Program-made: the position numbers and the translations under genes
Notes under the pieces: model-generated
Seen by the model: only the letters and a program-made list of their open reading frames with translations
Databases searched by the model: none
What the model was told of the DNA's origin: nothing
Source of the DNA: an uncultured Bacteroidota bacterium
GTDB lineage: Bacteria > Bacteroidota > Bacteroidia > Bacteroidales > UBA12077
Length of the DNA stretch: 64,000 nucleotides
NCBI GenBank assembly: GCA_913055635.1
Contig: CAJXLK010000003.1
Span: 13,959 to 77,958 of the forward strand
Reading direction: 5' to 3'
Part shown: piece by piece, positions 1-64,000 of the stretch
How positions within the stretch are numbered: the stretch's first letter is position 1
Layout of the letters: each line of letters begins with the position of its first letter

Positions 1-2800
1 TCCGTAACTTCCGTATGCCAATTCGGTCCATCCACTTTTGCGGAAGGGTATAGCCAAGGGTTAATGACTTTAGGCGAATAAACGAGCCATCCTCCACCTT
101 ATAGGAGGAAACCTTCTGTACATCGGGATTGGCATATTCAGCCCGGGGTACGTCGGTCTTGTCGCCCGGCTCTTTCCAGCGCCTCAAGACCCTTTTTTCC
201 ATGTTGTCGAAGAAATAGGCCTCCGAATAGGTGCGCACCCCGTTGTAGATGTTGTTGCCCTGGACGAACTGGAAAAAGGCATTGAGCTCAATGCCTTTGA
301 AAGAAAGGGCGTTGGTTAGCCCTCCCTCGTAGTTGGGGTTGGGGTTGCCAATGAAGGTGCGGTCGTCGTCGTTGATGAGCCCATCGTCATTGATGTCCTT
401 AAATTCCATGGCACCGGTCTGGGCATTGACCCCGGTGAATTTGAGTCCATAAAAAGCTCCGAAAGGACGACCTTCGGCATAACGGTTTGCAAAGCCCTGG
501 TCAATGGGTTCACCGCGGTAAAGCTTTTTGATTTTGGATTTGTTGAAGGCAATGTTGAAGTTGGTGCTCCAGCGAAGGCCGTTGTTCAAATCCAGGTTGA
601 GGGTGGTTAGGCCCAGCTCAAAACCTTTGTTTTGGCTTTTGCCGATGTTTTCGATGATCGAGGTATACCCGCTGATGGCAGGCAGGGGCCTGGATAGCAG
701 CAGGTCATCGGTGTTCTTGTTGTAATAGCTGGCTGTCAGATCGATCCGATCATCAAACAGGCCCAGGTTGATGCCCCCTTCCATGGTGGTGGTTTTTTCC
801 CAGCGCAATTCAGGATTGGCCAGTTGAGCGGGAGCTACAGCCGGATTGCCCAGGTAGTTGTAATCGGAGCCCCAGAGCCCAAGCGATCCGAAATTGGCAA
901 TTTCCTGGTTGCCGGTGGTGCCGTAACTGGCGCGGATTTTAAGTTCACTGATCAGGGAATTGCCCTTGAGGAAATCTTCCTCCGAGACGCGCCAGGCCAG
1001 GGAGGCAGCCGGGAAGGTCCCGTAACGGTAGTCGGCCCCAAACCGCGATGAACCATCAGCCCGAAGGCTGAACTGGGCCAGGTATTTCTTGTCGTAATCA
1101 TATTGCACCCGACCAAAATAGGATGCCAGCTTATTGGAAGTGGTCGAGGAGCTGCCCCCGTCGATATTGGCGGCCGAGGTGATCCACTTGAAGTCGTTGC
1201 TCGGGAAATTGATGGCTTCGACCAGGGAGTAGAACTCGTTGTTTTGCTCATAGCTGAAACCGCCCAGTACGGTGAAGCTGTGGCGATCCAGGGCAAATCG
1301 GTAGGTCAGGGTGTTTTCTATGCCGATGCGGTAAATGTTGGAGGTACCGGAAGTACCGTCGCCACGGCTGCCGCGGGCTATACCAATGTCGGTGGGCAGG
1401 AAGGAATCCTCCCGCAGGTTCATGATGTCGGCATTGATCGAAGTTTTAAACTTGAGGCCGGGGGTGAACTCGTATTCCCCAAAGAGGTTCCCGATGCTGC
1501 GGAAAGTCCGTACCGAGTGTTCGGGTTCCTTGCCCATGGCTACCGGATTCGGGTAAAGGGTGTTGGTGTTATAGGATCCGTCGTCGTTGTAGACGGGTTC
1601 AGTGGGTTCAACGGCAAAAGCATTGGCCAGAGGCGCGAAGATGTTGTTGTCGCCCCAGATGCGGCTGTTGTTTTCATTGGACAGCTGGATCCGGGTGCCC
1701 AGGGTCAGGCGGTCGGAACCTTTGATGTCGGTGTTGATGCGGGTGGTGAATTTTTCATAACCCGATCCGATCACAATGCCTTTCTGATCCATGTAACCGC
1801 CCGAGATGTAATAGGTAATATTCTCATTGCCTCCGCGCAGCGACAGCTGATAGTCGCTGATCGGGGCCCGTCGGGTAACTTCATTTTGCCAGTCGGTGTT
1901 GTATTCTACATCATCGGGGCTGCCTAAATATTCTTCGAAGCCATAGGTGTTGAAAAGGGCTTCGTTCATGGCCTCAACATATTGCCGGGAATTGAGCAGA
2001 TCACGCTTTTTGGCCATTTCCTGCCGGCCCGTTGAATAGTTGAAGTCTACCTGGGTTTTGCCTTCCGCGCCTTTTTTGGTGGTGATCAGTACCACACCAT
2101 TGGCTGCACGGGCCCCGTAAATGGAAGCATAGGAGGCATCCTTGAGCACTTCAATTGACTCAATATCAGCGGGGTTGATTGATGAGGTGGCATTCAGGTC
2201 CTGGTCGAAGGTCAGCTGCTGGGAATAATCCCCGGTGTTGATGGGTACCCCGTCGACGATGTACAGGGGCTGGTTGCTGGCATTGATCGATGAAGAACCA
2301 CGGATCCGCACCGATATACCGCCACCTGGGGTTCCGCTGTTTTGGGTGACCCGCACCCCTGCCATTTTGCCTTGAAGGGCCTGGTCAACGCCCGAAAGCG
2401 CTTTGTCTTCTATGTCCTGGGTCTCGATCGATTCAACCGAGCCAGTCATCAGTTTCTTGCTCTGAGAGCCGTAACCGACCACCACCACCTCTTCCATCTC
2501 CAGGGCTGCTTCCTGGAGTTCTACATTGATGCTCGTGCGCCCTTGTATGCGAACTTCCTCGGTGCGCTTGCCCACGAAGCTGAAAACCAGTACTTCGGCT
2601 TCAGATGGCACTTCCAGGGTATATTCGCCCTCCAAATCGGTGGAAGTACCAATCGTTGTCTGGCCTTTTACGACCACCGTAACGCCCGGAATGGGATCGC
2701 CGGTCTGTGCATCGGTGACCCGTCCCGTTACCTGCTGCTGGCCGTAAACCATGGCCACGGAAAGCCAGCTCAGCAGCATCCATAAAAATAGCTTTTTCAT
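1..2800 (-). CDS. SusC/RagA-family TonB-dependent outer-membrane receptor; C-terminal end runs off the window (not in supplied ORF track)
   Basis: Minus-strand reading from ATG (complement of 2798-2800) stays open to position 2. It gives MKKLFLWMLLSWLSVAMVYGQQQVTGRVTDAQTGDPIPGVTVVVKGQTTIGTSTDLEGEYTL (signal peptide plus carboxypeptidase-regulatory-like domain). This is followed by EEVVVVGYGSQSKK...IESIEVLKDASYASIYGARAANGVVLITTKKG (plug) and beta-barrel motifs through FIRLKSLTLGYTLP. The plus-strand ORFs listed here are antisense artefacts. Confidence 0.9.
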   Translation of the reverse strand, partial: MKKLFLWMLLSWLSVAMVYGQQQVTGRVTDAQTGDPIPGVTVVVKGQTTIGTSTDLEGEYTLEVPSEAEVLVFSFVGKRTEEVRIQGRTSINVELQEAALEMEEVVVVGYGSQSKKLMTGSVESIETQDIEDKALSGVDQALQGKMAGVRVTQNSGTPGGGISVRIRGSSSINASNQPLYIVDGVPINTGDYSQQLTFDQDLNATSSINPADIESIEVLKDASYASIYGARAANGVVLITTKKGAEGKTQVDFNYSTGRQEMAKKRDLLNSRQYVEAMNEALFNTYGFEEYLGSPDDVEYNTDWQNEVTRRAPISDYQLSLRGGNENITYYISGGYMDQKGIVIGSGYEKFTTRINTDIKGSDRLTLGTRIQLSNENNSRIWGDNNIFAPLANAFAVEPTEPVYNDDGSYNTNTLYPNPVAMGKEPEHSVRTFRSIGNLFGEYEFTPGLKFKTSINADIMNLREDSFLPTDIGIARGSRGDGTSGTSNIYRIGIENTLTYRFALDRHSFTVLGGFSYEQNNEFYSLVEAINFPSNDFKWITSAANIDGGSSSTTSNKLASYFGRVQYDYDKKYLAQFSLRADGSSRFGADYRYGTFPAASLAWRVSEEDFLKGNSLISELKIRASYGTTGNQEIANFGSLGLWGSDYNYLGNPAVAPAQLANPELRWEKTTTMEGGINLGLFDDRIDLTASYYNKNTDDLLLSRPLPAISGYTSIIENIGKSQNKGFELGLTTLNLDLNNGLRWSTNFNIAFNKSKIKKLYRGEPIDQGFANRYAEGRPFGAFYGLKFTGVNAQTGAMEFKDINDDGLINDDDRTFIGNPNPNYEGGLTNALSFKGIELNAFFQFVQGNNIYNGVRTYSEAYFFDNMEKRVLRRWKEPGDKTDVPRAEYANPDVQKVSSYKVEDGSFIRLKSLTLGYTLPQKWMDRIGIRKLR

Positions 2801-3183
2801 GCTCATTGGGTTTTTAGGGTTATACTTTGTCTGATGATCTCCACTTTCCGGATGTCTGGTGGATCAAACCGGTCATGCTTACGTGGACCATAAAGGAGGG
2901 GACTCCATTTTGGAAAGATCATTCGCCGGCCAAGATACAACCGGGAATTTCATTTGGGAAAAATACTATGCAGACCATTTGTTGATTGATGTGAATCGGT
3001 CAATTTTAGCGGTTCAGTTAATTTTACATCAAAAATCAACCAGTCTGCATAAAAATATTGGTTTTCAGGGTAGAATTTTTTGCTTTTGAATCCAAAAACC
3101 CCTAATTTGCATGTAGATTTTTTGCACAGTGGCAGAACTTTATGGAAATTTTACCCGTTAAACCCTAATGCTTGCCAAACAGC

Positions 3184-3277
3184 CATGACAAAATAATCAT
3201 GAATATCGCAAAACGAGGTGATTGTTTTGCCCTGGTAAGTTCCATATCAAATAAACATGGTTTAACCCTAACATGAA
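3184..3277 (+). promoter_or_regulatory. Copy A of a ~90-nt conserved intergenic element (second copy at 15344-15433)
   Basis: The core TGATTGTTTTGCCCTGGTAAGTTCCAT (3219-3245) matches TGATTGTTTGACCGTGGTAAGTTCGAT (15379-15405) at 23/27 positions. The flanking CATGAcAAAATAAtCATgAATAT... is also similar (about 29/41 by eye). The element ends in ACCCTAAC-ATGAA, like copy B, where that ATG is a real start codon. It lies 120-215 nt upstream of the LytTR regulator gene. Confidence 0.6.
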
Positions 3278-3399
3278 TTTTTTCACCCAAACCATTGATT
3301 GAAAAGTTGTAACTACAAACAGATGGTGCACCAAGCCTAAAAAAACCCATCGGGCACACTTCGGCTCGGTCCCATCCGCCCACTTTAATCCTTATCGCT

Positions 3400-4134
3400 A
3401 TGAACGGCATTACTTGTATGATCGTCGAAGACGATCCCGGAGCTCAGGAGAAGCTGGTTTTTTACATCAGTAAAATGCCCTTCCTGAGGCTCAAAAAGCG
3501 TTTCTTAAATGCCTGTCAGGCATACGCCTACCTCAAGGCCCATCCCGTTGACCTGGTTTTTCTGGATCTGATGATGGAGGAGTTTTCGGGGATTCAATTG
3601 CTCGAATCGTTAAATAATCCCCCGCATGTAATCATTACTTCCGGTTATGACAGCTATGCCCTTAAAGCTTATGAACTCAATGTTCAGGATTACCTGTTAA
3701 AGCCTTTTGGCTTTGAGCGTTTCGTCAGGGCCGTCAACCGGGTCTATGACCTGATGTTTCCCCCGGAAAACACCGACCAGGCCAGCCCCCAGGTCAACCA
3801 CATCAACACTGTGCGGGAATATTTTTTTGTGCGGCACAATTATAAGATGTTGAAGGTCTGTTTCTCTGATATCCAATACATCCAGGGGCTGAGCAATTAC
3901 CTGATCATAAAAACTGCCCGAGGTCCGGTTTTTACCCTGCAAGGCTTCAGCCAGATCGAGCGCCTGTTGCCCCCTGACCGGTTTCTTAGGGTTCACCGCT
4001 CCTATATCGTGGCCCTTGATCACATTGAGTACATCCAGAAAAATAAATTGAAGATAGGCGATCGCATGATTCCCATTGGCGAGAGTTATAAACAGTTTTT
4101 TATGAGCCACCTCAAAGACCACCATTTGATTTAA
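3400..4134 (+). CDS. LytR/AlgR-family response regulator (receiver + LytTR DNA-binding domain); no cognate histidine kinase adjacent
   Basis: N-terminal receiver: CMIVEDDPGAQEKL...DLVFLDLMMEEFSGIQLLE...VIITSGYDSYALKAYELNVQDYLLKPF. C-terminal LytTR-type region: LKVCFSDIQYIQGLSNYLIIKT...FLRVHRSYIVALDHI. Confidence 0.9.
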   Translation: MNGITCMIVEDDPGAQEKLVFYISKMPFLRLKKRFLNACQAYAYLKAHPVDLVFLDLMMEEFSGIQLLESLNNPPHVIITSGYDSYALKAYELNVQDYLLKPFGFERFVRAVNRVYDLMFPPENTDQASPQVNHINTVREYFFVRHNYKMLKVCFSDIQYIQGLSNYLIIKTARGPVFTLQGFSQIERLLPPDRFLRVHRSYIVALDHIEYIQKNKLKIGDRMIPIGESYKQFFMSHLKDHHLI

Positions 4135-4327
4135 AGCTTCATGTCCTTCTGGTTTTCAGCCGCCATCCTGATTCAAGGCTGAACCAGATTCATCATTCAC
4201 CCCGGTTTGGGTTTGAAACTGTTTCGAGGCGAACCCTGTTTGAGGGCTAACCGGGTTCAGTTGCCAACCTGGGTTAAGAACCTCTTTGGCTTATCGGCCT
4301 GAGCTTCTTGATCAAAAGAGCACCTTT

Positions 4328-4885
4328 TTACTCGGCGTTGAGTTTTTGGCTGGCCTGCTGGTAAAAAGAACTCTCGAAATCGGCTTCAGCGTAGCGATCT
4401 ACGATCTTTTGCCAGTATTCGTCGGCTTTTTCTTTATTTCCCAGGCTTTCGTGGACCAGGGCATAATACTTGAGCCGCATATCATGCGTTTTCCATGATT
4501 TGTCCAACTCGTCATAAATTTCCTTGGCCTTTTCAGGTGCTCCCCCTTCCAGATGGTCACGGGCCTGGATAAAGGCTTTGACAATCCGTAGGTTCTTCCG
4601 GATGTTCCGCAACAGAATGCCCTTATCCCGCTGGCTTTTGGCCCGGTTTAAAACCTGCCGCGCCCGCTCCAGGCTGTCGGCCATGAAAAGGGTCCACCCA
4701 TAATCATTGAGCAAAAGCGCATGATCGGGCTTTTCCTTCAACAGCTCCTGGTATATTTCCAGGGCGGCCTGGTAATTCCCGGCTTCTGAATAATCATAGG
4801 CCTTTTGATGCATCTTTTGGGTTCTGCCGCATCCTGAAAGGATGATGATGGCAAGTACAGCCAATATCCAGTAGTTGATCCTCAT
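4328..4885 (-). CDS. TPR-repeat lipoprotein
   Basis: The likely start is the internal Met MRINYWILAVLAIIILSGCG (lipobox LSGC), not the ORF-track start at 4999. TPR-like repeats follow: AGNYQAALEIYQELLKEKPDHALLLNDYGW, APEKAKEIYDEL, GNKEKADEYWQKIVD. Confidence 0.7.
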   Translation of the reverse strand: MRINYWILAVLAIIILSGCGRTQKMHQKAYDYSEAGNYQAALEIYQELLKEKPDHALLLNDYGWTLFMADSLERARQVLNRAKSQRDKGILLRNIRKNLRIVKAFIQARDHLEGGAPEKAKEIYDELDKSWKTHDMRLKYYALVHESLGNKEKADEYWQKIVDRYAEADFESSFYQQASQKLNAE

Positions 4886-5288
4886 AGTACATTGAAATTG
4901 GTGGACCATAAATATAAAGATTTTATCCCATTGTTGCAATATACCCCATGGTTGTAAAATGTCTTGCCCCCTCTGATAAATTGGCCCGGTTGCACCCATG
5001 GTTATTTATAATGAATTCAGACAAGGCCCGATCCCATATTTATCCGGGCCAAATGTTACAAATATGCTATATTTATCCTCCTGCAATGGTGGGGTTTAAT
5101 GGCCAAAGCCTTTCTTTTTGGCGGCGGATCCCTGGGCATAATGAGCCTGTGTGCATGAACCCGCCCTGCAGGCTCATACATTAAGGCGGGCCCCTTGACG
5201 GGTATAGTTGAAAATGATATTTTGACTTGCTTGTATAGAACCTGAGTAAGATGAATTGTCATTCAACCACATCAATGAATTTTGCTTT

Positions 5289-8200
5289 ATGCTCAAACAC
5301 ATAAGATTTATTTTTTCGCCCTGGATGATGGGCTTGCTTTTCGTGGTTTTTGCAGTGGCTATGGCCCTGGCCACTTTTATTGAGAATGAATACGGCGCCC
5401 AGGCTGCCCGGCAGTTGGTTTACAACACCAAATGGTTTGAGTTGATCTTTGTCTTGCTGGTGGTCAATTTTGCCGGGCAGATCTTTCGTTATAAATTGCA
5501 TAAACCCCGGAAACTGACCATTCTTGTTTTTCACCTGGCCTTCGTGGTCATTATCCTGGGAGCCGGAATAACCCGTTATTTTGGCTATGAAGGCATTCTT
5601 CATTTGGAAGAGGGCCAAACGAAGTCGACTTTTCAGACCCAGCAAAAATACCTGCAACTTGTTGTCAAGGGGGAAGAAGGCCAGAGGGTTTATGGCCACG
5701 ATCAAAAGTTTGTCATCACCTCGGTGAGTTCCGATGATTTTGACCGGCATTTTCAGGTCGGTGGCCAGACATACCGGCTGACCTACCAGGGTTATTTGCC
5801 CGGAGCCAGGCAAACGCTGGTGGAGGTGCCTGATGGCCAACCCATGGTTCAGGTAACGGCGAGCCGGGGAAGAGGCAACATGCGCAGTTTTGTCCTCTCG
5901 ACCGATGAGCAGTTCAGCTATAAAGGGCTTCAGGTGGGTTTTACAGAGAGCGATTCGCTGGATGTGCATTTTGATTACCATCGCGATTCTTTTTCTATCA
6001 CTGCCGGCAGTAAGATTTCCCGCTTCAGTATGGAATCCCGCCGGTCGGAGACTTTTCGTGCCGGAAGGGAGCTTCCCCTGCAACCGATGTATATCTATAA
6101 GGTGAAGGATTGGCGTTTGGTGGTGCGTAAGTTAACCTCCTCCGGTGCTGTTCGGGCCCGTAGTGCCGGCCGTTCCTCCCAGGGGCACAATCAGCGTTAT
6201 GCCTTGAAGTTTAAACTGGAAGGGGCCGGTTCCCCCAAAAAAATCTATGTATGGGGCGATCAGCAAGGATCGCGCCCTGCCGTGAGGAATCTGGGCCAAT
6301 ACCAGATCCGCCTCGATTATGGAAGAAAGAAGCGCGCTCTTCCTTTCCAGATTCGCCTGGATGATTTTATCCTGGAGCGCTATCCAGGCTCCAGCAGCCC
6401 TTCTTCCTACAAAAGCCGGGTAACCCTGATGGATCCCGATCAAGGGGTGAACCGATCCCATCAGATTTACATGAACCACATCCTTAAATACCAGGGATAC
6501 CGGTTTTATCAGTCATCCTATGACCAGGATGAAAAAGGCAGCGTACTTTCGGTGAACCATGACCCGGTGGGCATGCATGTCACCTATGCCGGTTATGGCC
6601 TGCTGTTTGTCTTTGTCCTGCTCGCTCTTGTGAATCGGTATTCCATGTTTCGGGTGGTCAAGGCCACACATTGGCGTGGACCGGTTAAGAAAGGCGCCGG
6701 TGTGTTGTTGATGCTGCTGGTCTTTTCCTGTGGAACCCTGGCCGGCCAGCAAAACCGACCGGGCAACAACGGGAAATTGGTGGTTGACCGGGAGCTGGCC
6801 CGGCGTTTTGGCAAGGTCCTGGTCCAGGACCGCCAGGGGCGTACTGAACCCCTGTATACCCTGAGCCATGATATCTTAAGGAAAGTGCACCGCACCAACG
6901 ACTTTAAAGGGCTTAGCTCCATGCAGGTGTTCCTGGGCCTGCATTTTGATTACCGGCAGTGGAAGGATGTGCCCCTGATCCGGGTCTCGCACAGCGGCAT
7001 CCGCGATATTATTGACGTTGAAGGCAAATACGCCGCCATCTCCGACCTGGTTGATATGCAGGGCAATACCTACCGGTTGCGGAAATATGTGCAAAAAGCC
7101 TATAACAAACCGGCCGGTGAAAGGAATAAGTTTGAAAAAGAAGTGATTAAGGTGGATGAAAGGGTCAATATCTGCTTTATGGTGATTTCCGGTGAGCTGT
7201 TCAAGATATTCCCCACCGGCGATTCCACCCATAAATGGGCCAAACCGGGTAAGGCAGCTTCATTGGTGGCCAACCCGAAGGATTCGGTTTTTGTGAACCA
7301 GGTGATGGGCCGCTTTCGGCGGGCTGTTATGCAGAGCAATGAGGCGGCTGCCCGTGGCCATGTCCGCTCCATACGCGATTATCAGCGACAGCATGCCGGT
7401 TATGCCCTGCCTTCAGAAGACAAGATAGAAGCCGAAGTGCTGTACTATCGTTCCAGGGTTTTTGAACGCCTGTTCCCTTTTTATGCGGGACTCGGGCTGA
7501 TCATGCTGATTATCCTTATGATGGATATTTTATCCGGCAAACGCAGATGGCCCGGTGTACTCAATGGGCTCACCCTTATCCTGGCCATGGGCTTTGTTGT
7601 CCACACGGGCGGATATATCCTCCGCTGGTACATCTCTGGCCATGCCCCGATGAGCAATGGGTATGAATCCATGATTTTTGTTTCCTGGGTCATCTTGCTG
7701 GGCGGTTTCCTGTTTGCCCGCCGGTCCAAAATGACACTGGCTGCGACTGCCATATTGGCGGCCCTCACCCTCATGGTGGCCCACCTTAGTTTTATGGACC
7801 CCCAAATTACCAACCTGATGCCCGTACTCAGGTCTTATTGGCTGACCCTCCACGTTTCAGTGATTACCAGTAGCTACGGCTTCCTGGGCATGGGCGCCAT
7901 CCTGGGCCTGATCATCCTGATCCTCTATGCCGTGGTCTCTCCCTCCCGCCATGACCGAATCATAGATAAAATATGCGAACTTACCGTTATCAATTATAAA
8001 GCCCTGACCATTGGCCTGTATCTGCTGACCATCGGAACATTCCTGGGGGCCATATGGGCCAATGAATCCTGGGGGCGCTACTGGGGCTGGGATCCCAAAG
8101 AAACCTGGTCGCTGATCACCATCATTGTCTATGGCTTTGTGATCCACTCCCGCAACATCCCCGGGTTTAAGAGCCTTTTTGCTTTTAATACCCTCTCGCT

Positions 8201-8384
8201 CTACGCTTTTTCTTCGGTGTTGATGACCTATTTCGGGGTCAATTATTACCTCTCCGGCCTGCATTCCTATGCCGGTGGCGAACCCGTGCCGGTGCCGGCT
8301 TTTGTATATGTAACGGTAGCCCTGGTGGTGGGGCTGACTATACTGGCTTACCGCAACCGGGCCAAACAGTTGAGGATCGCCTGA
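5289..8384 (+). CDS. ccsBA: System II cytochrome c biogenesis protein, fused ResB(CcsB)-CcsA type
   Basis: This is a 1,031-1,042 aa polytopic protein. The N-terminal part resembles ResB (FIENEYGAQAARQLVYNTKWFELIF...). The C-terminal part carries the Trp-rich heme-handling motif WANESWGRYWGWDPKETWSLIT typical of CcsA/ResC. The start is at 5289 (MLKHIRF...) or 5256. Confidence 0.85.
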   Translation: MLKHIRFIFSPWMMGLLFVVFAVAMALATFIENEYGAQAARQLVYNTKWFELIFVLLVVNFAGQIFRYKLHKPRKLTILVFHLAFVVIILGAGITRYFGYEGILHLEEGQTKSTFQTQQKYLQLVVKGEEGQRVYGHDQKFVITSVSSDDFDRHFQVGGQTYRLTYQGYLPGARQTLVEVPDGQPMVQVTASRGRGNMRSFVLSTDEQFSYKGLQVGFTESDSLDVHFDYHRDSFSITAGSKISRFSMESRRSETFRAGRELPLQPMYIYKVKDWRLVVRKLTSSGAVRARSAGRSSQGHNQRYALKFKLEGAGSPKKIYVWGDQQGSRPAVRNLGQYQIRLDYGRKKRALPFQIRLDDFILERYPGSSSPSSYKSRVTLMDPDQGVNRSHQIYMNHILKYQGYRFYQSSYDQDEKGSVLSVNHDPVGMHVTYAGYGLLFVFVLLALVNRYSMFRVVKATHWRGPVKKGAGVLLMLLVFSCGTLAGQQNRPGNNGKLVVDRELARRFGKVLVQDRQGRTEPLYTLSHDILRKVHRTNDFKGLSSMQVFLGLHFDYRQWKDVPLIRVSHSGIRDIIDVEGKYAAISDLVDMQGNTYRLRKYVQKAYNKPAGERNKFEKEVIKVDERVNICFMVISGELFKIFPTGDSTHKWAKPGKAASLVANPKDSVFVNQVMGRFRRAVMQSNEAAARGHVRSIRDYQRQHAGYALPSEDKIEAEVLYYRSRVFERLFPFYAGLGLIMLIILMMDILSGKRRWPGVLNGLTLILAMGFVVHTGGYILRWYISGHAPMSNGYESMIFVSWVILLGGFLFARRSKMTLAATAILAALTLMVAHLSFMDPQITNLMPVLRSYWLTLHVSVITSSYGFLGMGAILGLIILILYAVVSPSRHDRIIDKICELTVINYKALTIGLYLLTIGTFLGAIWANESWGRYWGWDPKETWSLITIIVYGFVIHSRNIPGFKSLFAFNTLSLYAFSSVLMTYFGVNYYLSGLHSYAGGEPVPVPAFVYVTVALVVGLTILAYRNRAKQLRIA

Positions 8385-8602
8385 AAATAGGTGTCAATTG
8401 AAGGGTTAAGTTTTTCTTAAGGGAGGATTTTATGTGATTCCTTGCAGGGCTGCTCAGGATTTTATAAATTTCACCGTTTTTATTTTTAGAGTCACATGGT
8501 CGTATATTCGGTATGAAGGGAACTGGAGGAATGAATCAGGGTGGTTTTCTCCAACCCTCCGGCAAACGGCCATTGGGCTGGCAATCTATCAAATAAATCG
8601 TC

Positions 8603-9571
8603 ATGGCAGAAAATAAAGAAATTGCTGTAGGCATTGATATTGGAGGAACCAACAGCCGGTATGGTGTGGTTTCTGAGTCTGGCGAAGTGTTGAAACATGA
8701 TCGGTTCCCGACCCGCTCCTATCCCAAGGCAGAGGGTTTTGTAAGGGCCATCAGCCGTAAAATAAAGGAAATCCTGGCCGAATTTGAGGGTTACACTTTT
8801 AAAGGCATTGGCATCGGCGCCCCCAACGGCAATTTTTTCCGCGGAACCATTGAGCAGGCGCCCAATTTGAACTGGGAAGGGGTCATTCCTTTTGTGGATC
8901 AGTTTAAGAAATATTTCAGCGAGCGGGTGGTTTTGACCAATGATGCCAATGCGGCAGCTATTGGAGAGATGATGTTTGGCGGGGCCCGGGTGATGAAGGA
9001 TTTTATTGTGATTACCCTGGGAACCGGTCTTGGTAGTGGTTTTGTGGTAAATGGCGATTTGGTTTACGGCCATGACGGATTTGCCGGCGAGTTGGGCCAT
9101 ACCTTTGTTTACCTCGATTCAGGCCGCAAGTGCGGTTGCGGAAGGCGCGGCTGCCTGGAAACCTACGCTTCGGCCCAGGGCATCAAAAGAACCGTGTTTG
9201 AACTGATGGCCGAAAATACCCAGATCAGCGAACTGCGTGATTTGAGCTATTCTCAAATGACTTCCGAGCACATCTATCATGCAGCCCAAAACGGTGACCG
9301 TATCGCCAAACAAGCTTTTGACATCACCGGACACTATCTGGGCATCAAGCTGGCCGATGCCGTGGTTCATACCAGCCCGGAAGCCATCTTTCTGTATGGA
9401 GGCCTGGCCAAAAGTGGCAATCTGATCCTTAATCCCACCATCAAGGCTTTTGATGACCACGTGATGAATATTTTCAAAGGCAAAGTTTCCATCCGTTCCT
9501 CCGAACTCAACGGCAAGCAGGGAGCCATCCTGGGAGCGGCAGCACTGGTTTGGAAGCGACGCAAATCCTAG
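8603..9571 (+). CDS. ROK-family sugar kinase (glucokinase-like)
   Basis: IAVGIDIGGTNSRYGVV (ATP-binding DxGGT). ROK zinc motif: GHTFVYLDSGRKCGCGRRGCLETYASAQG. There is no N-terminal HTH domain. Confidence 0.85.
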   Translation: MAENKEIAVGIDIGGTNSRYGVVSESGEVLKHDRFPTRSYPKAEGFVRAISRKIKEILAEFEGYTFKGIGIGAPNGNFFRGTIEQAPNLNWEGVIPFVDQFKKYFSERVVLTNDANAAAIGEMMFGGARVMKDFIVITLGTGLGSGFVVNGDLVYGHDGFAGELGHTFVYLDSGRKCGCGRRGCLETYASAQGIKRTVFELMAENTQISELRDLSYSQMTSEHIYHAAQNGDRIAKQAFDITGHYLGIKLADAVVHTSPEAIFLYGGLAKSGNLILNPTIKAFDDHVMNIFKGKVSIRSSELNGKQGAILGAAALVWKRRKS

Positions 9572-9680
9572 TACCGGGGCGAACGATTGGCAATTGGGTA
9601 AACCATTAGCACTGGCGCAAACCATTAACACTGGGACAAACTCGTGCGCCATAGAGGAAATTCAGCGCCCCTATAAAAAA

Positions 9681-9716
9681 CCGGCGCCTTCAGACCCTGG
9701 CGCCGGCCTTATTTTA
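9681..9716. terminator. Bidirectional intrinsic-terminator-like hairpin
   Basis: A perfect 8-bp GC stem CCGGCGCC (9681-9688) / GGCGCCGG (9699-9706) is flanked by AAAAAA on the left and CCTTATTTTA on the right. It lies between the end of the kinase gene and the decayed minus-strand genes. Confidence 0.55.
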
Positions 9717-9836
9717 AGCCCCCTGCGATAAGCCCGTTTCACCTCCCGTTGGCTGGCCTTCTTTATCCCCCCAGGCCTTGCCTTACAATGTACCCCGGAC
9801 CCTTTAAGTGGGCGGCGTTTCCCCTTCATGAACAGA

Positions 9837-10160
9837 TCACCCCGGCTGGCTTAATGATTTGCCAACCCCGGTCAGGAGCTTTTGGGTGGCCAAAATGCCT
9901 TGCTTTTCGCTGAGCCGGCTCCCTTCGTATTCTTTGCCAATGTATCCGTGATAATGGGCCTTGAGGACAATCCTTAATATGCGCCTGAAATCCATCGAGG
10001 TTTCATTGCCCTGTTCATCGAAGTCGTAGGTTTTAGCACGCACTCCCTTGGCATAGGGCATCAACTCCCGGATGCCCTTGTACCGGTCGTATTTTTCTCC
10101 CTCACGGATGGTAAAATTGCCGAAATCGGGCAGGGTACCGCAGTTGGGCATATCAATAGC
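9837..10160 (-). pseudogene. C-terminal fragment (~105 aa) of a xylose-isomerase-like TIM-barrel protein (sugar phosphate isomerase/epimerase family)
   Basis: IDMPNCGTLPDFGNFTIREGEKYDRYKGIRELMPYAKGVRAKTYDFDEQGNETSMDFRRILRIVLKAHYHGYIGKEYEGSRLSEKQGILATQKLL matches only the last third of this ~290-aa family. The frame is closed upstream and overlaps the end of the DUF1080 frame. Confidence 0.7.
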
Positions 10161-10162
10161 GC

Positions 10163-11050
10163 TTAGAGTTTCTTGAGTTTGATGTTGCGGAACCATACAT
10201 CGTTGCCATGGTCCTGGAGTCCGATGTAGCCCTCGCGGTATTTGCCGAAATCTTCATACTCACTGAACTTGCTGTTTTTGACCATCTCTTTCCATTGGTC
10301 TGTGCCCAGGTGGTATTCCAGGATCTTTTCTCCGTTCATCCGGTGAACCACCGTTCCCTGGTAAACCATGATCTCTGCCTGGTTCCACTCGCCTGCCGGC
10401 CGGGTGTTTTGAGGCTCAGGAGCGATCAAATCGTACAGGGCCCCGGCCATCCTGGGCTCGCCCAGCTGGGCATCAATGTGGCGTTCGTTGTCCAGCACCT
10501 GCATCTCCGGGGCCGACTGCCATATGGGTTGATCCTCCAATTCTTTGGCCAGGTAAAAAATGCCGCTGTTGCCTCCTTTAGAAATCTTCCACTCCAGTTT
10601 CAGATGAAAGTCCTTAAATTTTTGATTATAAATGATGTCTCCACCGGCTCCACCGGCTTCCCCCTTTCCTGAGCCAATGCAGCGCAGGGTCCGTTCTTCA
10701 ATGACCCATCCGCTGTCGGGAAACGCCTGGTCGTTGTATCCCCGCTAGCCTTCAAAATTTTTTCCGTTAAAAAGCAGCATCCAGCCTTCCTGCTTTTCTT
10801 TTTGGGTTAACTGGTTGGGTTGTTCCACATCGCAAAGAGCCACAATGTTTTCATTGGCCAGACCCTTCAGTACACCTCCGCCGCGCCCACCAACTCCAAT
10901 GCCGGCAATGTTGAGTTTGTCGCTGGGTGGGGTGTGCCCCAATCCCCCTACCACATAATTGGGCAGGATGGTTATACCCGCTGCCGCTACCCCGGTTTTC
11001 CGGAGAAAAGTACGCCGGGTCATTTTGGAATATTTGCTTTTTTGCTCCAT
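10163..11050 (-). pseudogene. Chimeric, nonsense-interrupted gene: Tat-signal/Rossmann N-terminus of a Gfo/Idh/MocA oxidoreductase fused to a DUF1080 (3-keto-disaccharide-hydrolase-like) domain
   Basis: MTRRTFLRKTGVAAAGITILP...LNIAGIGVGGRGGGVLKGLANENIVALCDV is a Gfo/Idh/MocA start. It runs straight into QEGWMLLFNGKNFEG-TAG-RGYNDQAFPDSGWVIEE...GIFYLA...EMQVLDNERH...IGLQDHGNDVWFRNIKLKKL, which is DUF1080. The TAG at 10745-10747 sits where the family has a conserved Trp (TGG). ORFs 10745-11077 and 10163-10540 are in the same frame. Confidence 0.75.
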
Positions 11051-11430
11051 AAAAGAAGGTTTTGATGATTGGTGCATTGCTTTTTTATTGGCATATCAGT
11101 GGTGAAGCAGGATCATCTCATCAACTTATACTGCTTAAAAAGTATCGGTCCATTCTTTCGCCCTGGCGCAGCCACCACTTTACCTTTTATACCCTTCCTG
11201 GCAATGGCAAATATAGGGGCGGTAGGAGGGAACCCTTCCTCAGGCAATTTTTCCACAGGGAATTTTGTAAACGAGGCCCCTGTTATAAATCGCCTCAAAT
11301 AAAAGTATTGTGCGGTCTTCCATAGTGATTAACTGGATACGTCTTCATAATGGGCTGGTTAGGGACAAGATACAAAAAGTATGTTTTAAAAACAACTTCT
11401 CCTGGTGAAGCGCGTTGCCGAACTTTATTG

Positions 11431-11457
11431 AAAACATCCGGTGGGATTCACCGAATG
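11431..11457 (-). terminator. Intrinsic terminator of asnA
   Basis: Minus strand, 6 nt after the asnA stop: CAUUCGGUG-AAUCC-CACCGGAUG (9-bp stem including one G-U), followed by UUUUCAAU. Confidence 0.7.
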
Positions 11458-11462
11458 ATGCC

Positions 11463-12500
11463 TTACAAAAGCTCGATGTTGTGTTTTTCGCAGGCATCGC
11501 GCATTTCATCCGGCCAGATGCCAGCCTGTACCTCGCCAATGTGGGCTTTTTGCAGATACAACATGCAAAGCCTGGACTGGCCGATCCCTCCACCCATGGT
11601 TTGCGGCATGCCCCCCTCTAAAAGCCGGGCATGGAAAGGCAGCTCTTTTCGCTTTTCCTGTCCGCATAAGTGAAGTTGGCGCTCCAGGGATGCCGGACTT
11701 ACCCGGATGCCCATCGAGGAGATTTCAAAGGCTTTTTCCAAAACCGGGTTCCAAACCAGGATGTCGCCGTTGAGTCCTTTGTAACCATTGATCGTTGGCG
11801 AAGACCAGTCATCGTAATCGGGCGCCCGGTGGTCATGCGGTGCCCCATCCTTCAGGGTGTGGCCGATGCCGATTACAAAAACAGCCCCGTATTCCCTGGT
11901 GATCAAATCCTCGCGCTCTTTGGGCGTCTTTCCCGGATATTTTGCCTGCAACTCCTCACTATGAACAAAGGTGATCTCTTGTGGCAACCCCGGACGAAGA
12001 ACCGGTATGCGCTCGGTTAATGCCACCTCCGTTTCCACAATGGCCCGGTAAATTTTTCTGACCTCCTGTTTTAACACCTCCAGGTTACGTCTAGAGCTGT
12101 CCAGTACCTTTTCCCAGTCCCACTGGTCCACATAAACCGAATGCAGGTTGTCCAGGTCCTCATCCGGGCGCAGGGCATTCATGTCGGTGTAAATGCCCCG
12201 GATCTTTTCATTGTCCAACCGGGCCAGCTTCATGCGTTTCCACTTGGCCAGGCTCTGAACCACTTCCACTCCACTGCTGTTGAGCGATCCAACAGGGAAA
12301 CGCACCGGCTGCTCTACCCCGTTTAAGTCATCGTTGATGCCGGTTCCCGATAACACCAGCATGGGCGCCGTTACTCTTTGCAGATCCAGCTTTTGGGACA
12401 AAACCTTCTCAAATTCATCCTTGATGAACTTGATCGCCGATTCGGTCGATTCGCGGGTCAGCATGTTCCGGTAATCCTTTGGAATGATTAGATTTTTCAT
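11463..12500 (-). CDS. asnA: Aspartate--ammonia ligase (asparagine synthetase A)
   Basis: MKNLIIPKDYRNMLTRESTESAIKFIKDEFEKVLSQKLDLQRVTAPMLVLSGTGINDDLNGVEQPVRF...VYVDQWDWEKV...GGGIGQSRLCMLYLQKAHIGEVQAGIWP is class-II-synthetase-like AsnA. The true start is the ATG at 12500; the ORF-track start at 12596 lies inside the leader. Confidence 0.93.
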   Translation of the reverse strand: MKNLIIPKDYRNMLTRESTESAIKFIKDEFEKVLSQKLDLQRVTAPMLVLSGTGINDDLNGVEQPVRFPVGSLNSSGVEVVQSLAKWKRMKLARLDNEKIRGIYTDMNALRPDEDLDNLHSVYVDQWDWEKVLDSSRRNLEVLKQEVRKIYRAIVETEVALTERIPVLRPGLPQEITFVHSEELQAKYPGKTPKEREDLITREYGAVFVIGIGHTLKDGAPHDHRAPDYDDWSSPTINGYKGLNGDILVWNPVLEKAFEISSMGIRVSPASLERQLHLCGQEKRKELPFHARLLEGGMPQTMGGGIGQSRLCMLYLQKAHIGEVQAGIWPDEMRDACEKHNIELL

Positions 12501-12533
12501 GGTGTTTCGATTTAAGGATTTAACAAATAATGG

Positions 12534-12571
12534 AAAAAAAAGCCTTCTTCGGAGTTTACCGGAGAAGGCCT
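12534..12571 (-). terminator. Attenuator terminator 2 in the asnA leader
   Basis: Minus strand: GGCCUUCUCCGG-UAAACU-CCGAAGAAGGCU (12-bp stem with one C-A mismatch), followed by U7-8. It ends 33 nt before the asnA ATG. The 5' arm can alternatively pair with CCGGGGGAGGUU (12606->12595). Confidence 0.75.
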
Positions 12572-12678
12572 GAGCGATTGAAGCAATAAAAGACAACCTC
12601 CCCCGGTGGCGGGCGATTGCAATTATTGTTGTTGTTATTTTGAAGCCTGGGTTCCATCTTAGCAGCCATGTTTTTCAT
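12556..12678 (-). CDS. Candidate asnA leader peptide 2 (40 codons, six consecutive Asn codons)
   Basis: Minus-strand ATG at 12678: MKNMAAKMEPRLQNNNNNNCNRPPPGEVVFYCFNRSGLLR*. The Asn codons are AAT AAC AAC AAC AAT AAT, then TGC AAT. The stop codon lies in the loop of terminator 2. The ORF is too short for the supplied track. Confidence 0.6.
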   Translation of the reverse strand: MKNMAAKMEPRLQNNNNNNCNRPPPGEVVFYCFNRSGLLR

Positions 12679-12709
12679 AAAAAAGCCTTCCTGAAGGGCA
12701 GGAAGGCTT
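12679..12709 (-). terminator. Attenuator terminator 1 (alternatively the terminator of the upstream NTF2-like gene)
   Basis: Minus strand: AAGCCUUCCUG-CCCUU-CAGGAAGGCUU (11-bp perfect stem), followed by a U-run of six. The ATG of leader ORF 2 follows immediately. The 5' arm is complementary to CAGGAGGGCU (12756->12747). Confidence 0.75.
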
Positions 12710-12732
12710 TGGATGATGTTTGGTTGTATTGG

Positions 12733-12831
12733 TTACAGCTTGTCATAGCCCTCCTGTTCGCAAAGGCAATTGTAATTGCGATTCCAATTGGAGGGGTTAT
12801 GGTTGCTGCTTGGGTACTTCATGATTGTCAT
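12733..12831 (-). CDS. Candidate asnA leader peptide 1 (32 codons, Asn-rich)
   Basis: Minus-strand ATG at 12831: MTIMKYPSSNHNPSNWNRNYNCLCEQEGYDKL*. Six Asn codons fall within codons 10-21. The antiterminator arm lies in codons EQEGY, 11 nt before the stop. Confidence 0.45.
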   Translation of the reverse strand: MTIMKYPSSNHNPSNWNRNYNCLCEQEGYDKL

Positions 12832-12899
12832 CGTTCTATGGATACAAGAAACGAATTTTTTCACTGCCACACAAACCGTTGGTGGAAAAAATAAAGGTG

Positions 12900-13301
12900 T
12901 TAATCACTGCGCAGGTTTCGTTCAATGATGTCGTAAGGGATTTTGGTATCGGAATAAACCTGCCACCGGTCTATTTTATCGTCTTTAACAACAGCTTTCC
13001 AGGCACAGGGGAGCTTCCAGGTATTTGAGGCGTCGTTTTTTTCCTGGTTCTTATAGGTGCCTCCGGCCCATCCAAACAGGCCAATCATGTCATCCTCTTC
13101 TATGATTTCGGTCACTTCAATGGTGTAATCGGGGAAGAAATCCAGATAGCCCTTCCAGGCCTTTTTCATGTTTTCTTTTCCCACTGTCTTTTTCCCGTGC
13201 GAATTGATAAAGGTATGGTTGTCGGTCATCAGCCCGGCAATTTTCTTAAGCTGATGCGAGTTAATGGCTTTCACAAAATCCATGGCAATTTTTACGCTCA
13301 T
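12900..13301 (-). CDS. NTF2-like / SnoaL-like small protein
   Basis: 133 aa. MSVKIAMDFVKAINSHQLKKIAGLMTDNHTFINSHGKKTVGKENMKKAWKGYLDFFPDYTIEV...DDKIDRWQVYSD shows the typical SnoaL/NTF2 cone-fold pattern. Confidence 0.6.
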   Translation of the reverse strand: MSVKIAMDFVKAINSHQLKKIAGLMTDNHTFINSHGKKTVGKENMKKAWKGYLDFFPDYTIEVTEIIEEDDMIGLFGWAGGTYKNQEKNDASNTWKLPCAWKAVVKDDKIDRWQVYSDTKIPYDIIERNLRSD

Positions 13302-13363
13302 AAGCCGGAATTTTCAATATCCATATTCATTATCTTTATCTGCAAATGTAGTGACAAGGGTTT

Positions 13364-14902
13364 TTAATATCCATATTGTTTGTTGCGCAATTGATGAATC
13401 AGACCCCGGGCTTTTTGCTGAGCTTCCAGGGCCAGCCCTTTGCAGTAATGGGTCAGAAAAATAGTTGCCAGTTCGGGATCTTTGCGGTAAAGTTCCCGGG
13501 CTTTTTCTTCTATGGGGGCTTGCATGGCGAGCATCTCCTGTTCGAATGTTTCCCAGGTTTGGGAGACAGGCTTGATGTTTTGTTTATAGTCTATATCCAC
13601 CAGGTTTTCCAGGGTATTGAAAATCCAGAAAGCCTTATCGGCATTGTATTGGTAGATGGATTGGGGCGGATGAAAATGATAAGCGGTGATGCTGTCTTTT
13701 CTTGAGTCGGGGTTTATGCGGTAGGATTGGGGGGTTTCTGTTATGCCGGCATACCAGGGGGTCAACACGCCTGAACAGAGGGCGGCTGTTGAACGCCAGT
13801 AAACACAGCCTATTTCGGGGGGCATCCAACTGCGCAGTTGAAAAATGGCCACTTCCTGGTTGCGTTGATCACAGATGGCTCCGTCGGTGGGCCCCATCAT
13901 GTCGTGGGGTGATCCTTTGCGGTAACCATTGGTTTTATCGAATTGGGTGCCTTCCATATGATCGCTCATGATGCGCCTTAATTTTTGGAAGGTGACGGGT
14001 TCGGCCGGTTTGACTGAAAAGGGCCAGGCCTTTTGCCTGGAGAGTTCCGGTTTTTCTCCGGTTAGCAGCCACTGTCCCCTGAACTGGCGCGGATCTTTTC
14101 CGTATTTATCTTCAAACCAGCCGGTCCATTTGGGTTGGCCATAGGCCTGCTTGTAATTGAAGGTATCATCATGGCGGGGATCATACCAGCCTTTTTCGAT
14201 GGCATAGCCGATCAGGTGGTCGGAGACCATGAAACGGCTGGTGTCTTCGGGATGCACTTCCTGGATGATGTTGACATTGGGCAGGGCCACCACCCGGTCG
14301 TCACGAACCCGCTGGGCCACCCATTGCCTGCCTTTGGGCAGGGCCATGACCCAGGCTTCCTCGGAATCTGCAATCACAAAATGAATGGCGTGCCGTGAGC
14401 CAAAGCGCTCGACCAGGTTGGCTACGATGCGCACCCCCTCGCGGGCCGTTTTGGCCCTTCGCGCTACCTCAATACGCAGGCGAAAGCCAATGCCACCGTC
14501 TTCTATCTGTCCCGATGCCTTCAGGGCTTCCATGTTGGTCTCTTTGGAAGGTGTCCCGTCGCTGACGCAAACCACCCCATGTTCATTCATCACTCCGTCA
14601 CTGCCTTCCAAACCCATGTTTTCCGACCAAAGGAAAGCATAACTCCTGCTTACATCCCGGTAGTGGCCGCCATGCTGCAACCGGATAACGCTTCCCGGGT
14701 CATGTTCCATGCCCGGTATCACATGAAAATTTAAGAAACACTGGTCGGGCTTGTTCAATTCACTGTGGGCAACCATTACCGAACCATCGGCCGTGGCATC
14801 CTTTCCGGCAACAATGGCATAGCAACCCCGGGCCTTTTTAACCGACAAAAGGCCCGCCGCCAGCATCAAAATAACGATCAAATGAAATTGTACCCTTTTC
14901 AT
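13364..14902 (-). CDS. Peptidase family C69 dipeptidase (secreted, N-terminal nucleophile Cys)
   Basis: A signal peptide is followed by ARG-CYAIVAGKDATADGSVMVAHSE, the C69 hallmark C-[TY]-x-[IL]-[LV]-x-G-K-x-A-[ST]-x-D-G-S. Length is 512 aa. Confidence 0.8.
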   Translation of the reverse strand: MKRVQFHLIVILMLAAGLLSVKKARGCYAIVAGKDATADGSVMVAHSELNKPDQCFLNFHVIPGMEHDPGSVIRLQHGGHYRDVSRSYAFLWSENMGLEGSDGVMNEHGVVCVSDGTPSKETNMEALKASGQIEDGGIGFRLRIEVARRAKTAREGVRIVANLVERFGSRHAIHFVIADSEEAWVMALPKGRQWVAQRVRDDRVVALPNVNIIQEVHPEDTSRFMVSDHLIGYAIEKGWYDPRHDDTFNYKQAYGQPKWTGWFEDKYGKDPRQFRGQWLLTGEKPELSRQKAWPFSVKPAEPVTFQKLRRIMSDHMEGTQFDKTNGYRKGSPHDMMGPTDGAICDQRNQEVAIFQLRSWMPPEIGCVYWRSTAALCSGVLTPWYAGITETPQSYRINPDSRKDSITAYHFHPPQSIYQYNADKAFWIFNTLENLVDIDYKQNIKPVSQTWETFEQEMLAMQAPIEEKARELYRKDPELATIFLTHYCKGLALEAQQKARGLIHQLRNKQYGY

Positions 14903-14913
14903 AGATTTTTTAT

Positions 14914-15061
14914 GATATAACCCCGCTTAATATAACCCCGCTTAGCGGGGTCTGGTTTTAGCCACCCCGCTAAGCGGGGTCCGGTTTTAGATAACCCCGC
15001 TAAGCGGGGTCCGGTTTTAGATAACCCCGCTAAGCGGGGTCAAAGCGGGGTCAGAATTTAG
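14914..15061. repeat. Tandem array (~4.5 copies, 30-bp period) of a palindrome-containing unit
   Basis: The unit is ATAACCCCGCTAAGCGGGGTCCGGTTTTAG. Copies at 14991-15020 and 15021-15041 are identical. Variants lie at 14931-14960 and 14961-14990, with partial copies at both ends. Each unit contains the 17-bp palindrome ACCCCGC-TWA-GCGGGGT. The array starts 12 nt upstream of the C69 gene start. Confidence 0.9.
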
Positions 15062-15343
15062 AGCTTCTGACAGAATGGATAAAGGTATTGAAAACACAGA
15101 AAAAACCAAAAATCTTTTTTTCTGATCGATGCCCGGGAAGGCCGGCCCCGCAGAAGATTCTTCGTGAATCAAAAAGATTTTGTTATATTTAGACGGGCGA
15201 AAACCCACATGCAGGAACCTGCGCAACAAGGCAATACATAAAGCATTTGGCTTGTATGGTGAGCGTTCCGATGACAATGGATCAACTCATGGTTCAATAC
15301 AATGTTGATTTATAATCCTTAGTATTGATCAGGATAAAACCCG

Positions 15344-15433
15344 CATGATCAAATAACCATTAATATAACCAAAGAGAATGATTGTTTGACCGTGGTAAGT
15401 TCGATCGCACCCTAAACAAGGTCATTCTATGAA
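15344..15433 (+). promoter_or_regulatory. Copy B of the conserved intergenic element; promoter-proximal region of the 15429 operon
   Basis: See copy A. Here the element ends in the real start codon of the 541-aa gene (…ACCCTAAACAAGGTCATTCT-ATGAAG). It contains ATTGTTTG (a TTTG-type -7-like box) and TAAGTTCGA, which resembles the LytTR half-site pattern. Confidence 0.55.
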
Positions 15434-17054
15434 GCATTTCATTCCGGCTTTTTCTGTGAAGTGGGCCTTCGTCGTGTTTTTACTGGTCGTCTTGTCGAAA
15501 AGCTTTGCCAATGGGCAAGCTGTAAGTGCGGAGGATACAGGTGAGCGGGAAATATTTATGTGGGTGGGGGCACAGAAGCTTCAAAAACAACAGCCTGCTA
15601 CCCTGGAAAATATGCTTTTATTTGCCCGCCGTTTTGATATCATTCCTTATTCTTCGGGGATGCATGATCCTGATAAACTGGAACGTTTTCTTGGTCTTTG
15701 CCGGCGACTGGATATCGACAAAACGTGGATTGAAACAGGACCGGGGGAAGGGGTATCTGTTCGTGAGTTTGTAAAGGATAGTGCTGCCCGGCGCCCGACA
15801 TTGGAGCGATTTCGGAAACTGGCCCGTGTATACCAGGCCCATTATCCTGATTTTGCACGAATCACCCTTTTTGATGAAGCCCCTCTGGGTGCTTTCAAGA
15901 AGCAGGTGGCGGGTTCAGAAAATGATTATACCAGCCGGGTGCAAAATTTTATGGAGTACGGACCGCAAGCTTTTTCTTATATACGGGAAGCCATTCAACA
16001 GGAAATGCCAAAGGCTGAAGTGGGTATCTTTATGCACCACCCGCATAATGCATCTTTTTCCATGTCGGGCAGTCATTCTCTGATTGGTCGCTTTGTGGAG
16101 GAATGTGTCCGGCAGCAGGAAAAGCCCGATTTTATTTTTTCTGATGTCTACCGCGGCTATTTTACACGGGGATATGGCATGGAGCGAACCAATGCCTATG
16201 TCAAAGACGTTGCCCGTTATACTAAAGGTGTGGCAGATGAACACCGAATAAAAGCTTACCAGCTGGGCCAGATGCATACCATCAAGCTGGGTTATACCCC
16301 TTCCCGCATGGAGATCGATCAGAATGTAGAGGCCATGCTTCAAGGCGGGTTGGATGGAATGGGTTGGTACTGGCCCAATTATGCTTCCACCAATTATACA
16401 CGAACCAGTGGCAAGGGCATTGGCCGGCCATTGAATTATCAAATTTCCCATGATCCTTTCGTTCCCAATGCCTGGGGCAAGACCGGCCCGGCCGGCTCTG
16501 TGTATGCCACCTCCAAAGACCGTTTTGTTTATGCCTACTTGCGAATGGCAGAAGAAACCCGCCCTGTTCATAGCACCACCCATTTTGACCTTTGGATTGA
16601 CGGCCATGATTTTGACCATACCGAACACAGCCTCTATTTGAAAACAACGGGGGAAAATGGTGGCAACTGGGAACTGATCGGGCATTTTAATCCACAGCAC
16701 GATAAACAGGCATACGAGGAAGGAGCCCGCCAGGAGTATATTTATTCCTACAATGATCAATGGCATGCCCTGGCTTTCCATGGATTATCCCGCCAACGCT
16801 ACCTGCTAAAGAATGAAGCCGGCTTCCAGGCCCGGGTAAAAATCACCACCCGCAGCGAAAGTGATACTTCCCGCCTGAGTGCTGTTTACCTAATGCCCTA
16901 CCGGCCTACCCGCAATTACCTGACCGAGAGGCGGATCAATGATTTTGTCCGAAACCAGCCCCGGTGGGTCAAAACCAACAGCCTGGCCTCTTCGGTATGG
17001 CCGGCTTCAAAGGAACTTTATCCCGGAGATTCATGCATTGTTAAAGTTGAATAA
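15429..17054 (+). CDS. Secreted hypothetical protein (possibly TIM-barrel glycosidase-like); no family recognised
   Basis: Signal peptide: MKHFIPAFSVKWAFVVFLLVVLSKSFANGQA. 541 aa. It is the first gene of a plus-strand run of secreted carbohydrate-active enzymes, and the next gene starts 2 nt after its stop. Confidence 0.5.
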   Translation: MKHFIPAFSVKWAFVVFLLVVLSKSFANGQAVSAEDTGEREIFMWVGAQKLQKQQPATLENMLLFARRFDIIPYSSGMHDPDKLERFLGLCRRLDIDKTWIETGPGEGVSVREFVKDSAARRPTLERFRKLARVYQAHYPDFARITLFDEAPLGAFKKQVAGSENDYTSRVQNFMEYGPQAFSYIREAIQQEMPKAEVGIFMHHPHNASFSMSGSHSLIGRFVEECVRQQEKPDFIFSDVYRGYFTRGYGMERTNAYVKDVARYTKGVADEHRIKAYQLGQMHTIKLGYTPSRMEIDQNVEAMLQGGLDGMGWYWPNYASTNYTRTSGKGIGRPLNYQISHDPFVPNAWGKTGPAGSVYATSKDRFVYAYLRMAEETRPVHSTTHFDLWIDGHDFDHTEHSLYLKTTGENGGNWELIGHFNPQHDKQAYEEGARQEYIYSYNDQWHALAFHGLSRQRYLLKNEAGFQARVKITTRSESDTSRLSAVYLMPYRPTRNYLTERRINDFVRNQPRWVKTNSLASSVWPASKELYPGDSCIVKVE

Positions 17055-17056
17055 CC

Positions 17057-18529
17057 ATGTACCGCTATTTTACGTTTTTCGTTTTGACTGCTTTTATGCT
17101 GGTTCTTGCCGGTTGCCGGCAAAAACCTAATGTGGCCAATATCCCGGAGGGTGAATTCTGGAAGCGCCAGGGCATTCAAAATGTGCTTAAACCCTGGCAT
17201 AAGAATGCCCGGGATACCGCAGACCAGGCCTTTCATACTTATTTGAACCGCAAATGGAAACCCTACAACGGGCAGGAAAAATATCCCGGGATGATATCCC
17301 GCCACATCTTCAGCTATTCGGTGGGTTACCTGCTGAGTGGCGATGAGTCCTACCTTCAGCAGGCCTCGCGTTTGGCTGACTACATCATTGAACATGGCTG
17401 GGATGAAAAGTATGGGGGATGGTACAATAGCCTTAACCGCCAGGGTCATGTGAAGGATTCGGCCAAGGATGGTTTTTTTCAGCCCTATGCCATTGCCGGA
17501 CTGTCTATGTATTATTTTGTCACCCATGACCGGGAGGCATTGGATTATATCCGGCGATCCCACTGCATCATGCAGGAGCATGCCTGGGATTCAATCTATG
17601 GCGGATATTACCGCGGTCTGAACCGCAACCTGAGCCCTAAAAATACCGGCAAGGACTTCTCCCCCCAACTGGCTCCCGCCTCGGGCTATTTGATCTACCT
17701 GTATCTTGCCACCCGGGATTCTCAGTATTTGACTCAAATGAAAAAGATCATGCAAGTGGCGACCCACAAAATGTCGCCACCGGACAGCCCCTGGATCCTG
17801 GAGCGGTTTGACCGCCAGTGGAACCCTGCCCGGTCTGCCCGCCACGACAGCCTGGCATTGAATACAGGTCACCAGGCTGAGGTGGTTTGGATGCTTTTGA
17901 GGCTCTATGAACTCACTGAAAAGGATGATTATTTCAGCCAGGCCATGCAACTACAAAAGCCCCTGTACCAGTATGGTTTCGAACAAAAGAAGGGGGTTTG
18001 GTACCACCGTACCGGTTATCAGAATCCTTCCCTCCACAGCAGTTCATCCCCATGGTGGGTCCAGGCTTACGGCAACATGCTTTCGCTATACCTGTATCGC
18101 CAAACCGAAGAACAGCAATTCCTGAAAGCTTTTCGCCGGGGGGCGGACTATTGGAACCGTCATTTTATCGATGATGCCCATGGAGGAGCCTTTCTATCAG
18201 TCAAACTGGACGGAACACCCCTGAAAGCCAGTAAAGCCGTACGCAGTAAAACTTCTTACCACAGCCTCGAACATGCCCTGCTGAACTATATCTATACCAA
18301 TTTGTGGATTAAGGAAAAACCGGTGACACTCCATTTTAAAATCCCAGAGGCCAGGACTGGTGAAAAGTTGTACCCCCTGCCCGTGGAAGATGCAACCGCG
18401 CAAATCCTTCGGGCCGAAATCAATGGAGAACCCCGCCATGATTTGAATGCCCGAAAGGGTTTTATTAGCCTTCCCGCCGGGAAAGATATGAAAGTTAAAT
18501 TGGTGGTTGCACCAGGGCGAAAGAATTGA
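17057..18529 (+). CDS. N-acylglucosamine 2-epimerase (AGE) superfamily (alpha/alpha)6-barrel protein with lipoprotein signal
   Basis: Lipobox: FMLVLAGC. AGE-type repeats: MISRHIFSYSVGYLLSGDESYLQQASRLADYIIEHGWDEKYGGWYNSL, DGFFQPYAIAGLSMYY, AWDSIYGGYYRGL, HQAEVVWMLLRLYELT, DDAHGGAFLSV, YHSLEHAL. Confidence 0.65.
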   Translation: MYRYFTFFVLTAFMLVLAGCRQKPNVANIPEGEFWKRQGIQNVLKPWHKNARDTADQAFHTYLNRKWKPYNGQEKYPGMISRHIFSYSVGYLLSGDESYLQQASRLADYIIEHGWDEKYGGWYNSLNRQGHVKDSAKDGFFQPYAIAGLSMYYFVTHDREALDYIRRSHCIMQEHAWDSIYGGYYRGLNRNLSPKNTGKDFSPQLAPASGYLIYLYLATRDSQYLTQMKKIMQVATHKMSPPDSPWILERFDRQWNPARSARHDSLALNTGHQAEVVWMLLRLYELTEKDDYFSQAMQLQKPLYQYGFEQKKGVWYHRTGYQNPSLHSSSSPWWVQAYGNMLSLYLYRQTEEQQFLKAFRRGADYWNRHFIDDAHGGAFLSVKLDGTPLKASKAVRSKTSYHSLEHALLNYIYTNLWIKEKPVTLHFKIPEARTGEKLYPLPVEDATAQILRAEINGEPRHDLNARKGFISLPAGKDMKVKLVVAPGRKN

Positions 18530-18605
18530 CCGATGATATTTTTAAAGTTTGTATGCGTTGATGAGATCCTGCTTTATCTTCACAATAAATAAACCCCTTC
18601 ACTCT

Positions 18606-19457
18606 ATGATGTCTTTCTGTTTGAGATTGCAAAAACAACGGTTTTTTCTGCTGGCGGTGGCCGGTCTTTTTATGATCAATTCCCTGAAGGGCCAACCGAC
18701 AGGTGCCGGTCAGGATAGCTTGTTTTTCCGCTTATCTGGACCAAAAGAAAAGATGGACCTGGTACTGTTCGGTAAAAATCTGCCCCGGGATTCGCTGCGG
18801 GTTGAACTGATGACCAATCCCCGCTTTGGGGGTAAAAAGCAAAAGCTACCCCTGGCAGAGGCCATATTCAATAGTTCATCGGGTAGTTCGGAAAGCAATA
18901 GGGTAGGTGATGCAGGAGGTAACTCAGCAGGCCGTTCAGAAGATAACGCAGCACATAGCTTAGAAGGCAGATCGGGAGACAATTCAGCACGTAAACCAGA
19001 GGACCGTTCTGTAAAGAAATCAGAAGGTTATTCAGCAAGTAATTCGAAAGATCATACAGGATTTAATCCTGCAAGTACTTCAGAAGAAGCTTCCCCCGGA
19101 GAGATCATGATTTTTCGCGACCTCCCGGTGCAAAGGTTTCTGGGGCAGGACATCCGGGAAAATTATATTTCGCTTCATATCAAATCCTTCAAGCAAGCTT
19201 CCTTTTGTTTGTCGGCGGCTTATGCCATTGGAGCTTCTGATTACCCGAATCAGGAGCTTTTACAAAGACTGCTTAGGATCATCAAGGAAAAACCGGCCTG
19301 TTTGGAGCGCCACAGCCTGGCGTGCTATGTGCGGCCGCGCCCTTTGATATTTGAAGCCCGGAGTTATCACACCCTGCATGTGGAAGCCCCGGTGCGACAT
19401 CTTAAACCCGGTGTTCAGGAGGTTAAATGGCTGAACATCCTGTTTGGCGGGAAGTAA
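18606..19457 (+). CDS. Secreted hypothetical protein with a Ser/Asn/Gly/Asp/Arg-rich degenerate-repeat linker
   Basis: The probable start is MMSFCLRLQKQRFFLLAVAGLFMINSLKGQ (signal peptide). The low-complexity segment is SSGSSESNRVGDAGGNSAGRSEDNAAHSLEGRSGDNSARKPEDRSVKKSEGYSASNSKD. No family was recognised. Confidence 0.5.
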   Translation: MMSFCLRLQKQRFFLLAVAGLFMINSLKGQPTGAGQDSLFFRLSGPKEKMDLVLFGKNLPRDSLRVELMTNPRFGGKKQKLPLAEAIFNSSSGSSESNRVGDAGGNSAGRSEDNAAHSLEGRSGDNSARKPEDRSVKKSEGYSASNSKDHTGFNPASTSEEASPGEIMIFRDLPVQRFLGQDIRENYISLHIKSFKQASFCLSAAYAIGASDYPNQELLQRLLRIIKEKPACLERHSLACYVRPRPLIFEARSYHTLHVEAPVRHLKPGVQEVKWLNILFGGK

Positions 19458-19476
19458 TTTTTAAAAGTTTTGCTTT

Positions 19477-20958
19477 ATGCTTAAAACAAAGGCGATCACT
19501 GGATTTTTACTGACAGGTATGTTGATGTTGTGTTTTGGTGGATTGAAGGCACAAAAAAGTGAACCTGTACCGGCCGAATACATTCGACATTTTTTTGGGG
19601 CGGCTCATTTAAAGACCCAATATCATCCCTATGCCTCTTCCACCGGGGTAATCTGGTCGCGCATGGGCACCCGTTGGCATCAGCAGGAACCCCGGCGTGA
19701 TGAATATCGGTTCGGGCCATATGATGCCCTGGTAGAAAGTGCCCGTGAACATGGCATCAAAATATTGCCGCTGATTGGGCATTCAGCGCCCTGGGCAGCT
19801 GATGCTCCGGAAGGCTCAGACGAGGCCAACCGGTATGCCCCTTCAAAGGATATGATTGGTGAATGGAAAGAATATGTTGAGAAGGTGGTGGAGCGCTATC
19901 CCCACATTGAATACTTTGAGGTTTGGAATGAGCCCAACATCGACTGGTTTTTGCGGGCTGACACCAACTACCGGGTTTATGTGGATCGGATTTTAATTCC
20001 GGCGGCAAAGGTGATCCATGGCCATGGGCGCAAGGTGGTGGGACCGTCTTTTACCACCGAGTGGCCGATGGATTCGTGGCCCCCAAAAAAACGACCCCGC
20101 AGGCATGCAGAGAATGTGGCTTCCAACATACACGATATCAACCGGTGGCTTTCTTACCGGGATGCCTGGAAGCATATTGATATTTTGGCCATCCACTATC
20201 CCCACGGGGATACCCGAAAACCTTCCCGGCCCTATGCCGACAACATGATGCGGTTTTATGATTATGTCTACACCAAATGGATTGAGCCGGGAAAGCTGGA
20301 AGGCATATGGAATACGGAAGCCGGTTTTGCCGGGGTCGAAGCCGGCATGCAGGGCTTTGTTGCCCTCGATCCCTGGGAACATGAACCCCTTGAGCAGTGG
20401 GTGGCCCGGTATGTGATTCCGCCCCTGCACTGGAGCATCCGTCATAACTGGCACTTCCGCGATCAATACAAGTTGTTTTGGTACCATATGTCGGTGGGCG
20501 ATCACCCGCGCGATATGCTGACCCGGGAAGACGGGAAGATCATCCCCTCCAGCCGGAGCAAAGCGCTCCGAACCATTGGACGCCTTCTGACCGGCCAAAA
20601 TAAAACCGGTATTTATCCCAACCCTGTCCGCACCGGTTATGGCATATTCTCAAGGGATACCAGCGCCATCAATTATTTTGCCCCTTATGAGATGAAAAAC
20701 TATGCCTTTACCGTGGATAACCGGATCGTCATAGCCATTTGGGCCCAGCTAACCGGTAAAACGGCTTTTAACCAGCCCCTGCAGGTTATCGTCGGCGGCC
20801 TTGACCACCAGAATTACCAGGTGACCCAAACCCATTACATCAGCGGCAAACAAACAGACCTGGACGATTATATCCTCAACAACCAGGGCAGGATGCGGTT
20901 GAAAATCCCGCCCCTCGAGGATCCCATTATTTATATAACCCTTAAGCCGGAATCTTAA
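19477..20958 (+). CDS. Secreted clan GH-A (TIM-barrel) glycoside hydrolase, family not resolved (GH5/GH39-like)
   Basis: Signal peptide: MLKTKAITGFLLTGMLMLCFGGLKAQ. The acid/base motif is YFEVWNEPN and the candidate nucleophile is IWNTEAGF, in the spacing typical of clan GH-A. Confidence 0.65.
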   Translation: MLKTKAITGFLLTGMLMLCFGGLKAQKSEPVPAEYIRHFFGAAHLKTQYHPYASSTGVIWSRMGTRWHQQEPRRDEYRFGPYDALVESAREHGIKILPLIGHSAPWAADAPEGSDEANRYAPSKDMIGEWKEYVEKVVERYPHIEYFEVWNEPNIDWFLRADTNYRVYVDRILIPAAKVIHGHGRKVVGPSFTTEWPMDSWPPKKRPRRHAENVASNIHDINRWLSYRDAWKHIDILAIHYPHGDTRKPSRPYADNMMRFYDYVYTKWIEPGKLEGIWNTEAGFAGVEAGMQGFVALDPWEHEPLEQWVARYVIPPLHWSIRHNWHFRDQYKLFWYHMSVGDHPRDMLTREDGKIIPSSRSKALRTIGRLLTGQNKTGIYPNPVRTGYGIFSRDTSAINYFAPYEMKNYAFTVDNRIVIAIWAQLTGKTAFNQPLQVIVGGLDHQNYQVTQTHYISGKQTDLDDYILNNQGRMRLKIPPLEDPIIYITLKPES

Positions 20959-21262
20959 TCTTAAACCGGAATCTTAATTCGATCTTTAGACCTATGAGCC
21001 ATATAATAATTATATATCATTCGTCAAAAAAGCCTTAAAATGATATCGCGATTGATCTGTAAGCCTTGGTCAGGAATTCTTACACCCGAATCTTGATTGG
21101 ATTTTAGACCTTTGATCTATATAAGATTTTATGTATATAATTAGAAAAAAACCTTGAACCTGTATCTTGATTTGATCTGTAAGCTTTGATCAAGATAAGA
21201 ATTATGTATACAATTAGTTAGGAAATTTTAACCCCCAACATGGATTTGATCTGTAACCTTTG
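20947..21262. repeat. Degenerate tandem repeat (~120-bp period, about 2.6 copies) between the GH-A and GH38 genes
   Basis: CCGGAATCTTAA occurs at 20947 and 20966, and CCCGAATCTTGA at 21085. GATCTTTAGACCT and GATTTTAGACCT follow. TTGATCTGTAAGC[CT]TTG occurs at 21052 and 21172, and TTGATCTGTAACCTTTG at 21246, just before the GH38 start. The first copy overlaps the stop codon of the upstream gene. Confidence 0.75.
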
Positions 21263-21268
21263 AATGAT

Positions 21269-24200
21269 ATGAAAACCCAAACCCTGGCAACTATTTTTAC
21301 CATCGTGTCGATGTTTGCATTGACACCAGCTGTGGCTCAGTCTGAGCAGAATTATGACCTTACCGAAGACCATGTGCTTTATATGGTGGGCTATGCCCAT
21401 CTGGACACGGAGTGGCGATGGGATTATCCCACCACCATCAATAAGTATTTGAAGAATACCCTCGATGACAATTTCCGGTTGTTTGAGAAGTATCCGGATT
21501 ATGTATTCAATTTTACCGGCTCGCGTCGCTACAAGCTGATGCATGAGTATTACCCTGGCCGGTACGATACCCTGAAAAAGTATATTGACCGAGGGCGTTG
21601 GCGTGTTTCCGGATCATCGGTGGATGAAGGCGATGTGAATGCCGCTTCCCCTGAGTCGGTCATTCGACAGGTCCTCTATGGCAACCAGTACTTCCGCAAG
21701 GCTTTCGGGAAGGAGAGTGTGGATTATATGCTGCCTGACTGTTTTGGTTTCCAGGCCCACCTGCCCTCAGTGTGGGCGCATTGTGGCATTAAAGGTTTTT
21801 CCACCCAAAAGCTGAAATGGGGTTCGGCCGTGGGGGTTCCCTTCAATGTAGGGCGATGGAAAGGCCCTGACGGAGAATCTGTGATCATGGTCAACAGCAT
21901 TCGTTCTTATGGGGGTGAAGTGGAGCCGAGGGTGGATACCTCCGATTTTTTCCTGAACCGCCTGGAGAATATGCGTAAAAAATACGGTTTTTCGGTGGGG
22001 TACAGTTATTATGGGGTAGGCGATATTGGGGGAGCCCCACGTGAGGAGGATGTGCGCCACCTGATGCATTCGCTGGATCATAGTGGCAGCGATATGAAAA
22101 TAGTGGCCGGGTCGAGCGATCAGCTTTACCGGGATATGACCCCTGCTTTGAAGGAGAAACTGCCTGTTTACAAGGGCGATTTTTTGTTAACCGAACATTC
22201 GGCGGCATCGATCACCTCGCAGGCTTATATGAAAAGATGGAACCGGATGAACGAGAAGATGGCGCAGTCGGCTGAATTGTCGGCAGCGATGGCTGACTGG
22301 ACCGGCGCCATCGATTATCCTTTTGGTAAGCTTAATGATTCATGGGAACTGGTTCTGGGAAGCCAGATGCATGATATCATTCCCGGCACCAGCATTCCTT
22401 CGGCCTATCATTATGCCTGGAATGATGAGGTGATTGCCATGAATGGTTTTGCGGCTGTGGAAAAGGATGCGGTAGGGGCCTTCTCAGAGATGTTGGATAC
22501 CGATGTAGAGGGTAGGCCGATCGTGGTTTACAATCCTGTATCGCGAAGCAGGGAAGACATTGTAGAGGTCACCCTTCGGGATGGGGCGTATAACCGGGTC
22601 CAGGTATATGATCCGGAGGGCAGGCCCGTTGCGACCCAGATTGTTTCAGCCGGTCAGGGCAAGACTGACCTGATCTTTTCAGCAAAGGTGCCTTCGGCGG
22701 GGTATGCCGTTTATGAGGTTCGTCCCGGCGAAGGGGGTAATCGTGGGGGTGGTGCTTTGCGGGTAAGCGACAGCACCCTGGAAAATGCCTGTTACCGGGT
22801 TCGTTTGAATGGTCAGGGCGATGTGGCCTCGGTGTATGATAAACGCCAGCAACGGGAGCTGCTGGAATCGCCTGTCAGGCTGGCCTTTCTCAAAGCCAAC
22901 CCGCGTATGTGGCCGGCCTGGAACATGTCGTGGCGCGAGCGCATCCACAAACCTGTGGGTTACGTTGGGGGGAACGCCCAGGTAAGAATCAAGGAGAAAG
23001 GCCCGGTGAGGGTGGCCCTGGAAGTCACCCGTCAAAGCCACGGATCCACTTTCCGTCAGACCATCTCCCTGGCTGCCGGTGAAGCCGGCCAACGCCTGAC
23101 CTTTGACAACAAGATGCGGTGGCAGACCCGCGGGAAAACCCTCAAAGCCGTTTTTCCCCTGAAGGCTCATAATTTTGAGGCCCGCTACAACCTTGGCCTT
23201 GGCACCATCCAGCGCCCCAGCAACCACTCACGCAAATACGAGGTGCCCTCCCGCCGGTGGATCGACCTGACCGACACCAGCGGCCTCTATGGCATTTCGA
23301 TCCTTGACAATGGCAAGCACGGCTCCGATAAACCTGACGGCAACACCCTCCGCCTGACCCTCTTGCACACCCCGGTAGCCAACACCTACCACGACCAGGC
23401 CACCCAGGATTTCGGAACCCATCGCTTCACCTATGCCCTCTATGGCCATTCCGGCAACTGGAATAAGGGCGGCACTGAATGGCAGGGACTGGCAATGAAC
23501 CAGCCCCTCCAGGCTTACAGCGTGCCCCGGCACGAAGGCCCCCTGGGTAAAACCTATTCTTTTGCTACACTCAACAGCGATGAGGTGGCCATTCGCGCCT
23601 TTAAAAAAGCCGAAGACGGCCAAAGCTATATTGTCCGTTTGCAGGAGCTTTCCGGCAACCCGACAACGGATCTGACCCTCGATCTGGGCCCCGCCATTGT
23701 CGATGCCATCGAGGTGGACGGCCAGGAAAGGCCGATCGGCCAGGGGAACATTGCCAACGGCAACCTGCATTTGGACATGCAGGGGTATGCCATCAGAAGC
23801 TTTTCCCTCCGGCTGGAATCGCCTTCGATAGATCTTAAAAACCCCGTCCGCTCCATGACGACCCCTGCATCTCGTCCCGTTAAGTTGCCGTGGAACATGG
23901 ATGCCGTTAGCCCGGATCAAAATCGCTCTGACGGGGCAATTGATGATTCCGGAAGAACCTACCCCGCGGAAATGCTTCCCCGGGAAATCATCAGCGAAGA
24001 CATTCCCTTCCGCCTGAATGGTCTGGATGAGGGTCAAAACAATGCCGTGCGCTGCTCCGGGCAGACCATTGAACTGCCCCGCGGTTCATACAACAAAGTG
24101 TATATCCTGGCAGCTGCTAAAAAGCAGACCAACGCCCAATTCCGCCTTGGTGAACAACGGGAGACCTTCTCCGTTCAACCCTGGATGGGGTTTGTGGGTC

Positions 24201-25114
24201 AGTGGGACCGCCGCGTCTTTGCTTCACCTGAACAACGCCATGTTAAAAGAATCGAACCGGGTTATATCCTGCGCGACAACATCGCCTGGTTTGCCACCCA
24301 CCATCACCGCCCCGGTAAAAATGTGGCCTATGAATATGCTTACCTCTTTAAATATGCCATGGATGTACCGGAAGGAGCCCGAACGCTGAAATTGCCGAAT
24401 AACCCCAATGTGATGGTTTTTGCCGTTACGGTGGCCGATCAGTCGCATGACCGCGCCCGGCCCCTGAGTCCGCTTTATGATGAGCTTTCCGGCCGTAAGG
24501 GTTTTAAACTCGGCAGCCCCGAACATTATGGCGATGAACTCGAACCTTATGCACAGCTCGATAAGGTGCAGAAGAATGATCCGGAAGCTCTTTTTGATCA
24601 GATTTCAGGTGGCGATTATGCCAATTTGACTTCGCTGAACGGGGTGACCATGACCTATTATCCTGAAGGGGAGGCCTATACCCGGGCTTCGGTCAGGGGC
24701 GAAAAGCTCCTGCTGCAGGATAATTTTGACGGGCAGGGCAAGTCGCTGGGCAGTTTTGATGAGGTGATCTGGTATGACAACGGCGAAGGCCGTTACGTGA
24801 TGGATCTGCAGCAACCTGTTTCCATCGACAGCATCCGGACCTATTCGCCGGTGTTTTCCCATTATGGCATACCTGTCTACACCGTCTGGGCCACCAACGA
24901 TCCGGATCCACAGGTGAAAGGCAACCCCAAAGACCATGGATGGACCTACCTGGGGGCCAACCGCAAAGGCAATGTCTGGGGCAAGGCCTGGAACCGCACC
25001 ACCATCCGGATGCCCCAAAAGGCGAGAAATTTCAGGCACATCATGTGGGTGGCCGACCAAAACTGGCACGGTACCCATTATTTCTTTGAGGTGGATGTTT
25101 TCCGGGATGAGTAA
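21269..25114 (+). CDS. Secreted GH38 alpha-mannosidase with long C-terminal extension (discoidin/CBM32-like end)
   Basis: Signal peptide: MKTQTLATIFTIVSMFALTPAVAQ. GH38 N-terminal metal site: VGYAHLDTEWRWDY. Nucleophile motif: DYMLPDCFGFQ. Also SQMHDIIPGTS. The C-terminus (VMDLQQPVSIDSIRTYS...HYFFEVDVF) resembles an F5/8 type C domain. The ATG at 21269 is preferred over the TTG at 21260. Confidence 0.85.
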   Translation: MKTQTLATIFTIVSMFALTPAVAQSEQNYDLTEDHVLYMVGYAHLDTEWRWDYPTTINKYLKNTLDDNFRLFEKYPDYVFNFTGSRRYKLMHEYYPGRYDTLKKYIDRGRWRVSGSSVDEGDVNAASPESVIRQVLYGNQYFRKAFGKESVDYMLPDCFGFQAHLPSVWAHCGIKGFSTQKLKWGSAVGVPFNVGRWKGPDGESVIMVNSIRSYGGEVEPRVDTSDFFLNRLENMRKKYGFSVGYSYYGVGDIGGAPREEDVRHLMHSLDHSGSDMKIVAGSSDQLYRDMTPALKEKLPVYKGDFLLTEHSAASITSQAYMKRWNRMNEKMAQSAELSAAMADWTGAIDYPFGKLNDSWELVLGSQMHDIIPGTSIPSAYHYAWNDEVIAMNGFAAVEKDAVGAFSEMLDTDVEGRPIVVYNPVSRSREDIVEVTLRDGAYNRVQVYDPEGRPVATQIVSAGQGKTDLIFSAKVPSAGYAVYEVRPGEGGNRGGGALRVSDSTLENACYRVRLNGQGDVASVYDKRQQRELLESPVRLAFLKANPRMWPAWNMSWRERIHKPVGYVGGNAQVRIKEKGPVRVALEVTRQSHGSTFRQTISLAAGEAGQRLTFDNKMRWQTRGKTLKAVFPLKAHNFEARYNLGLGTIQRPSNHSRKYEVPSRRWIDLTDTSGLYGISILDNGKHGSDKPDGNTLRLTLLHTPVANTYHDQATQDFGTHRFTYALYGHSGNWNKGGTEWQGLAMNQPLQAYSVPRHEGPLGKTYSFATLNSDEVAIRAFKKAEDGQSYIVRLQELSGNPTTDLTLDLGPAIVDAIEVDGQERPIGQGNIANGNLHLDMQGYAIRSFSLRLESPSIDLKNPVRSMTTPASRPVKLPWNMDAVSPDQNRSDGAIDDSGRTYPAEMLPREIISEDIPFRLNGLDEGQNNAVRCSGQTIELPRGSYNKVYILAAAKKQTNAQFRLGEQRETFSVQPWMGFVGQWDRRVFASPEQRHVKRIEPGYILRDNIAWFATHHHRPGKNVAYEYAYLFKYAMDVPEGARTLKLPNNPNVMVFAVTVADQSHDRARPLSPLYDELSGRKGFKLGSPEHYGDELEPYAQLDKVQKNDPEALFDQISGGDYANLTSLNGVTMTYYPEGEAYTRASVRGEKLLLQDNFDGQGKSLGSFDEVIWYDNGEGRYVMDLQQPVSIDSIRTYSPVFSHYGIPVYTVWATNDPDPQVKGNPKDHGWTYLGANRKGNVWGKAWNRTTIRMPQKARNFRHIMWVADQNWHGTHYFFEVDVFRDE

Positions 25115-25125
25115 GTTTTCGTTGA

Positions 25126-26154
25126 ATGGAGGCAAACAGATCTGTTGAACGGGTGTTGGTGATGGGGACAGGGCATATGGCCGCCCATTGCCCCGGGAAA
25201 CTTGGAGATGGCCTGATCCTGGGTGCACTGGCTTCCTGGCTTCATGCAAAGGGGCGTGAAGTGCACCTGGTCACCAATCCTGTCGTTTATCCCTATCTGA
25301 GGGCAACTTATTCATATGGGATGACGCAGGTGGAGGATGATTTTAAAATTTGGAAGGAGCACCGATCGCTTTTGGCTTGGGCTGATGGATTGATCATTCC
25401 TAAACCCGGGGGCGATCGGGCTGTTGGTTGGTTAATTGGGCAGGCTTTAGGTAGTGGCAAGCTGAACCCTTCTGCCGTCCTTCATATGAAGAACCTGGAA
25501 GCCTACAACGGCACTGAGCATATCATGCAGCAACTGACCCGGCAGGTGGTGGCTTTCCTTTGGGATGTATCGCCTGATAAGACCCGGGTTGGGCTGGCCG
25601 ATACCGGCACAAGCCTTAAAGCTGATCCGGGGGGATTGTTGCCCCGGGCATACCATTCACTTGATCAGGTGCACGAACTGTATGATCAGCGCATTCCGGA
25701 AAACTTGATATTACCGGTTGCCGGCGATTACAATAAGGCTCTTTCCACCCCTCAATGCCAGGAGGCGGTGGATTGCTTAAGGCCTCATATCTTATTCGCC
25801 GGCACCCTTTTTGGGCGCGATCATGACCAGATCGGTCGGTTGAGGTGGTCGCTGAACCGGATTGAACCGCATCAATTGATGTGCCTTTCGATGGCAGCGC
25901 TTTTTGAGGCGGCTATCCATGCAAAGCGCATCATCAGTGCCGACAGCGGCTTGCTATGGTTGGTGACAGGATTCCTTAACGACCGGGTGCTTCGTGGCGG
26001 GCTGTCTGAAAGCACCTATCCGGAAATCATCGTTGTCCATCAGGGACACCAGGCCCGGGTACCCGCCTTTGAAATCTGGCATCCCCTGTTGGCTTATCCC
26101 GGCAAACTTAAAGTTGCCGGCAGCTCAGGGCAGTCACTCCAGGATGTTTTATGA
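25126..26154 (+). CDS. Cytoplasmic GT-B-like protein, weak resemblance to glycosyltransferase family 9 (heptosyltransferase-like)
   Basis: There is no signal peptide. RVLVMGTGHMAAHCPGKLGDGLILGALASWLHAKGREVHLVTNP resembles the GT9 N-terminal LGD motif region. AKRIISADSGLLWLVTGF resembles the GT9 C-terminal DSGxxHLA motif. The assignment is tentative. Confidence 0.4.
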   Translation: MEANRSVERVLVMGTGHMAAHCPGKLGDGLILGALASWLHAKGREVHLVTNPVVYPYLRATYSYGMTQVEDDFKIWKEHRSLLAWADGLIIPKPGGDRAVGWLIGQALGSGKLNPSAVLHMKNLEAYNGTEHIMQQLTRQVVAFLWDVSPDKTRVGLADTGTSLKADPGGLLPRAYHSLDQVHELYDQRIPENLILPVAGDYNKALSTPQCQEAVDCLRPHILFAGTLFGRDHDQIGRLRWSLNRIEPHQLMCLSMAALFEAAIHAKRIISADSGLLWLVTGFLNDRVLRGGLSESTYPEIIVVHQGHQARVPAFEIWHPLLAYPGKLKVAGSSGQSLQDVL

Positions 26155-26225
26155 ATCCTTCCCGTTTTGTTTATTATTGGTATGGGGCCCACATTATAAA
26201 AATTTTTATTTAATATTGGCCCCAA

Positions 26226-26257
26226 AATGGAACCTGATTTTTCGGGCCGGTTCCATT
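26226..26257 (+). terminator. Possible terminator hairpin after the GT9-like gene
   Basis: AATGGAACC (26226-26234) / GGTTCCATT (26249-26257) form a perfect 9-bp stem with a 14-nt loop. The T-tract is weak (TTAATC). Confidence 0.35.
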
Positions 26258-26370
26258 TAATCAGCCGGCGCTGGCAGGGCAGGTTTCCCTCTAAGTCCGG
26301 GGTAGCGTGGGTTGATGCTATGCCATCTTCATATAGTTGGTATACTGGGAGTTGCCGTTCGACCGCCCTC

Positions 26371-26480
26371 TATTAATTAAATTTTTGTTAATTCAACTTA
26401 AAATTTTTAAAAAATTTTATATATATTTGAATTGTTATAAAATTAATTTAAATAGTATGCGACCATGAACATCTTCTTTT
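26371..26480 (+). promoter_or_regulatory. AT-rich promoter/operator region of PUL-1
   Basis: The region contains TATTAATTAAATTTTTGTTAATTC (26371-26394), TATATTTG (26422-26429, matching the Bacteroidota -7 box TAnnTTTG), TTATAAAATT (26435-26444) and ATCTTCTTTT (26471-26480). The last two motifs and the first also occur upstream of PUL-2 and/or the ROK regulator. Confidence 0.5.
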
Positions 26481-26593
26481 GTCGAATTGCTCAACCCAAC
26501 TTTTCGGATCCTCGATTACCGGCTTTTTTACCCACCAATGCCATTCAGGATCCCAACAGTCACTTTATTTTTAAATAGCAAAATTTCATAACC

Positions 26594-29500
26594 ATGAAGA
26601 AAAGATGCTTATCCTGGGCCATTCTCGCGATCTTACTGATGAGTTCGCAGGTACTCCAAGCCCAGATTGAGATTCAAGGAACGGTTAAAAATACCAAAGG
26701 AGACCCTTTGCCCGGGGTGAATATTGTGGAGAAGGGCACGAATAATGGCACCACCACGGATATGGACGGGCAATTTTCTTTTACTGTATCCAATGAAAAG
26801 GCCACAGTGGTTTTTTCATTTGTCGGCATGCAAACGATTGAGAAAAAGGTAGGCGACCGCCGAGACTTCCAGATTGTATTGAAACCCGGGAGTTCAGAGT
26901 TGGATGAAGTGGTGGTTGTGGGATATGGCACACAGAAGAAACGGAGTTTAACCGGTTCCGTTTCCGATGTGGATGCCGACGAGCTTGATGAATCATCCTC
27001 TCATAATTTAAGCAATAAGCTGGCCGGTCGGTTACCGGGTCTTGTTTCCAGGCAGACCAGCGGTGCGCCGGGTTCAAGTGGCGCTTCCCTGTATGTCAGA
27101 GGTATGAGCACCACCGGCAACAACCAACCCACCGTTTTGGTTGATGGCGTACAGCGTGATTTGAGCAATGTAGACCCCAATTCCATCAAAAACGTCAGCA
27201 TCCTGAAAGATGCCGCATCGGCGGCTGTTTATGGTGTTCAGGGTGCCAACGGAGTGATTCTGGTCACCACCAAACAAGGTGAAAAAGGGCAAGGCCCCCA
27301 GATCAGCTTTGAAAATTCGGTGGACTTGACCCAAAACACCCGGTTCCCTGATTTTCTCAATGGCCCGGATTATGCATACTGGCATAACAAAGCCCGCGAA
27401 CTGGATGGAAAGGAGCCTGTTTATTCGTCGGATGCCATTGAAAAGATTCAACAGGGGCATGATCCCCAGGGCGTCTACGGTGATACCGACTGGCTTGATC
27501 GTTTGTTCAATGATTTTGGAATGAATTCGCACCACAGTTTGAGTGTGCGTGGGGGCAATGACAAAGTCCAGTATTTTGTCCTGGGCGGTATGCTGAATCA
27601 GAATGGCATCATCGATCATGTTGATTTTACCCGCTATAACCTGCGCTCCAATGTGGATGTGAATGTCACCGAAAACCTAACCACCTCTTTGAGTCTTGCT
27701 GCCCGTCAGGAAAAGCGGGATCGTCCCTATTTGGGGGTTCAGCCCAATGGATGGTTAAACCTGGTTTACCAGGCCATTAAGGCCAAACCCACCATCCCGG
27801 CATATACCAATGATGGTGAGCCGGTTGGCTCCGACCTGGGTTGGGGCAATGCCAATCCGATTATGGCCCGCGACAATTCCGGATATTATAATTCCACGCG
27901 AAATATTTTTCAAAGTTCATTGAACATTGATTACCAGGTGCCTTTTGTGAAAGGCTTGTCGCTAGAGTTTATGGGCAGCTATGACCGCGATTATACCCGC
28001 ACCAAAAGTTGGAAAGAACCTTATAAGCTGATGGTTTACAAGGAGGGAAGCGATCAGTATGTGGAGCAGTGGGCCAGCCATGCCTCGGGCGGCATCAATT
28101 CGCTGAGTGAAGGTTTTGCCGATTCCTGGAGAAGAACCCTTCGGCCGGCCATCCGTTTTGACCGGTCTTTTGGTGCCCATGATCTGGAGGTGCTGGCTCT
28201 TTATGAGCAGAGCAAACAAGTCTACGATGATTTCAGTGCTGCCAAGAGAGCGTTTGATTTAGGGGCCATTCAGCAACTGGAGTTTTCCGATGAAGTGGTG
28301 CCCAACTCGGTTACCGGATCGAAGGCCATTTCTGTCAGGGCCGGTTATGTAGGGCGTATCAATTATAGTTTTGATGACAAATACCTGGTTCAGCTCTCAG
28401 GCCGCTATGACGGTTCGGCCCGGTTCCCACAGGATAAGAGATGGGGCTTCTTCCCGGCAGCTTCTCTGGGTTGGCGTGTATCGGAAGAGCCATTCTTCAA
28501 CGACCAGTTTGGTTTTGTAGATCACCTTAAGTTGCGGGGTTCTGCTGGCCAGATGGGCAACGACCAGATCGGTAAATACCAGTACCTGCGTTCGATGCAG
28601 ATGACCAATAACCCGGCCTACTTGATCGGGGGATCGCCGGTACAGGCCCTGTATACTGGAGCAGTGCCCAATTACAACATTACCTGGGAAACCGCCACCA
28701 CCTACAATGCCGGATTTGACCTGGATATGTGGGAAGGTAAACTGGGCGTTGAATTCGACTGGTTTTACAAAGTGACCACCGACATCCTTCAGAATATTGG
28801 TGGCGTGATGCCCCCCTCCCTCGGTGGCAACTATCCTTCCGTGGTGAATCGCGGCATTGTTGACAACCGCGGCATTGAGCTGGTGCTGTCCCACCGCAAT
28901 AAGATCGGAAAGGATTTTTCCTATCGCCTGCGTGGAAACTTAACCTACAGCAAGAACCGCCACATCAAGACCGACGATAGCCCCAATATTCCTGACTACC
29001 AAAAGCGTGTAGGCAGGCCCCTGGGCGGCCGACTTGGTTTTGTTGCCGAAGGCCTTTTCCAGAGTGAGGAAGAAATACGCAATTCCCCCTTGCTCAAAGA
29101 AAATGTCCGCCCTGGTGATATCAAATACAAAGACCTCAATGGAGACGGCAAAATTACCTATGAACAGGACCGCACCTGGATCGGTAAAAGCAGCATCCCT
29201 GAAGTGGTATTTGGTTTCAACCTGAATGCGGCTTACAAGAATTTTGATCTGAGCCTTTTCCTGCAAGGGGCTGCTCGTACCGACCTTGCCCTGAGTGGTA
29301 CCTATGGCTCAGGCATTGAGGATAATACACAGTTTACCCGTCCCTTTAAAACCGGCGGCAATTCCCCCTATTACCTGGTGGAAAACAGTTGGACCCCGGA
29401 AAACCGGGATGCCAAGTTTACCCGCTTAAGCACCGAGTATCGCTCCAACAATGCTTATGCCTCCACCTGGTGGATCCGCGATGCCTCTTATGTGAGGATC

Positions 29501-29701
29501 AAAAATGTGCAACTGGGCTATGAACTGCCCAAACGCTTGTTAAACCGGTTCAACATCGAAAAGCTCCGGGTTTATGTTTCAGCCGATAATTTATATACTT
29601 TTAGCAGTTTGGATTATCTGGATCCGGAGTCGCCCAACGTACATAACGGGTATTATCCTCAACAAAGGATCTTCAGTTTAGGTGTGAATCTTAGTCTTTA
29701 A
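26594..29701 (+). CDS. SusC/RagA-family TonB-dependent receptor (PUL-1)
   Basis: MKKRCLSWAILAILLMSSQVLQAQIEIQGTVKNTKGDPLPGVNIVEKGTNNGTTTDMDGQFSF, then DEVVVVGYGTQKKRSLTGSV, IKNVSILKDAASAAVYGVQGANGVILVTTKQG, and the C-terminal YVRIKNVQLGYELP...FSLGVNLSL. Confidence 0.95.
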   Translation: MKKRCLSWAILAILLMSSQVLQAQIEIQGTVKNTKGDPLPGVNIVEKGTNNGTTTDMDGQFSFTVSNEKATVVFSFVGMQTIEKKVGDRRDFQIVLKPGSSELDEVVVVGYGTQKKRSLTGSVSDVDADELDESSSHNLSNKLAGRLPGLVSRQTSGAPGSSGASLYVRGMSTTGNNQPTVLVDGVQRDLSNVDPNSIKNVSILKDAASAAVYGVQGANGVILVTTKQGEKGQGPQISFENSVDLTQNTRFPDFLNGPDYAYWHNKARELDGKEPVYSSDAIEKIQQGHDPQGVYGDTDWLDRLFNDFGMNSHHSLSVRGGNDKVQYFVLGGMLNQNGIIDHVDFTRYNLRSNVDVNVTENLTTSLSLAARQEKRDRPYLGVQPNGWLNLVYQAIKAKPTIPAYTNDGEPVGSDLGWGNANPIMARDNSGYYNSTRNIFQSSLNIDYQVPFVKGLSLEFMGSYDRDYTRTKSWKEPYKLMVYKEGSDQYVEQWASHASGGINSLSEGFADSWRRTLRPAIRFDRSFGAHDLEVLALYEQSKQVYDDFSAAKRAFDLGAIQQLEFSDEVVPNSVTGSKAISVRAGYVGRINYSFDDKYLVQLSGRYDGSARFPQDKRWGFFPAASLGWRVSEEPFFNDQFGFVDHLKLRGSAGQMGNDQIGKYQYLRSMQMTNNPAYLIGGSPVQALYTGAVPNYNITWETATTYNAGFDLDMWEGKLGVEFDWFYKVTTDILQNIGGVMPPSLGGNYPSVVNRGIVDNRGIELVLSHRNKIGKDFSYRLRGNLTYSKNRHIKTDDSPNIPDYQKRVGRPLGGRLGFVAEGLFQSEEEIRNSPLLKENVRPGDIKYKDLNGDGKITYEQDRTWIGKSSIPEVVFGFNLNAAYKNFDLSLFLQGAARTDLALSGTYGSGIEDNTQFTRPFKTGGNSPYYLVENSWTPENRDAKFTRLSTEYRSNNAYASTWWIRDASYVRIKNVQLGYELPKRLLNRFNIEKLRVYVSADNLYTFSSLDYLDPESPNVHNGYYPQQRIFSLGVNLSL

Positions 29702-29712
29702 AATCATCAATC

Positions 29713-31329
29713 ATGAGAAAGCTAATCATAAGTTTGTCAATTATAACCCTGATGCTGGGTGTAACGGCTTGCCAGGACTTTTTGGATGTGACCCCCAAGG
29801 ATCGGTATTCCGAAAAAGTGGTCTGGGAGAGCAAAGAAAATGTAAAATTGTACCTCAATGGTTTTTATGCCATTGCCCGTGATTATGGTGGCTTCGGCAG
29901 CCGGAGCCTGGGCAGTCAACACCATCTTTCTGATGGATTGTCGGATATACTCAAGTATTCCTCATCGGTCCCGGGTACGGGCACGCCCAATTATGTAACG
30001 ATGGTACCCGGGCAGATCAGCCCCGACCAAAATGCCCTGAGTGTTTGGACCAATGCCTATGAACGGATCCGGCGCATCAATGAATTCCTTGATGGGTTGA
30101 ATAAGTATGGCGATAAATTTTCGAAGGAACAAAAGGATCAGTTTAGGGCTGAAGCCCGTTTTTTCCGTGGCTATCTTTATTTCTTGCTGGTTAGGAACCA
30201 TGGCAGTGTGATCCTTCTGGATGAACTGACCTCTGATCGCAGCCATGAGCGCAGCCCTGAAAGCGCTTGCTGGGATTTTGTGGCCCGGGATCTGGATTTT
30301 GCTGCCCAGCATCTGCCCAAAACCTGGCCGGAAAGTGATAAGGGTCGTGTGAGCAAGGGAGCAGCCTATGCCTTTAAATCCCGTGCCATGCTCTATGCCG
30401 AAAGATGGCAGGCAGCGGTGAGTGCAGCTCAAAATGTCATCGATATGAATCAGTATGGCCTGTTAAATAATTATGGGGATGTATTCAAGAGCGCTGATAA
30501 CCAGGAGGTGATTTTTGCCGTGCGTTATCAGGCCCCCAAATTTGCCCACGATTTTGATGAGCGGTATGCCCCTTCCGGCGATATCCCAGGCCGGGGCGGT
30601 CAGGCCGGTCCTACCCAGGAACTGGTTGATGCCTATGAAATGGCTGATGGTACGGAATTTAACTGGGATAATCCCCAGCATGCCAATCAGCCCTACCAAA
30701 ACCGGGAACCCCGTTTTTATGCTTCCATCCTCTACAATGGCGCTTCCTGGAAAGGCGATACCATTGAGACTTATGTGGATGGGGAAGACGGTTATGTGGA
30801 ATATGGCACTTCCCCCAATCCAGCCACAACCGTTACCGGTTACTACATGAGAAAACTCCTGGACGAAGACAACAAAGATTTTGTCAACAACAAGAGCGAT
30901 AAGCCGTGGATTGAGCTTCGCTATGCAGAAGTGTTGTTGAATTATGCCGAAGGCAAGATTCAGCAGGGTCAGATTCAGCAGGGAATGGATAAGGTCAATA
31001 TGATCCGAAATCGGGTAGGACTGCCCGCTGAATCGGCTGCCAATAAAGAAGAGGCCATGAAAATCTTTCGCCATGAGAAAATGGTGGAAATGGCTTTTGA
31101 AGGACATCGCTACTGGGACTTGCGTCGTTGGGACCTTGCCCATGAAAAGCTCAACGATGTGCGCTTTCACGGAATGAAGATCACCCGGAATCAGGATGGT
31201 TCATTCTCCCATCAGATTGTGGAGTGCGATGACCAGGACCGGTATTTTCCTGAGAAATACTACCGTTTCCCGATCCCTTCCAGTGAAATAGCCAATAATC
31301 CGGCGATTGAACAAATTGAAAACTGGTAA
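29713..31329 (+). CDS. SusD/RagB-family outer-membrane lipoprotein (PUL-1)
   Basis: Lipobox: LGVTAC. Also QDFLDVTPKDRYSEKVVWESKENVKLYLNGFYA, AEARFFRGYLYFLLVRNHGSVIL, RYAEVLLNYAEG and HRYWDLRRW. Confidence 0.93.
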   Translation: MRKLIISLSIITLMLGVTACQDFLDVTPKDRYSEKVVWESKENVKLYLNGFYAIARDYGGFGSRSLGSQHHLSDGLSDILKYSSSVPGTGTPNYVTMVPGQISPDQNALSVWTNAYERIRRINEFLDGLNKYGDKFSKEQKDQFRAEARFFRGYLYFLLVRNHGSVILLDELTSDRSHERSPESACWDFVARDLDFAAQHLPKTWPESDKGRVSKGAAYAFKSRAMLYAERWQAAVSAAQNVIDMNQYGLLNNYGDVFKSADNQEVIFAVRYQAPKFAHDFDERYAPSGDIPGRGGQAGPTQELVDAYEMADGTEFNWDNPQHANQPYQNREPRFYASILYNGASWKGDTIETYVDGEDGYVEYGTSPNPATTVTGYYMRKLLDEDNKDFVNNKSDKPWIELRYAEVLLNYAEGKIQQGQIQQGMDKVNMIRNRVGLPAESAANKEEAMKIFRHEKMVEMAFEGHRYWDLRRWDLAHEKLNDVRFHGMKITRNQDGSFSHQIVECDDQDRYFPEKYYRFPIPSSEIANNPAIEQIENW

Positions 31330-31347
31330 TATTAAATCTGCCATCCT

Positions 31348-32988
31348 ATGAAACGATACATAAGCATAATAATGGTTCTTTGGGCAGCTTCCGCGGTGCT
31401 GTTTAATGGTTGTGAACAGCCGCAGTATCCGGAAGCCAGCGGAGAAAATCAGATCTCAGATATCAGCGTGCTGATACCCGGCACCGATGCCAATATAGAC
31501 CCGGTGGAAGAACCACCCTATGGCGATTCCATACATTTTAACGTGCCCTATCATTATCCCATTGAAAATGATGAGGTCACCGATATTTCTCAACTCAAGG
31601 TTGAAGCCAGCATTCCCAACGGGGCTGAAATCACCCCGGCCCTGGGGATGATGGACCTGTCCAAACCGGTTAATTTAAAAGTAGAGGCAGCCAATGGTGA
31701 TGTAAAAGAGCTCGTGCTCGATGCCCGTTTGAAGAAAAGTTCCCGCAAGAAGATCCTTTCATTTGGTATTCCTCAATATGATATCAAAGGGATCATTTCT
31801 GATTCGGTCATTTCATTCGTATTGCCCTATGGCTTTGATACCACCCAGCTGGCCAGTGTGAAACCTTCCATCGAGATTTCACCCCGGGCCACCATTTCAC
31901 CCGATACCAGTGAACCCCAGAATTTCAATGAGCCGGTTCAGTACACCGTTACCGCTTATGATGGTTCACAGCAGGTATATACAGTGGTTCAGCGGGAGCC
32001 TGAAGAACTGGATTATGGCATCGGCTATACGCGAAAGGTATGGAGCAAATCGTTCTCCGAGTTGAACTTTGGAGCCCATATTGAGTCTGCACTAGCCATA
32101 TCCGGTTCTTATATGATCGTGCCCAATAAATCGAATCCCATCAAATATTATGACAAAGAAACGGCTGAACAGGTAGGCACCCTGGATATGACCGGGTTCA
32201 ACGGCATGTGCTTCCAGGTGGCCACCGATTCGATGGGTAATATCATTGCGGCCAATTATGCCGGTAAATATGGCGCTTCGGATTTTACCATCTACACCTA
32301 CAGTGATGTCAATGCCCAGCCGGAGCCTTTGTTTACCATGAGCGATGTTTCTTCGGATGTGGCCATGGGCAGGAAAGTGGCCGTTAAGGGCAACATCAAT
32401 AAACACGCCATCATCACCGTGCCGATGTCCTTTACCAATAAGGTTTATCGTTGGGTGATCGATAATGGTCAGGTCACCTCCGATTCGCCCCACATCTATA
32501 CCTATTCCCCGATGGAATCCTGGACATGGCTGTGTAAAGCTGAACCCACGGGCCCCAACCTGAATGATCCTTTTTTCCTGGTTGAACCCATGAGCAAGGT
32601 CGTTTCCTGGATTGAGGATGGCTCGGTGGTGAGTATGAGCAAGGACAATTTTGGTTGGCTGAGTGCCGATGCCCGGTATTTTGAGTTTAATAATGCCAAC
32701 TATTTAGCCGTCGTCGATGTGGCTGAAAATTATGACACCCAGTTTAAAGTGTTTGATGTAACCGATAAGGCTGATTTCACTAAAGCTCCCGGCGACCAGG
32801 GATACGGCGATTTCAATGTCTTCACCAGCGATAAGATATCGTGCAACACCGATAACTTAAACGCCACCACCGATGTAGTTACAGAAATGGCAGCCAACGG
32901 AAAATCGATATATGTGTATATGTTGGTCACCAATGGCGGAATCGCCAAATACGAACTGACCAACATGGATCCCAACTCCCTCCAGTAG
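31348..32988 (+). CDS. SusE/F-position surface lipoprotein (candidate glycan-binding protein): Ig-like repeats + beta-rich C-terminal domain
   Basis: Lipobox: LFNGC. The repeat KILSFGIPQYDIKGIISDSVISFVLPYGFDTTQLASVKPSIEISPRATISPDTSEPQNFNEPVQYTVTAYDGSQQVYTVV is a DUF5018-like Ig fold. The protein is paralogous in architecture to 47835-49496. Confidence 0.65.
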   Translation: MKRYISIIMVLWAASAVLFNGCEQPQYPEASGENQISDISVLIPGTDANIDPVEEPPYGDSIHFNVPYHYPIENDEVTDISQLKVEASIPNGAEITPALGMMDLSKPVNLKVEAANGDVKELVLDARLKKSSRKKILSFGIPQYDIKGIISDSVISFVLPYGFDTTQLASVKPSIEISPRATISPDTSEPQNFNEPVQYTVTAYDGSQQVYTVVQREPEELDYGIGYTRKVWSKSFSELNFGAHIESALAISGSYMIVPNKSNPIKYYDKETAEQVGTLDMTGFNGMCFQVATDSMGNIIAANYAGKYGASDFTIYTYSDVNAQPEPLFTMSDVSSDVAMGRKVAVKGNINKHAIITVPMSFTNKVYRWVIDNGQVTSDSPHIYTYSPMESWTWLCKAEPTGPNLNDPFFLVEPMSKVVSWIEDGSVVSMSKDNFGWLSADARYFEFNNANYLAVVDVAENYDTQFKVFDVTDKADFTKAPGDQGYGDFNVFTSDKISCNTDNLNATTDVVTEMAANGKSIYVYMLVTNGGIAKYELTNMDPNSLQ

Positions 32989-33046
32989 GGTTGATTTTCT
33001 TCAGCCGGTGCCCTTTGGGTACCGGCTGTATGGTGTTCTTGTAAAA

Positions 33047-34411
33047 ATGAATAATATATTAACGATGATGACCAAAATGATGAAGAATAATTTGCTGGTC
33101 TTGGTGGTCCTGGTTGGCTTGTCACAATTGCTGATGGCTTGCAGCGGAGATGACTACCAGCATTTTGACGACTACGATCCGGATGACCAAAACGGAGATA
33201 CCACTTCGGTCGAGGAGAAGCCCAAATACCTTTGGATCGACGCATCCGCTAATTTTAAGCGGTTTAGCCACAAAGATTCCATCGACCATTATCTGGACAA
33301 GGCCAAGGATGCCGGCTTTAATAAAATTGTGGTGGATGTCAGGCCCATCGCTGGCGACGTGCTCTATAACAGTTCCATTGTAAAAGAGCTTACTTCCTGG
33401 CAGGGATATACCCGGGACAACAGCTGGGATTACCTTCAAACCTTCATTGATAAAGGCCATCAAAGGGATTTGCAGGTGTATGCCTCGATGAATGTTTTTG
33501 TCGGAGGCCACAACAGTTATGATAAAGGTGTGGTGTACCGGGATTCAGAGATGGGCGGATATACCACCATTCTGAACCGTCCGGAAGGAATGGTGGATAT
33601 CACCAATGTCTCCGATAAGTATGGAATGTTCTTCAATCCGGCCCGTGAGGAGGTACAACGCTATTGCCTGTCTTTGATTGAAGAGGTGGTAAAAAATTAT
33701 CCCATTGACGGGCTCATCCTGGACCGGGTGCGTTTTGACGGGCTCAATAGTGATTTTAGCCAGTATTCGCGTTCCAAATTCGAGGCATATATTCAGCAGG
33801 ATATATCGAACTATCCCGGCGATATTTTCTCCTGGACCCGGCAGGATGGCGAACCCCAAAGAAATTACGGAGATTTGTATCCCAAATGGCTTGAATGGCG
33901 GGCGAAGGTTGTTTACGACTTTTTTGAACAGGCGCGCACTGCCGTTAAAGATATCGATTCCGACGTCGACTTTGGTACCTATACCGGTGCTTGGTATCCA
34001 ACCTATTATGAGGTAGGTGCCAACTGGGCCAGCCAGAATTATAACCCGCAGAACGGGGATTACACCAATTGGATGTTTACCGACAGTTATAAAGATTATG
34101 GCTACGCAGGCCTGTTGGATGTGTATATGGCGGGGGTCTATTTTTCTGATGTCTATGGCAGTGGCTGGTATACCGTTGAAGGGGGGCTGAACAATGCCCA
34201 GCAGGTTACAAAAGGTGATGTGCCGGTTACCTCCAGCTTATATGTAGATGTTTACGACGAGGCTCCCGCTGATATGACCCAGGCCGTTGAATTGAGCCTG
34301 AAAGAGGCCCATGGTCTGATGGTTTTTGATATTGTCCACCTGATAAAATACAACTATTGGGAGGAAGTCAAAACAGGCATAGACAACGCTACTGAGCAAG
34401 AAAGTCAGTAA
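33047..34411 (+). CDS. Lipoprotein, putative (beta/alpha)8 glycoside hydrolase of the UPF0748 / GHL10 (PF02638-like, YddW/DigH superfamily) type, subfamily A
   Basis: Lipobox: LLMAC. Also KYLWIDASANFKRFSHKDSIDHYLDKAKDAGFNKIVVDVRP, LQVYASMNVF, FNPAREEVQRYCLSLIEEVVKNYPIDGLILDRVRFDG and WLEWRAKVVYDFF. The ATG at 33047 is preferred over the GTG at 33008. Confidence 0.6.
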   Translation: MNNILTMMTKMMKNNLLVLVVLVGLSQLLMACSGDDYQHFDDYDPDDQNGDTTSVEEKPKYLWIDASANFKRFSHKDSIDHYLDKAKDAGFNKIVVDVRPIAGDVLYNSSIVKELTSWQGYTRDNSWDYLQTFIDKGHQRDLQVYASMNVFVGGHNSYDKGVVYRDSEMGGYTTILNRPEGMVDITNVSDKYGMFFNPAREEVQRYCLSLIEEVVKNYPIDGLILDRVRFDGLNSDFSQYSRSKFEAYIQQDISNYPGDIFSWTRQDGEPQRNYGDLYPKWLEWRAKVVYDFFEQARTAVKDIDSDVDFGTYTGAWYPTYYEVGANWASQNYNPQNGDYTNWMFTDSYKDYGYAGLLDVYMAGVYFSDVYGSGWYTVEGGLNNAQQVTKGDVPVTSSLYVDVYDEAPADMTQAVELSLKEAHGLMVFDIVHLIKYNYWEEVKTGIDNATEQESQ

Positions 34412-34549
34412 TACCGGTTGAACCCAAAGATATGGCCATGCAACCGGTTTTCCGAGTTGAGCACGTGAGCATTATCTGAGACAATCGCCTGTCCTTTCAT
34501 CGAATCGAGCAAGACAGGCCCATTTTCAACCCAAAAAATCTTGATCATC

Positions 34550-35899
34550 ATGATGAAAACAAATAGAACCTGGCTGGCTGCTTTGAAGGGCATTTTAATC
34601 TTTGGAATCCTCCTGCAGGTTTCCTGTTCCCCTTCCAATCAGCAACCCCAACGGGAAAAGTCCAGTTATTTATGGTTTGATGCCCAGGCCAATTATGAAC
34701 GTTTGAGCTATCCGGATTCCATCGATCTTTATCTGAAAAAAGCCAGTGAGGCCGGGTTTACCGATGTGGTGGTTGATGTAAAATCGATCATGGGGTGGAC
34801 CCTTTACCATAGCGATTATGCCCCTTACATGGGTCAGTGGAAAGGACATTCCCGCTCTGAGGATTATGATATGCTTGGGATCTTTCTGGATAAGGCCCGG
34901 AAATATGACCTGGGGGTTCACGCCTCGATGAATGTCTTTAGCGGGGGCCATCTGGAGTATGAAAAGGGGATCATTTACAAGAACCATCCTGAATGGCAAA
35001 CCATGAACTATACCCCCGAGGGCATCAAACCCATTAAAAAGGTGGAAACCACCTACAATGGCATGTTGAACCCTGCCCTGCCTGAGGTGCAGGACTATGA
35101 AATGAAGATCATCAAGGAGGTGGTTAAAAAGTATCCCCGCCTGGAGGGTATTGTTCTTGACCGGATGCGCTATGAAGGCATTACTTCTGATTTTAGCCCC
35201 GCCTCGAAGAAAATGTTTGAGCAGTATGCCGGAATCCAGGTAAAAAGTTACCCGGAGGATATTCTCTACTGGGAAAAGGATCAGGAGGGAGAGGCTCAAT
35301 GGAAGCGGGGCCCCCATTTCGATAAATGGCTTGAATGGCGGGCCAGTGTGATTCATGATTTTGCCAAACGGGTACGCAAGGAAATCAAGTCGATCAATCC
35401 CGATATTGTTTATGGCGATTATGTAGGGGCATGGTACCCGACTTATTATGAGGTCGGTGTGAACTGGGCCAGCCAGGATTATGACCCCTCCAAAGATTAT
35501 GACTGGGCCACCCCTCAGTATCAAAAGACAGGTTATGCTGAATACCTGGACCTTTTTATGGGGGGGTTGTATTTTAAACAGGTCACTGTTGAAGAAGTGC
35601 GCAAGATGAATCAAGAAGAGGTGGAAGGCCGAAATGAGCCGGGTATGTCCCAGAAGCGGGCCGATTGGTATTCTGTTGAGGGTTGTGCCGAGTTGGCCAA
35701 TGGGGTGTTAAAGGACGCCGTCCCGTTTATGGGAAGCCTTTACGTGCAACAATATAAAGGTGATGAGAAGCAATTTAAGCGGGCCGTGGATATGGCCATG
35801 AAAAAGACCGATGGATTAATGATTTTTGATGCCGTGCATCTGATTAACTATAACTGGTGGGATACCATGGAAAAAGCCATCAAGCAAAACAAGGAGTAG
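34550..35899 (+). CDS. Lipoprotein, UPF0748/GHL10-like putative glycoside hydrolase, subfamily A (tandem paralogue of 33047-34411)
   Basis: Lipobox: LLQVSC. SYLWFDAQANYERLSYPDSIDLYLKKASEAGFTDVVVDVKS, LNPALPEVQDYEMKIIKEVVKKYPRLEGIVLDRMRYEG and WLEWRASVIHDFA are colinear with the preceding gene. Confidence 0.6.
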   Translation: MMKTNRTWLAALKGILIFGILLQVSCSPSNQQPQREKSSYLWFDAQANYERLSYPDSIDLYLKKASEAGFTDVVVDVKSIMGWTLYHSDYAPYMGQWKGHSRSEDYDMLGIFLDKARKYDLGVHASMNVFSGGHLEYEKGIIYKNHPEWQTMNYTPEGIKPIKKVETTYNGMLNPALPEVQDYEMKIIKEVVKKYPRLEGIVLDRMRYEGITSDFSPASKKMFEQYAGIQVKSYPEDILYWEKDQEGEAQWKRGPHFDKWLEWRASVIHDFAKRVRKEIKSINPDIVYGDYVGAWYPTYYEVGVNWASQDYDPSKDYDWATPQYQKTGYAEYLDLFMGGLYFKQVTVEEVRKMNQEEVEGRNEPGMSQKRADWYSVEGCAELANGVLKDAVPFMGSLYVQQYKGDEKQFKRAVDMAMKKTDGLMIFDAVHLINYNWWDTMEKAIKQNKE

Positions 35900-36120
35900 G
35901 GTTAAGTCAAGGCCTGGTCATTGGGTGTGCGCAACCTTTTGGCCAGGCTTCATTTTTCAGGCATAAATGGCTTGATACAGCCGGATCAAATGAGGCAGGC
36001 TATATGATTGAGTTTTTCAATCCTTAGAGGGGTTGGGAAGGATCACTCAGATATTTAATCCGGGAAAAGCCGTTTTTATCCCCTTAATTTAAATCGGGTT
36101 GATGCTCAGTTTCATAAAAA

Positions 36121-36141
36121 TATTAATAAATTTGATAATTG
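36121..36141 (+). promoter_or_regulatory. Promoter/possible auto-operator of the ROK regulator gene
   Basis: TATTAATAAATTTGATAATTG contains TAAATTTG (36127-36134), matching TAnnTTTG, 27 nt before the ATG. The same TATTAAT-AAA-T...T[AT]AATT pattern occurs at 26371 and 42832. Confidence 0.45.
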
Positions 36142-36160
36142 TATCTAAATTTTTTCAGTT

Positions 36161-37378
36161 ATGGAATGGGATAAAATATTTAAGGAGATAGAGGGGAAAG
36201 GCACAGCGGCCCGACAGAATGCTCAGAAAAGGGAGATTATAAGTCTTTTGGCGAAAAGCTCTGCTGAGATGACCATACCTGAAATCTGCCGGCGAATACA
36301 ACTGAGTATTCCCACGGGCACCAAGCTGGTCAATGAACTGATTGCTGATCAGGTCATTACCACCACCGGCAAAAAGGAGACCGGCAACGGGCGCAAACCC
36401 ATTATGTATTCTCTGAATCCCCATTCCTTGTATTCGGTTGGTGTGGAGATCCTTATGCGACGCATCAGCATAGGGATCATTGATTTGAAGTTCAATACGG
36501 TTTTTTACCGGCGCGATAAGAATTTTAGGCTTCAGGATAACGAGGAATCGCTGGCCACAGTGGAACATTTTATCAAGGAGAGCATTGAAGAGGCCGGTAT
36601 AGAAACATCGCGTATACTGGGTCTTGGCATTGGGTTGACCGGCCGGGTGAATATTCAAACCGGCATTGCTTATAACTATTTCCTTTTCCTTCAGGAGCCG
36701 CTTTCTCAGTATTTTGCCAAAGCCTTTTCCAAGCGGGTTATTGTGGATAACGACACCCACATATGGGGCCATGCGGAACAAATGTTGGGTCGGGCCCGCG
36801 AAACTTCCAACGCCTTGGTGGTCAATTTGGGCCGGGGCCTGGGCATGTCGATTATTGTAAACGGGCAGATGGTCAATGGGGTTTCCGGTTTTGCCGGTGA
36901 ATTTGGGCACATGCAATTCGGCGGTTCCGATAAGCTATGCATATGCGGTAAAAGAGGTTGCCTGGGTATGGATGTATCGGGGTATGCCCTGGAAGAAAAA
37001 TTTAAAATGAAGATTGAAGAAGGTGAAACTTCCATCCTTACCCGTGAGTTGGAGCTGGATCAACTCCGTTACGATGATATACTGGAAGCCGCTTCCCGGG
37101 GGGATGCCCTTTCGATCACCCTGATTCAGCAAATGGGCAATCAACTGGGCAAGGCCCTGGGCAATATTGTGAACCTTCTGAATCCCGAAGTCATTGTGTT
37201 GGGGGGTAAATTTGCCCGGGCCGAAAGTCTGCTGGTCGATTCGGTCCGCTCTGGCATGATCCATTCTGCTTTGCCCAATCCCATGAAAAATGTAACCCTC
37301 GAACTCTCTAACCTGGATGAGAAAGGAGGCGTTAGGGGGGCCGGTGCCATGGTATTCAAACAATACAGCCTGATTTGA
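36161..37378 (+). CDS. ROK-family transcriptional regulator (NagC/XylR-like, N-terminal winged HTH + ROK sugar-binding domain)
   Basis: The N-terminal QKREIISLLAKSSAEMTIPEICRRIQLSIPTGTKLVNELIADQVI is the HTH. ROK body: VGVEILMRRISIGIIDL, GFAGEFGHMQFGGSDKLCICGKRGCLGMDVSG. Confidence 0.85.
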   Translation: MEWDKIFKEIEGKGTAARQNAQKREIISLLAKSSAEMTIPEICRRIQLSIPTGTKLVNELIADQVITTTGKKETGNGRKPIMYSLNPHSLYSVGVEILMRRISIGIIDLKFNTVFYRRDKNFRLQDNEESLATVEHFIKESIEEAGIETSRILGLGIGLTGRVNIQTGIAYNYFLFLQEPLSQYFAKAFSKRVIVDNDTHIWGHAEQMLGRARETSNALVVNLGRGLGMSIIVNGQMVNGVSGFAGEFGHMQFGGSDKLCICGKRGCLGMDVSGYALEEKFKMKIEEGETSILTRELELDQLRYDDILEAASRGDALSITLIQQMGNQLGKALGNIVNLLNPEVIVLGGKFARAESLLVDSVRSGMIHSALPNPMKNVTLELSNLDEKGGVRGAGAMVFKQYSLI

Positions 37379-37438
37379 TCCTGCCCGGTACCACCATGTC
37401 ATTTGTATTTCCTTGTTTGTTGTTTTCTTTCCCAAAAA

Positions 37439-38917
37439 ATGCAAGTTATGACCCGTCGTGAGCACAGCATTGATGCCCTCAGGGGACTGGCTATTGTGGG
37501 GATGGTCCTTTCCGGCAGCATCCTCCATGGATTGCCCGGTTGGATGTACCATGCCCAGGTTGGGCCTCCCTCTTACCAATTCACCCCGGATGTGCCTGGT
37601 TTAACCTGGGTAGATTTGGTTTTTCCTTTTTTCCTCTTTGCCATGGGTCTGGCTTTTCCTTTTTCGCTGAGGCGAAACCTGGAACGTGGGGTGCCGCGGA
37701 AAAGACTGGTCGTTAAAGTGCTAAAGCGGGGCCTTAAGCTGGTGTTTTTTGCCATTGCCCTGGCCCACCTCTCTCCGCTTCATTACCCGGGAGCGGTTGG
37801 ATGGCCTAAATGGTTTATTGCATTGCTGGCTTTTGGCGGTTTTTTTATGGCTTTTTGCCGGTTTCCCAATATGGAACCCCGGCGTTCAGACCGCCTTAAT
37901 GTCTTTGGCTACCTGTTTTTGGCCGGGCTCATCATTTTTCGTTCCCTGGCCTTTGATATTCCCTTTGCTGCCCATAACCATGACATCATTATCTTGGTCC
38001 TGGCCAATATGGCCTTCTTTGGAGCAGTCATCTGGTTGTATACCCCCCATAACTGGTTGGCCCGCCTTGCTCCTCTTCCCCTTTATTTTGGCGTTCGACT
38101 CACCCACGATATCTCCGGCACCTGGAACCAGGCCCTGTGGAATTTTGATCCCCTTGGATGGATGGGCCAACAATGGAGCTGGTTGCACGAGCAGCTTTTG
38201 GCTGTGGGCATTGATACTTCCCAGACCATCTTTTATCACCCGGAATACCTGAAATATTTTTTTATCGTCCTGCCCGGATCCATCATCGGTGATATCCTAT
38301 ACAACCATTTTCAAACCCGATCCCGTTCGGCTGATCACCCCCATTCAATATCCCGCTTCAAAGGAGCAGTTATTATAACGGTACTGGCGGTTTTCCTGAA
38401 CCTGGTCGGATGGTACGCCAGGTACCCGGTATTTACCCTGCTGATCAACCTTGGAGTTGGCCTGGGCCTGATGCACCTGTTGAAGCACCCGAGAGATCAC
38501 TTTTCTAAAGCCCTCTACCTGATCAGCCTGTGGAGTGTTTTCTGGCTGATCCTGGGTACCGTCTTCGAAGCTTATGAGGGCGGGATCAAGAAAGATCCGG
38601 CTACCATGAGCTACTTTTTTGTCACTTGCGGACTGTCCGGTTTTCTGGTGATTTTCTTTAAGCTGCTCTACGATTATTTTGAGAAAACCCGGGTGCTGCA
38701 CTACCTGGTTTCGGTCGGGAAAAATCCAATGGTGGGTTATGTGGCCTCTTCCTTTGTGATTATGCCCGTGGTTTATTTCCTGCAACTCCGACCGTTTTTG
38801 AATTCGATCAACACCTACTGGGAATGGCTGGGGCTGGTCAGGGGATTGATCGTTACAGGGGCCATGGTGGCATTGGTGACTTTTACCGTTCGACGCAAAT
38901 ATTTATGGAAGACCTAA
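37439..38917 (+). CDS. Polytopic membrane protein of the DUF5009 / heparan-alpha-glucosaminide N-acetyltransferase (HGSNAT)-like acyltransferase family
   Basis: MQVMTRREHSIDALRGLAIVGMVLSGSILHGLPGWMYHAQVGPP...LTWVDLVFPFFLFAMGLAFPFSL is followed by about 10 further hydrophobic spans. Confidence 0.65.
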   Translation: MQVMTRREHSIDALRGLAIVGMVLSGSILHGLPGWMYHAQVGPPSYQFTPDVPGLTWVDLVFPFFLFAMGLAFPFSLRRNLERGVPRKRLVVKVLKRGLKLVFFAIALAHLSPLHYPGAVGWPKWFIALLAFGGFFMAFCRFPNMEPRRSDRLNVFGYLFLAGLIIFRSLAFDIPFAAHNHDIIILVLANMAFFGAVIWLYTPHNWLARLAPLPLYFGVRLTHDISGTWNQALWNFDPLGWMGQQWSWLHEQLLAVGIDTSQTIFYHPEYLKYFFIVLPGSIIGDILYNHFQTRSRSADHPHSISRFKGAVIITVLAVFLNLVGWYARYPVFTLLINLGVGLGLMHLLKHPRDHFSKALYLISLWSVFWLILGTVFEAYEGGIKKDPATMSYFFVTCGLSGFLVIFFKLLYDYFEKTRVLHYLVSVGKNPMVGYVASSFVIMPVVYFLQLRPFLNSINTYWEWLGLVRGLIVTGAMVALVTFTVRRKYLWKT

Positions 38918-39150
38918 TCGTGGAGGGTGATGGGCCGTCTTTGTTTTTTTACGGTGGAAGCCACTGGCCAATTGGTTTGTGGTGTTTTCCCGGCCGGCAG
39001 ATGGGCAAAGCCTCAGGTTGTTTGTGGCCGGTGAAGCCGAAGGGACCTTTTATTAAATGGGACGCCCGGGGAATGAGGGGATGGGTTCTATTGGGCCATA
39101 ATGCTCTTTAGGTTAGAGCCTTAATGGATATTTTGAAGAAGTATGAAGGG

Positions 39151-40077
39151 TTATTGATTGTTGAGCGCCATCAATCCAGCACCATATATGCCTGCCATCT
39201 CGCCCAAATAGGCTTTTTGAAGTATGAGGTTCTTCTTTTCCATTTTAAATGCGTGTTCCTGGATGGTTTGTTCCGTTTTTTCGAGCATTCCTTCCCATGC
39301 CTGGGCAATACCACCGCCTATGACAATGGTTTCGGGGCGTATCAGGTTCAGGATGTTGGAGATGCCAATGCCCAGGGCATGGCCTGAGTCACGCAATATT
39401 TGCCGGGCAGGTTCATATCCCCGGGCTGCCTTTTGGGATATTTCGCGGGGGGTGGCTCCGGCCTTCAGCTGGCAGGTCGGGCCGGACTTGTTTTGTTTGA
39501 TTTGTTCGGCCAGCAGGCGTTGCAGTCCGTATCGGCCGGCGTAGGTTTCCAGGCATCCCCTGCGTCCGCACCGGCATAAAGGCCCGTCATAATCGATCAC
39601 CATATGTCCGATCTCGGAGGAAAACCCGTTCAGCTCCAGGATCTGGCCGCGATAAACCAGGGCCCCTCCTACACCGGACCCCAGGGTGATCATCAACATG
39701 CTGTCGGTACTTTTTCCGGCCCCTGCCCAATGTTCTCCCAGGGCAGCCATGCTGGCGTCATTTTCCAGGAAAACCTTTTGGGTAACCCTGGATTGCAGAT
39801 GCTCTTGTATGGGGTAGCCTTCCCAACCGGGCAGATTGGGGACTTGTTTAATGCAGGTCTTTGCTTCATCGAGGATGCCGGGCAGGCCTACTCCCAGCCC
39901 GGCAATATCCTTTGATGTGAGATGGCCTTCAATCCGGCTGAGGATCTCATCCAGGGTCTGACCCGGGGATAGCCCCAGGTCCATGGGATAACGTTCTATA
40001 TGCAACAATTTTCCGGATGAACCGAGGATGCCCATCTTGGCCTCGGTCCCTCCAATGTCCAGGCCCACATAATACAT
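39151..40077 (-). CDS. ROK-family sugar kinase (N-acetylhexosamine/glucose kinase candidate)
   Basis: MYYVGLDIGGTEAKMGIL. Also ENDASMAALGEHWAGAG and GHMVIDYDGPLCRCGRRGCLETYAG. There is no HTH. Confidence 0.85.
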   Translation of the reverse strand: MYYVGLDIGGTEAKMGILGSSGKLLHIERYPMDLGLSPGQTLDEILSRIEGHLTSKDIAGLGVGLPGILDEAKTCIKQVPNLPGWEGYPIQEHLQSRVTQKVFLENDASMAALGEHWAGAGKSTDSMLMITLGSGVGGALVYRGQILELNGFSSEIGHMVIDYDGPLCRCGRRGCLETYAGRYGLQRLLAEQIKQNKSGPTCQLKAGATPREISQKAARGYEPARQILRDSGHALGIGISNILNLIRPETIVIGGGIAQAWEGMLEKTEQTIQEHAFKMEKKNLILQKAYLGEMAGIYGAGLMALNNQ

Positions 40078-40111
40078 AGAGATTGGTTTTAATGGTGAAA
40101 TATGACAATGT

Positions 40112-40143
40112 AAAAAGCAGGGGGAGCAGGTGGCTCCCCCGCT
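40112..40143 (-). terminator. Intrinsic terminator after the NagB-fusion gene
   Basis: Minus strand: GGGGGAGC-CACCU-GCUCCCCC (8-bp stem), followed by UGCUUUUUAC. It lies between the nagB-like stop (40176) and the ROK kinase start (40077). Confidence 0.65.
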
Positions 40144-40175
40144 GAAATTAGCATATGAAGGATACGGGTCGGGGG

Positions 40176-42575
40176 TTATTGCGGATGGCTCTCCAGCTCA
40201 TCCTTGGCTTCTAGCAACCTGCGTACATCCCTGATGTGTTCGGTGAACTCTTTGTACGACATATCCTTCATATAGATAGAACCGAATGCCCGCCTCAACA
40301 TGGGATTGGGGTTTTTGTAGAAATAATCCTGTCCCACCAGGTGGGTGATTTGATCATGTTGTTCAACCCATATCTTCTGTGCCAGCTGACTGAAGGTGCC
40401 ATCCAGCTCATAGCTTGGGAATGAGGCCGACTTTTGGCTGACAAAGCAATTGTTGAACATGTTGTGCAGTGTGGCGAAAGAATTCAGCGACAGGGGGATG
40501 ATCCGGTCGGCTTCAGTGGGTTTGAAACGCGACCATACATTGCGGTAACCCCAAATCCGCAGATTGATATCGGGGTGATTGGCCACGTACTGGTCAATGG
40601 CCTCGGACAGGGCAATGAGGGTCTTGTAATGGGTGTCCGGTCCGCTGCCTTCCGGATCCAAAGCCAGGGTAATGATCGAGGGGCGCAGCTGTTCAAAAAG
40701 ATCCAGCAGGGGTTTGACGTCTGCCTCATAATCGGGATACTGCGGGAAAATATCATCCGAATAGAAGCTTAAGCGCATATGATGTACCTGGTCCTTATTG
40801 ATGCCAAAATGGGCCCATACCAGCTCTGCTTCAAACTCGCGCAACCAGCTTTTTACGTTTTGTATCAGTTCGGGGACCTTTCGTCCGGGTTCCAGCTCGG
40901 AGAGTATATGCAGGATTTCAATTACGGACTTTTCCACCCGGTCAAAATGATCGGTGGGTTTTTCCTGCAACAGGCGCCGAACGATGCGGGCCGACTTAAA
41001 CAATTTCTGGGTATCCGGGTTTTGTTGGGAGATGCCGCGCAGGTACCCGGTAATGTCTTGCTGTCCGCGGTTGTAATCTTTAAAGCCGTCAAAGCTGTCG
41101 AGCTCCTGCAACCGCCCTTCCTTCAAAAAGCGCAAAACATCCTCCATACACTCTTCTACATAAAAATTGGTAACGGCGGTGAATCCGCTGGTACAGTAAC
41201 AAAAATGGTTGCTGTTGGCCGTCGAACGCACCAGATGATGCAGGAACGGGAAATAAGCCAGTTCAATGTCATCATGATGGGGGGCTGTATGAAGGATGGT
41301 CTGATTGTCGGGGGTTTTGAGCCCGGCTTCAATTTTTTGGATCAACCGGTCGTAGGTCTGTTGCATAAGTTGTTCATGCCCTTGCCCGGTAATTTCAGCC
41401 GCCAGCTTCCAGTGGCCGCATTCGGTTTCCTGTTGCCGGGATGATAGGGCATGGGGCAGGGATAAGCCGGTTTTCATGGCCCCCCGGATGACCAGGTCAT
41501 CGACCAGGTGGGGCTGGGTAAGGCCCTTTTTATAGAGTTTTTTGGTGGTCTCGTGCGAAGTGGTCAACTCCTTGGTGGTGCTCTCTGTGATGTAAAAACG
41601 GCTGTTCTGGAGTTGCTGGAGGCTGGTGGCCGGATATTGCAGGGACGGCTCCCGCTCAATGGCATCGGCCACCACCCCGCTTTTCGACTGGCCTGCTGCA
41701 ATGATGATGGCCACCGTATCAGGATTGTAGGTGATGGTCTCCAGGCCCATGGTCACCACGGCTTTTTTCTTGACCAGTTCAATGCCGCCCAAATCACTCG
41801 CCGCTGCCGCCTGGGTCTCATAGTTGATGTTGGTTAGCCGGGTGGGGGAGAAATGGCTCGACCCCTTGATGTTGAAGGCCACATGCCCGTCAGGACCGAT
41901 GCCCCCCAGGAAGAATCCAATGCCGCCCAAACTGCGGATCTTTTCTTCATAGGCCCGGCAAAACTCATCATAAGCCTCAATGGCCCTTTTGCGCAGCAAA
42001 AGCTTTTCATCCGTCGGCTTTTCACTGCGTAAATCCAAATCAACCGGGTCGTCATTGAAAATCTCCTGCAGCGTCTTTTTGTTATTCAGGATCTTCCGTG
42101 TCTGTGGGTCCAGATTGAAGGTGTCGATCATATGGGTTTTGGCCGGGTCAAAACCAAAGCCTTTGATGTAATAGTTCTTGACAAAATAGTAAAAAGAACG
42201 TTCATGATCCGGTGGAATGGGAAAGAACTCATCCAGCTGGAAGAAATGCAGGGAACTGAAATCGGGTTTCTTCTTCGGGTCAAAGCCAATTCGGGCCATC
42301 AACCCGTTTTGTGTTTCCTGTTGCCAGTTGTTCAGATAGTATTCCATCCATTTGATGAAAAATTCAGGGGTTTTGCCTGTAGGCAGGGCCACTACGCCTC
42401 CCGGGTTCAGAATGACCCATTCGAGAAAGCGCAAAGCTGTAATCTGGCCAAGCTCGACATAGTTGTCGACAATTACCGTAGGTATTTTCCAGTGGGCTTC
42501 ATTGTGTTGACTGAGGTGGTTCTTTTGGGCGAAAAACGCCTCTACCTTGCTTTCGGTGTTATAATGCTGCCTCAT
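40176..42575 (-). CDS. nagB: Long-form glucosamine-6-phosphate deaminase/isomerase fused to a C-terminal LmbE/PIG-L-like (putative N-acetylhexosamine deacetylase) region
   Basis: NagB motifs: VVALPTGKTPEFF, FFQLDEFF, GIGPDGHVAFNIKGSS, AVVTMGLETI, AIIIAAGQSKS. The C-terminal half contains ILHTAPHHDDIELAYFPF, resembling the PIG-L AHPDDE motif. 799 aa. Confidence 0.75.
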   Translation of the reverse strand: MRQHYNTESKVEAFFAQKNHLSQHNEAHWKIPTVIVDNYVELGQITALRFLEWVILNPGGVVALPTGKTPEFFIKWMEYYLNNWQQETQNGLMARIGFDPKKKPDFSSLHFFQLDEFFPIPPDHERSFYYFVKNYYIKGFGFDPAKTHMIDTFNLDPQTRKILNNKKTLQEIFNDDPVDLDLRSEKPTDEKLLLRKRAIEAYDEFCRAYEEKIRSLGGIGFFLGGIGPDGHVAFNIKGSSHFSPTRLTNINYETQAAAASDLGGIELVKKKAVVTMGLETITYNPDTVAIIIAAGQSKSGVVADAIEREPSLQYPATSLQQLQNSRFYITESTTKELTTSHETTKKLYKKGLTQPHLVDDLVIRGAMKTGLSLPHALSSRQQETECGHWKLAAEITGQGHEQLMQQTYDRLIQKIEAGLKTPDNQTILHTAPHHDDIELAYFPFLHHLVRSTANSNHFCYCTSGFTAVTNFYVEECMEDVLRFLKEGRLQELDSFDGFKDYNRGQQDITGYLRGISQQNPDTQKLFKSARIVRRLLQEKPTDHFDRVEKSVIEILHILSELEPGRKVPELIQNVKSWLREFEAELVWAHFGINKDQVHHMRLSFYSDDIFPQYPDYEADVKPLLDLFEQLRPSIITLALDPEGSGPDTHYKTLIALSEAIDQYVANHPDINLRIWGYRNVWSRFKPTEADRIIPLSLNSFATLHNMFNNCFVSQKSASFPSYELDGTFSQLAQKIWVEQHDQITHLVGQDYFYKNPNPMLRRAFGSIYMKDMSYKEFTEHIRDVRRLLEAKDELESHPQ

Positions 42576-42831
42576 GAATAGTCCTCCTCCTTTTAATTTT
42601 ATATAACAAACCTACAAAAAAACGGGAATTTTTAAAAATATTTATTATATTTAACTTTATTATTAATTGATTTTATATATAGGTGCCGGCGGGTGGTGTG
42701 TTTAAATATTTGTTGAATAGATATTTATGACAAAGTGGTTGTTTTGAGGGTTCTTCCGTCAATTAAATTTTATGGCCTATAGCATGGTTATCGCCATTTA
42801 TTTTGGGCAAATTCTGCTTTATTAAAAAAAA

Positions 42832-42897
42832 TATTAATAAAATGTTTTTAATTTAATAAATATTTTATAAAATTGTCCAGTCAAATGATCTTCTTTT
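42832..42897 (+). promoter_or_regulatory. AT-rich promoter/operator region of PUL-2 (divergent from nagB-fusion gene)
   Basis: The region contains TATTAATAAAATGTTTTTAATTT (42832-42854), TTATAAAATT (42865-42874) and ATCTTCTTTT (42888-42897). The same motifs occur in the same order upstream of PUL-1. Confidence 0.45.
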
Positions 42898-43035
42898 ACC
42901 AGGGAAAATTCATGAAGCTTCCTGGGATGAGAGAGAGGATGTCAACTTCAGCAACAGGCTGAAACGCAAAGCAGACAATGAAAACACAAATACGTTAAAT
43001 AATAACCCACAATCAGCTTTTAAATTTTACGCACT

Positions 43036-46000
43036 ATGCAGGCAAGATCTATCATATTACGGAGCCTATCCATTATGCTGACCCTGCTTTTTTCGGTAGC
43101 GGCAGCAATGGGTCAACAGCGGGAGATTTCCGGTGTTGTTTACAATGCCAGTGACCAGCCCCTTCCTGGGGCCTCGGTGGTGGTAAAAGGTACCCAGGGA
43201 AAAGGGATGATCGGGACCGCCACTGATGTGGATGGTCAATTCACCCTACAGGTGCCTGCCGGAAAAGATACTTTGGTGGTTTCTTATACTGGTTATCACA
43301 AAAAGGTCGTTCCGATTGGCCAAAAAGATCAGGTACGTGTGGTTTTGCAATCGGCCACCAGTGAGCTGGAAGAAGTTGTGGTAACGGCCATGGGCATCAA
43401 GCGGGAAGAGAAGGCCCTGGGTTATTCGGTGCAGGATGTTCAGGGCGAAGAGATGGAAAATGCCGATAAGATGTCACCCCTGGAAGGCCTCTCTGGTAAG
43501 GTGGCTGGTTTGAATGTGGCTTCTACCGGCAGTGGACCCGGTGGGTCGGTGAATATTTTGATCCGGGGGATGAGTTCGATTACCGGCTCAAATGAGCCGC
43601 TGATCGTGATTGACGGGGTTCCCATCGATAATTCCGGGGGCGCTTCCGGCACCGCCTATGGCGGATTTGATTATGGCAATGCTGCCAGCAACATCAACCC
43701 CCAAAACATTAAGTCGATCTCTGTGCTGAAGGGGGGGGCTGCTTCGGCCCTTTACGGCTACAGGGGCTCCAATGGGGTCATCATGATTACCACCAAACAG
43801 GGTTCGAGCCAGAAAGGTCTGGGCATCCGGTTTAATTCATCGGTCTCCTTCAGCAACCCGGTGGTTAGGCCAAACTTTCAAAGCAAGTATTCCCAGGGAT
43901 CATCGGGCTCTTTTGAGCCCAACAGTTTCAGAAGTTGGGGAACCAAGATGAACGGACAAACCGTAACCAACTTCCTCGATCAAAAGCAACAACTTACCCC
44001 GCGCTCCACCCATCCATATGAAACCTTTTACAATACAGGCGTTTCCTACGACAATTCGATCAGCATCAACAAACGGGGCAAAAAGAATGGCATCTATTTC
44101 TCAGCCAACTGGACTAAAACACAGGGTATTCAGCCCCATAACACTTTGGACAAAAAGAACCTGACACTGCGTTACGACAGCGAGGTTTCCGATTTCCTGA
44201 CCTTTGATGCCAAAGCCAACTACATCAACCAGCAGGCGGATAACCGGCCTAACCTTTCGGGTTCACCCGATAATCCGGTATATTTGATGGCACAGTTGCC
44301 CCCTTCGGTGCGTTTGAGCCAGCTTCAGCCTTACCAAACCGTTGACGGTTATCCGGTGTTATGGACCAGTGAATATACCAAAAATGAGGAGGGCAGCGTT
44401 CAGTGGCGGAATGATCCCCCTGCCTTTGCCACCAGCCCCCTGTTGCAGAATCCCTACTGGGCGGTTAATCTGAACAACAACCACGATACACGCCATCGCC
44501 TGATTGGTTTTGGCGAGATGAACCTTGATGTGAAGGAGTGGTTTGCCTTGCCCTTTAGTTTGAATGTAAAGGGCAAAGTGGGCATTGATTATTACAATGA
44601 TACCCGTGAACGTTTTACCGCCCATCGCACCTATTATAAAGCCGATGGCAAGGCCACGATCAATGAATCCAAATCGCAGGTCCTGGAGATGAATTATGAC
44701 CTTCAGGTTACCGCCAGCGACCGGTTTGGCTCTTTCAGCACCGAAGCATCGGTAGGGGCCCACCTGCGGCACAATCAAAGCCGCGGCATTTATACTTCTT
44801 CGGAATCGGGCCTGATCAATGAAGACGGGCCTTATGTGATCCAGAATTTCAACAATCCCATTACCAATGATGGCATTTCTGAGCGGGAAGTGCAATCGGT
44901 TTATGGTTTGTTTAATGTGGGCTACAACCAGATGCTCTACCTCGATTTTACCTTGCGCAACGACTGGTCGTCCAATCTTTCACCGGACAACTGGTCTTAT
45001 CTTTATCCATCGGTGAGCATGAGCTGGTTGGTGCATGAAACGGTGAGTCTTCCCGAAGCCATTGATTTTCTCAAAGTACGTGGCTCATGGGCGGAGGTAG
45101 GCAGCAGCGGTGATCTTTCTTCATTCCGCTACTACCAGTATGGAACCAATCCCAGCCAGTACCGCGGGTTGCCTTATGGAAGCATTCCTTCAAACCGGCC
45201 CAATCGTTCCATTCATGCTGAATATACGGTTTCGAAGGAACTCGGGTTGAAGGCCATTTTGTTGAACGATCGGTTGAACCTGGACTTTACTTATTACCAG
45301 ACCGGCACCCGCGATCAGATCCTGAACAGTCCTTTGCCCCCTTCTTCCGGCTTTAACCGCGGGTATATCAATGCCGGTTACATCAATAACAGCGGCATTG
45401 AGGTAAGTGCCAACTATCGGTTGATTGATCAAGCGAACTGGAATATGAGCATTGGGGGCAACTTCACCCGGCAATGGAGTGAAGTGGAAGAGTTGGCCGA
45501 AGGCCAGGATATCCAGATCATTGGCGAAGCGGCCGGGGTAGTGACAGCGGCCAAAATGGGGCGGCCCGTTGGTATGATCATGGGCACTGCTTTCGCACGG
45601 AATGACCAGGGCAAGAAGATCATTGGAGATGACAACCTGCCCAAGATTGCCACTACCCAGGAGGGAGCCCTCGATTATGAGCGGGTCATCGGCAATTCTT
45701 TCCCCAAGATGTTGTGGGGCGGGAGCATCAGCCTCTCCTACAAAAATCTCCAGCTGGGGCTGAGCCTTGATTCCAAGCTCGGCCATGACATGTATTCCCT
45801 GACCAACCGCCGAGGGGCAGAATACGGCACCTTTGCCTACACCACTGAAGGCCGCGACGAATGGGAACGGGCCAAGGAAATTTCTGAAACCACCGGCGTG
45901 CCCCCACAAGACGGGTATATGGTACATGGGGTGAAAGATGGCAAGGAAGGGGATTATCCGGTGGATCCCCAAAAATATTGGGACCGGGTTGCCCGTATAC

Positions 46001-46260
46001 ATGAGGCCTTTGTGTACGACGCCTCCTATATCCGCCTGAAAAATGCCAGCCTGACCTACCGCTTTGACCTGAGCCAGGCCGAAAATGTGCCTTTTCAGGA
46101 TTTATCGGTATCGGTCTTTGGCAATAACCTGTTTTATATTATGCGCCATACCAAAAATATATCCCCCAGATCTTCTTTCGGCTCCAGGCGCACGGGCATA
46201 GAAATGTATGCCCAGCCTGAGCTTCGGAATTATGGGATGAAAGTGAGATTTTCATTTTAA
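43036..46260 (+). CDS. SusC/RagA-family TonB-dependent receptor (PUL-2)
   Basis: MQARSIILRSLSIMLTLLFSVAAAMGQQREISGVVYNASDQPLPGASVVVKGTQ, then EEVVVTAMGIKREEKALGYSV, IKSISVLKGGAASALYGYRGSNGVIMITTKQG, and the C-terminal YIRLKNASLTYRF...YGMKVRFSF. Confidence 0.95.
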   Translation: MQARSIILRSLSIMLTLLFSVAAAMGQQREISGVVYNASDQPLPGASVVVKGTQGKGMIGTATDVDGQFTLQVPAGKDTLVVSYTGYHKKVVPIGQKDQVRVVLQSATSELEEVVVTAMGIKREEKALGYSVQDVQGEEMENADKMSPLEGLSGKVAGLNVASTGSGPGGSVNILIRGMSSITGSNEPLIVIDGVPIDNSGGASGTAYGGFDYGNAASNINPQNIKSISVLKGGAASALYGYRGSNGVIMITTKQGSSQKGLGIRFNSSVSFSNPVVRPNFQSKYSQGSSGSFEPNSFRSWGTKMNGQTVTNFLDQKQQLTPRSTHPYETFYNTGVSYDNSISINKRGKKNGIYFSANWTKTQGIQPHNTLDKKNLTLRYDSEVSDFLTFDAKANYINQQADNRPNLSGSPDNPVYLMAQLPPSVRLSQLQPYQTVDGYPVLWTSEYTKNEEGSVQWRNDPPAFATSPLLQNPYWAVNLNNNHDTRHRLIGFGEMNLDVKEWFALPFSLNVKGKVGIDYYNDTRERFTAHRTYYKADGKATINESKSQVLEMNYDLQVTASDRFGSFSTEASVGAHLRHNQSRGIYTSSESGLINEDGPYVIQNFNNPITNDGISEREVQSVYGLFNVGYNQMLYLDFTLRNDWSSNLSPDNWSYLYPSVSMSWLVHETVSLPEAIDFLKVRGSWAEVGSSGDLSSFRYYQYGTNPSQYRGLPYGSIPSNRPNRSIHAEYTVSKELGLKAILLNDRLNLDFTYYQTGTRDQILNSPLPPSSGFNRGYINAGYINNSGIEVSANYRLIDQANWNMSIGGNFTRQWSEVEELAEGQDIQIIGEAAGVVTAAKMGRPVGMIMGTAFARNDQGKKIIGDDNLPKIATTQEGALDYERVIGNSFPKMLWGGSISLSYKNLQLGLSLDSKLGHDMYSLTNRRGAEYGTFAYTTEGRDEWERAKEISETTGVPPQDGYMVHGVKDGKEGDYPVDPQKYWDRVARIHEAFVYDASYIRLKNASLTYRFDLSQAENVPFQDLSVSVFGNNLFYIMRHTKNISPRSSFGSRRTGIEMYAQPELRNYGMKVRFSF

Positions 46261-46272
46261 AACCAATTAGCC

Positions 46273-47751
46273 ATGAAACCGTTTTATTCAATTATACTGT
46301 CTGCTTTGGTGATTCTTGGTGCAATGGGTGGGTGCACCGAAGATTTTCAACAGATTGACAAGCCCAAAACCACCGCTGCTGATATTGATTCAAAATATTT
46401 ATTTACCCGTTCGCTGGTAACCGGGTCAGGTATCAGTGTAGGGGTATGGCAGTATCAGCATCAGTTGCGGGGTTCGGTCTATGCCCAGCATTTTACCAAC
46501 ATCAATTCGGATTTTACCACGGCCAATTTTGAGCCTTTGCCCGGCAATACCATTTGGGAGTGGTATTATGCCCGCAAATATTTTGCCCCGCTCAATCTGA
46601 ATCATCAGGTGCTCAAGCTTGCGCGCGGGGAGGATAATCCCATCAAAACCGGTGTTGCCCGCATCTGGAATGTCTATTTGTACCAGATATTGACCGATCA
46701 GTATGGGGATATCCCTTACTTTAATGCTTTTGAAAAGGCCAAGCCGGCGTTTGATCCTCAACAAGAGATTTACGCCGATATGCTCTCCGAGCTGGACCAG
46801 GCCGTTGAGCAGATCAAAGACAACCGGAACAAGGGATATGAAGGCCATGGTGAGGCCGATGTCCTTTATCAGGGCAATTTGGATCAGTGGATCCGTTTTG
46901 CCAATACCCTGACCATGCGCCTGGCTCTGAGGGTTTCCAATGTGGCCGAACAGGAGCTGACCATTCCCCACCTGGAGCGCCTTGATGTGGGTCAAACCAT
47001 GCAATCGGTGGATGATGCCGCCCGTATACTGCCCGACCCCAACGGGCCGACCTATCATGTTAAAAATCCCCTCTCCTATGTTTCCCAATGGAATGAAATA
47101 CGGGTGAGCCAAACCATGATGAATTTTCTCAAAGGCTATGATGATCCCCGGTTGGAAGTCTATGCCAATCCCAACGAAGCCGGTGAATATGTAGGGTTAA
47201 GAAATGGTCAGCCTACCGATAGTTTGAGCTTAAGATACAACAACCATTATGTTCCGGATTATTGTAACATAGGGTCTTATTTCACCGGCAAGGAGACCCC
47301 GCATCAATTACTGACCTATGCCGAGGCGTGTTTTCTGAAGGCCGAGGCCGCCTATAAGGGTTACATCAGCGGAAGTGCTGAAGACTTTTACAATCAGGGT
47401 ATCCGCGCCTCCTTCCGCCAATATGGCATCACCAACACCGATACGATCGAGGCCTATCTGCAGGGTTCTGCCAGTTATGATCCGGCCAACGCGCTGAAGC
47501 AAATTCACCGGCAGCGTTGGATTGCTCTGTATCCCAATGGCCGGGAAGCCTGGTCTCTGGTGCGCCGGACCGGACACCCCCAGATGATGGAGCCTGTTTA
47601 TACCTTCTCCGGCAACCAGGAGATGCCCCGAAGGGTGCCCTATCCGACGGCCGAACGTCGATACAACAAAAAACATTACCAGCAAGCCGTCAGCCGCATG
47701 GGCGGAGACAGCCAGTATACCCGGGTTTGGTGGGATACCCAAAACCCATGA
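46273..47751 (+). CDS. SusD-like outer-membrane lipoprotein (SusD-like_2/3 subfamily; PUL-2)
   Basis: Lipobox: AMGGC. Also DSKYLFTRSLVTGSG, ARIWNVYLYQILTDQYGDIPYFNAF, FANTLTMRLALRVSN, YAEACFLKAEAAYKG and RQRWIALYPNGREAWSLVRRTGHP. Confidence 0.85.
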   Translation: MKPFYSIILSALVILGAMGGCTEDFQQIDKPKTTAADIDSKYLFTRSLVTGSGISVGVWQYQHQLRGSVYAQHFTNINSDFTTANFEPLPGNTIWEWYYARKYFAPLNLNHQVLKLARGEDNPIKTGVARIWNVYLYQILTDQYGDIPYFNAFEKAKPAFDPQQEIYADMLSELDQAVEQIKDNRNKGYEGHGEADVLYQGNLDQWIRFANTLTMRLALRVSNVAEQELTIPHLERLDVGQTMQSVDDAARILPDPNGPTYHVKNPLSYVSQWNEIRVSQTMMNFLKGYDDPRLEVYANPNEAGEYVGLRNGQPTDSLSLRYNNHYVPDYCNIGSYFTGKETPHQLLTYAEACFLKAEAAYKGYISGSAEDFYNQGIRASFRQYGITNTDTIEAYLQGSASYDPANALKQIHRQRWIALYPNGREAWSLVRRTGHPQMMEPVYTFSGNQEMPRRVPYPTAERRYNKKHYQQAVSRMGGDSQYTRVWWDTQNP

Positions 47752-47834
47752 AAAACAATCTGTTGAATCGAAAAATAAAATCTTCTGATGCACCTCATCA
47801 ATTAATCTATTATGAACTCTAAAACCCAAAAGTT

Positions 47835-49496
47835 ATGAAAAGAACAAGTTTAAGTCTTTTAACCGGATTGTTCGTCTTTCTTTTAGCAGGAATGGTTTTT
47901 ACTTCCTGCGAAGAGGATGACGGAACAACCCCTAAAGCTGAAATCACCAGCTTTGCCATTGTAAATGCCGGTGCTGACGGCGAAACAACGATTGAAGGCA
48001 CCATTGAACAAACTTCGATTACTGTTGGTGTGCCTTACAAAACCGATCTCACCCAGTTGGTACCCCAGGTTGAGCTCACTAAAAATGCAGAAGTTACCCC
48101 CAGCAGCGGGGATACTCTGGACTTTTCAGAGCCCCGGAATTTCGTGGTCACCAATGGCGACCTGGAGAATACCTACCAGGTGACGGTCAACAAACAAGAC
48201 CCGACCGGACCGGTACTGAAGGCTCTGGATGTGACCAGCGTTACCACCCAGGATGTTTATGATGACCAGATTGATCAGGGCGCAGCCACGGTTAGCGTGA
48301 CCTATAATGAGCTGCAAAGTTCCACTGCGGTCCTCAAGAATGTTGAGGTAGGTCCCCAGGGCGCTACCTATACCACCTCCAGCGGAAGCGATACGGTGGA
48401 CCTGGCCAATGAGCCTGCCATTAAGGTTGGTTACCAGGAGGACACCATGTCCTATACCCTGACATCAGAAGTAACCCCCGCCGGATTGGATACCAGTTCC
48501 GCTTCCATCATCATGGATATGACGGCAGCTTCCCAGTCGGTTCCCACCGGCATCCAGACACAGGATTCCAGAGGCGCTGCTTATAACGGTGATTATGTAT
48601 TTGCTGCTTCCCTCGAGGATGGCAAACACATTTACTATTGGGAAGTGGGCAGCAGCGTGACCGAGCGCCAGGAGCTGGCCGGTATTGACTCGGTTTCAGG
48701 CGGAACCTTCCCTGTTTCTGATGTGCATACCGTTGGCGATGCCATTTATGTCTCCAACATGGTGATGAACGCCGGAGGCGTCTTTAAAGTTTATAAGTGG
48801 GACAACGTTGATGATGACGATCCTGAAGTGGTCCTCCAGTATGAAGTAGGCCAGGAGGAACGCCTCGGTGATGCCCTTTCCATCGTCGGCGACCCCACAC
48901 AGGATGGCTTCATCACTTCTCCCAACTTCCCCGGTTTTGGCGGCGAAACAGACAACAACAAATTCTACGTATGGCACGCCTCCGGAGGTGAACTGACTTC
49001 AGAGCCTGAAGTATGGGATGTCCAGGTTGAAAGCGGAAGGAACCTGGGTCAATATGGTAAGATGAACGCCATCCCAGGCGCCGATGGCATGTATGTTGCC
49101 TCTGGTGCCGAAATGGGCGTAGCTGTGGTTAACAGCAACGGAGAAGGTGTTTATGAAGTGCCCACCAGCTTAATCCCATTCAGGGCACAGGACCCCACCA
49201 TCTTTAAATACAATGACGGGGTGTACCTCTCCTATGTCGTTAACCAGCGAGCCTGGAACGGTGCCCGTTATCAGATCGTCAACATTACCGAAGGCAGCGA
49301 TCCGGTAGCAGGCCTGAAGAACCTCAGCGCTGCCAATATTAACGACAAGATCGTTTATTCCAAGAAATTCAGTGGCGGTGAAAATGTACAGACCATTAAT
49401 TCCGACAACGAAGTGGTCTTTGATGAAAATGGCGATCCCACCATCTTCTCATTTACCGTTACTGACGGTTTCCTGATTGAAAAATTCACCAAATAA
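47835..49496 (+). CDS. SusE/F-position surface lipoprotein (candidate glycan-binding protein), paralogous in architecture to 31348-32988
   Basis: Lipobox: VFTSC. EITSFAIVNAGADGETTIEGTIEQTSITVGVPYKTDLTQLVPQVELTKNAEVTPSSGDTLDFSEPRNFVVTNGDLENTYQVTVNK is a DUF5018-like Ig repeat, followed by a beta-rich C-terminal domain. Confidence 0.65.
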   Translation: MKRTSLSLLTGLFVFLLAGMVFTSCEEDDGTTPKAEITSFAIVNAGADGETTIEGTIEQTSITVGVPYKTDLTQLVPQVELTKNAEVTPSSGDTLDFSEPRNFVVTNGDLENTYQVTVNKQDPTGPVLKALDVTSVTTQDVYDDQIDQGAATVSVTYNELQSSTAVLKNVEVGPQGATYTTSSGSDTVDLANEPAIKVGYQEDTMSYTLTSEVTPAGLDTSSASIIMDMTAASQSVPTGIQTQDSRGAAYNGDYVFAASLEDGKHIYYWEVGSSVTERQELAGIDSVSGGTFPVSDVHTVGDAIYVSNMVMNAGGVFKVYKWDNVDDDDPEVVLQYEVGQEERLGDALSIVGDPTQDGFITSPNFPGFGGETDNNKFYVWHASGGELTSEPEVWDVQVESGRNLGQYGKMNAIPGADGMYVASGAEMGVAVVNSNGEGVYEVPTSLIPFRAQDPTIFKYNDGVYLSYVVNQRAWNGARYQIVNITEGSDPVAGLKNLSAANINDKIVYSKKFSGGENVQTINSDNEVVFDENGDPTIFSFTVTDGFLIEKFTK

Positions 49497-49519
49497 ACCT
49501 TAGGTGGTGATTCAAAAAT

Positions 49520-49557
49520 GAAAGAAGGAGTTGAAAACTTTTTCAACTCCTTCTTTC
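49520..49557 (+). terminator. Strong hairpin terminator inside PUL-2
   Basis: GAAAGAAGGAGTTGAAAA (49520-49537) and TTTTCAACTCCTTCTTTC (49540-49557) are perfect 18-nt inverted repeats, giving an effective stem of about 16 bp. The hairpin starts 23 nt after the stop of the surface lipoprotein gene, and a 137-nt gap follows. Confidence 0.7.
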
Positions 49558-49694
49558 AAATAACTTATGAAACCCCCATCCAGTAACCTACACAACAAGG
49601 AAATGAATAAAGCATGCAGGTTCCAGGGTGAACGGTTCGAGAACCATTGAGGCTGATTCGCTAGTATACTGATTTACAATCGATAATACATTTT

Positions 49695-51440
49695 ATGTTG
49701 ATGAAAATGATGATTCCATTTCAGCGGATTTTTGGCTTTTTCTTATTAATGGGTGTCCTTTTTAGCGTGGGTTGCGAGGAACAAGCACAGGACCAAAGCA
49801 GTGAAATCCCATTAAAGATCAAGTCCTTTCGTTTTGAGCAATTGGATCCTACAGTAGAAGGAAAGATTGATTCGGTCAATAAAGAGATTCATGCCAGTGT
49901 TCCCCATACGGCCGATATAACACACTTAACCCCCACCGTTACTTATACCGAAGGCGCCCGGCTTTCCCCGGCTTCCGGTTATGCTTACGATTTTTCTTCT
50001 CCCCTTGATTTCACCCTTACACAAGAAGATCGTTCGGTGACCTACACCGTTTTTGTAGATACTGCCGAATCGGATCAAAATGAATTAAAAAAATTATTGT
50101 TCCCTGATCTTTATTTAGAACAAAAAGTTCAGAATCAGGACATCACCCTTACCGTACCTTACGGAACGGACCTGACACAGGTCAAGACCCGATTTGTGGT
50201 CAGCGATTATGCCAGTGTGGATCCGGCTTCAAACAGCCAACTGGATCTGACTCAACCCCTTGAAATAACAGTGACTTCAGAAAGCGGAAAAAAGCAACAA
50301 TATACCCTGAGCGTTGAACATCGCCCCCAGCAAAAGGGCGTCCGCGCTTTTTGGGTGCCTGCCCCGTGGCATTCGCCATTCCTCAAGAGCTATGAAAACA
50401 TCAAAGAGGGGGTTGCCTTTGCCGATCAGCATAATTTTAACACCTTATATATCGTGGCCTGGTCGATGAATAAAATATTATATCCCAGCCAGACCCTAAT
50501 GGAGCATTCTTCTTACAGCTCCGTACAGGAGAGTTTATTTGGCGATTATACTGGTGGATCCGGCGATCCCCTGAAGGATGTCATCTCGGTGGCCCACGAT
50601 CATGGTTTGAAAGTGGTCCTTTGGTATGAATATGGTTTTATGGCCAATTGGGGGAATGCACCCACTCCGGAAAATAATGTTATTTTAGCCGAGCATCCGG
50701 GTTGGGTTGGCATCAACAACCAGGGACACCCGGCCAATTACAATGGCACGGATTACTATTACAATGCGTATCATCCTGAAGTGCGCGATTTTATGACCAG
50801 TATGGTGATGGAGGCAGTAAGGAATTATAACATTGACGGGATCCAGGGCGATGACCGCATGCCGGCCATGCCCAGGAACGCCGGGTATGACACCACCACC
50901 GTGCGCCTGTATAAGGAAGATCACAATGGCCAGGCGCCGCCGGATGATCCCAACAATTCGGAATGGGTAGAATGGCGGGCCAATATATTGAATCAATTTT
51001 GGAAGCAGTTGCATGATTCGGTCAAAACGGCTGATCCCGGGTGTGTTGTAGCATGTTCGCCCAACCCTTACCCGTGGGCTTTTGATAACCTGATGCAGGA
51101 CTGGCCTGAATGGCTGGATCAGGGTACGGTCGATCTACTATCTGTGCAGTGTTATCGTACTTCCCTGCCCTCTTATAATGCAACCATTAATGAGGTGCTG
51201 TCTTATTTCAACAGCCATGGCAGTGGGGATAAAAGCCGGCTTGCACCCGGCCTGCTGGCATATGGCTCTGATGGGTTGACCGACCCTGGTTTGCTGGCCG
51301 ATCAGATTGAAGCCAATCGCGCAAGGAATATACCAGGAGAAGCTTTCTTCTATGGCCATCCCTTAAGAAGAGATACGATGCAACATTTGCTCAAAGCCAA
51401 ATATCCCGGTGAAGCCAAATTGCCCGCGTTTTTTAAGTGA
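49695..51440 (+). CDS. Lipoprotein: two N-terminal Ig-like (DUF5018-like) repeats + UPF0748/GHL10 (YddW/DigH-type) putative glycoside hydrolase domain, subfamily B
   Basis: Lipobox: LFSVGC. Repeats: LKIKSFRFEQLDP...ASVPHTADITHLTPTVTYTEGARLSPASGYAYDFSSPLDFTLTQEDRSVTYTVFV and TLTVPYGTDLTQVKTRF...YTLSV. Catalytic-domain motifs: VRAFWV, GLKVVLWYEYGF, YHPEVRDFMTSMVMEAVRNYNIDGIQGDDRMPAMP, WVEWRANILNQF, VQCYR. Confidence 0.7.
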   Translation: MLMKMMIPFQRIFGFFLLMGVLFSVGCEEQAQDQSSEIPLKIKSFRFEQLDPTVEGKIDSVNKEIHASVPHTADITHLTPTVTYTEGARLSPASGYAYDFSSPLDFTLTQEDRSVTYTVFVDTAESDQNELKKLLFPDLYLEQKVQNQDITLTVPYGTDLTQVKTRFVVSDYASVDPASNSQLDLTQPLEITVTSESGKKQQYTLSVEHRPQQKGVRAFWVPAPWHSPFLKSYENIKEGVAFADQHNFNTLYIVAWSMNKILYPSQTLMEHSSYSSVQESLFGDYTGGSGDPLKDVISVAHDHGLKVVLWYEYGFMANWGNAPTPENNVILAEHPGWVGINNQGHPANYNGTDYYYNAYHPEVRDFMTSMVMEAVRNYNIDGIQGDDRMPAMPRNAGYDTTTVRLYKEDHNGQAPPDDPNNSEWVEWRANILNQFWKQLHDSVKTADPGCVVACSPNPYPWAFDNLMQDWPEWLDQGTVDLLSVQCYRTSLPSYNATINEVLSYFNSHGSGDKSRLAPGLLAYGSDGLTDPGLLADQIEANRARNIPGEAFFYGHPLRRDTMQHLLKAKYPGEAKLPAFFK

Positions 51441-51486
51441 ATGAACAAGATGACAAACCCACAAGGAAACCGTTAATGCCGATGCG

Positions 51487-52647
51487 ATGAGGGAATTGAA
51501 TTTTTTTGCAATATTGATCTTCATTGCAATGATGGGATTTGGGAGTGGCTTGAAAGCTCAAACCCACGAAAAATCTCTCGATCAATATGTTACAGGATAT
51601 AACCGGCCGGTGCGGGGTGTATGGCTGACCAATGTCGACAGCCGGGCCCTATATTCCCACGGGCACATCAAACGTGCCGTTCATAGGTGCGATCAGTGGG
51701 GCATCAATACCATCTTTGCTGTGGTATGGAACAAGGGCATGACCACCTACCGCAGCCAGGTGATGAAAGAGCTTACCGGAGTGGCGATTGACCCCCGGCT
51801 CGATTCGGCTGACCCCGGGAGGGATCCACTGAAGGAGTTGATTGCCGAAGCCCATCAACACAATATGAAGGTCTTCGCATGGTTTGAGTTTGGGTTTGCC
51901 GCTTCTTACCAGGCACAGGGAGGTGAAATCCTGAAGAAAAAACCCGGGTGGGCCCTGAAGAATGCCCAGGGCGAATTGGTTACCAAGAACGGCTTTGAAT
52001 GGATGAATCCCCTCGATCCAAAGGTTCAGGATTTTATGTTGTCGCTGATCGGTGAAGTTGTCCGCAATTATGATGTGGATGGCATCCAGGGCGACGACCG
52101 TTTACCGGCCATGCCGGTGGAAGGGGGATACAACCAGGAGATTGTCCGCGCTTACCGCCAGGCCCATCATGGACAGGACCCCCCCGATGATTACAATGAT
52201 TTTAGATGGGTGCACTGGCGGGCTGAGCAACTGACCAGTTTTATGAAAGCGCTTTATCAGCATGTCAAGTCCATCGATTCGGAATGTATTGTCTCGATGG
52301 CACCTAGTGTTTACCCCTGGAGCAAAGCCGAATACTTACAAGATTGGCCCCGCTGGGTGAATGCCGGCTATGTGGATATGGTCTGCCCCCAGGTCTACCG
52401 GAAGGATTCAGCCTATTACCGGCAAACCCTGAAGAAAACACGTCAATATATCCGTCCCGGCAAGCGCCATCTGCTGTATCCGGGCATCTTGATTAAGTCT
52501 GGCAATTACCGGGCATCACCTGATTTTTTCCGGCATATGATCCGTCAAAACCGACAACACAATATTCCGGGAGAAGTCTTCTTCTTTTATGAAGGGTTGA
52601 GCGATTATTCCAAATACTTGAAAACAAACTACAAAATCACAAATTGA
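51487..52647 (+). CDS. Secreted UPF0748/GHL10 (YddW/DigH-type) putative glycoside hydrolase, subfamily B
   Basis: Signal peptide: MRELNFFAILIFIAMMGFGSGLKAQ. Motifs VRGVWLTNVDS, NMKVFAWFEFGF, LDPKVQDFMLSLIGEVVRNYDVDGIQGDDRLPAMP, WVHWRAEQLTSF and PQVYR are colinear with the catalytic part of 49695-51440. Confidence 0.7.
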   Translation: MRELNFFAILIFIAMMGFGSGLKAQTHEKSLDQYVTGYNRPVRGVWLTNVDSRALYSHGHIKRAVHRCDQWGINTIFAVVWNKGMTTYRSQVMKELTGVAIDPRLDSADPGRDPLKELIAEAHQHNMKVFAWFEFGFAASYQAQGGEILKKKPGWALKNAQGELVTKNGFEWMNPLDPKVQDFMLSLIGEVVRNYDVDGIQGDDRLPAMPVEGGYNQEIVRAYRQAHHGQDPPDDYNDFRWVHWRAEQLTSFMKALYQHVKSIDSECIVSMAPSVYPWSKAEYLQDWPRWVNAGYVDMVCPQVYRKDSAYYRQTLKKTRQYIRPGKRHLLYPGILIKSGNYRASPDFFRHMIRQNRQHNIPGEVFFFYEGLSDYSKYLKTNYKITN

Positions 52648-52648
52648 T

Positions 52649-54145
52649 ATGTTACAGACAATACAGGGAATAGCGTTACTGGTGGTTTTTATTGTCATTA
52701 CCCTATTGATGTCAAAGCGGATATGGCCGGCCATGCTAGCCTTGCCAGTTTTGGCCATTTTCATCTCCCTGATTGCAGGCATTCATCTTCAGGATATATT
52801 TAAATATGTCATTGGCGAGGGCACCCTGATGCTCACCCAGCCTATGGTCATTGCTATGCTTGGCGGGGTTTTGAGTGTGTTGATGCAGAAAACCGGCATT
52901 GCTGAAGGATTCATTAAGAAGGGAGCTGAGTTGGCCGGGGATAAGCCCTTTGCCATATCGGTGATCATGTTGATTTTCATCATTCTTTTGTTCACCTCTC
53001 TTGGTGGATTGGGCGCCATGATTATGGTGGGCTCGGTGGTGCTTCCGATTTTGACCTCGGTCGGGATCGGCGCCCTCACCGCCGGTGTGATCATGTTGAT
53101 GGGGGTCAATATCGGGGGCATGTTCAATTTTCACAACTGGAGCCTGTATATGAATTCACTGGATCTGACCAAAGAACAGGTTCAGCGCTTTGTCTCGGTG
53201 ATGGTGGTTATTGCTTTTGTGGGGGCCCTGGTTTATTTGGCGATTCAGCTTTATCGCGACGGGTTTGATCTGAAGCGCAAGAAGATGGCACGGAACTTCG
53301 CCCTTTTGGTTATTATTGGCGGGGCCATTTATTTTGCCGTCAAGCAATTCGCCGGACCATCCGTGATGGAATTCATCAAGTCTGTAGGCAGCGTGCTGCA
53401 GACCGGGTTCTATTACATCATTCTGGGTGGCATCATCGCCATCTTCGCCCATGCGGGTTACCGGGCCTTACGGTACCGCAACCGCGATGAAAATCCCATT
53501 CACTGGTCAGCCATCTTTACCCCCATCATTCCGCTTTTTCTGATCCTGGTGTTTGATATGAATTTTGTTGCGGCTTTTGTGTTGGGCATCGCTTATGGTT
53601 TTGTCATCACCTATAAGCGGGAACATGTTACCACGCTTCTGAAATCATTGGTAGAAGGCTCTTATGTTGTTTTACCGGCGGTGATTCTGATGTTTGGTAT
53701 TGGCTGGGTTCTGGTTTCAGTGCGTGGCCCCGATACCATGCCTGAGGCCGAGATGCTGGCTCAATATGGTACTGATACCTGGCCGGTTCGGGATTTGTTG
53801 GTGCCTTTCGTTCAGAGCATTATCCCCACACAGGGATGGCAATATGTGTTGGTTTTCACCATACTGGCGCCCCTGGCGTTGTATCGCGGGCCCCTGAATA
53901 TATGGGGCATGGGCTTTGGCATTGCTTCGGTGCTTTTGGCCGCGGGCATGCATTCGGGCGCCATCCTTGGTATGCTTTGGTCAGTGGGCCAGATCCAGGC
54001 CATCTCTGACCCCACCAACCTCCAGAACGTCTGGGTCGCAAACGAGATGAAAATAGAGGTGCAGAAGATTCTGACCAATACCCTGCCCTATTCCTGGATA
54101 TTTGCCTTGTTAGGATTGATCGCAGGTGCAATCATGTATTTCTAA
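52649..54145 (+). CDS. Ion-transporter (IT) superfamily permease, GntP/DcuC/CitMHS-like (carboxylate-type transporter candidate)
   Basis: 498 aa with about 12-14 hydrophobic spans. AMLGGVLSVLMQKTGIAEGFIKKGAELAGDKPFAISVIMLIFIILLFTSLGGLGAMIMVGSVVLPIL resembles the GntP/IT-superfamily hairpin region. The gene starts 1 nt after the preceding stop. Confidence 0.5.
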   Translation: MLQTIQGIALLVVFIVITLLMSKRIWPAMLALPVLAIFISLIAGIHLQDIFKYVIGEGTLMLTQPMVIAMLGGVLSVLMQKTGIAEGFIKKGAELAGDKPFAISVIMLIFIILLFTSLGGLGAMIMVGSVVLPILTSVGIGALTAGVIMLMGVNIGGMFNFHNWSLYMNSLDLTKEQVQRFVSVMVVIAFVGALVYLAIQLYRDGFDLKRKKMARNFALLVIIGGAIYFAVKQFAGPSVMEFIKSVGSVLQTGFYYIILGGIIAIFAHAGYRALRYRNRDENPIHWSAIFTPIIPLFLILVFDMNFVAAFVLGIAYGFVITYKREHVTTLLKSLVEGSYVVLPAVILMFGIGWVLVSVRGPDTMPEAEMLAQYGTDTWPVRDLLVPFVQSIIPTQGWQYVLVFTILAPLALYRGPLNIWGMGFGIASVLLAAGMHSGAILGMLWSVGQIQAISDPTNLQNVWVANEMKIEVQKILTNTLPYSWIFALLGLIAGAIMYF

Positions 54146-54158
54146 GAAAAACAGAATT

Positions 54159-56303
54159 ATGAGAAAAGTAAAAGTAGGTATTGATGTAGGCGGAACATTT
54201 ACCCATGCTGTCGCGGTGGATGTTACTTCGTTTGATATTATCGGAAAGGCCTGTGTTCCGACCACCCATGAGTCCAGGCAGGGGGTGGCTGAAGGGGTGA
54301 TACAGTCCATGTATCAACTCCTTGAGAACGCTCAGATCTCTCCGGAAGAAATTGTCCTGATTGCCCATTCCACCACCCAGGCCACCAATGCCTTGCTGGA
54401 AGGGGATGTGGCCCATGTGGGCATCATTGCCATGGGTCAGGGCATGGAGGGGCGTTTGGCCAAAAAGCAGGCCCGGATGAACGATATATACCTGACTTCC
54501 GATAAATTGTTGCCGACTTCTTTCCGTTTCCTGAACGATGCCACCCCGGTCACCGAAGAGCGGGTCAGGCAAGCCATTAAGGAGTTGAAGCAGGAAGGGG
54601 CCCAGGTGATTGTGGCCAGCCAGGTCTTTGGTCCGGAGAACGACGACAATGAAAAGATGGTGGTGCGTGTTGCCGAAGAAATGGGCTTCATGGCTACTTC
54701 GGCCTGCAGCCTATCCCAGCTTTATGGGTTGAAGATCCGGACCCGTACGGCCGTGGTCAATGGCTCGATGATGCCCAAGATGATGGAGACGGCCAACCTG
54801 ACCGAGGAGGCCGTGCGTGAAAGCGGCATCAAGGCGCCCCTGATGGTGATGCGCTCGGATGGCGGCATCATGGATATTGGCGAAATGCGTAAAAGACCCA
54901 TCCTGACCATGCTCTCGGGGCCGGCCGCCGGTGTCGCTGCCGCCCTGATGTATGCACGCATATCCGATGGCATCTTTGTGGAGGTCGGAGGGACTTCCAC
55001 CGATATTTCCGTCATTAAAAACGGGATGCCCCAGGTTAAAACCGCCCAGATCGGTTCCAACCGGTTGAGCGTTAAAACCATCGATGTCCGAACCATCGGC
55101 GTTGGCGGAGGTTCCATTCCCCGGTTCGATAAAAACCGGGTGGTGGAGGTCGGCCCGCGCAGTGCCCATATCGCCCAACTCGCCTATTCAGCTTATACCA
55201 ACGAGGAAGATTTTGACGATATTGAGCTGGAAAAAATTCAACCCCGAAAGGGCGATCCCAAAGACTATATGAAAATCGCCAACAACGGCACCAATTATAC
55301 CCTCACCCCCAGCGCCGCATCCTATTATTTGGGGCTGGTTAAAAAGTTTGGCCATGGCCAGGCCAATATGACCGCAGTGACCCGTGCAGTTGATGCAGTG
55401 GCGGGCAAACTTAAAATGAGTGGCCGGGAGCTGGCCGACAGCATTTTAAAGTATTCTTCCCACAAAATTGAAGGCATTGTCAAAAAGTTGATTCGTGAAT
55501 ATAAACTGGACAAGAGCTTTGTGGTTTTGGTCGGTGGAGGCGGGGGCGCCAGTGCCCTGGTGCCCCATGCTTCCAACCATATGCAATTGGAGCATCAAAT
55601 TACCGATAATTCCGAAGTCATCTCTGCCATCGGCGCTGCCATGGGAATGATCCGCGATACCGTGGAACGCAGCATTTTTAACCCCTCCGACAACGATATC
55701 GTGAAAATACGCCAGGATGCCTCTGAATCGGTTATTTCTATGGGTGCCGAACCCAGTACCGTGGAAGTACACGTGGAAGTGGATAACCCCAACCGCAAAG
55801 TCATTGCCGTTGCCACCGGTTCGAGCGATATGAGCTACCGCGAACGCCATACTGAGGTAACCGAAGATAAACTCAAAGAAATTGCGGCCCATAACCTGAA
55901 AACCCAAAAAGAGCATATTCAGATCCTGGGCCAAACCAATTTGCTCAATGTGGTGGGGTACGAGAAGATCAAATCCCACTTTTTTGGCCTGATGAAGGAG
56001 CGGGAACAACCTGTGCTGATCATGGATCATGAAGGGGTGGTTAAACGCAAATTCCCCGATATCAAGGTCCAGGCTACCACTGCCGATGGCGTTAAAGGCG
56101 TCATTGAGGAATTGGGTGAAGAGTTGCGCTCATACGGCGATGCCGGTGAGCTGATTCCCGACATCTATGTGGTCATCTCCGGAAAGATCATCGATTTGTC
56201 GGGATTGCTGAATATATCGCAGATTATTTCCCTGGTGGATTATGACCTGAAGGAATTCGCCGGCGATAATCCGGCAGTGGTGCTGGCTAAGAAACAGCGA
56301 TGA
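54159..56303 (+). CDS. Hydantoinase/oxoprolinase (HyuA-type, ASKHA-fold ATPase) family protein; no HyuB partner present
   Basis: MRKVKVGIDVGGTFTHAVAVD (Hydant_A_N motif). Also AHSTTQATNALLEG, LMVMRSDGGIM, MLSGPAAGVAAA and FVEVGGTSTDISVI. 714 aa from the ATG at 54159. Confidence 0.7.
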   Translation: MRKVKVGIDVGGTFTHAVAVDVTSFDIIGKACVPTTHESRQGVAEGVIQSMYQLLENAQISPEEIVLIAHSTTQATNALLEGDVAHVGIIAMGQGMEGRLAKKQARMNDIYLTSDKLLPTSFRFLNDATPVTEERVRQAIKELKQEGAQVIVASQVFGPENDDNEKMVVRVAEEMGFMATSACSLSQLYGLKIRTRTAVVNGSMMPKMMETANLTEEAVRESGIKAPLMVMRSDGGIMDIGEMRKRPILTMLSGPAAGVAAALMYARISDGIFVEVGGTSTDISVIKNGMPQVKTAQIGSNRLSVKTIDVRTIGVGGGSIPRFDKNRVVEVGPRSAHIAQLAYSAYTNEEDFDDIELEKIQPRKGDPKDYMKIANNGTNYTLTPSAASYYLGLVKKFGHGQANMTAVTRAVDAVAGKLKMSGRELADSILKYSSHKIEGIVKKLIREYKLDKSFVVLVGGGGGASALVPHASNHMQLEHQITDNSEVISAIGAAMGMIRDTVERSIFNPSDNDIVKIRQDASESVISMGAEPSTVEVHVEVDNPNRKVIAVATGSSDMSYRERHTEVTEDKLKEIAAHNLKTQKEHIQILGQTNLLNVVGYEKIKSHFFGLMKEREQPVLIMDHEGVVKRKFPDIKVQATTADGVKGVIEELGEELRSYGDAGELIPDIYVVISGKIIDLSGLLNISQIISLVDYDLKEFAGDNPAVVLAKKQR

Positions 56304-56369
56304 TCGGAAAGCAATGATTGGATCGTGGTGATTGCATCTGTTTTTTTAATCTGAAAGAAAAGCCATCTT

Positions 56370-57101
56370 ATGCCTAAAATATACGATACCATTATTTGGG
56401 GAGCCTCCCTGAACGGTTTGGAAAAAGCAGTCCGATTGCAAAAGGCGGGTCGGGATGTGCTGATATTGAATAAATTTGGTTTTCCGGGCGGAAATTTCAC
56501 TGAAGCCTTGTCCTGTCTGTCCGATTCGTCTGAATTTGCTGACCCGCCTTTTCGTCAGGACTTCAAAAAGCGTGTTGAGGCCTTGAATTTTGGGGTTCTT
56601 TATGAACAGAACCAGCAGGTGTTGATGCATCCGGAGGCCCTTAAACGGGTTGGCTGGGATATTATTAAGGACAATGGCCTGCAGGTGATTTTTCACCTGA
56701 CGCCCCTGAAAATCCAGGAGGATGATGAAAAGGTTGATTTCACCGTTTTTGGACGGGAGGGGGCTTTTACGTTTTCAACCCGGGAACTGCTTGATATGTC
56801 GGATAACCGTTTTTTATCGGCTTTCCGGGATCAACCTGATCGTTACAACAACCAGATCCGGATCAATTGTTTTTTTAAGGACTTGACCCCGGAGATGGAA
56901 GATTATTTTGGTTTTGAGACGGTTTTGGAAACCCGGGCCGGCCATTTCACCCGTTTTGTTCAATCCGGTGTTGCGTGGGATGACATTGAACAGCAATTCA
57001 ACCGGGCTTTGGATGAACTGGCCCTGGGAGCCTGGAAAAAGTTTGGGGTGCGGATGTTGATCATGCCGGTATATCCGGAATTGGCACTAAAAAGCCATTG
57101 A
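56370..57101 (+). CDS. Short, degenerate paralogue of the FAD-dependent oxidoreductase at 57872-59185 (dinucleotide-binding motif eroded)
   Basis: YDTIIWGASLNGLEKAVRLQKAGRDVLILNKFGFPGGNFTEAL aligns with YEVIIAGAGIAGVSAAIKAAAGGSRVLLIEHYPFLGGMSAAGM. GxGxxG has become GASLNG, and the DATGDG region has become DMSDNRF. The protein is only 243 aa, against 437 aa for the paralogue. Confidence 0.55.
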   Translation: MPKIYDTIIWGASLNGLEKAVRLQKAGRDVLILNKFGFPGGNFTEALSCLSDSSEFADPPFRQDFKKRVEALNFGVLYEQNQQVLMHPEALKRVGWDIIKDNGLQVIFHLTPLKIQEDDEKVDFTVFGREGAFTFSTRELLDMSDNRFLSAFRDQPDRYNNQIRINCFFKDLTPEMEDYFGFETVLETRAGHFTRFVQSGVAWDDIEQQFNRALDELALGAWKKFGVRMLIMPVYPELALKSH

Positions 57102-57183
57102 AACATCCAATGGAATGATTTTTCGCCTATAAAGGAAAGTGAATGATGGGGTATGGGGTTGTACCGGGCCCGGAGAAAAAAAT

Positions 57184-57888
57184 ATGACAATGAGAGTGAT
57201 GGTCCAGATTTTAGAACAGATAAAAGGTCGGTTGATTGTATCGTGCCAGGCAGAGGGTGCTTCACCTTTCAACAGTCCCGAAGGGGTGGCCATGTTTGCC
57301 TTGAGCGCTCAGATGGGAGGAGCTGCCGCCATTCGCAGTGAAGGGTATGAGAAAACCCGGCGCATTATACAATCGGTTGATTTGCCTGTGATTGGCCTTA
57401 AAAAATCGATGTTTGACGATCAAACCGTGCGGATTACCGGGTCTTTTGAGGAGGTCAGGCAACTGGTGCTTTCGGGGTGTGATATGGTGGCCGTGGATGG
57501 CACTTTTCGCAAGCGGGAAGGGATGAGCGGCCCTGATTTTATTCGGGCCGTCCGGCAAAAACATCAGGTTCCCATTATGGCCGATATTGCCACCGTTGCC
57601 GAAGCAGAAGCTTGCCGGGAAGCGGGAGCCGACTGTGTTTCGACCACATTAAGCGGGTATACCCCGGAGACGGCCTCTCATAAAGGTGCTGGCCCTGATT
57701 TGGAGCTGGTCGGGCACCTCTCGGATAAATTTGGCGCTCAGATGCCGGTGGTGGCCGAGGGTCGTTATCATACACCCGCGACTGCCGCGCAAGCCATCAA
57801 TAAAGGAGCCTGGGCAGTGGTAGTGGGATCCGCCATTACCCGTCCACATTTAATTACAAAATGGTTTAAAAATGCAATTGAAGGATAA
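57184..57888 (+). CDS. nanE: N-acetylmannosamine-6-phosphate 2-epimerase
   Basis: ILEQIKGRLIVSCQAEGASPFNSPEGVAMFALSAQMGGAAAIRSEG...LPVIGLKK...VAVDGT...IMADIATVAEAEACREAGADCVSTTLSGYT...PVVAEGRYHTPATAAQAINKGAWAVVVGSAITRP is a classic NanE. The ATG at 57184 is preferred over the GTG at 57139. Confidence 0.88.
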   Translation: MTMRVMVQILEQIKGRLIVSCQAEGASPFNSPEGVAMFALSAQMGGAAAIRSEGYEKTRRIIQSVDLPVIGLKKSMFDDQTVRITGSFEEVRQLVLSGCDMVAVDGTFRKREGMSGPDFIRAVRQKHQVPIMADIATVAEAEACREAGADCVSTTLSGYTPETASHKGAGPDLELVGHLSDKFGAQMPVVAEGRYHTPATAAQAINKGAWAVVVGSAITRPHLITKWFKNAIEG

Positions 57889-59185
57889 TTACGAGGTGAT
57901 TATAGCCGGAGCTGGAATAGCCGGCGTTTCAGCAGCAATAAAGGCAGCTGCCGGGGGAAGCCGTGTGCTTTTGATTGAACATTACCCTTTTCTTGGGGGG
58001 ATGTCTGCGGCTGGAATGGTTTCCCCCTTCATGAAGTCTTATGCCGGTGATCAGGAACTGGTAGAAGGGGTTTATAAACAAATTGAGAATCGGCTTCGGG
58101 AGGCCGGGGCGATGATCGATAATGGTTATTATGCATGGGCCTTTCGCGCCATTGCCAATGAACTGATCTGGCAAAACGGCGGAGAGATTGCCTTTAATAC
58201 CGACGTGGTGGATGTTCAAACCGATGGGCATCAACGCATTGAGTCGCTTATGTTGGCCACCGGCAGCGGCATGAAAAGGGTGGCCGGGCAGGTTTTTGTA
58301 GATGCCACCGGCGACGGCCAGTTGCTTGTTCTGGGAGGCTTCCCCTGGTTGAAGGGAGATGAACAAACCGGCAAGATGCAGGCCCTGACCCTGTTCTTTA
58401 GGATGGGTGGCATTGATGTGGAAAAAGTGGCTGAATATACCAAACACCATAAGGAGGATTTTTTGGAGTGGATGGATTTTAAGTATGATTTTAGCCGGAT
58501 CATATCGATTGCCGGCTTTAAAGGTCCTTTGTACCGCGCCCAGAAGGAGGGTCGTGTGGATAAAGCCCTGGAATATATCTTTTTCACTACCTTGCCGGCC
58601 ACAGGCGAGGCTTCCTTCAACACCACCAACATTGTGGGGATTGATCCGTCTACCTCTTCTGAGTTGACCCGGGCTGAAATGATTGGCCATCAGCAGGTGG
58701 CTGAGGTGGTGGATCTTTTGCAGGAGGAAATTCCCGGTTTTGGTCAGGCTTTCCTGGTAGATACCGGCGTTCAGGTGGGTGTACGTGAAACGCGGCGGGC
58801 CCAGTCGGATTATATGATGAGCGGCGATGATGTGATGAACCAGGCCCGTTTCAAAGAGCCGGTTGCCCGGGCTTCCTATGGCATTGATATCCACGATCCG
58901 GAAAAAGGACAAAGCCGCCTTGAACACCTTCAGCGGGAGGCTTATTATGAAGTGCCCAAAGGTTCCCTGATGGTGAAGGATGCTGAAAACCTGATGGTGG
59001 CCGGCCGATGTATTGGCGCTACCTGGGAAGGGCACAGTGCATTGCGGGTGCAGCCGACTTCTTCGGCTACCGGCGAAGCCTGCGGAGCCATTGCCTCGCT
59101 GGCCGTTCAAAATGCCCAATCCATCCGGCAGGTCCCTTATGTACAGTTAAAACAAAAAATACGCTTCAACCTGGAAAACCATTGA
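57872..59185 (+). CDS. FAD-dependent oxidoreductase (FAD_oxidored/PF12831-like)
   Basis: YEVIIAGAGIAGVSAAIKAAAGGSRVLLIE (GxGxxG followed by an acidic residue). Also VFVDATGDGQL and MVAGRCIGATWEGHSALRVQPTSSATGEACG. It overlaps nanE by 17 nt. Confidence 0.8.
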   Translation: MQLKDNYEVIIAGAGIAGVSAAIKAAAGGSRVLLIEHYPFLGGMSAAGMVSPFMKSYAGDQELVEGVYKQIENRLREAGAMIDNGYYAWAFRAIANELIWQNGGEIAFNTDVVDVQTDGHQRIESLMLATGSGMKRVAGQVFVDATGDGQLLVLGGFPWLKGDEQTGKMQALTLFFRMGGIDVEKVAEYTKHHKEDFLEWMDFKYDFSRIISIAGFKGPLYRAQKEGRVDKALEYIFFTTLPATGEASFNTTNIVGIDPSTSSELTRAEMIGHQQVAEVVDLLQEEIPGFGQAFLVDTGVQVGVRETRRAQSDYMMSGDDVMNQARFKEPVARASYGIDIHDPEKGQSRLEHLQREAYYEVPKGSLMVKDAENLMVAGRCIGATWEGHSALRVQPTSSATGEACGAIASLAVQNAQSIRQVPYVQLKQKIRFNLENH

Positions 59186-59209
59186 AAAGACCTAAAACCA
59201 TCAATATTT

Positions 59210-59243
59210 GGCATACATCGATGGCATACATCGATGGCATACA
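59210..59243. repeat. 13-bp tandem repeat (2.6 copies)
   Basis: GGCATACATCGAT GGCATACATCGAT GGCATACA lies in the 193-nt gap between the FAD oxidoreductase and phosphohexomutase genes. Confidence 0.85.
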
Positions 59244-59378
59244 AAACTCCCTTATAACAAGAGGGGTATCAGAAGGAATATCTAATGGCTCCACCGGTTT
59301 TGACGAGGGAACAGCCTTGAAGGGCATGATCTGCTGAATTTGAACCGGTTTCAAAACGAATCATGAATTAAGATTATC

Positions 59379-60821
59379 ATGCAACAGCAAAAAGATATAT
59401 TATTTGGCACCGACGGATGGAGGGGGGTGCTGGATGCTGAACTGAATGTTCAGAACGTAGAACGGGTTGCCCAGGCTTTTTCGGATTATATAACCGAAGG
59501 GGTTACCCATACCCCCCAAATAGCGGTTGGCTATGACGGGCGTTATCGTTCGAAGGATTTTGCGGTTGCCTTTTCCGGGGTGCTTGCCGGCAATGGCATC
59601 CGGGTGCTGCTTGCTTCGACCATTGTCCCAACACCGGTGGTGGCTTATCATACGGTTTATCAACGCTGTGATGCCGGGGTGATGGTGACCGCTTCTCATA
59701 ACCCGCCCCAATACAACGGCATCAAATTTAAGTCGCCTGCCGGGGCACCTTTGATCACTTCTGAAACGAAACGGATTGAAGCCTTTTTGGATGAACACCA
59801 ACCGCGCCGCTTGCCCGGGGAAGTCGATGAAGTGGATTTTTTAACGGATTATAAGACTCGGTTGGGGCAGCTGATTGATTTTTCCGCCATTTACCGGAGC
59901 GGTATGAAAATGGCCATTGATTCCATGGCGGGTGCCGGAGGTCATCTTTTAAGCGAATTGTGCTCAGCCCATCATATTCCGGCCAGCGGCATCTATCAGC
60001 AGCCCGCGCCCGATTTTGCCGGCCGGCAGGCCGAGCCCATTGAGAAGAACCTGCAGCCCCTGGCCCGTTTCCTGAAAAACGGCGATTTTACACTGGGCGT
60101 GGCTACCGACGGAGATGCCGACCGGCTGGGGGTCATGACCGAACAAGGCCAATGGATGAACGTTCAGGAAACCATTCTTTACCTGGCTCAATATGTGAAA
60201 ACCCAGCGGCGCTTACCCGGGGGGCTGGTTAAAACCCTTTCGGTCACCGACAAGATGATTGCCCTGGCCAAACAGCAACAGGTGGCTTTTAGGGATGTAC
60301 AGGTGGGATTTAAATATGTGGCTGAAAGCATGATGGATATTCAGGCCGCTTTTGGAGCTGAAGAGTCCGGTGGTTTTGGCTTCGGAGATCACCTGCCCGA
60401 GCGCGACGGTATATTTTCGGCTTTGCTTTTTGCTGAAATGCTGGCCAATTCAGGGCATTCCAGCCTGTCAGACTTCATTGAGGCCAAACGCAAGGAGTGG
60501 GGCCCTGTCTACTACGACCGGGTGGATATGCAATATACCGGTCAGGACCGCTTTCAGTTGCTACAGAATTTGTACCATGTCCCGCCAGTGCAGATTGGCG
60601 ATTTTCCGGTGAAGGAGCTCCTTCACCATTGCACCAGCCGGGGTGTGATCAACAGCCTGAAGTTCTACCTGGAAGGTGAACCCCGGTGGCTCTTGATCCG
60701 CATATCAGAAACAGAACCTGTGGTGCGCATTTATGCCGAGGGCCGAAGCTTTGCGGAAGTTAAACAGCTTTTAGACGAAGGCCGCCAGCTGATACAAATG
60801 CCCGGCAAAGGAGATGGATGA
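59379..60821 (+). CDS. alpha-D-phosphohexomutase (phosphoglucomutase/phosphomannomutase/phosphoglucosamine-mutase family)
   Basis: FGTDGWRG. Active-site Ser loop: GVMVTASHNPPQYNGIKF. Mg site: GVATDGDADRLGV. Sugar loop: GAEESGGFGF. Confidence 0.88.
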   Translation: MQQQKDILFGTDGWRGVLDAELNVQNVERVAQAFSDYITEGVTHTPQIAVGYDGRYRSKDFAVAFSGVLAGNGIRVLLASTIVPTPVVAYHTVYQRCDAGVMVTASHNPPQYNGIKFKSPAGAPLITSETKRIEAFLDEHQPRRLPGEVDEVDFLTDYKTRLGQLIDFSAIYRSGMKMAIDSMAGAGGHLLSELCSAHHIPASGIYQQPAPDFAGRQAEPIEKNLQPLARFLKNGDFTLGVATDGDADRLGVMTEQGQWMNVQETILYLAQYVKTQRRLPGGLVKTLSVTDKMIALAKQQQVAFRDVQVGFKYVAESMMDIQAAFGAEESGGFGFGDHLPERDGIFSALLFAEMLANSGHSSLSDFIEAKRKEWGPVYYDRVDMQYTGQDRFQLLQNLYHVPPVQIGDFPVKELLHHCTSRGVINSLKFYLEGEPRWLLIRISETEPVVRIYAEGRSFAEVKQLLDEGRQLIQMPGKGDG

Positions 60822-60993
60822 CTGCTGATGATGGACAAACTTGTTATAAGCCAGGGGAATATGGCCTGTATAAAGCAAGAAAAAAATATTCAAATAGATC
60901 AATCAATATGTGAATCGGAAGTAAGGATTTGAGGAAGCCCATTGGCAATAAACAATCAAGAAAACAAAAGCAATGAAGAATTTATAAGCAACT

Positions 60994-62346
60994 ATGGTTG
61001 AATCTGTTGAGCATATATTAAAGAGGTTGAGGCAGGATGGACGGGAATATGCGGTGGTGAGCAATCCCTCGTATATCTTTCCTCCCGAAGAATATTATCC
61101 TTTGGCCCGGCCTGTTAAGCATGTAGAGCATTTGAAGGCGGTGTTGATGGATATGGACGGCACCACGACCACTACCGAGGAGTTGTGTATCTATGCCCTG
61201 GATGAGATGGTGAGGCGCATGAGTGGTGTACCTAAGCGGGAAGCATGGCAAGGATTGGATCGCGAGCGGGATTATCCCCACATCATTGGCAACAGCACCA
61301 CCAAGCATGTGGAATACCTGATTAGCACCTATGAAGAGATGCTGGATGAGGATGCTGCCCGGCGTGAGTTTCTCCGGGCTGCGGTTTGGACCCTGACACA
61401 GGGCAGAGATGCCCAGAGGCGGCAGGAGGTAAGACAGAATTTGATCAATCTTGGCCTGTCGCGTCTGATAGACTGGATTGAAAATGGGGGCTCCGATGAA
61501 GATGAACTGATGGCTTATGCCGGTCATATGCCCGCCATGTCATTTGGCTGGATGGTAAACCTGGGCATTGACATTTATTACCAGGTTTATCATCAAATGC
61601 TGGCCCTTTTGAATGAAGGGCAAGGAGAGGAATTGCGTCAGCACCTTTTTGGATCTGAGGCCAAAGACAGGCACCTGATTGCACCCATGGCGGGCATACC
61701 TGTTCTTTTGCCGTTGCTGAAGGGATGGCTGGGCTCATCTGCCCCTTTGGTATCCAGTGAGCTGATAGACCACTATCAACATTCCCTTGGTCGCGAGCTA
61801 TCAAAGGAGGAACAAACAGAGGCAGTCAGGCGGCTTACTTACCTGGCGCGTTACTTTGAGCAGTATCCGGTGAAGGTAGGCCTGGTTACCTCTTCCATCC
61901 ATTATGAGGCGGATGTGGTTATCCAGGAGGTGTTCCGGGTAATCCGCAGCTTTCTGGAATCGGCCCGGCTGCCCGAGCAGAAGAAACAGTTCCTGATGGA
62001 ACGCTTCAATGACTATCGCCATTTTTATGATGCCTTTGTTACGGCCTCTGATTCCAGTGAGATCAGGTTGAAACCCCATCGTGATTTATACAGCCTGGCC
62101 CTTCACCAGCTTGGCCTCTCACCACAGCACTTTGATCAGGTGGTCGGCTTTGAGGACAGCCAGAGTGGTACAGTGGCCATCCGTGCAGCCGGCATCGGCT
62201 GTTGCGTGGCCGTGCCCTTTGCCCAATCTTCAGGCCATAACTTCGAAGCGGCTGTCCATTCACTTCAGGGCGGCATCCCCGAAGCCCTGCTCCATCATCA
62301 ATTATTTATGAACCTGCAAGCAAAACAGAAATTACATTATGAATAA
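60994..62346 (+). CDS. HAD-superfamily hydrolase/phosphatase (beta-PGM-like subfamily IA) with unusually large cap insertion
   Basis: Motif I: AVLMDMDGTTTTTE. Motif II: VGLVTSS. Motifs III/IV: KPHRDLY...GFEDSQSGTVAIRAAG. About 230 residues lie between motifs I and II, and total length is 450 aa. Confidence 0.65.
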   Translation: MVESVEHILKRLRQDGREYAVVSNPSYIFPPEEYYPLARPVKHVEHLKAVLMDMDGTTTTTEELCIYALDEMVRRMSGVPKREAWQGLDRERDYPHIIGNSTTKHVEYLISTYEEMLDEDAARREFLRAAVWTLTQGRDAQRRQEVRQNLINLGLSRLIDWIENGGSDEDELMAYAGHMPAMSFGWMVNLGIDIYYQVYHQMLALLNEGQGEELRQHLFGSEAKDRHLIAPMAGIPVLLPLLKGWLGSSAPLVSSELIDHYQHSLGRELSKEEQTEAVRRLTYLARYFEQYPVKVGLVTSSIHYEADVVIQEVFRVIRSFLESARLPEQKKQFLMERFNDYRHFYDAFVTASDSSEIRLKPHRDLYSLALHQLGLSPQHFDQVVGFEDSQSGTVAIRAAGIGCCVAVPFAQSSGHNFEAAVHSLQGGIPEALLHHQLFMNLQAKQKLHYE

Positions 62347-64000
62347 GTACAGCAACGATGTGTTTCACGTCATTTCCAATACCCACTGGGACCGGGAATG
62401 GAGACTGGCTTTCCAGCGTAACCGGCAAAATCTGGTCGATATGATCGATTCAGCCCTGGAAATACTCGAGAATGAGCCTGAATACAGAGCCTTTCACCTG
62501 GACAGCCAGTCGATCGTTCTGAAAGATTACCTGGAGATCAAACCGCAAAATGCCGAAAGGATCAGACGCCTTGCCCGTGAAAAGCGTTTGCTGCACGGAC
62601 CCTGGTACATCCTCCCGGAAGAATTTCAGGTGGGTGGGGAAAATCTGATCCGCAACCTATTGCGGGGCCACCAGGTGAGCAATGAATATGGCGGGGTGTC
62701 TAAGATTGGCTACTCCCCCTTTTCCTGGGGTCAGATTTCGCAGTTGCCCCAGATTTATAATGAATTCGATATCAACCTGATTATGTTTTACCGGGGCATT
62801 AATGCCCAGGACAGTCCTCAGGCCGAATTCATCTGGCGGGGGCCTGACGGCACCGAGATGATCTCTTCCCGCTTTTCTACTTTCCCCCGGTACAACTTTT
62901 TCTTCTACATCTACCGGCCGGTGGCCCATAACGAAAAATTTTCGGATACCCGCCAGCAATGGGATGAGGATACCCTCTTTCATCTTGCCGACAACCTGCA
63001 GTACGACGAGGATTATACCATCATTTCACCCCACACCGAATACCACCCGGAACACATAGAAGAGCAGACGCGCAAGCTGATTGATGATCAGTATGAAGAT
63101 TTTACCACCCCGCACAGGGTCTGGATGGAAGGTCATGATGCCTCCGGTCCCAATATTCAGACGGCAAGGATCATCAAAGACATCCGCGAAAGGATGCCCC
63201 ACGTCCATGTTAAGCATTCCACCCTCGAAGCGTATGCTTCGGAGCTGTACCATTCGGTTGACCGCAATGCCCTGAAAGTGGTGGAGGGCGAGCGGCGAAG
63301 CGCCCAAAACAACTACCGTTGCTGGAACCTCTACGGATATACCACTTCAGCCCGCATGTACCTGAAGCAAATGAATTTTGATGTAGAGCGTTGGATTCAG
63401 TATTATGCCGAACCCTTCAATATTTTTTCCTGGCTTTTGGGCCGCGACATCAACGATCAGTATCCCGAGCAGGCCTGGGAATTTTTGATTCAGAATTCGG
63501 CCCATGATTCCATTGGTGGCTGTTCCCTCGACCGCATCCATGAGGACATGGTCAATCGCTATAAACAGTCGTTGGAGATCTCCAGGGGTTTGTTTGAGCG
63601 GGCTTCTTCCTACCTGGTGGGTCAGTTGAATACCACCCGGTTCCCGTCCCTTGAGGGGGGCCAGGAGCAGAACGGCATCTTTTTGACACTGATCAATCCT
63701 TTGAATGATCGCCGTACAAGAATCGCAGAAGCTTATGTGGATATCCCTAAAGAGAGCGATCAGGGGGATTTCCGTTTGATGGATGCCGACGGTGTGGAGC
63801 TGGATAAGGAAGTGCTGGAGCGTTCAGCCTTTATGCCGGTGGTAGAGCAAATGATCAACCGGCCCAAATACCTGGAGATGATGCGTTATCATGTTCTGAT
63901 CAAGGCAGAAGGAGTGCCCCCTTATGGGCTGAAGGCTTATCATGTTCAGCCGGCTGTACCTGGTGCTGAACAACCTTCTCAGCAAGACCGGGAGCTTTAT
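62339..64000 (+). CDS. Cytoplasmic GH38-family (MngB-like) protein, 3' end beyond window; nucleophile Asp of P-D-x-F-G replaced by Phe (not in supplied ORF track)
   Basis: The ATG at 62339 overlaps the HAD stop by 8 nt, and the frame is open for 554 codons to the window end. MNKYSNDVFHVISNTHWDREWRLAFQ (GH38 metal site); KRLLHGPWYILPEEF; NSAHDSIGGCS. At the nucleophile position it reads KIGYSPFSWGQISQLPQIY, where the secreted paralogue in this window reads DYMLPDCFGFQAHLPSVW. Confidence 0.85.
   Translation, partial: MNKYSNDVFHVISNTHWDREWRLAFQRNRQNLVDMIDSALEILENEPEYRAFHLDSQSIVLKDYLEIKPQNAERIRRLAREKRLLHGPWYILPEEFQVGGENLIRNLLRGHQVSNEYGGVSKIGYSPFSWGQISQLPQIYNEFDINLIMFYRGINAQDSPQAEFIWRGPDGTEMISSRFSTFPRYNFFFYIYRPVAHNEKFSDTRQQWDEDTLFHLADNLQYDEDYTIISPHTEYHPEHIEEQTRKLIDDQYEDFTTPHRVWMEGHDASGPNIQTARIIKDIRERMPHVHVKHSTLEAYASELYHSVDRNALKVVEGERRSAQNNYRCWNLYGYTTSARMYLKQMNFDVERWIQYYAEPFNIFSWLLGRDINDQYPEQAWEFLIQNSAHDSIGGCSLDRIHEDMVNRYKQSLEISRGLFERASSYLVGQLNTTRFPSLEGGQEQNGIFLTLINPLNDRRTRIAEAYVDIPKESDQGDFRLMDADGVELDKEVLERSAFMPVVEQMINRPKYLEMMRYHVLIKAEGVPPYGLKAYHVQPAVPGAEQPSQQDRELY

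Follow-up and report, generated by a model that had tools for sequence, protein, structure and literature searches.

The gene for aspartate–ammonia ligase, asnA, in this Bacteroidota genome is preceded by a leader that probably contains two ribosome-mediated transcription attenuators arranged in series, both sensing Asn-tRNA. Because the design recurs in related bacteria, asnA is most likely turned on when charged Asn-tRNA runs low. Both this reading and our view of the leader as a new form of a classical mechanism, of which we found no earlier description, are supported by computation only; what we observe are the sequence elements, their conservation and covariation, their geometry, and their energetics.

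Results

Two Asn-rich modules precede asnA

In the window, by which we mean the whole 64,000-nucleotide stretch analyzed, asnA occupies 11463..12500 on the minus strand (Pfam PF03590, E 8e-100; homologues are named aspartate–ammonia ligase). Within the 330 bases 5' of the gene, on the same strand, an Asn-rich mini-ORF followed by a terminator occurs twice over. These elements had been proposed in an earlier note made from the letters alone, and each is present on the minus strand where it had been placed; all coordinates below refer to that strand.

The first open reading frame, ORF1 (12831->12733), runs from the first ATG at 12831 to a TAA at 12735-12733 and translates as MTIMKYPSSNHNPSNWNRNYNCLCEQEGYDKL followed by the stop. 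Direct reading bears out the six Asn residues in 12 codons that had been counted there, with the Asn codons lying between 12804 and 12769. The ATG at 12831, which had been taken as the start, exists, but the one kept by relatives is at 12822. Amid the Asn codons lies region 1 (R1), CCCCUCC (12790..12796), whose partner is the GGAGGG of region 2. Region 2 (R2), CAGGAGGGCU (12756->12747), is the putative antiterminator strand, with a sequence almost identical to the 3' arm of terminator 1; it falls inside ORF1, 11 nt 5' of the TAA, as had been claimed. Terminator 1 (12679..12710) is built from a 5' arm (region 3, R3), AAAGCCUUCCUG (12710->12699), a CCCUU loop (12698-12694), and a 3' arm (region 4, R4), CAGGAAGGCUUU (12693->12682), with a U6 tract at 12684->12679, two or three of whose residues are paired in the stem.

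ORF2 (12678->12556) was thought to start at the base directly after this U-tract. An ATG is indeed found at 12678, but it is not the conserved start; relatives keep the third in-frame ATG, at 12657 (MEPRLQNNNNNN...). Its TAA (12558-12556) lies inside the loop of terminator 2. The Asn codons (12639->12616) read AAT AAC AAC AAC AAT AAT (12639-12622), TGC, and AAT (12618-12616), so that six are consecutive, and ORF2 has nine Asn altogether, again by direct reading. Nowhere else in the 64-kb window, whichever strand is read, do at least four AAY codons follow one another as at 12639-12622, and no other leader-peptide-like ORFs or Asn-codon runs were found across it. Downstream come Pro-Pro-Pro-Gly codons, CCG CCA CCG GGG (12601..12612), which we infer to be a possible ribosome pause site, and the putative antiterminator strand, R2 of module 2, CCGGGGGAGGUU (12606->12595), which overlaps Pro-Gly-Glu-Val codons. 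Terminator 2 (12534..12571), GGCCUUCUCCGG / CCGAAGAAGGCU plus U8, has its 5' arm at 12570-12559, loop at 12558-12553, 3' arm at 12552-12541, and U8 at 12541-12534, and ends 33 nt from the asnA ATG (12500). In both window modules R2 begins ~13–14 nt past the last regulatory Asn codon.

Where the leader transcript begins can only be inferred. A candidate promoter at 12845..12875 consists of TTTG (12875-12872), 20 nt, and TTTCTTG (12851-12845); neither block, nor the distance between them, varies among the window and loci L081–L083, and both blocks can also be read in L084 and L085. The exact Bacteroidetes -7 box, TAnnTTTG, is absent from the minus strand of 12500-12900. Marinifilum (L168) has a canonical TTTG-N19-TACATTTG ~20 nt 5' of the ORF1 ATG. 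Leader transcription may instead come from the promoter (13350-13343) of the upstream neighbor, a SnoaL-like gene, and a start at a weak TTATTTG in the interval from terminator 2 to asnA cannot be ruled out.

The modules are conserved in related bacteria

The earlier note had held that its proposal would fall if Asn-rich mini-ORFs and alternative pairings were not conserved upstream of asnA in relatives. Both are conserved. In the collection scans for AsnA relatives, the matches listed were all at most 64% identical, and close relatives were collected singly by exact-protein look-up, which holds no entry for the window's own protein. The layout is kept in five of these, with AsnA identities of 74–83%: four (L081, L082, L083, and L085) have both modules and L084 has one. 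All five retain ORF1 with its N-x-N-R-N-x-N core, and the R2 segment of module 1 is kept in all relatives. Both modules are also present in the cultured strains Labilibaculum sp. DW002 (GCA_029029525.1) and Marinifilum sp. D714 (GCA_030851345.1), in L067 (a Flavobacteriales MAG), and in L161 (a 1.65-Mb AT-rich metagenome contig), and one module each is found in L077 and L039 (Marinifilaceae MAG; sigma-70/Shine-Dalgarno-type organism). The element is missing from most of the gut Bacteroidales and Prevotella asnA loci examined.

The Asn runs vary by AAT/AAC swaps and by gain or loss of whole codons. In ORF2 the run is 6, 9, 7, and 7 codons long in the window, L081, L082, and L083, respectively, and reads NNNNSNN in L085. 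A PP(P)G motif follows the run in the window, in L081–L085 (RPPPG, LPPPGG), and in L166–L168 (SPPG followed by the stop), and the third positions of its codons vary among relatives; L067 has LPGGG and a stop in its place. ORF2 stops just past R2 in L082, L085, and L166–L168, within the terminator loop in the window, L081, and L161, and close to asnA in L083.

A scan of 156 asnA upstream regions of 300 nt for ATG-initiated ORFs with at least 5 Asn in 10 codons gave 13 qualifying regions on the sense strand versus 1 on the antisense strand. The same scan for other amino acids returned at most 3 regions each, and shuffled sequences gave 0–2. Across the 23 leader ORFs, Asn accounts for 164 of 578 codons (28%) and Lys for 13 of 578; AAY occurs 164 times in the ORF frame versus 7 and 13 times in the remaining frames. 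The last Asn codon lies 11–18 nt 5' of R2 in 21 of the 23 modules, and the stop codon falls between -15 and +22 nt from the R2 end in 19, the exceptions being module 2 of the window and of L081, plus L083 and L161. Many of the 23 modules are mutually related, and hence these statistics are not on independent samples.

Terminator and antiterminator pairings covary and are energetically balanced

Hairpin-type terminators are present in all 23 modules, with termination itself inferred from sequence. In module 1 of the window the R2:R3 duplex is computed at -18.0 kcal/mol, versus -7.9 ± 1.7 kcal/mol for shuffled upstream sequence (0 of 300 as good). In module 2 the proposed pairing of R2 with the 5' arm of terminator 2 is recovered as a 12-bp duplex of -20.4 kcal/mol, versus -11.8 ± 2.4 kcal/mol for shuffled upstream sequence (fraction 0.006). 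The comparison of the two conformers that the earlier note had suggested gives -17.1 kcal/mol (z -3.5) for the antiterminator hairpin (2:3) against -17.8 kcal/mol (z -4.7) for the terminator (3:4) in module 1, and -19.2 kcal/mol (z -3.1) against -17.2 kcal/mol (z -4.2) in module 2. A kinetic switch requires energies as close to each other as these.

A further hairpin, R1:R2, is predicted for module 1 at -17.8 kcal/mol (z -3.5) and is present in the minimum-energy fold. It shows a compensatory change in L081, where CCUUCC faces GGAAGG; taken singly, its copies are marginal relative to shuffles (0.01–0.2). The corresponding pairing in module 2 (-12.4 kcal/mol, z -1.2) is indistinguishable from shuffles, and we claim no hairpin there. 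For untranslated module 2 RNA the predicted state varies with the amount of upstream sequence folded, and two foldings disagree.

The earlier note had suggested a look for covariation in both stems, and both have it, the antiterminator pairing being no weaker in this respect than the terminator one. In alignment A4, which consists of anchored, ungapped R2/R3/R4 segments, 2:3 is 91% paired with a covariation of 0.636 and 3:4 is 92.9% paired with a covariation of 0.614, neither value being reached by any of 500 shuffles. A4 is fitted to the pairing; the resulting bias is measured by a control in which R2:R3 forms 9.1 of 10 pairs in the 23 modules versus 6.9 of 10 for the best windows of shuffled upstream sequence. 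In terminator 2, the window and L081 differ from L082 and L083 by a compensatory U-A to C-G change. R2 also matches its own terminator arm better than it matches the arms of other leaders (permutation, 0 of 20,000). A covariance model built from module 2 retrieves the module 1 copies (E 5e-6 to 0.06) and found no other convincing match in 892 kb. A MAFFT cross-family alignment (A3) was discarded, the Labilibaculum terminator arms being one column off register.

When the full-length leader was folded at equilibrium with ribosome masks, the terminator formed every time, so any switch has to be kinetic. Equilibrium folding being uninformative on such a switch, nascent transcripts cut after R3 were folded instead, with a ribosome mask of 28 nt. 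Under these conditions the antiterminator forms with the ribosome at 152 of 160 Asn codons and is gone 1–4 codons past the last Asn, the exception being module 2 of L161, where the cut-off is never reached. A ribosome at the stop of the window ORF1 covers only the final 3 nt of R2. Together with the spacing between the Asn codons and R2, masked folding backs the classical geometry that had been proposed, in which stalling frees R2 and passage covers it.

Discussion

Proposed mechanism

In the mechanism that we favor, both modules would gauge the supply of charged tRNA-Asn. Each has a short ORF with Asn codons just 5' of the G-rich R2 and, R2 being nearly identical to R4, the two would compete for R3. 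When Asn-tRNA is low, a ribosome is expected to stall with an Asn codon in its A site and its front edge just short of R2; R2:R3 could then form once R3 has been transcribed, the terminator would be blocked, and RNA polymerase would continue. When Asn-tRNA is ample, the ribosome would lie over R2, leaving R3 free to form R3:R4, and transcription would stop at the U-tract. There are no experimental data on the transcription start, translation of the mini-ORFs, stalling, or the response to asparagine, all of which are inferred.

The two modules would reach the unstarved state differently. In module 1 the ribosome would proceed to a stop codon 12 nt beyond R2, and, given the predicted R1:R2 hairpin, a leader that is not translated may terminate. 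In ORF2 of the window and L081–L083, Pro-Pro-Pro before or overlapping R2 may take the place of a stop at R2, and ORF2 of L085 and the Marinifilaceae may use both Pro-Pro(-Pro)-Gly and a stop at R2. ORF2 of the window, L081, L083, and L161 reads across R3 into or beyond the terminator, so that a tightly coupled ribosome would melt the terminator even when Asn is ample, unless it were delayed. The suggestion that Pro-Pro-Pro-Gly parks the ribosome is plausible, and the motif on which it rests is conserved; the role itself remains inference only. The same is true of the benefit of the tandem arrangement, where modules in series might be expected to give a lower basal level and a sharper response.

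A more ambitious version of this mechanism is possible, although we hold it as doubtful. The modules might not be redundant, but might form an old two-stage device spread across Bacteroidota orders, with a default-off, four-region attenuator as its first stage and PP(P)G parking as its second, where a Pro-Pro(-Pro)-Gly pause, not a stop codon, would hold the unstarved ribosome on the antiterminator strand. The Asn logic would have arisen independently at least two more times, in a terminator form (the sigma-70/Shine-Dalgarno organism) and in a hairpin-only, probably translational form (Aminicenantes-like genomes). If this were true, asnA readthrough would depend on EF-P activity or elongation speed as well as on Asn-tRNA charging, and leader-peptide sensing of Asn-tRNA would be a widespread, overlooked regulatory solution.

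Alternative explanations

Several other explanations could account for parts of these observations. First, the mini-ORFs might act mainly on translation: ribosomes leaving the leader ORF would reinitiate at the asnA start, or unfold it, and so raise asnA translation, without any gating of transcription. In L083 the ORF2 stop is only 10 nt before the asnA ATG, leader-gene stops 11–14 bp before the structural gene are reported to be over-represented in Bacteroidetes (PMC4833913), and a separate Asn-leader design in L055, L098, and L129 has no U-tract. A translational role nevertheless seems unlikely because the ORF2 stop lies 55 nt from asnA in the window and 62–96 nt from it in eight of the nine two-module loci other than L083, and because a GC-rich hairpin with 5–9 U closes every module. 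Moreover, under reinitiation R2, a conserved copy of the terminator arm, would have nothing to do.

Second, module 2 might mainly report proline or EF-P status, or translation speed, through PP(P)G, with the Asn codons secondary. That no feature is longer or better conserved than the Asn run, that the regulated gene serves to make asparagine, and that the Pro motif is missing entirely from L039 and L077 make this quite improbable, despite the retention of PP(P)G after the run, with synonymous third-position changes, in both the window family and the Marinifilaceae. Precedents for a Pro-based signal do exist: Pro-codon leader ORFs control Salmonella mgtCBR (PMC3641672), and polyproline stalls, which uncouple translation from transcription, favor intrinsic termination (PMC5021804). 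In masked folding, however, a stall at Asn frees R2, whereas a stall at PPPG covers it.

Third, a factor acting in trans, either uncharged tRNA-Asn in a T-box-like manner or a TRAP- or PyrR-like protein, could read the leader RNA, and terminator/antiterminator pairs are common to all such systems. Rfam scans of the window region and eight related loci gave no family at its gathering threshold and no match to T-box or Bacteroid-trp; the best scores were for Phe_leader (22–32 bits, threshold 55) and Thr_leader (28.7 bits, threshold 55), with E values of 0.14–0.55, and the resemblance of L077 to a PyrR binding site is likewise sub-threshold (E 0.73). Conservation falls on a reading frame whose Asn codons keep a constant spacing to R2, and not on an RNA motif such as an unpaired specifier codon or repeated protein sites; we therefore consider a T-box or protein-binding leader very improbable.

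Finally, it is scarcely credible that the arrangement is a coincidence, with terminator 1 merely closing the SnoaL-like gene, terminator 2 a chance hairpin, and the Asn-rich ORFs fortuitous products of A-rich intergenic sequence: although a simple terminator scan of the window listed neither hairpin, and terminator 1 could also serve the SnoaL-like gene since no terminator lies between that gene's stop (12900) and it, the Asn enrichment is specific to strand, frame, and amino acid, conservation and covariation of the ORFs, R2 segments, and terminators extend across families, the only unit of L084, which is of the module 1 type, directly adjoins asnA, and in Labilibaculum and Marinifilum the gene upstream of the leader is divergent, so that nothing there needs termination.

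Implications

An attenuator of asnA that senses Asn-tRNA would broaden the mechanism by a further amino acid and carry it into the Bacteroidota, a phylum with unusual promoters and translation initiation, in which transcription–translation coupling has been little studied. The tandem leader, with the same signal read twice, offers a natural system for learning what attenuators in series do to a response, and the conserved polyproline stretch lets one ask whether programmed pauses can replace stop codons in attenuator timing. Because cultured Labilibaculum and Marinifilum strains carry the element, these ideas are directly testable. For annotation, the leader would supply asnA regulation where no AsnC-type regulator gene adjoins asnA, and it flags small ORFs that gene callers sometimes label as hypothetical proteins. 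A 56-residue gene call in L084 is an example of such an ORF.

Relation to known systems

According to the earlier note, an Asn leader is not known among the classical leader-peptide attenuators, and none was found in the full-text literature that we searched. A survey of attenuators across phyla by Lopatovskaya et al. (2010, Mol Biol 44:128) lay outside that search and could mention one. The textbook leader-peptide attenuators, worked out in Proteobacteria, respond to Trp, His, Phe, Thr, Leu, and Ile/Val. Like trpL, hisL, pheL, thrL, leuL, and ilvL, the asnA leader has short ORFs in which codons for the end product are over-represented, competing 2:3 and 3:4 hairpins of which the last is a putative intrinsic terminator, and a predicted stall site that would leave region 2 free; a 1:2 hairpin of the classical kind is predicted for module 1. 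Unlike them, it senses Asn and regulates asnA, shares no sequence homology with them, usually comprises two modules, keeps Pro-Pro-Gly in the second, and in several members has an ORF2 that enters the terminator. Its hosts are Bacteroidota, in which initiation is not known to be led by a Shine-Dalgarno sequence.

In E. coli, asnA is repressed when asparagine is sufficient, under the control of AsnC, a DNA-binding protein of the Lrp family encoded divergently from it. The gene and the physiological signal are shared with the system described here. In the window, in contrast, the neighbor is a SnoaL-like gene, and the proposed sensor is a ribosome reading Asn codons.

A tandem arrangement for one ligand has parallels in tandem riboswitches and T-boxes, where two terminator-based sensors stand in series and a sharper response is expected. 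Within the phylum, leader-peptide attenuation has been predicted for the Bacteroid-trp element (RF01692; PMC2864571) and for an Ile-rich ilvE leader in Flavobacterium psychrophilum (PMC9723704), which makes it plausible in Bacteroidota. Both share phylum and mechanism type with the asnA leader and differ in amino acid and genes; unlike the asnA leader, neither is reported in a tandem form in the accounts consulted.

Two short ORFs in series, each with alternative stem-loops that govern whether transcription enters the coding region, are also known from the Salmonella mgtCBR leader, where mgtM and mgtP, one of them Pro-rich, sense ATP and Pro-tRNA, an arrangement that its authors called a singular example (PMC3641672). 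The asnA leader resembles it in this layout. It differs in that both of its modules carry Asn codons and in that a stall at its Pro codons would favor termination rather than readthrough. Finally, whereas the sensor in tandem riboswitches and T-boxes is an aptamer or a tRNA-binding RNA, the sensor in each module of the asnA leader would be a translated ORF.

Results

On the minus strand, the 400-nt gap between a SnoaL-like gene (13301-12900), the upstream neighbour of the leader, and asnA (12500-11463; PF03590, E 8e-100) contains two modules, each comprising an Asn-rich mini-ORF and a terminator. ORF1 of module 1 (12831 to 12733) has six Asn codons within a twelve-codon stretch, and its terminator, at 12710 to 12679, is the hairpin AAAGCCUUCCUG-CCCUU-CAGGAAGGCUUU with a U6 run. 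ORF2 of module 2 (12678 to 12556) carries AAT AAC AAC AAC AAT AAT at 12639 to 12622, the sole stretch of at least four consecutive AAY codons in the 64-kb window, both strands included, and its hairpin, GGCCUUCUCCGG-UAAACU-CCGAAGAAGGCU with U8 (12570 to 12534), stops 33 nt short of the asnA ATG. The minimum-energy fold of the entire gap (z -4.3) includes both hairpins. The proposed antiterminator strands, R2, lie at 12756 to 12747 in module 1 (CAGGAGGGCU) and 12606 to 12595 in module 2 (CCGGGGGAGGUU); their pairing with the terminator 5' arm (R3; the 3' arm is R4) reaches -18.0 and -20.4 kcal/mol, versus -7.9 ± 1.7 and -11.8 ± 2.4 for shuffled upstream sequence. The mini-ORFs, terminators and antiterminator segments claimed in an earlier note are thus all found in the window.

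The window (12585-12620, minus strand) and L081, a close relative (about 2874-2905), also have a weak hairpin between Cys-Asn-Arg-Pro codons and module 2 R2 (-12.4 kcal/mol), followed by UCUUUUAUU or UCUUUUGUU and terminator-like by a relaxed scan. It is not conserved in the relatives L082, L083 and L085. Downstream of asnA, a sugar-oxidation gene cluster (10181-11050, minus strand, and 9837-10196) is decayed relative to L081 and L083: residues 1-86 of 493 are left of a Gfo/Idh/MocA gene, fused to about residue 44 of a 3-keto-disaccharide hydrolase in which 10747-10745 is an in-frame stop. For the neighbouring AP_endonuc_2 gene, residues 1-118 have no match in the window, and the ORF that remains there is 119 aa versus 306 in relatives.

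The nearest AsnA proteins are from uncultured Bacteroidales, and the order SnoaL, gap, asnA holds in all five loci at 74-83% AsnA protein identity (L081-L085). Across 449 aligned columns the gap is 76% identical. It retains both ORFs (conserved starts at window 12822 and 12657), both terminators and the R2 segment of each module, which supports the earlier note's interpretation as an attenuator. The ORF2 Asn run is 6, 9, 7 and 7 codons long in four sequences and reads NNNNSNN in L085; it varies through AAT/AAC swaps and whole codons, the pattern of an in-frame constraint on the encoded residue.

Across this family and the more distant loci, R2 lies within or just 3' of the ORF and is a near-copy of R4 in all 23 modules collected. 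The versions are lineage-specific: R2 and R4 are GCAGGAAGGC and CCGGGAAGGC in L082 module 1, CGGGGAAGGT and CGGGGAAGGC in L082 module 2, TGAGAAAGGA and CGAGAGAGGC in L166 module 2, and ACGTTGGGCG and GCGTTGGGCG in L039. R2 and R3 form a mean of 9.1 of 10 pairs, versus 6.9 for the best-pairing windows in shuffles of the upstream sequence. In an anchored ungapped alignment of the R2, R3 and R4 segments, the antiterminator is 91% paired, with two-sided changes at 10 of 10 positions, and scores 0.636 for covariation; the corresponding terminator values are 92.9% and 0.614. No shuffle of 500 reached either set of values, and shifting the partner by one column lowers pairing to about 55%. Two cautions apply: the pairing itself guided the construction of this alignment, and many of its rows are related. 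Every leader likewise matches its own terminator arm more closely than it does those of the others (0 of 20000 permutations).

In 21 of 23 modules the final Asn codon ahead of R2 begins 11-18 nt upstream of it, most often 12-15 nt, approximately the reach of a ribosome ahead of its A site, and the stop codon lies -15 to +22 nt from the R2 end in 19 of 23. Folding the transcript as of R3 emergence with 28 nt masked about each A-site position gives the antiterminator for 152 of 160 Asn codons, and it disappears within one to four codons past the last. In untranslated module 1 RNA from the window, CCCCUCC at 12796-12790 is predicted to sequester R2, so that R3 remains available to the terminator; this module's three hairpins are nearly equal in energy (-17.8, -17.1 and -17.8 kcal/mol), and L081 has a compensatory change in the pairing of R2 with its upstream partner R1 (CCUUCC with GGAAGG). 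The corresponding module 2 hairpin is not significant (z -1.2), and the predicted untranslated state of that module depends on the sequence context folded, as two folding runs disagree. The full leader folds into the terminator in every equilibrium prediction, so the decision of the switch must be kinetic. That of the trp leader is kinetic as well.

Asn-rich ORFs (ATG-ORFs of 6-70 codons, at least 5 Asn per 10 codons) occur on the sense strand in 13 of 156 asnA upstream regions (300 nt) and on the antisense strand in 1. Equivalent scans for other amino acids gave at most 3 regions each, and shuffled sequences gave 0-2. Because six of the 13 positive regions belong to the window and its close relatives, fewer than 13 independent lineages are represented. 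Over the 23 modules, Asn accounts for 164 of 578 leader ORF codons and Lys for 13; AAY triplets number 164 in the ORF frame and 7 and 13 in the other two.

Two modules are present in Labilibaculum isolates (L166, L167; leader peptides MRQIFNSNNLFNNSMNNNSLTMGSL and MNTTLNNNNNNNNSPPG), Marinifilum sp. D714 (L168), a Flavobacteriales MAG (L067) and an AT-rich 1.65-Mb metagenome contig (L161), and one in a Marinifilaceae MAG (L077). A comparable leader is absent from most gut Bacteroidales and Prevotella asnA loci examined. A contig labelled Anaerolineales (L039:2780-3000) has a one-module, terminator-type Asn leader (MSIIFFANNNNNNNVLCEDVG...), whose R2, CGTTGGGCG, copies the terminator 3' arm, with a promoter-like, sigma-70-like site (TTGACT-N17-TATAAA) and an AAGGAG ribosome-binding site. 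The terminator-type logic is thus also found outside Bacteroidota, through either transfer or independent invention.

Three further loci (L055:2823-2988, L098:1335-1500, L129:1323-1488) have a second design of Asn-rich leader ORF before asnA, without a U-tract. Their peptides end in NNNW(V/A)V(T/P/A)A(T/A)Q(E), and immediately 3' of AAU AAU AAU is a conserved 10-bp hairpin, UUGGGUGG..CCACCCAA, with two compensatory pairs; a UUCCU segment lies close to the GGAGG ribosome-binding site of asnA and could sequester it. The design may represent an Asn attenuator acting on translation outside Bacteroidota (L055 is labelled Aminicenantes).

Discussion

It is likely, judging from sequence and predicted folding, that the element is a ribosome-mediated transcription attenuator, as it meets four of seven defining features of that mechanism. 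For two others, stop-codon placement and the hairpin of R1 with R2, the evidence is mixed, and the last, translation of the mini-ORFs with readthrough that rises when Asn-tRNA is poorly charged, is inferred. Each module would read the charging of Asn-tRNA. A ribosome stalled at the Asn codons would leave R2 free to capture R3, and RNA polymerase would read through; an unimpeded ribosome would cover R2, so that R3 and R4 pair and transcription terminates at the U-tract.

Module 2 is harder to accommodate, and the ORF2 stop is not conserved in position. It directly follows R2 in L082, L085 and L166-L168; in the window, L081 and L161 it falls inside the loop of the terminator. In L083 (1279-1432) the frame reads across the whole of terminator 2 and stops 10 nt before the asnA start, and in that locus alone leader translation could be coupled to asnA initiation. 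Where the frame crosses R3, a ribosome close behind the polymerase would melt the terminator. The sole conserved feature that could prevent this is a Pro-Pro(-Pro)-Gly stretch 3' of the Asn codons: the window family has RPPPG or LPPPGG, Marinifilaceae have SPPG before the stop, and L067 has a weaker LPGGG, also before the stop. Ribosomes pause at polyproline motifs, whose translation requires EF-P, and such pauses uncouple translation from transcription and thereby favour intrinsic termination (PMC5021804). By mask folding, a ribosome paused here would sit on R2. The proposal in the earlier note that the pause parks the ribosome on R2 is consistent with the data, and we hold it far more tentatively than the attenuator itself, having no pause data. 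The C-rich codons could equally have been retained for RNA pairing instead; the third codon positions of the motif differ among relatives.

How the leader is transcribed also permits several possibilities. First, it may have its own promoter. No exact TAnnTTTG occurs in the asnA leader, and TTTG-N20-TTTCTTG at 12875-12845 (minus strand), before ORF1 and conserved in the window family, may be a non-canonical promoter. In L168 a canonical Bacteroidetes promoter, TTTG-N19-TACATTTG, lies about 20 nt before ORF1. Second, the only exact -7 box nearby (TACATTTG, 13350-13343, minus strand) precedes the SnoaL-like gene, so that this gene and the leader may be co-transcribed. Third, both may operate. 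No conserved promoter-like element was seen 3' of terminator 2, and its presence cannot be excluded.

That module 1 merely terminates the upstream SnoaL gene is excluded by L084, where a single module 1-type unit (2809-2951) stands immediately before asnA in a gap of about 270 nt versus 400 nt. This one-module variant is a natural comparison for the contribution of the second module. Two modules in series would multiply their termination efficiencies and so lower basal expression and steepen the response, an inference in which our confidence is much lower than in the mechanism. A covariance model built from module 2 alone detects module 1 copies (L166:1227-1340, L167:1228-1341, L168:1228-1339, L161:1214-1317, L067:2721-2830, L077:2846-2976; E 5e-6 to 0.007) and almost nothing else in 892 kb, which suggests that the two types are old paralogues or strongly convergent; they are already distinct in Marinifilaceae and in the window's family. 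In an uncultured Paludibacter contig the model also matches the antisense strand of an AT-rich (24% GC) region immediately preceding asnA (L071:2850-2958, minus strand; E 0.002); this single match is probably no Asn leader but a bidirectional terminator.

The asnA leader is outside every curated family. An Rfam scan gave no family at threshold, and its best results, weak Phe_leader and Thr_leader matches, would be expected from generic attenuator shape. In E. coli, asnA is controlled via the protein AsnC. A full-text literature search, which did not cover a possible mention in the survey of Lopatovskaya et al. (2010), found no description of an Asn leader peptide or of asparagine synthetase attenuation. 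Leader-peptide attenuation in Bacteroidota has been predicted earlier for trp (Bacteroid-trp, PMC2864571) and ilvE (PMC9723704 supplement). Tandem leader-ORF attenuators are known from Salmonella mgtCBR, which its authors termed a "singular example" (PMC3641672); there the two units respond to different signals, whereas the asnA tandem is habitual and would read the same signal twice. What is new here is the amino acid, the regulated gene, this usual pairing of two modules for one signal and the conservation of a polyproline element.
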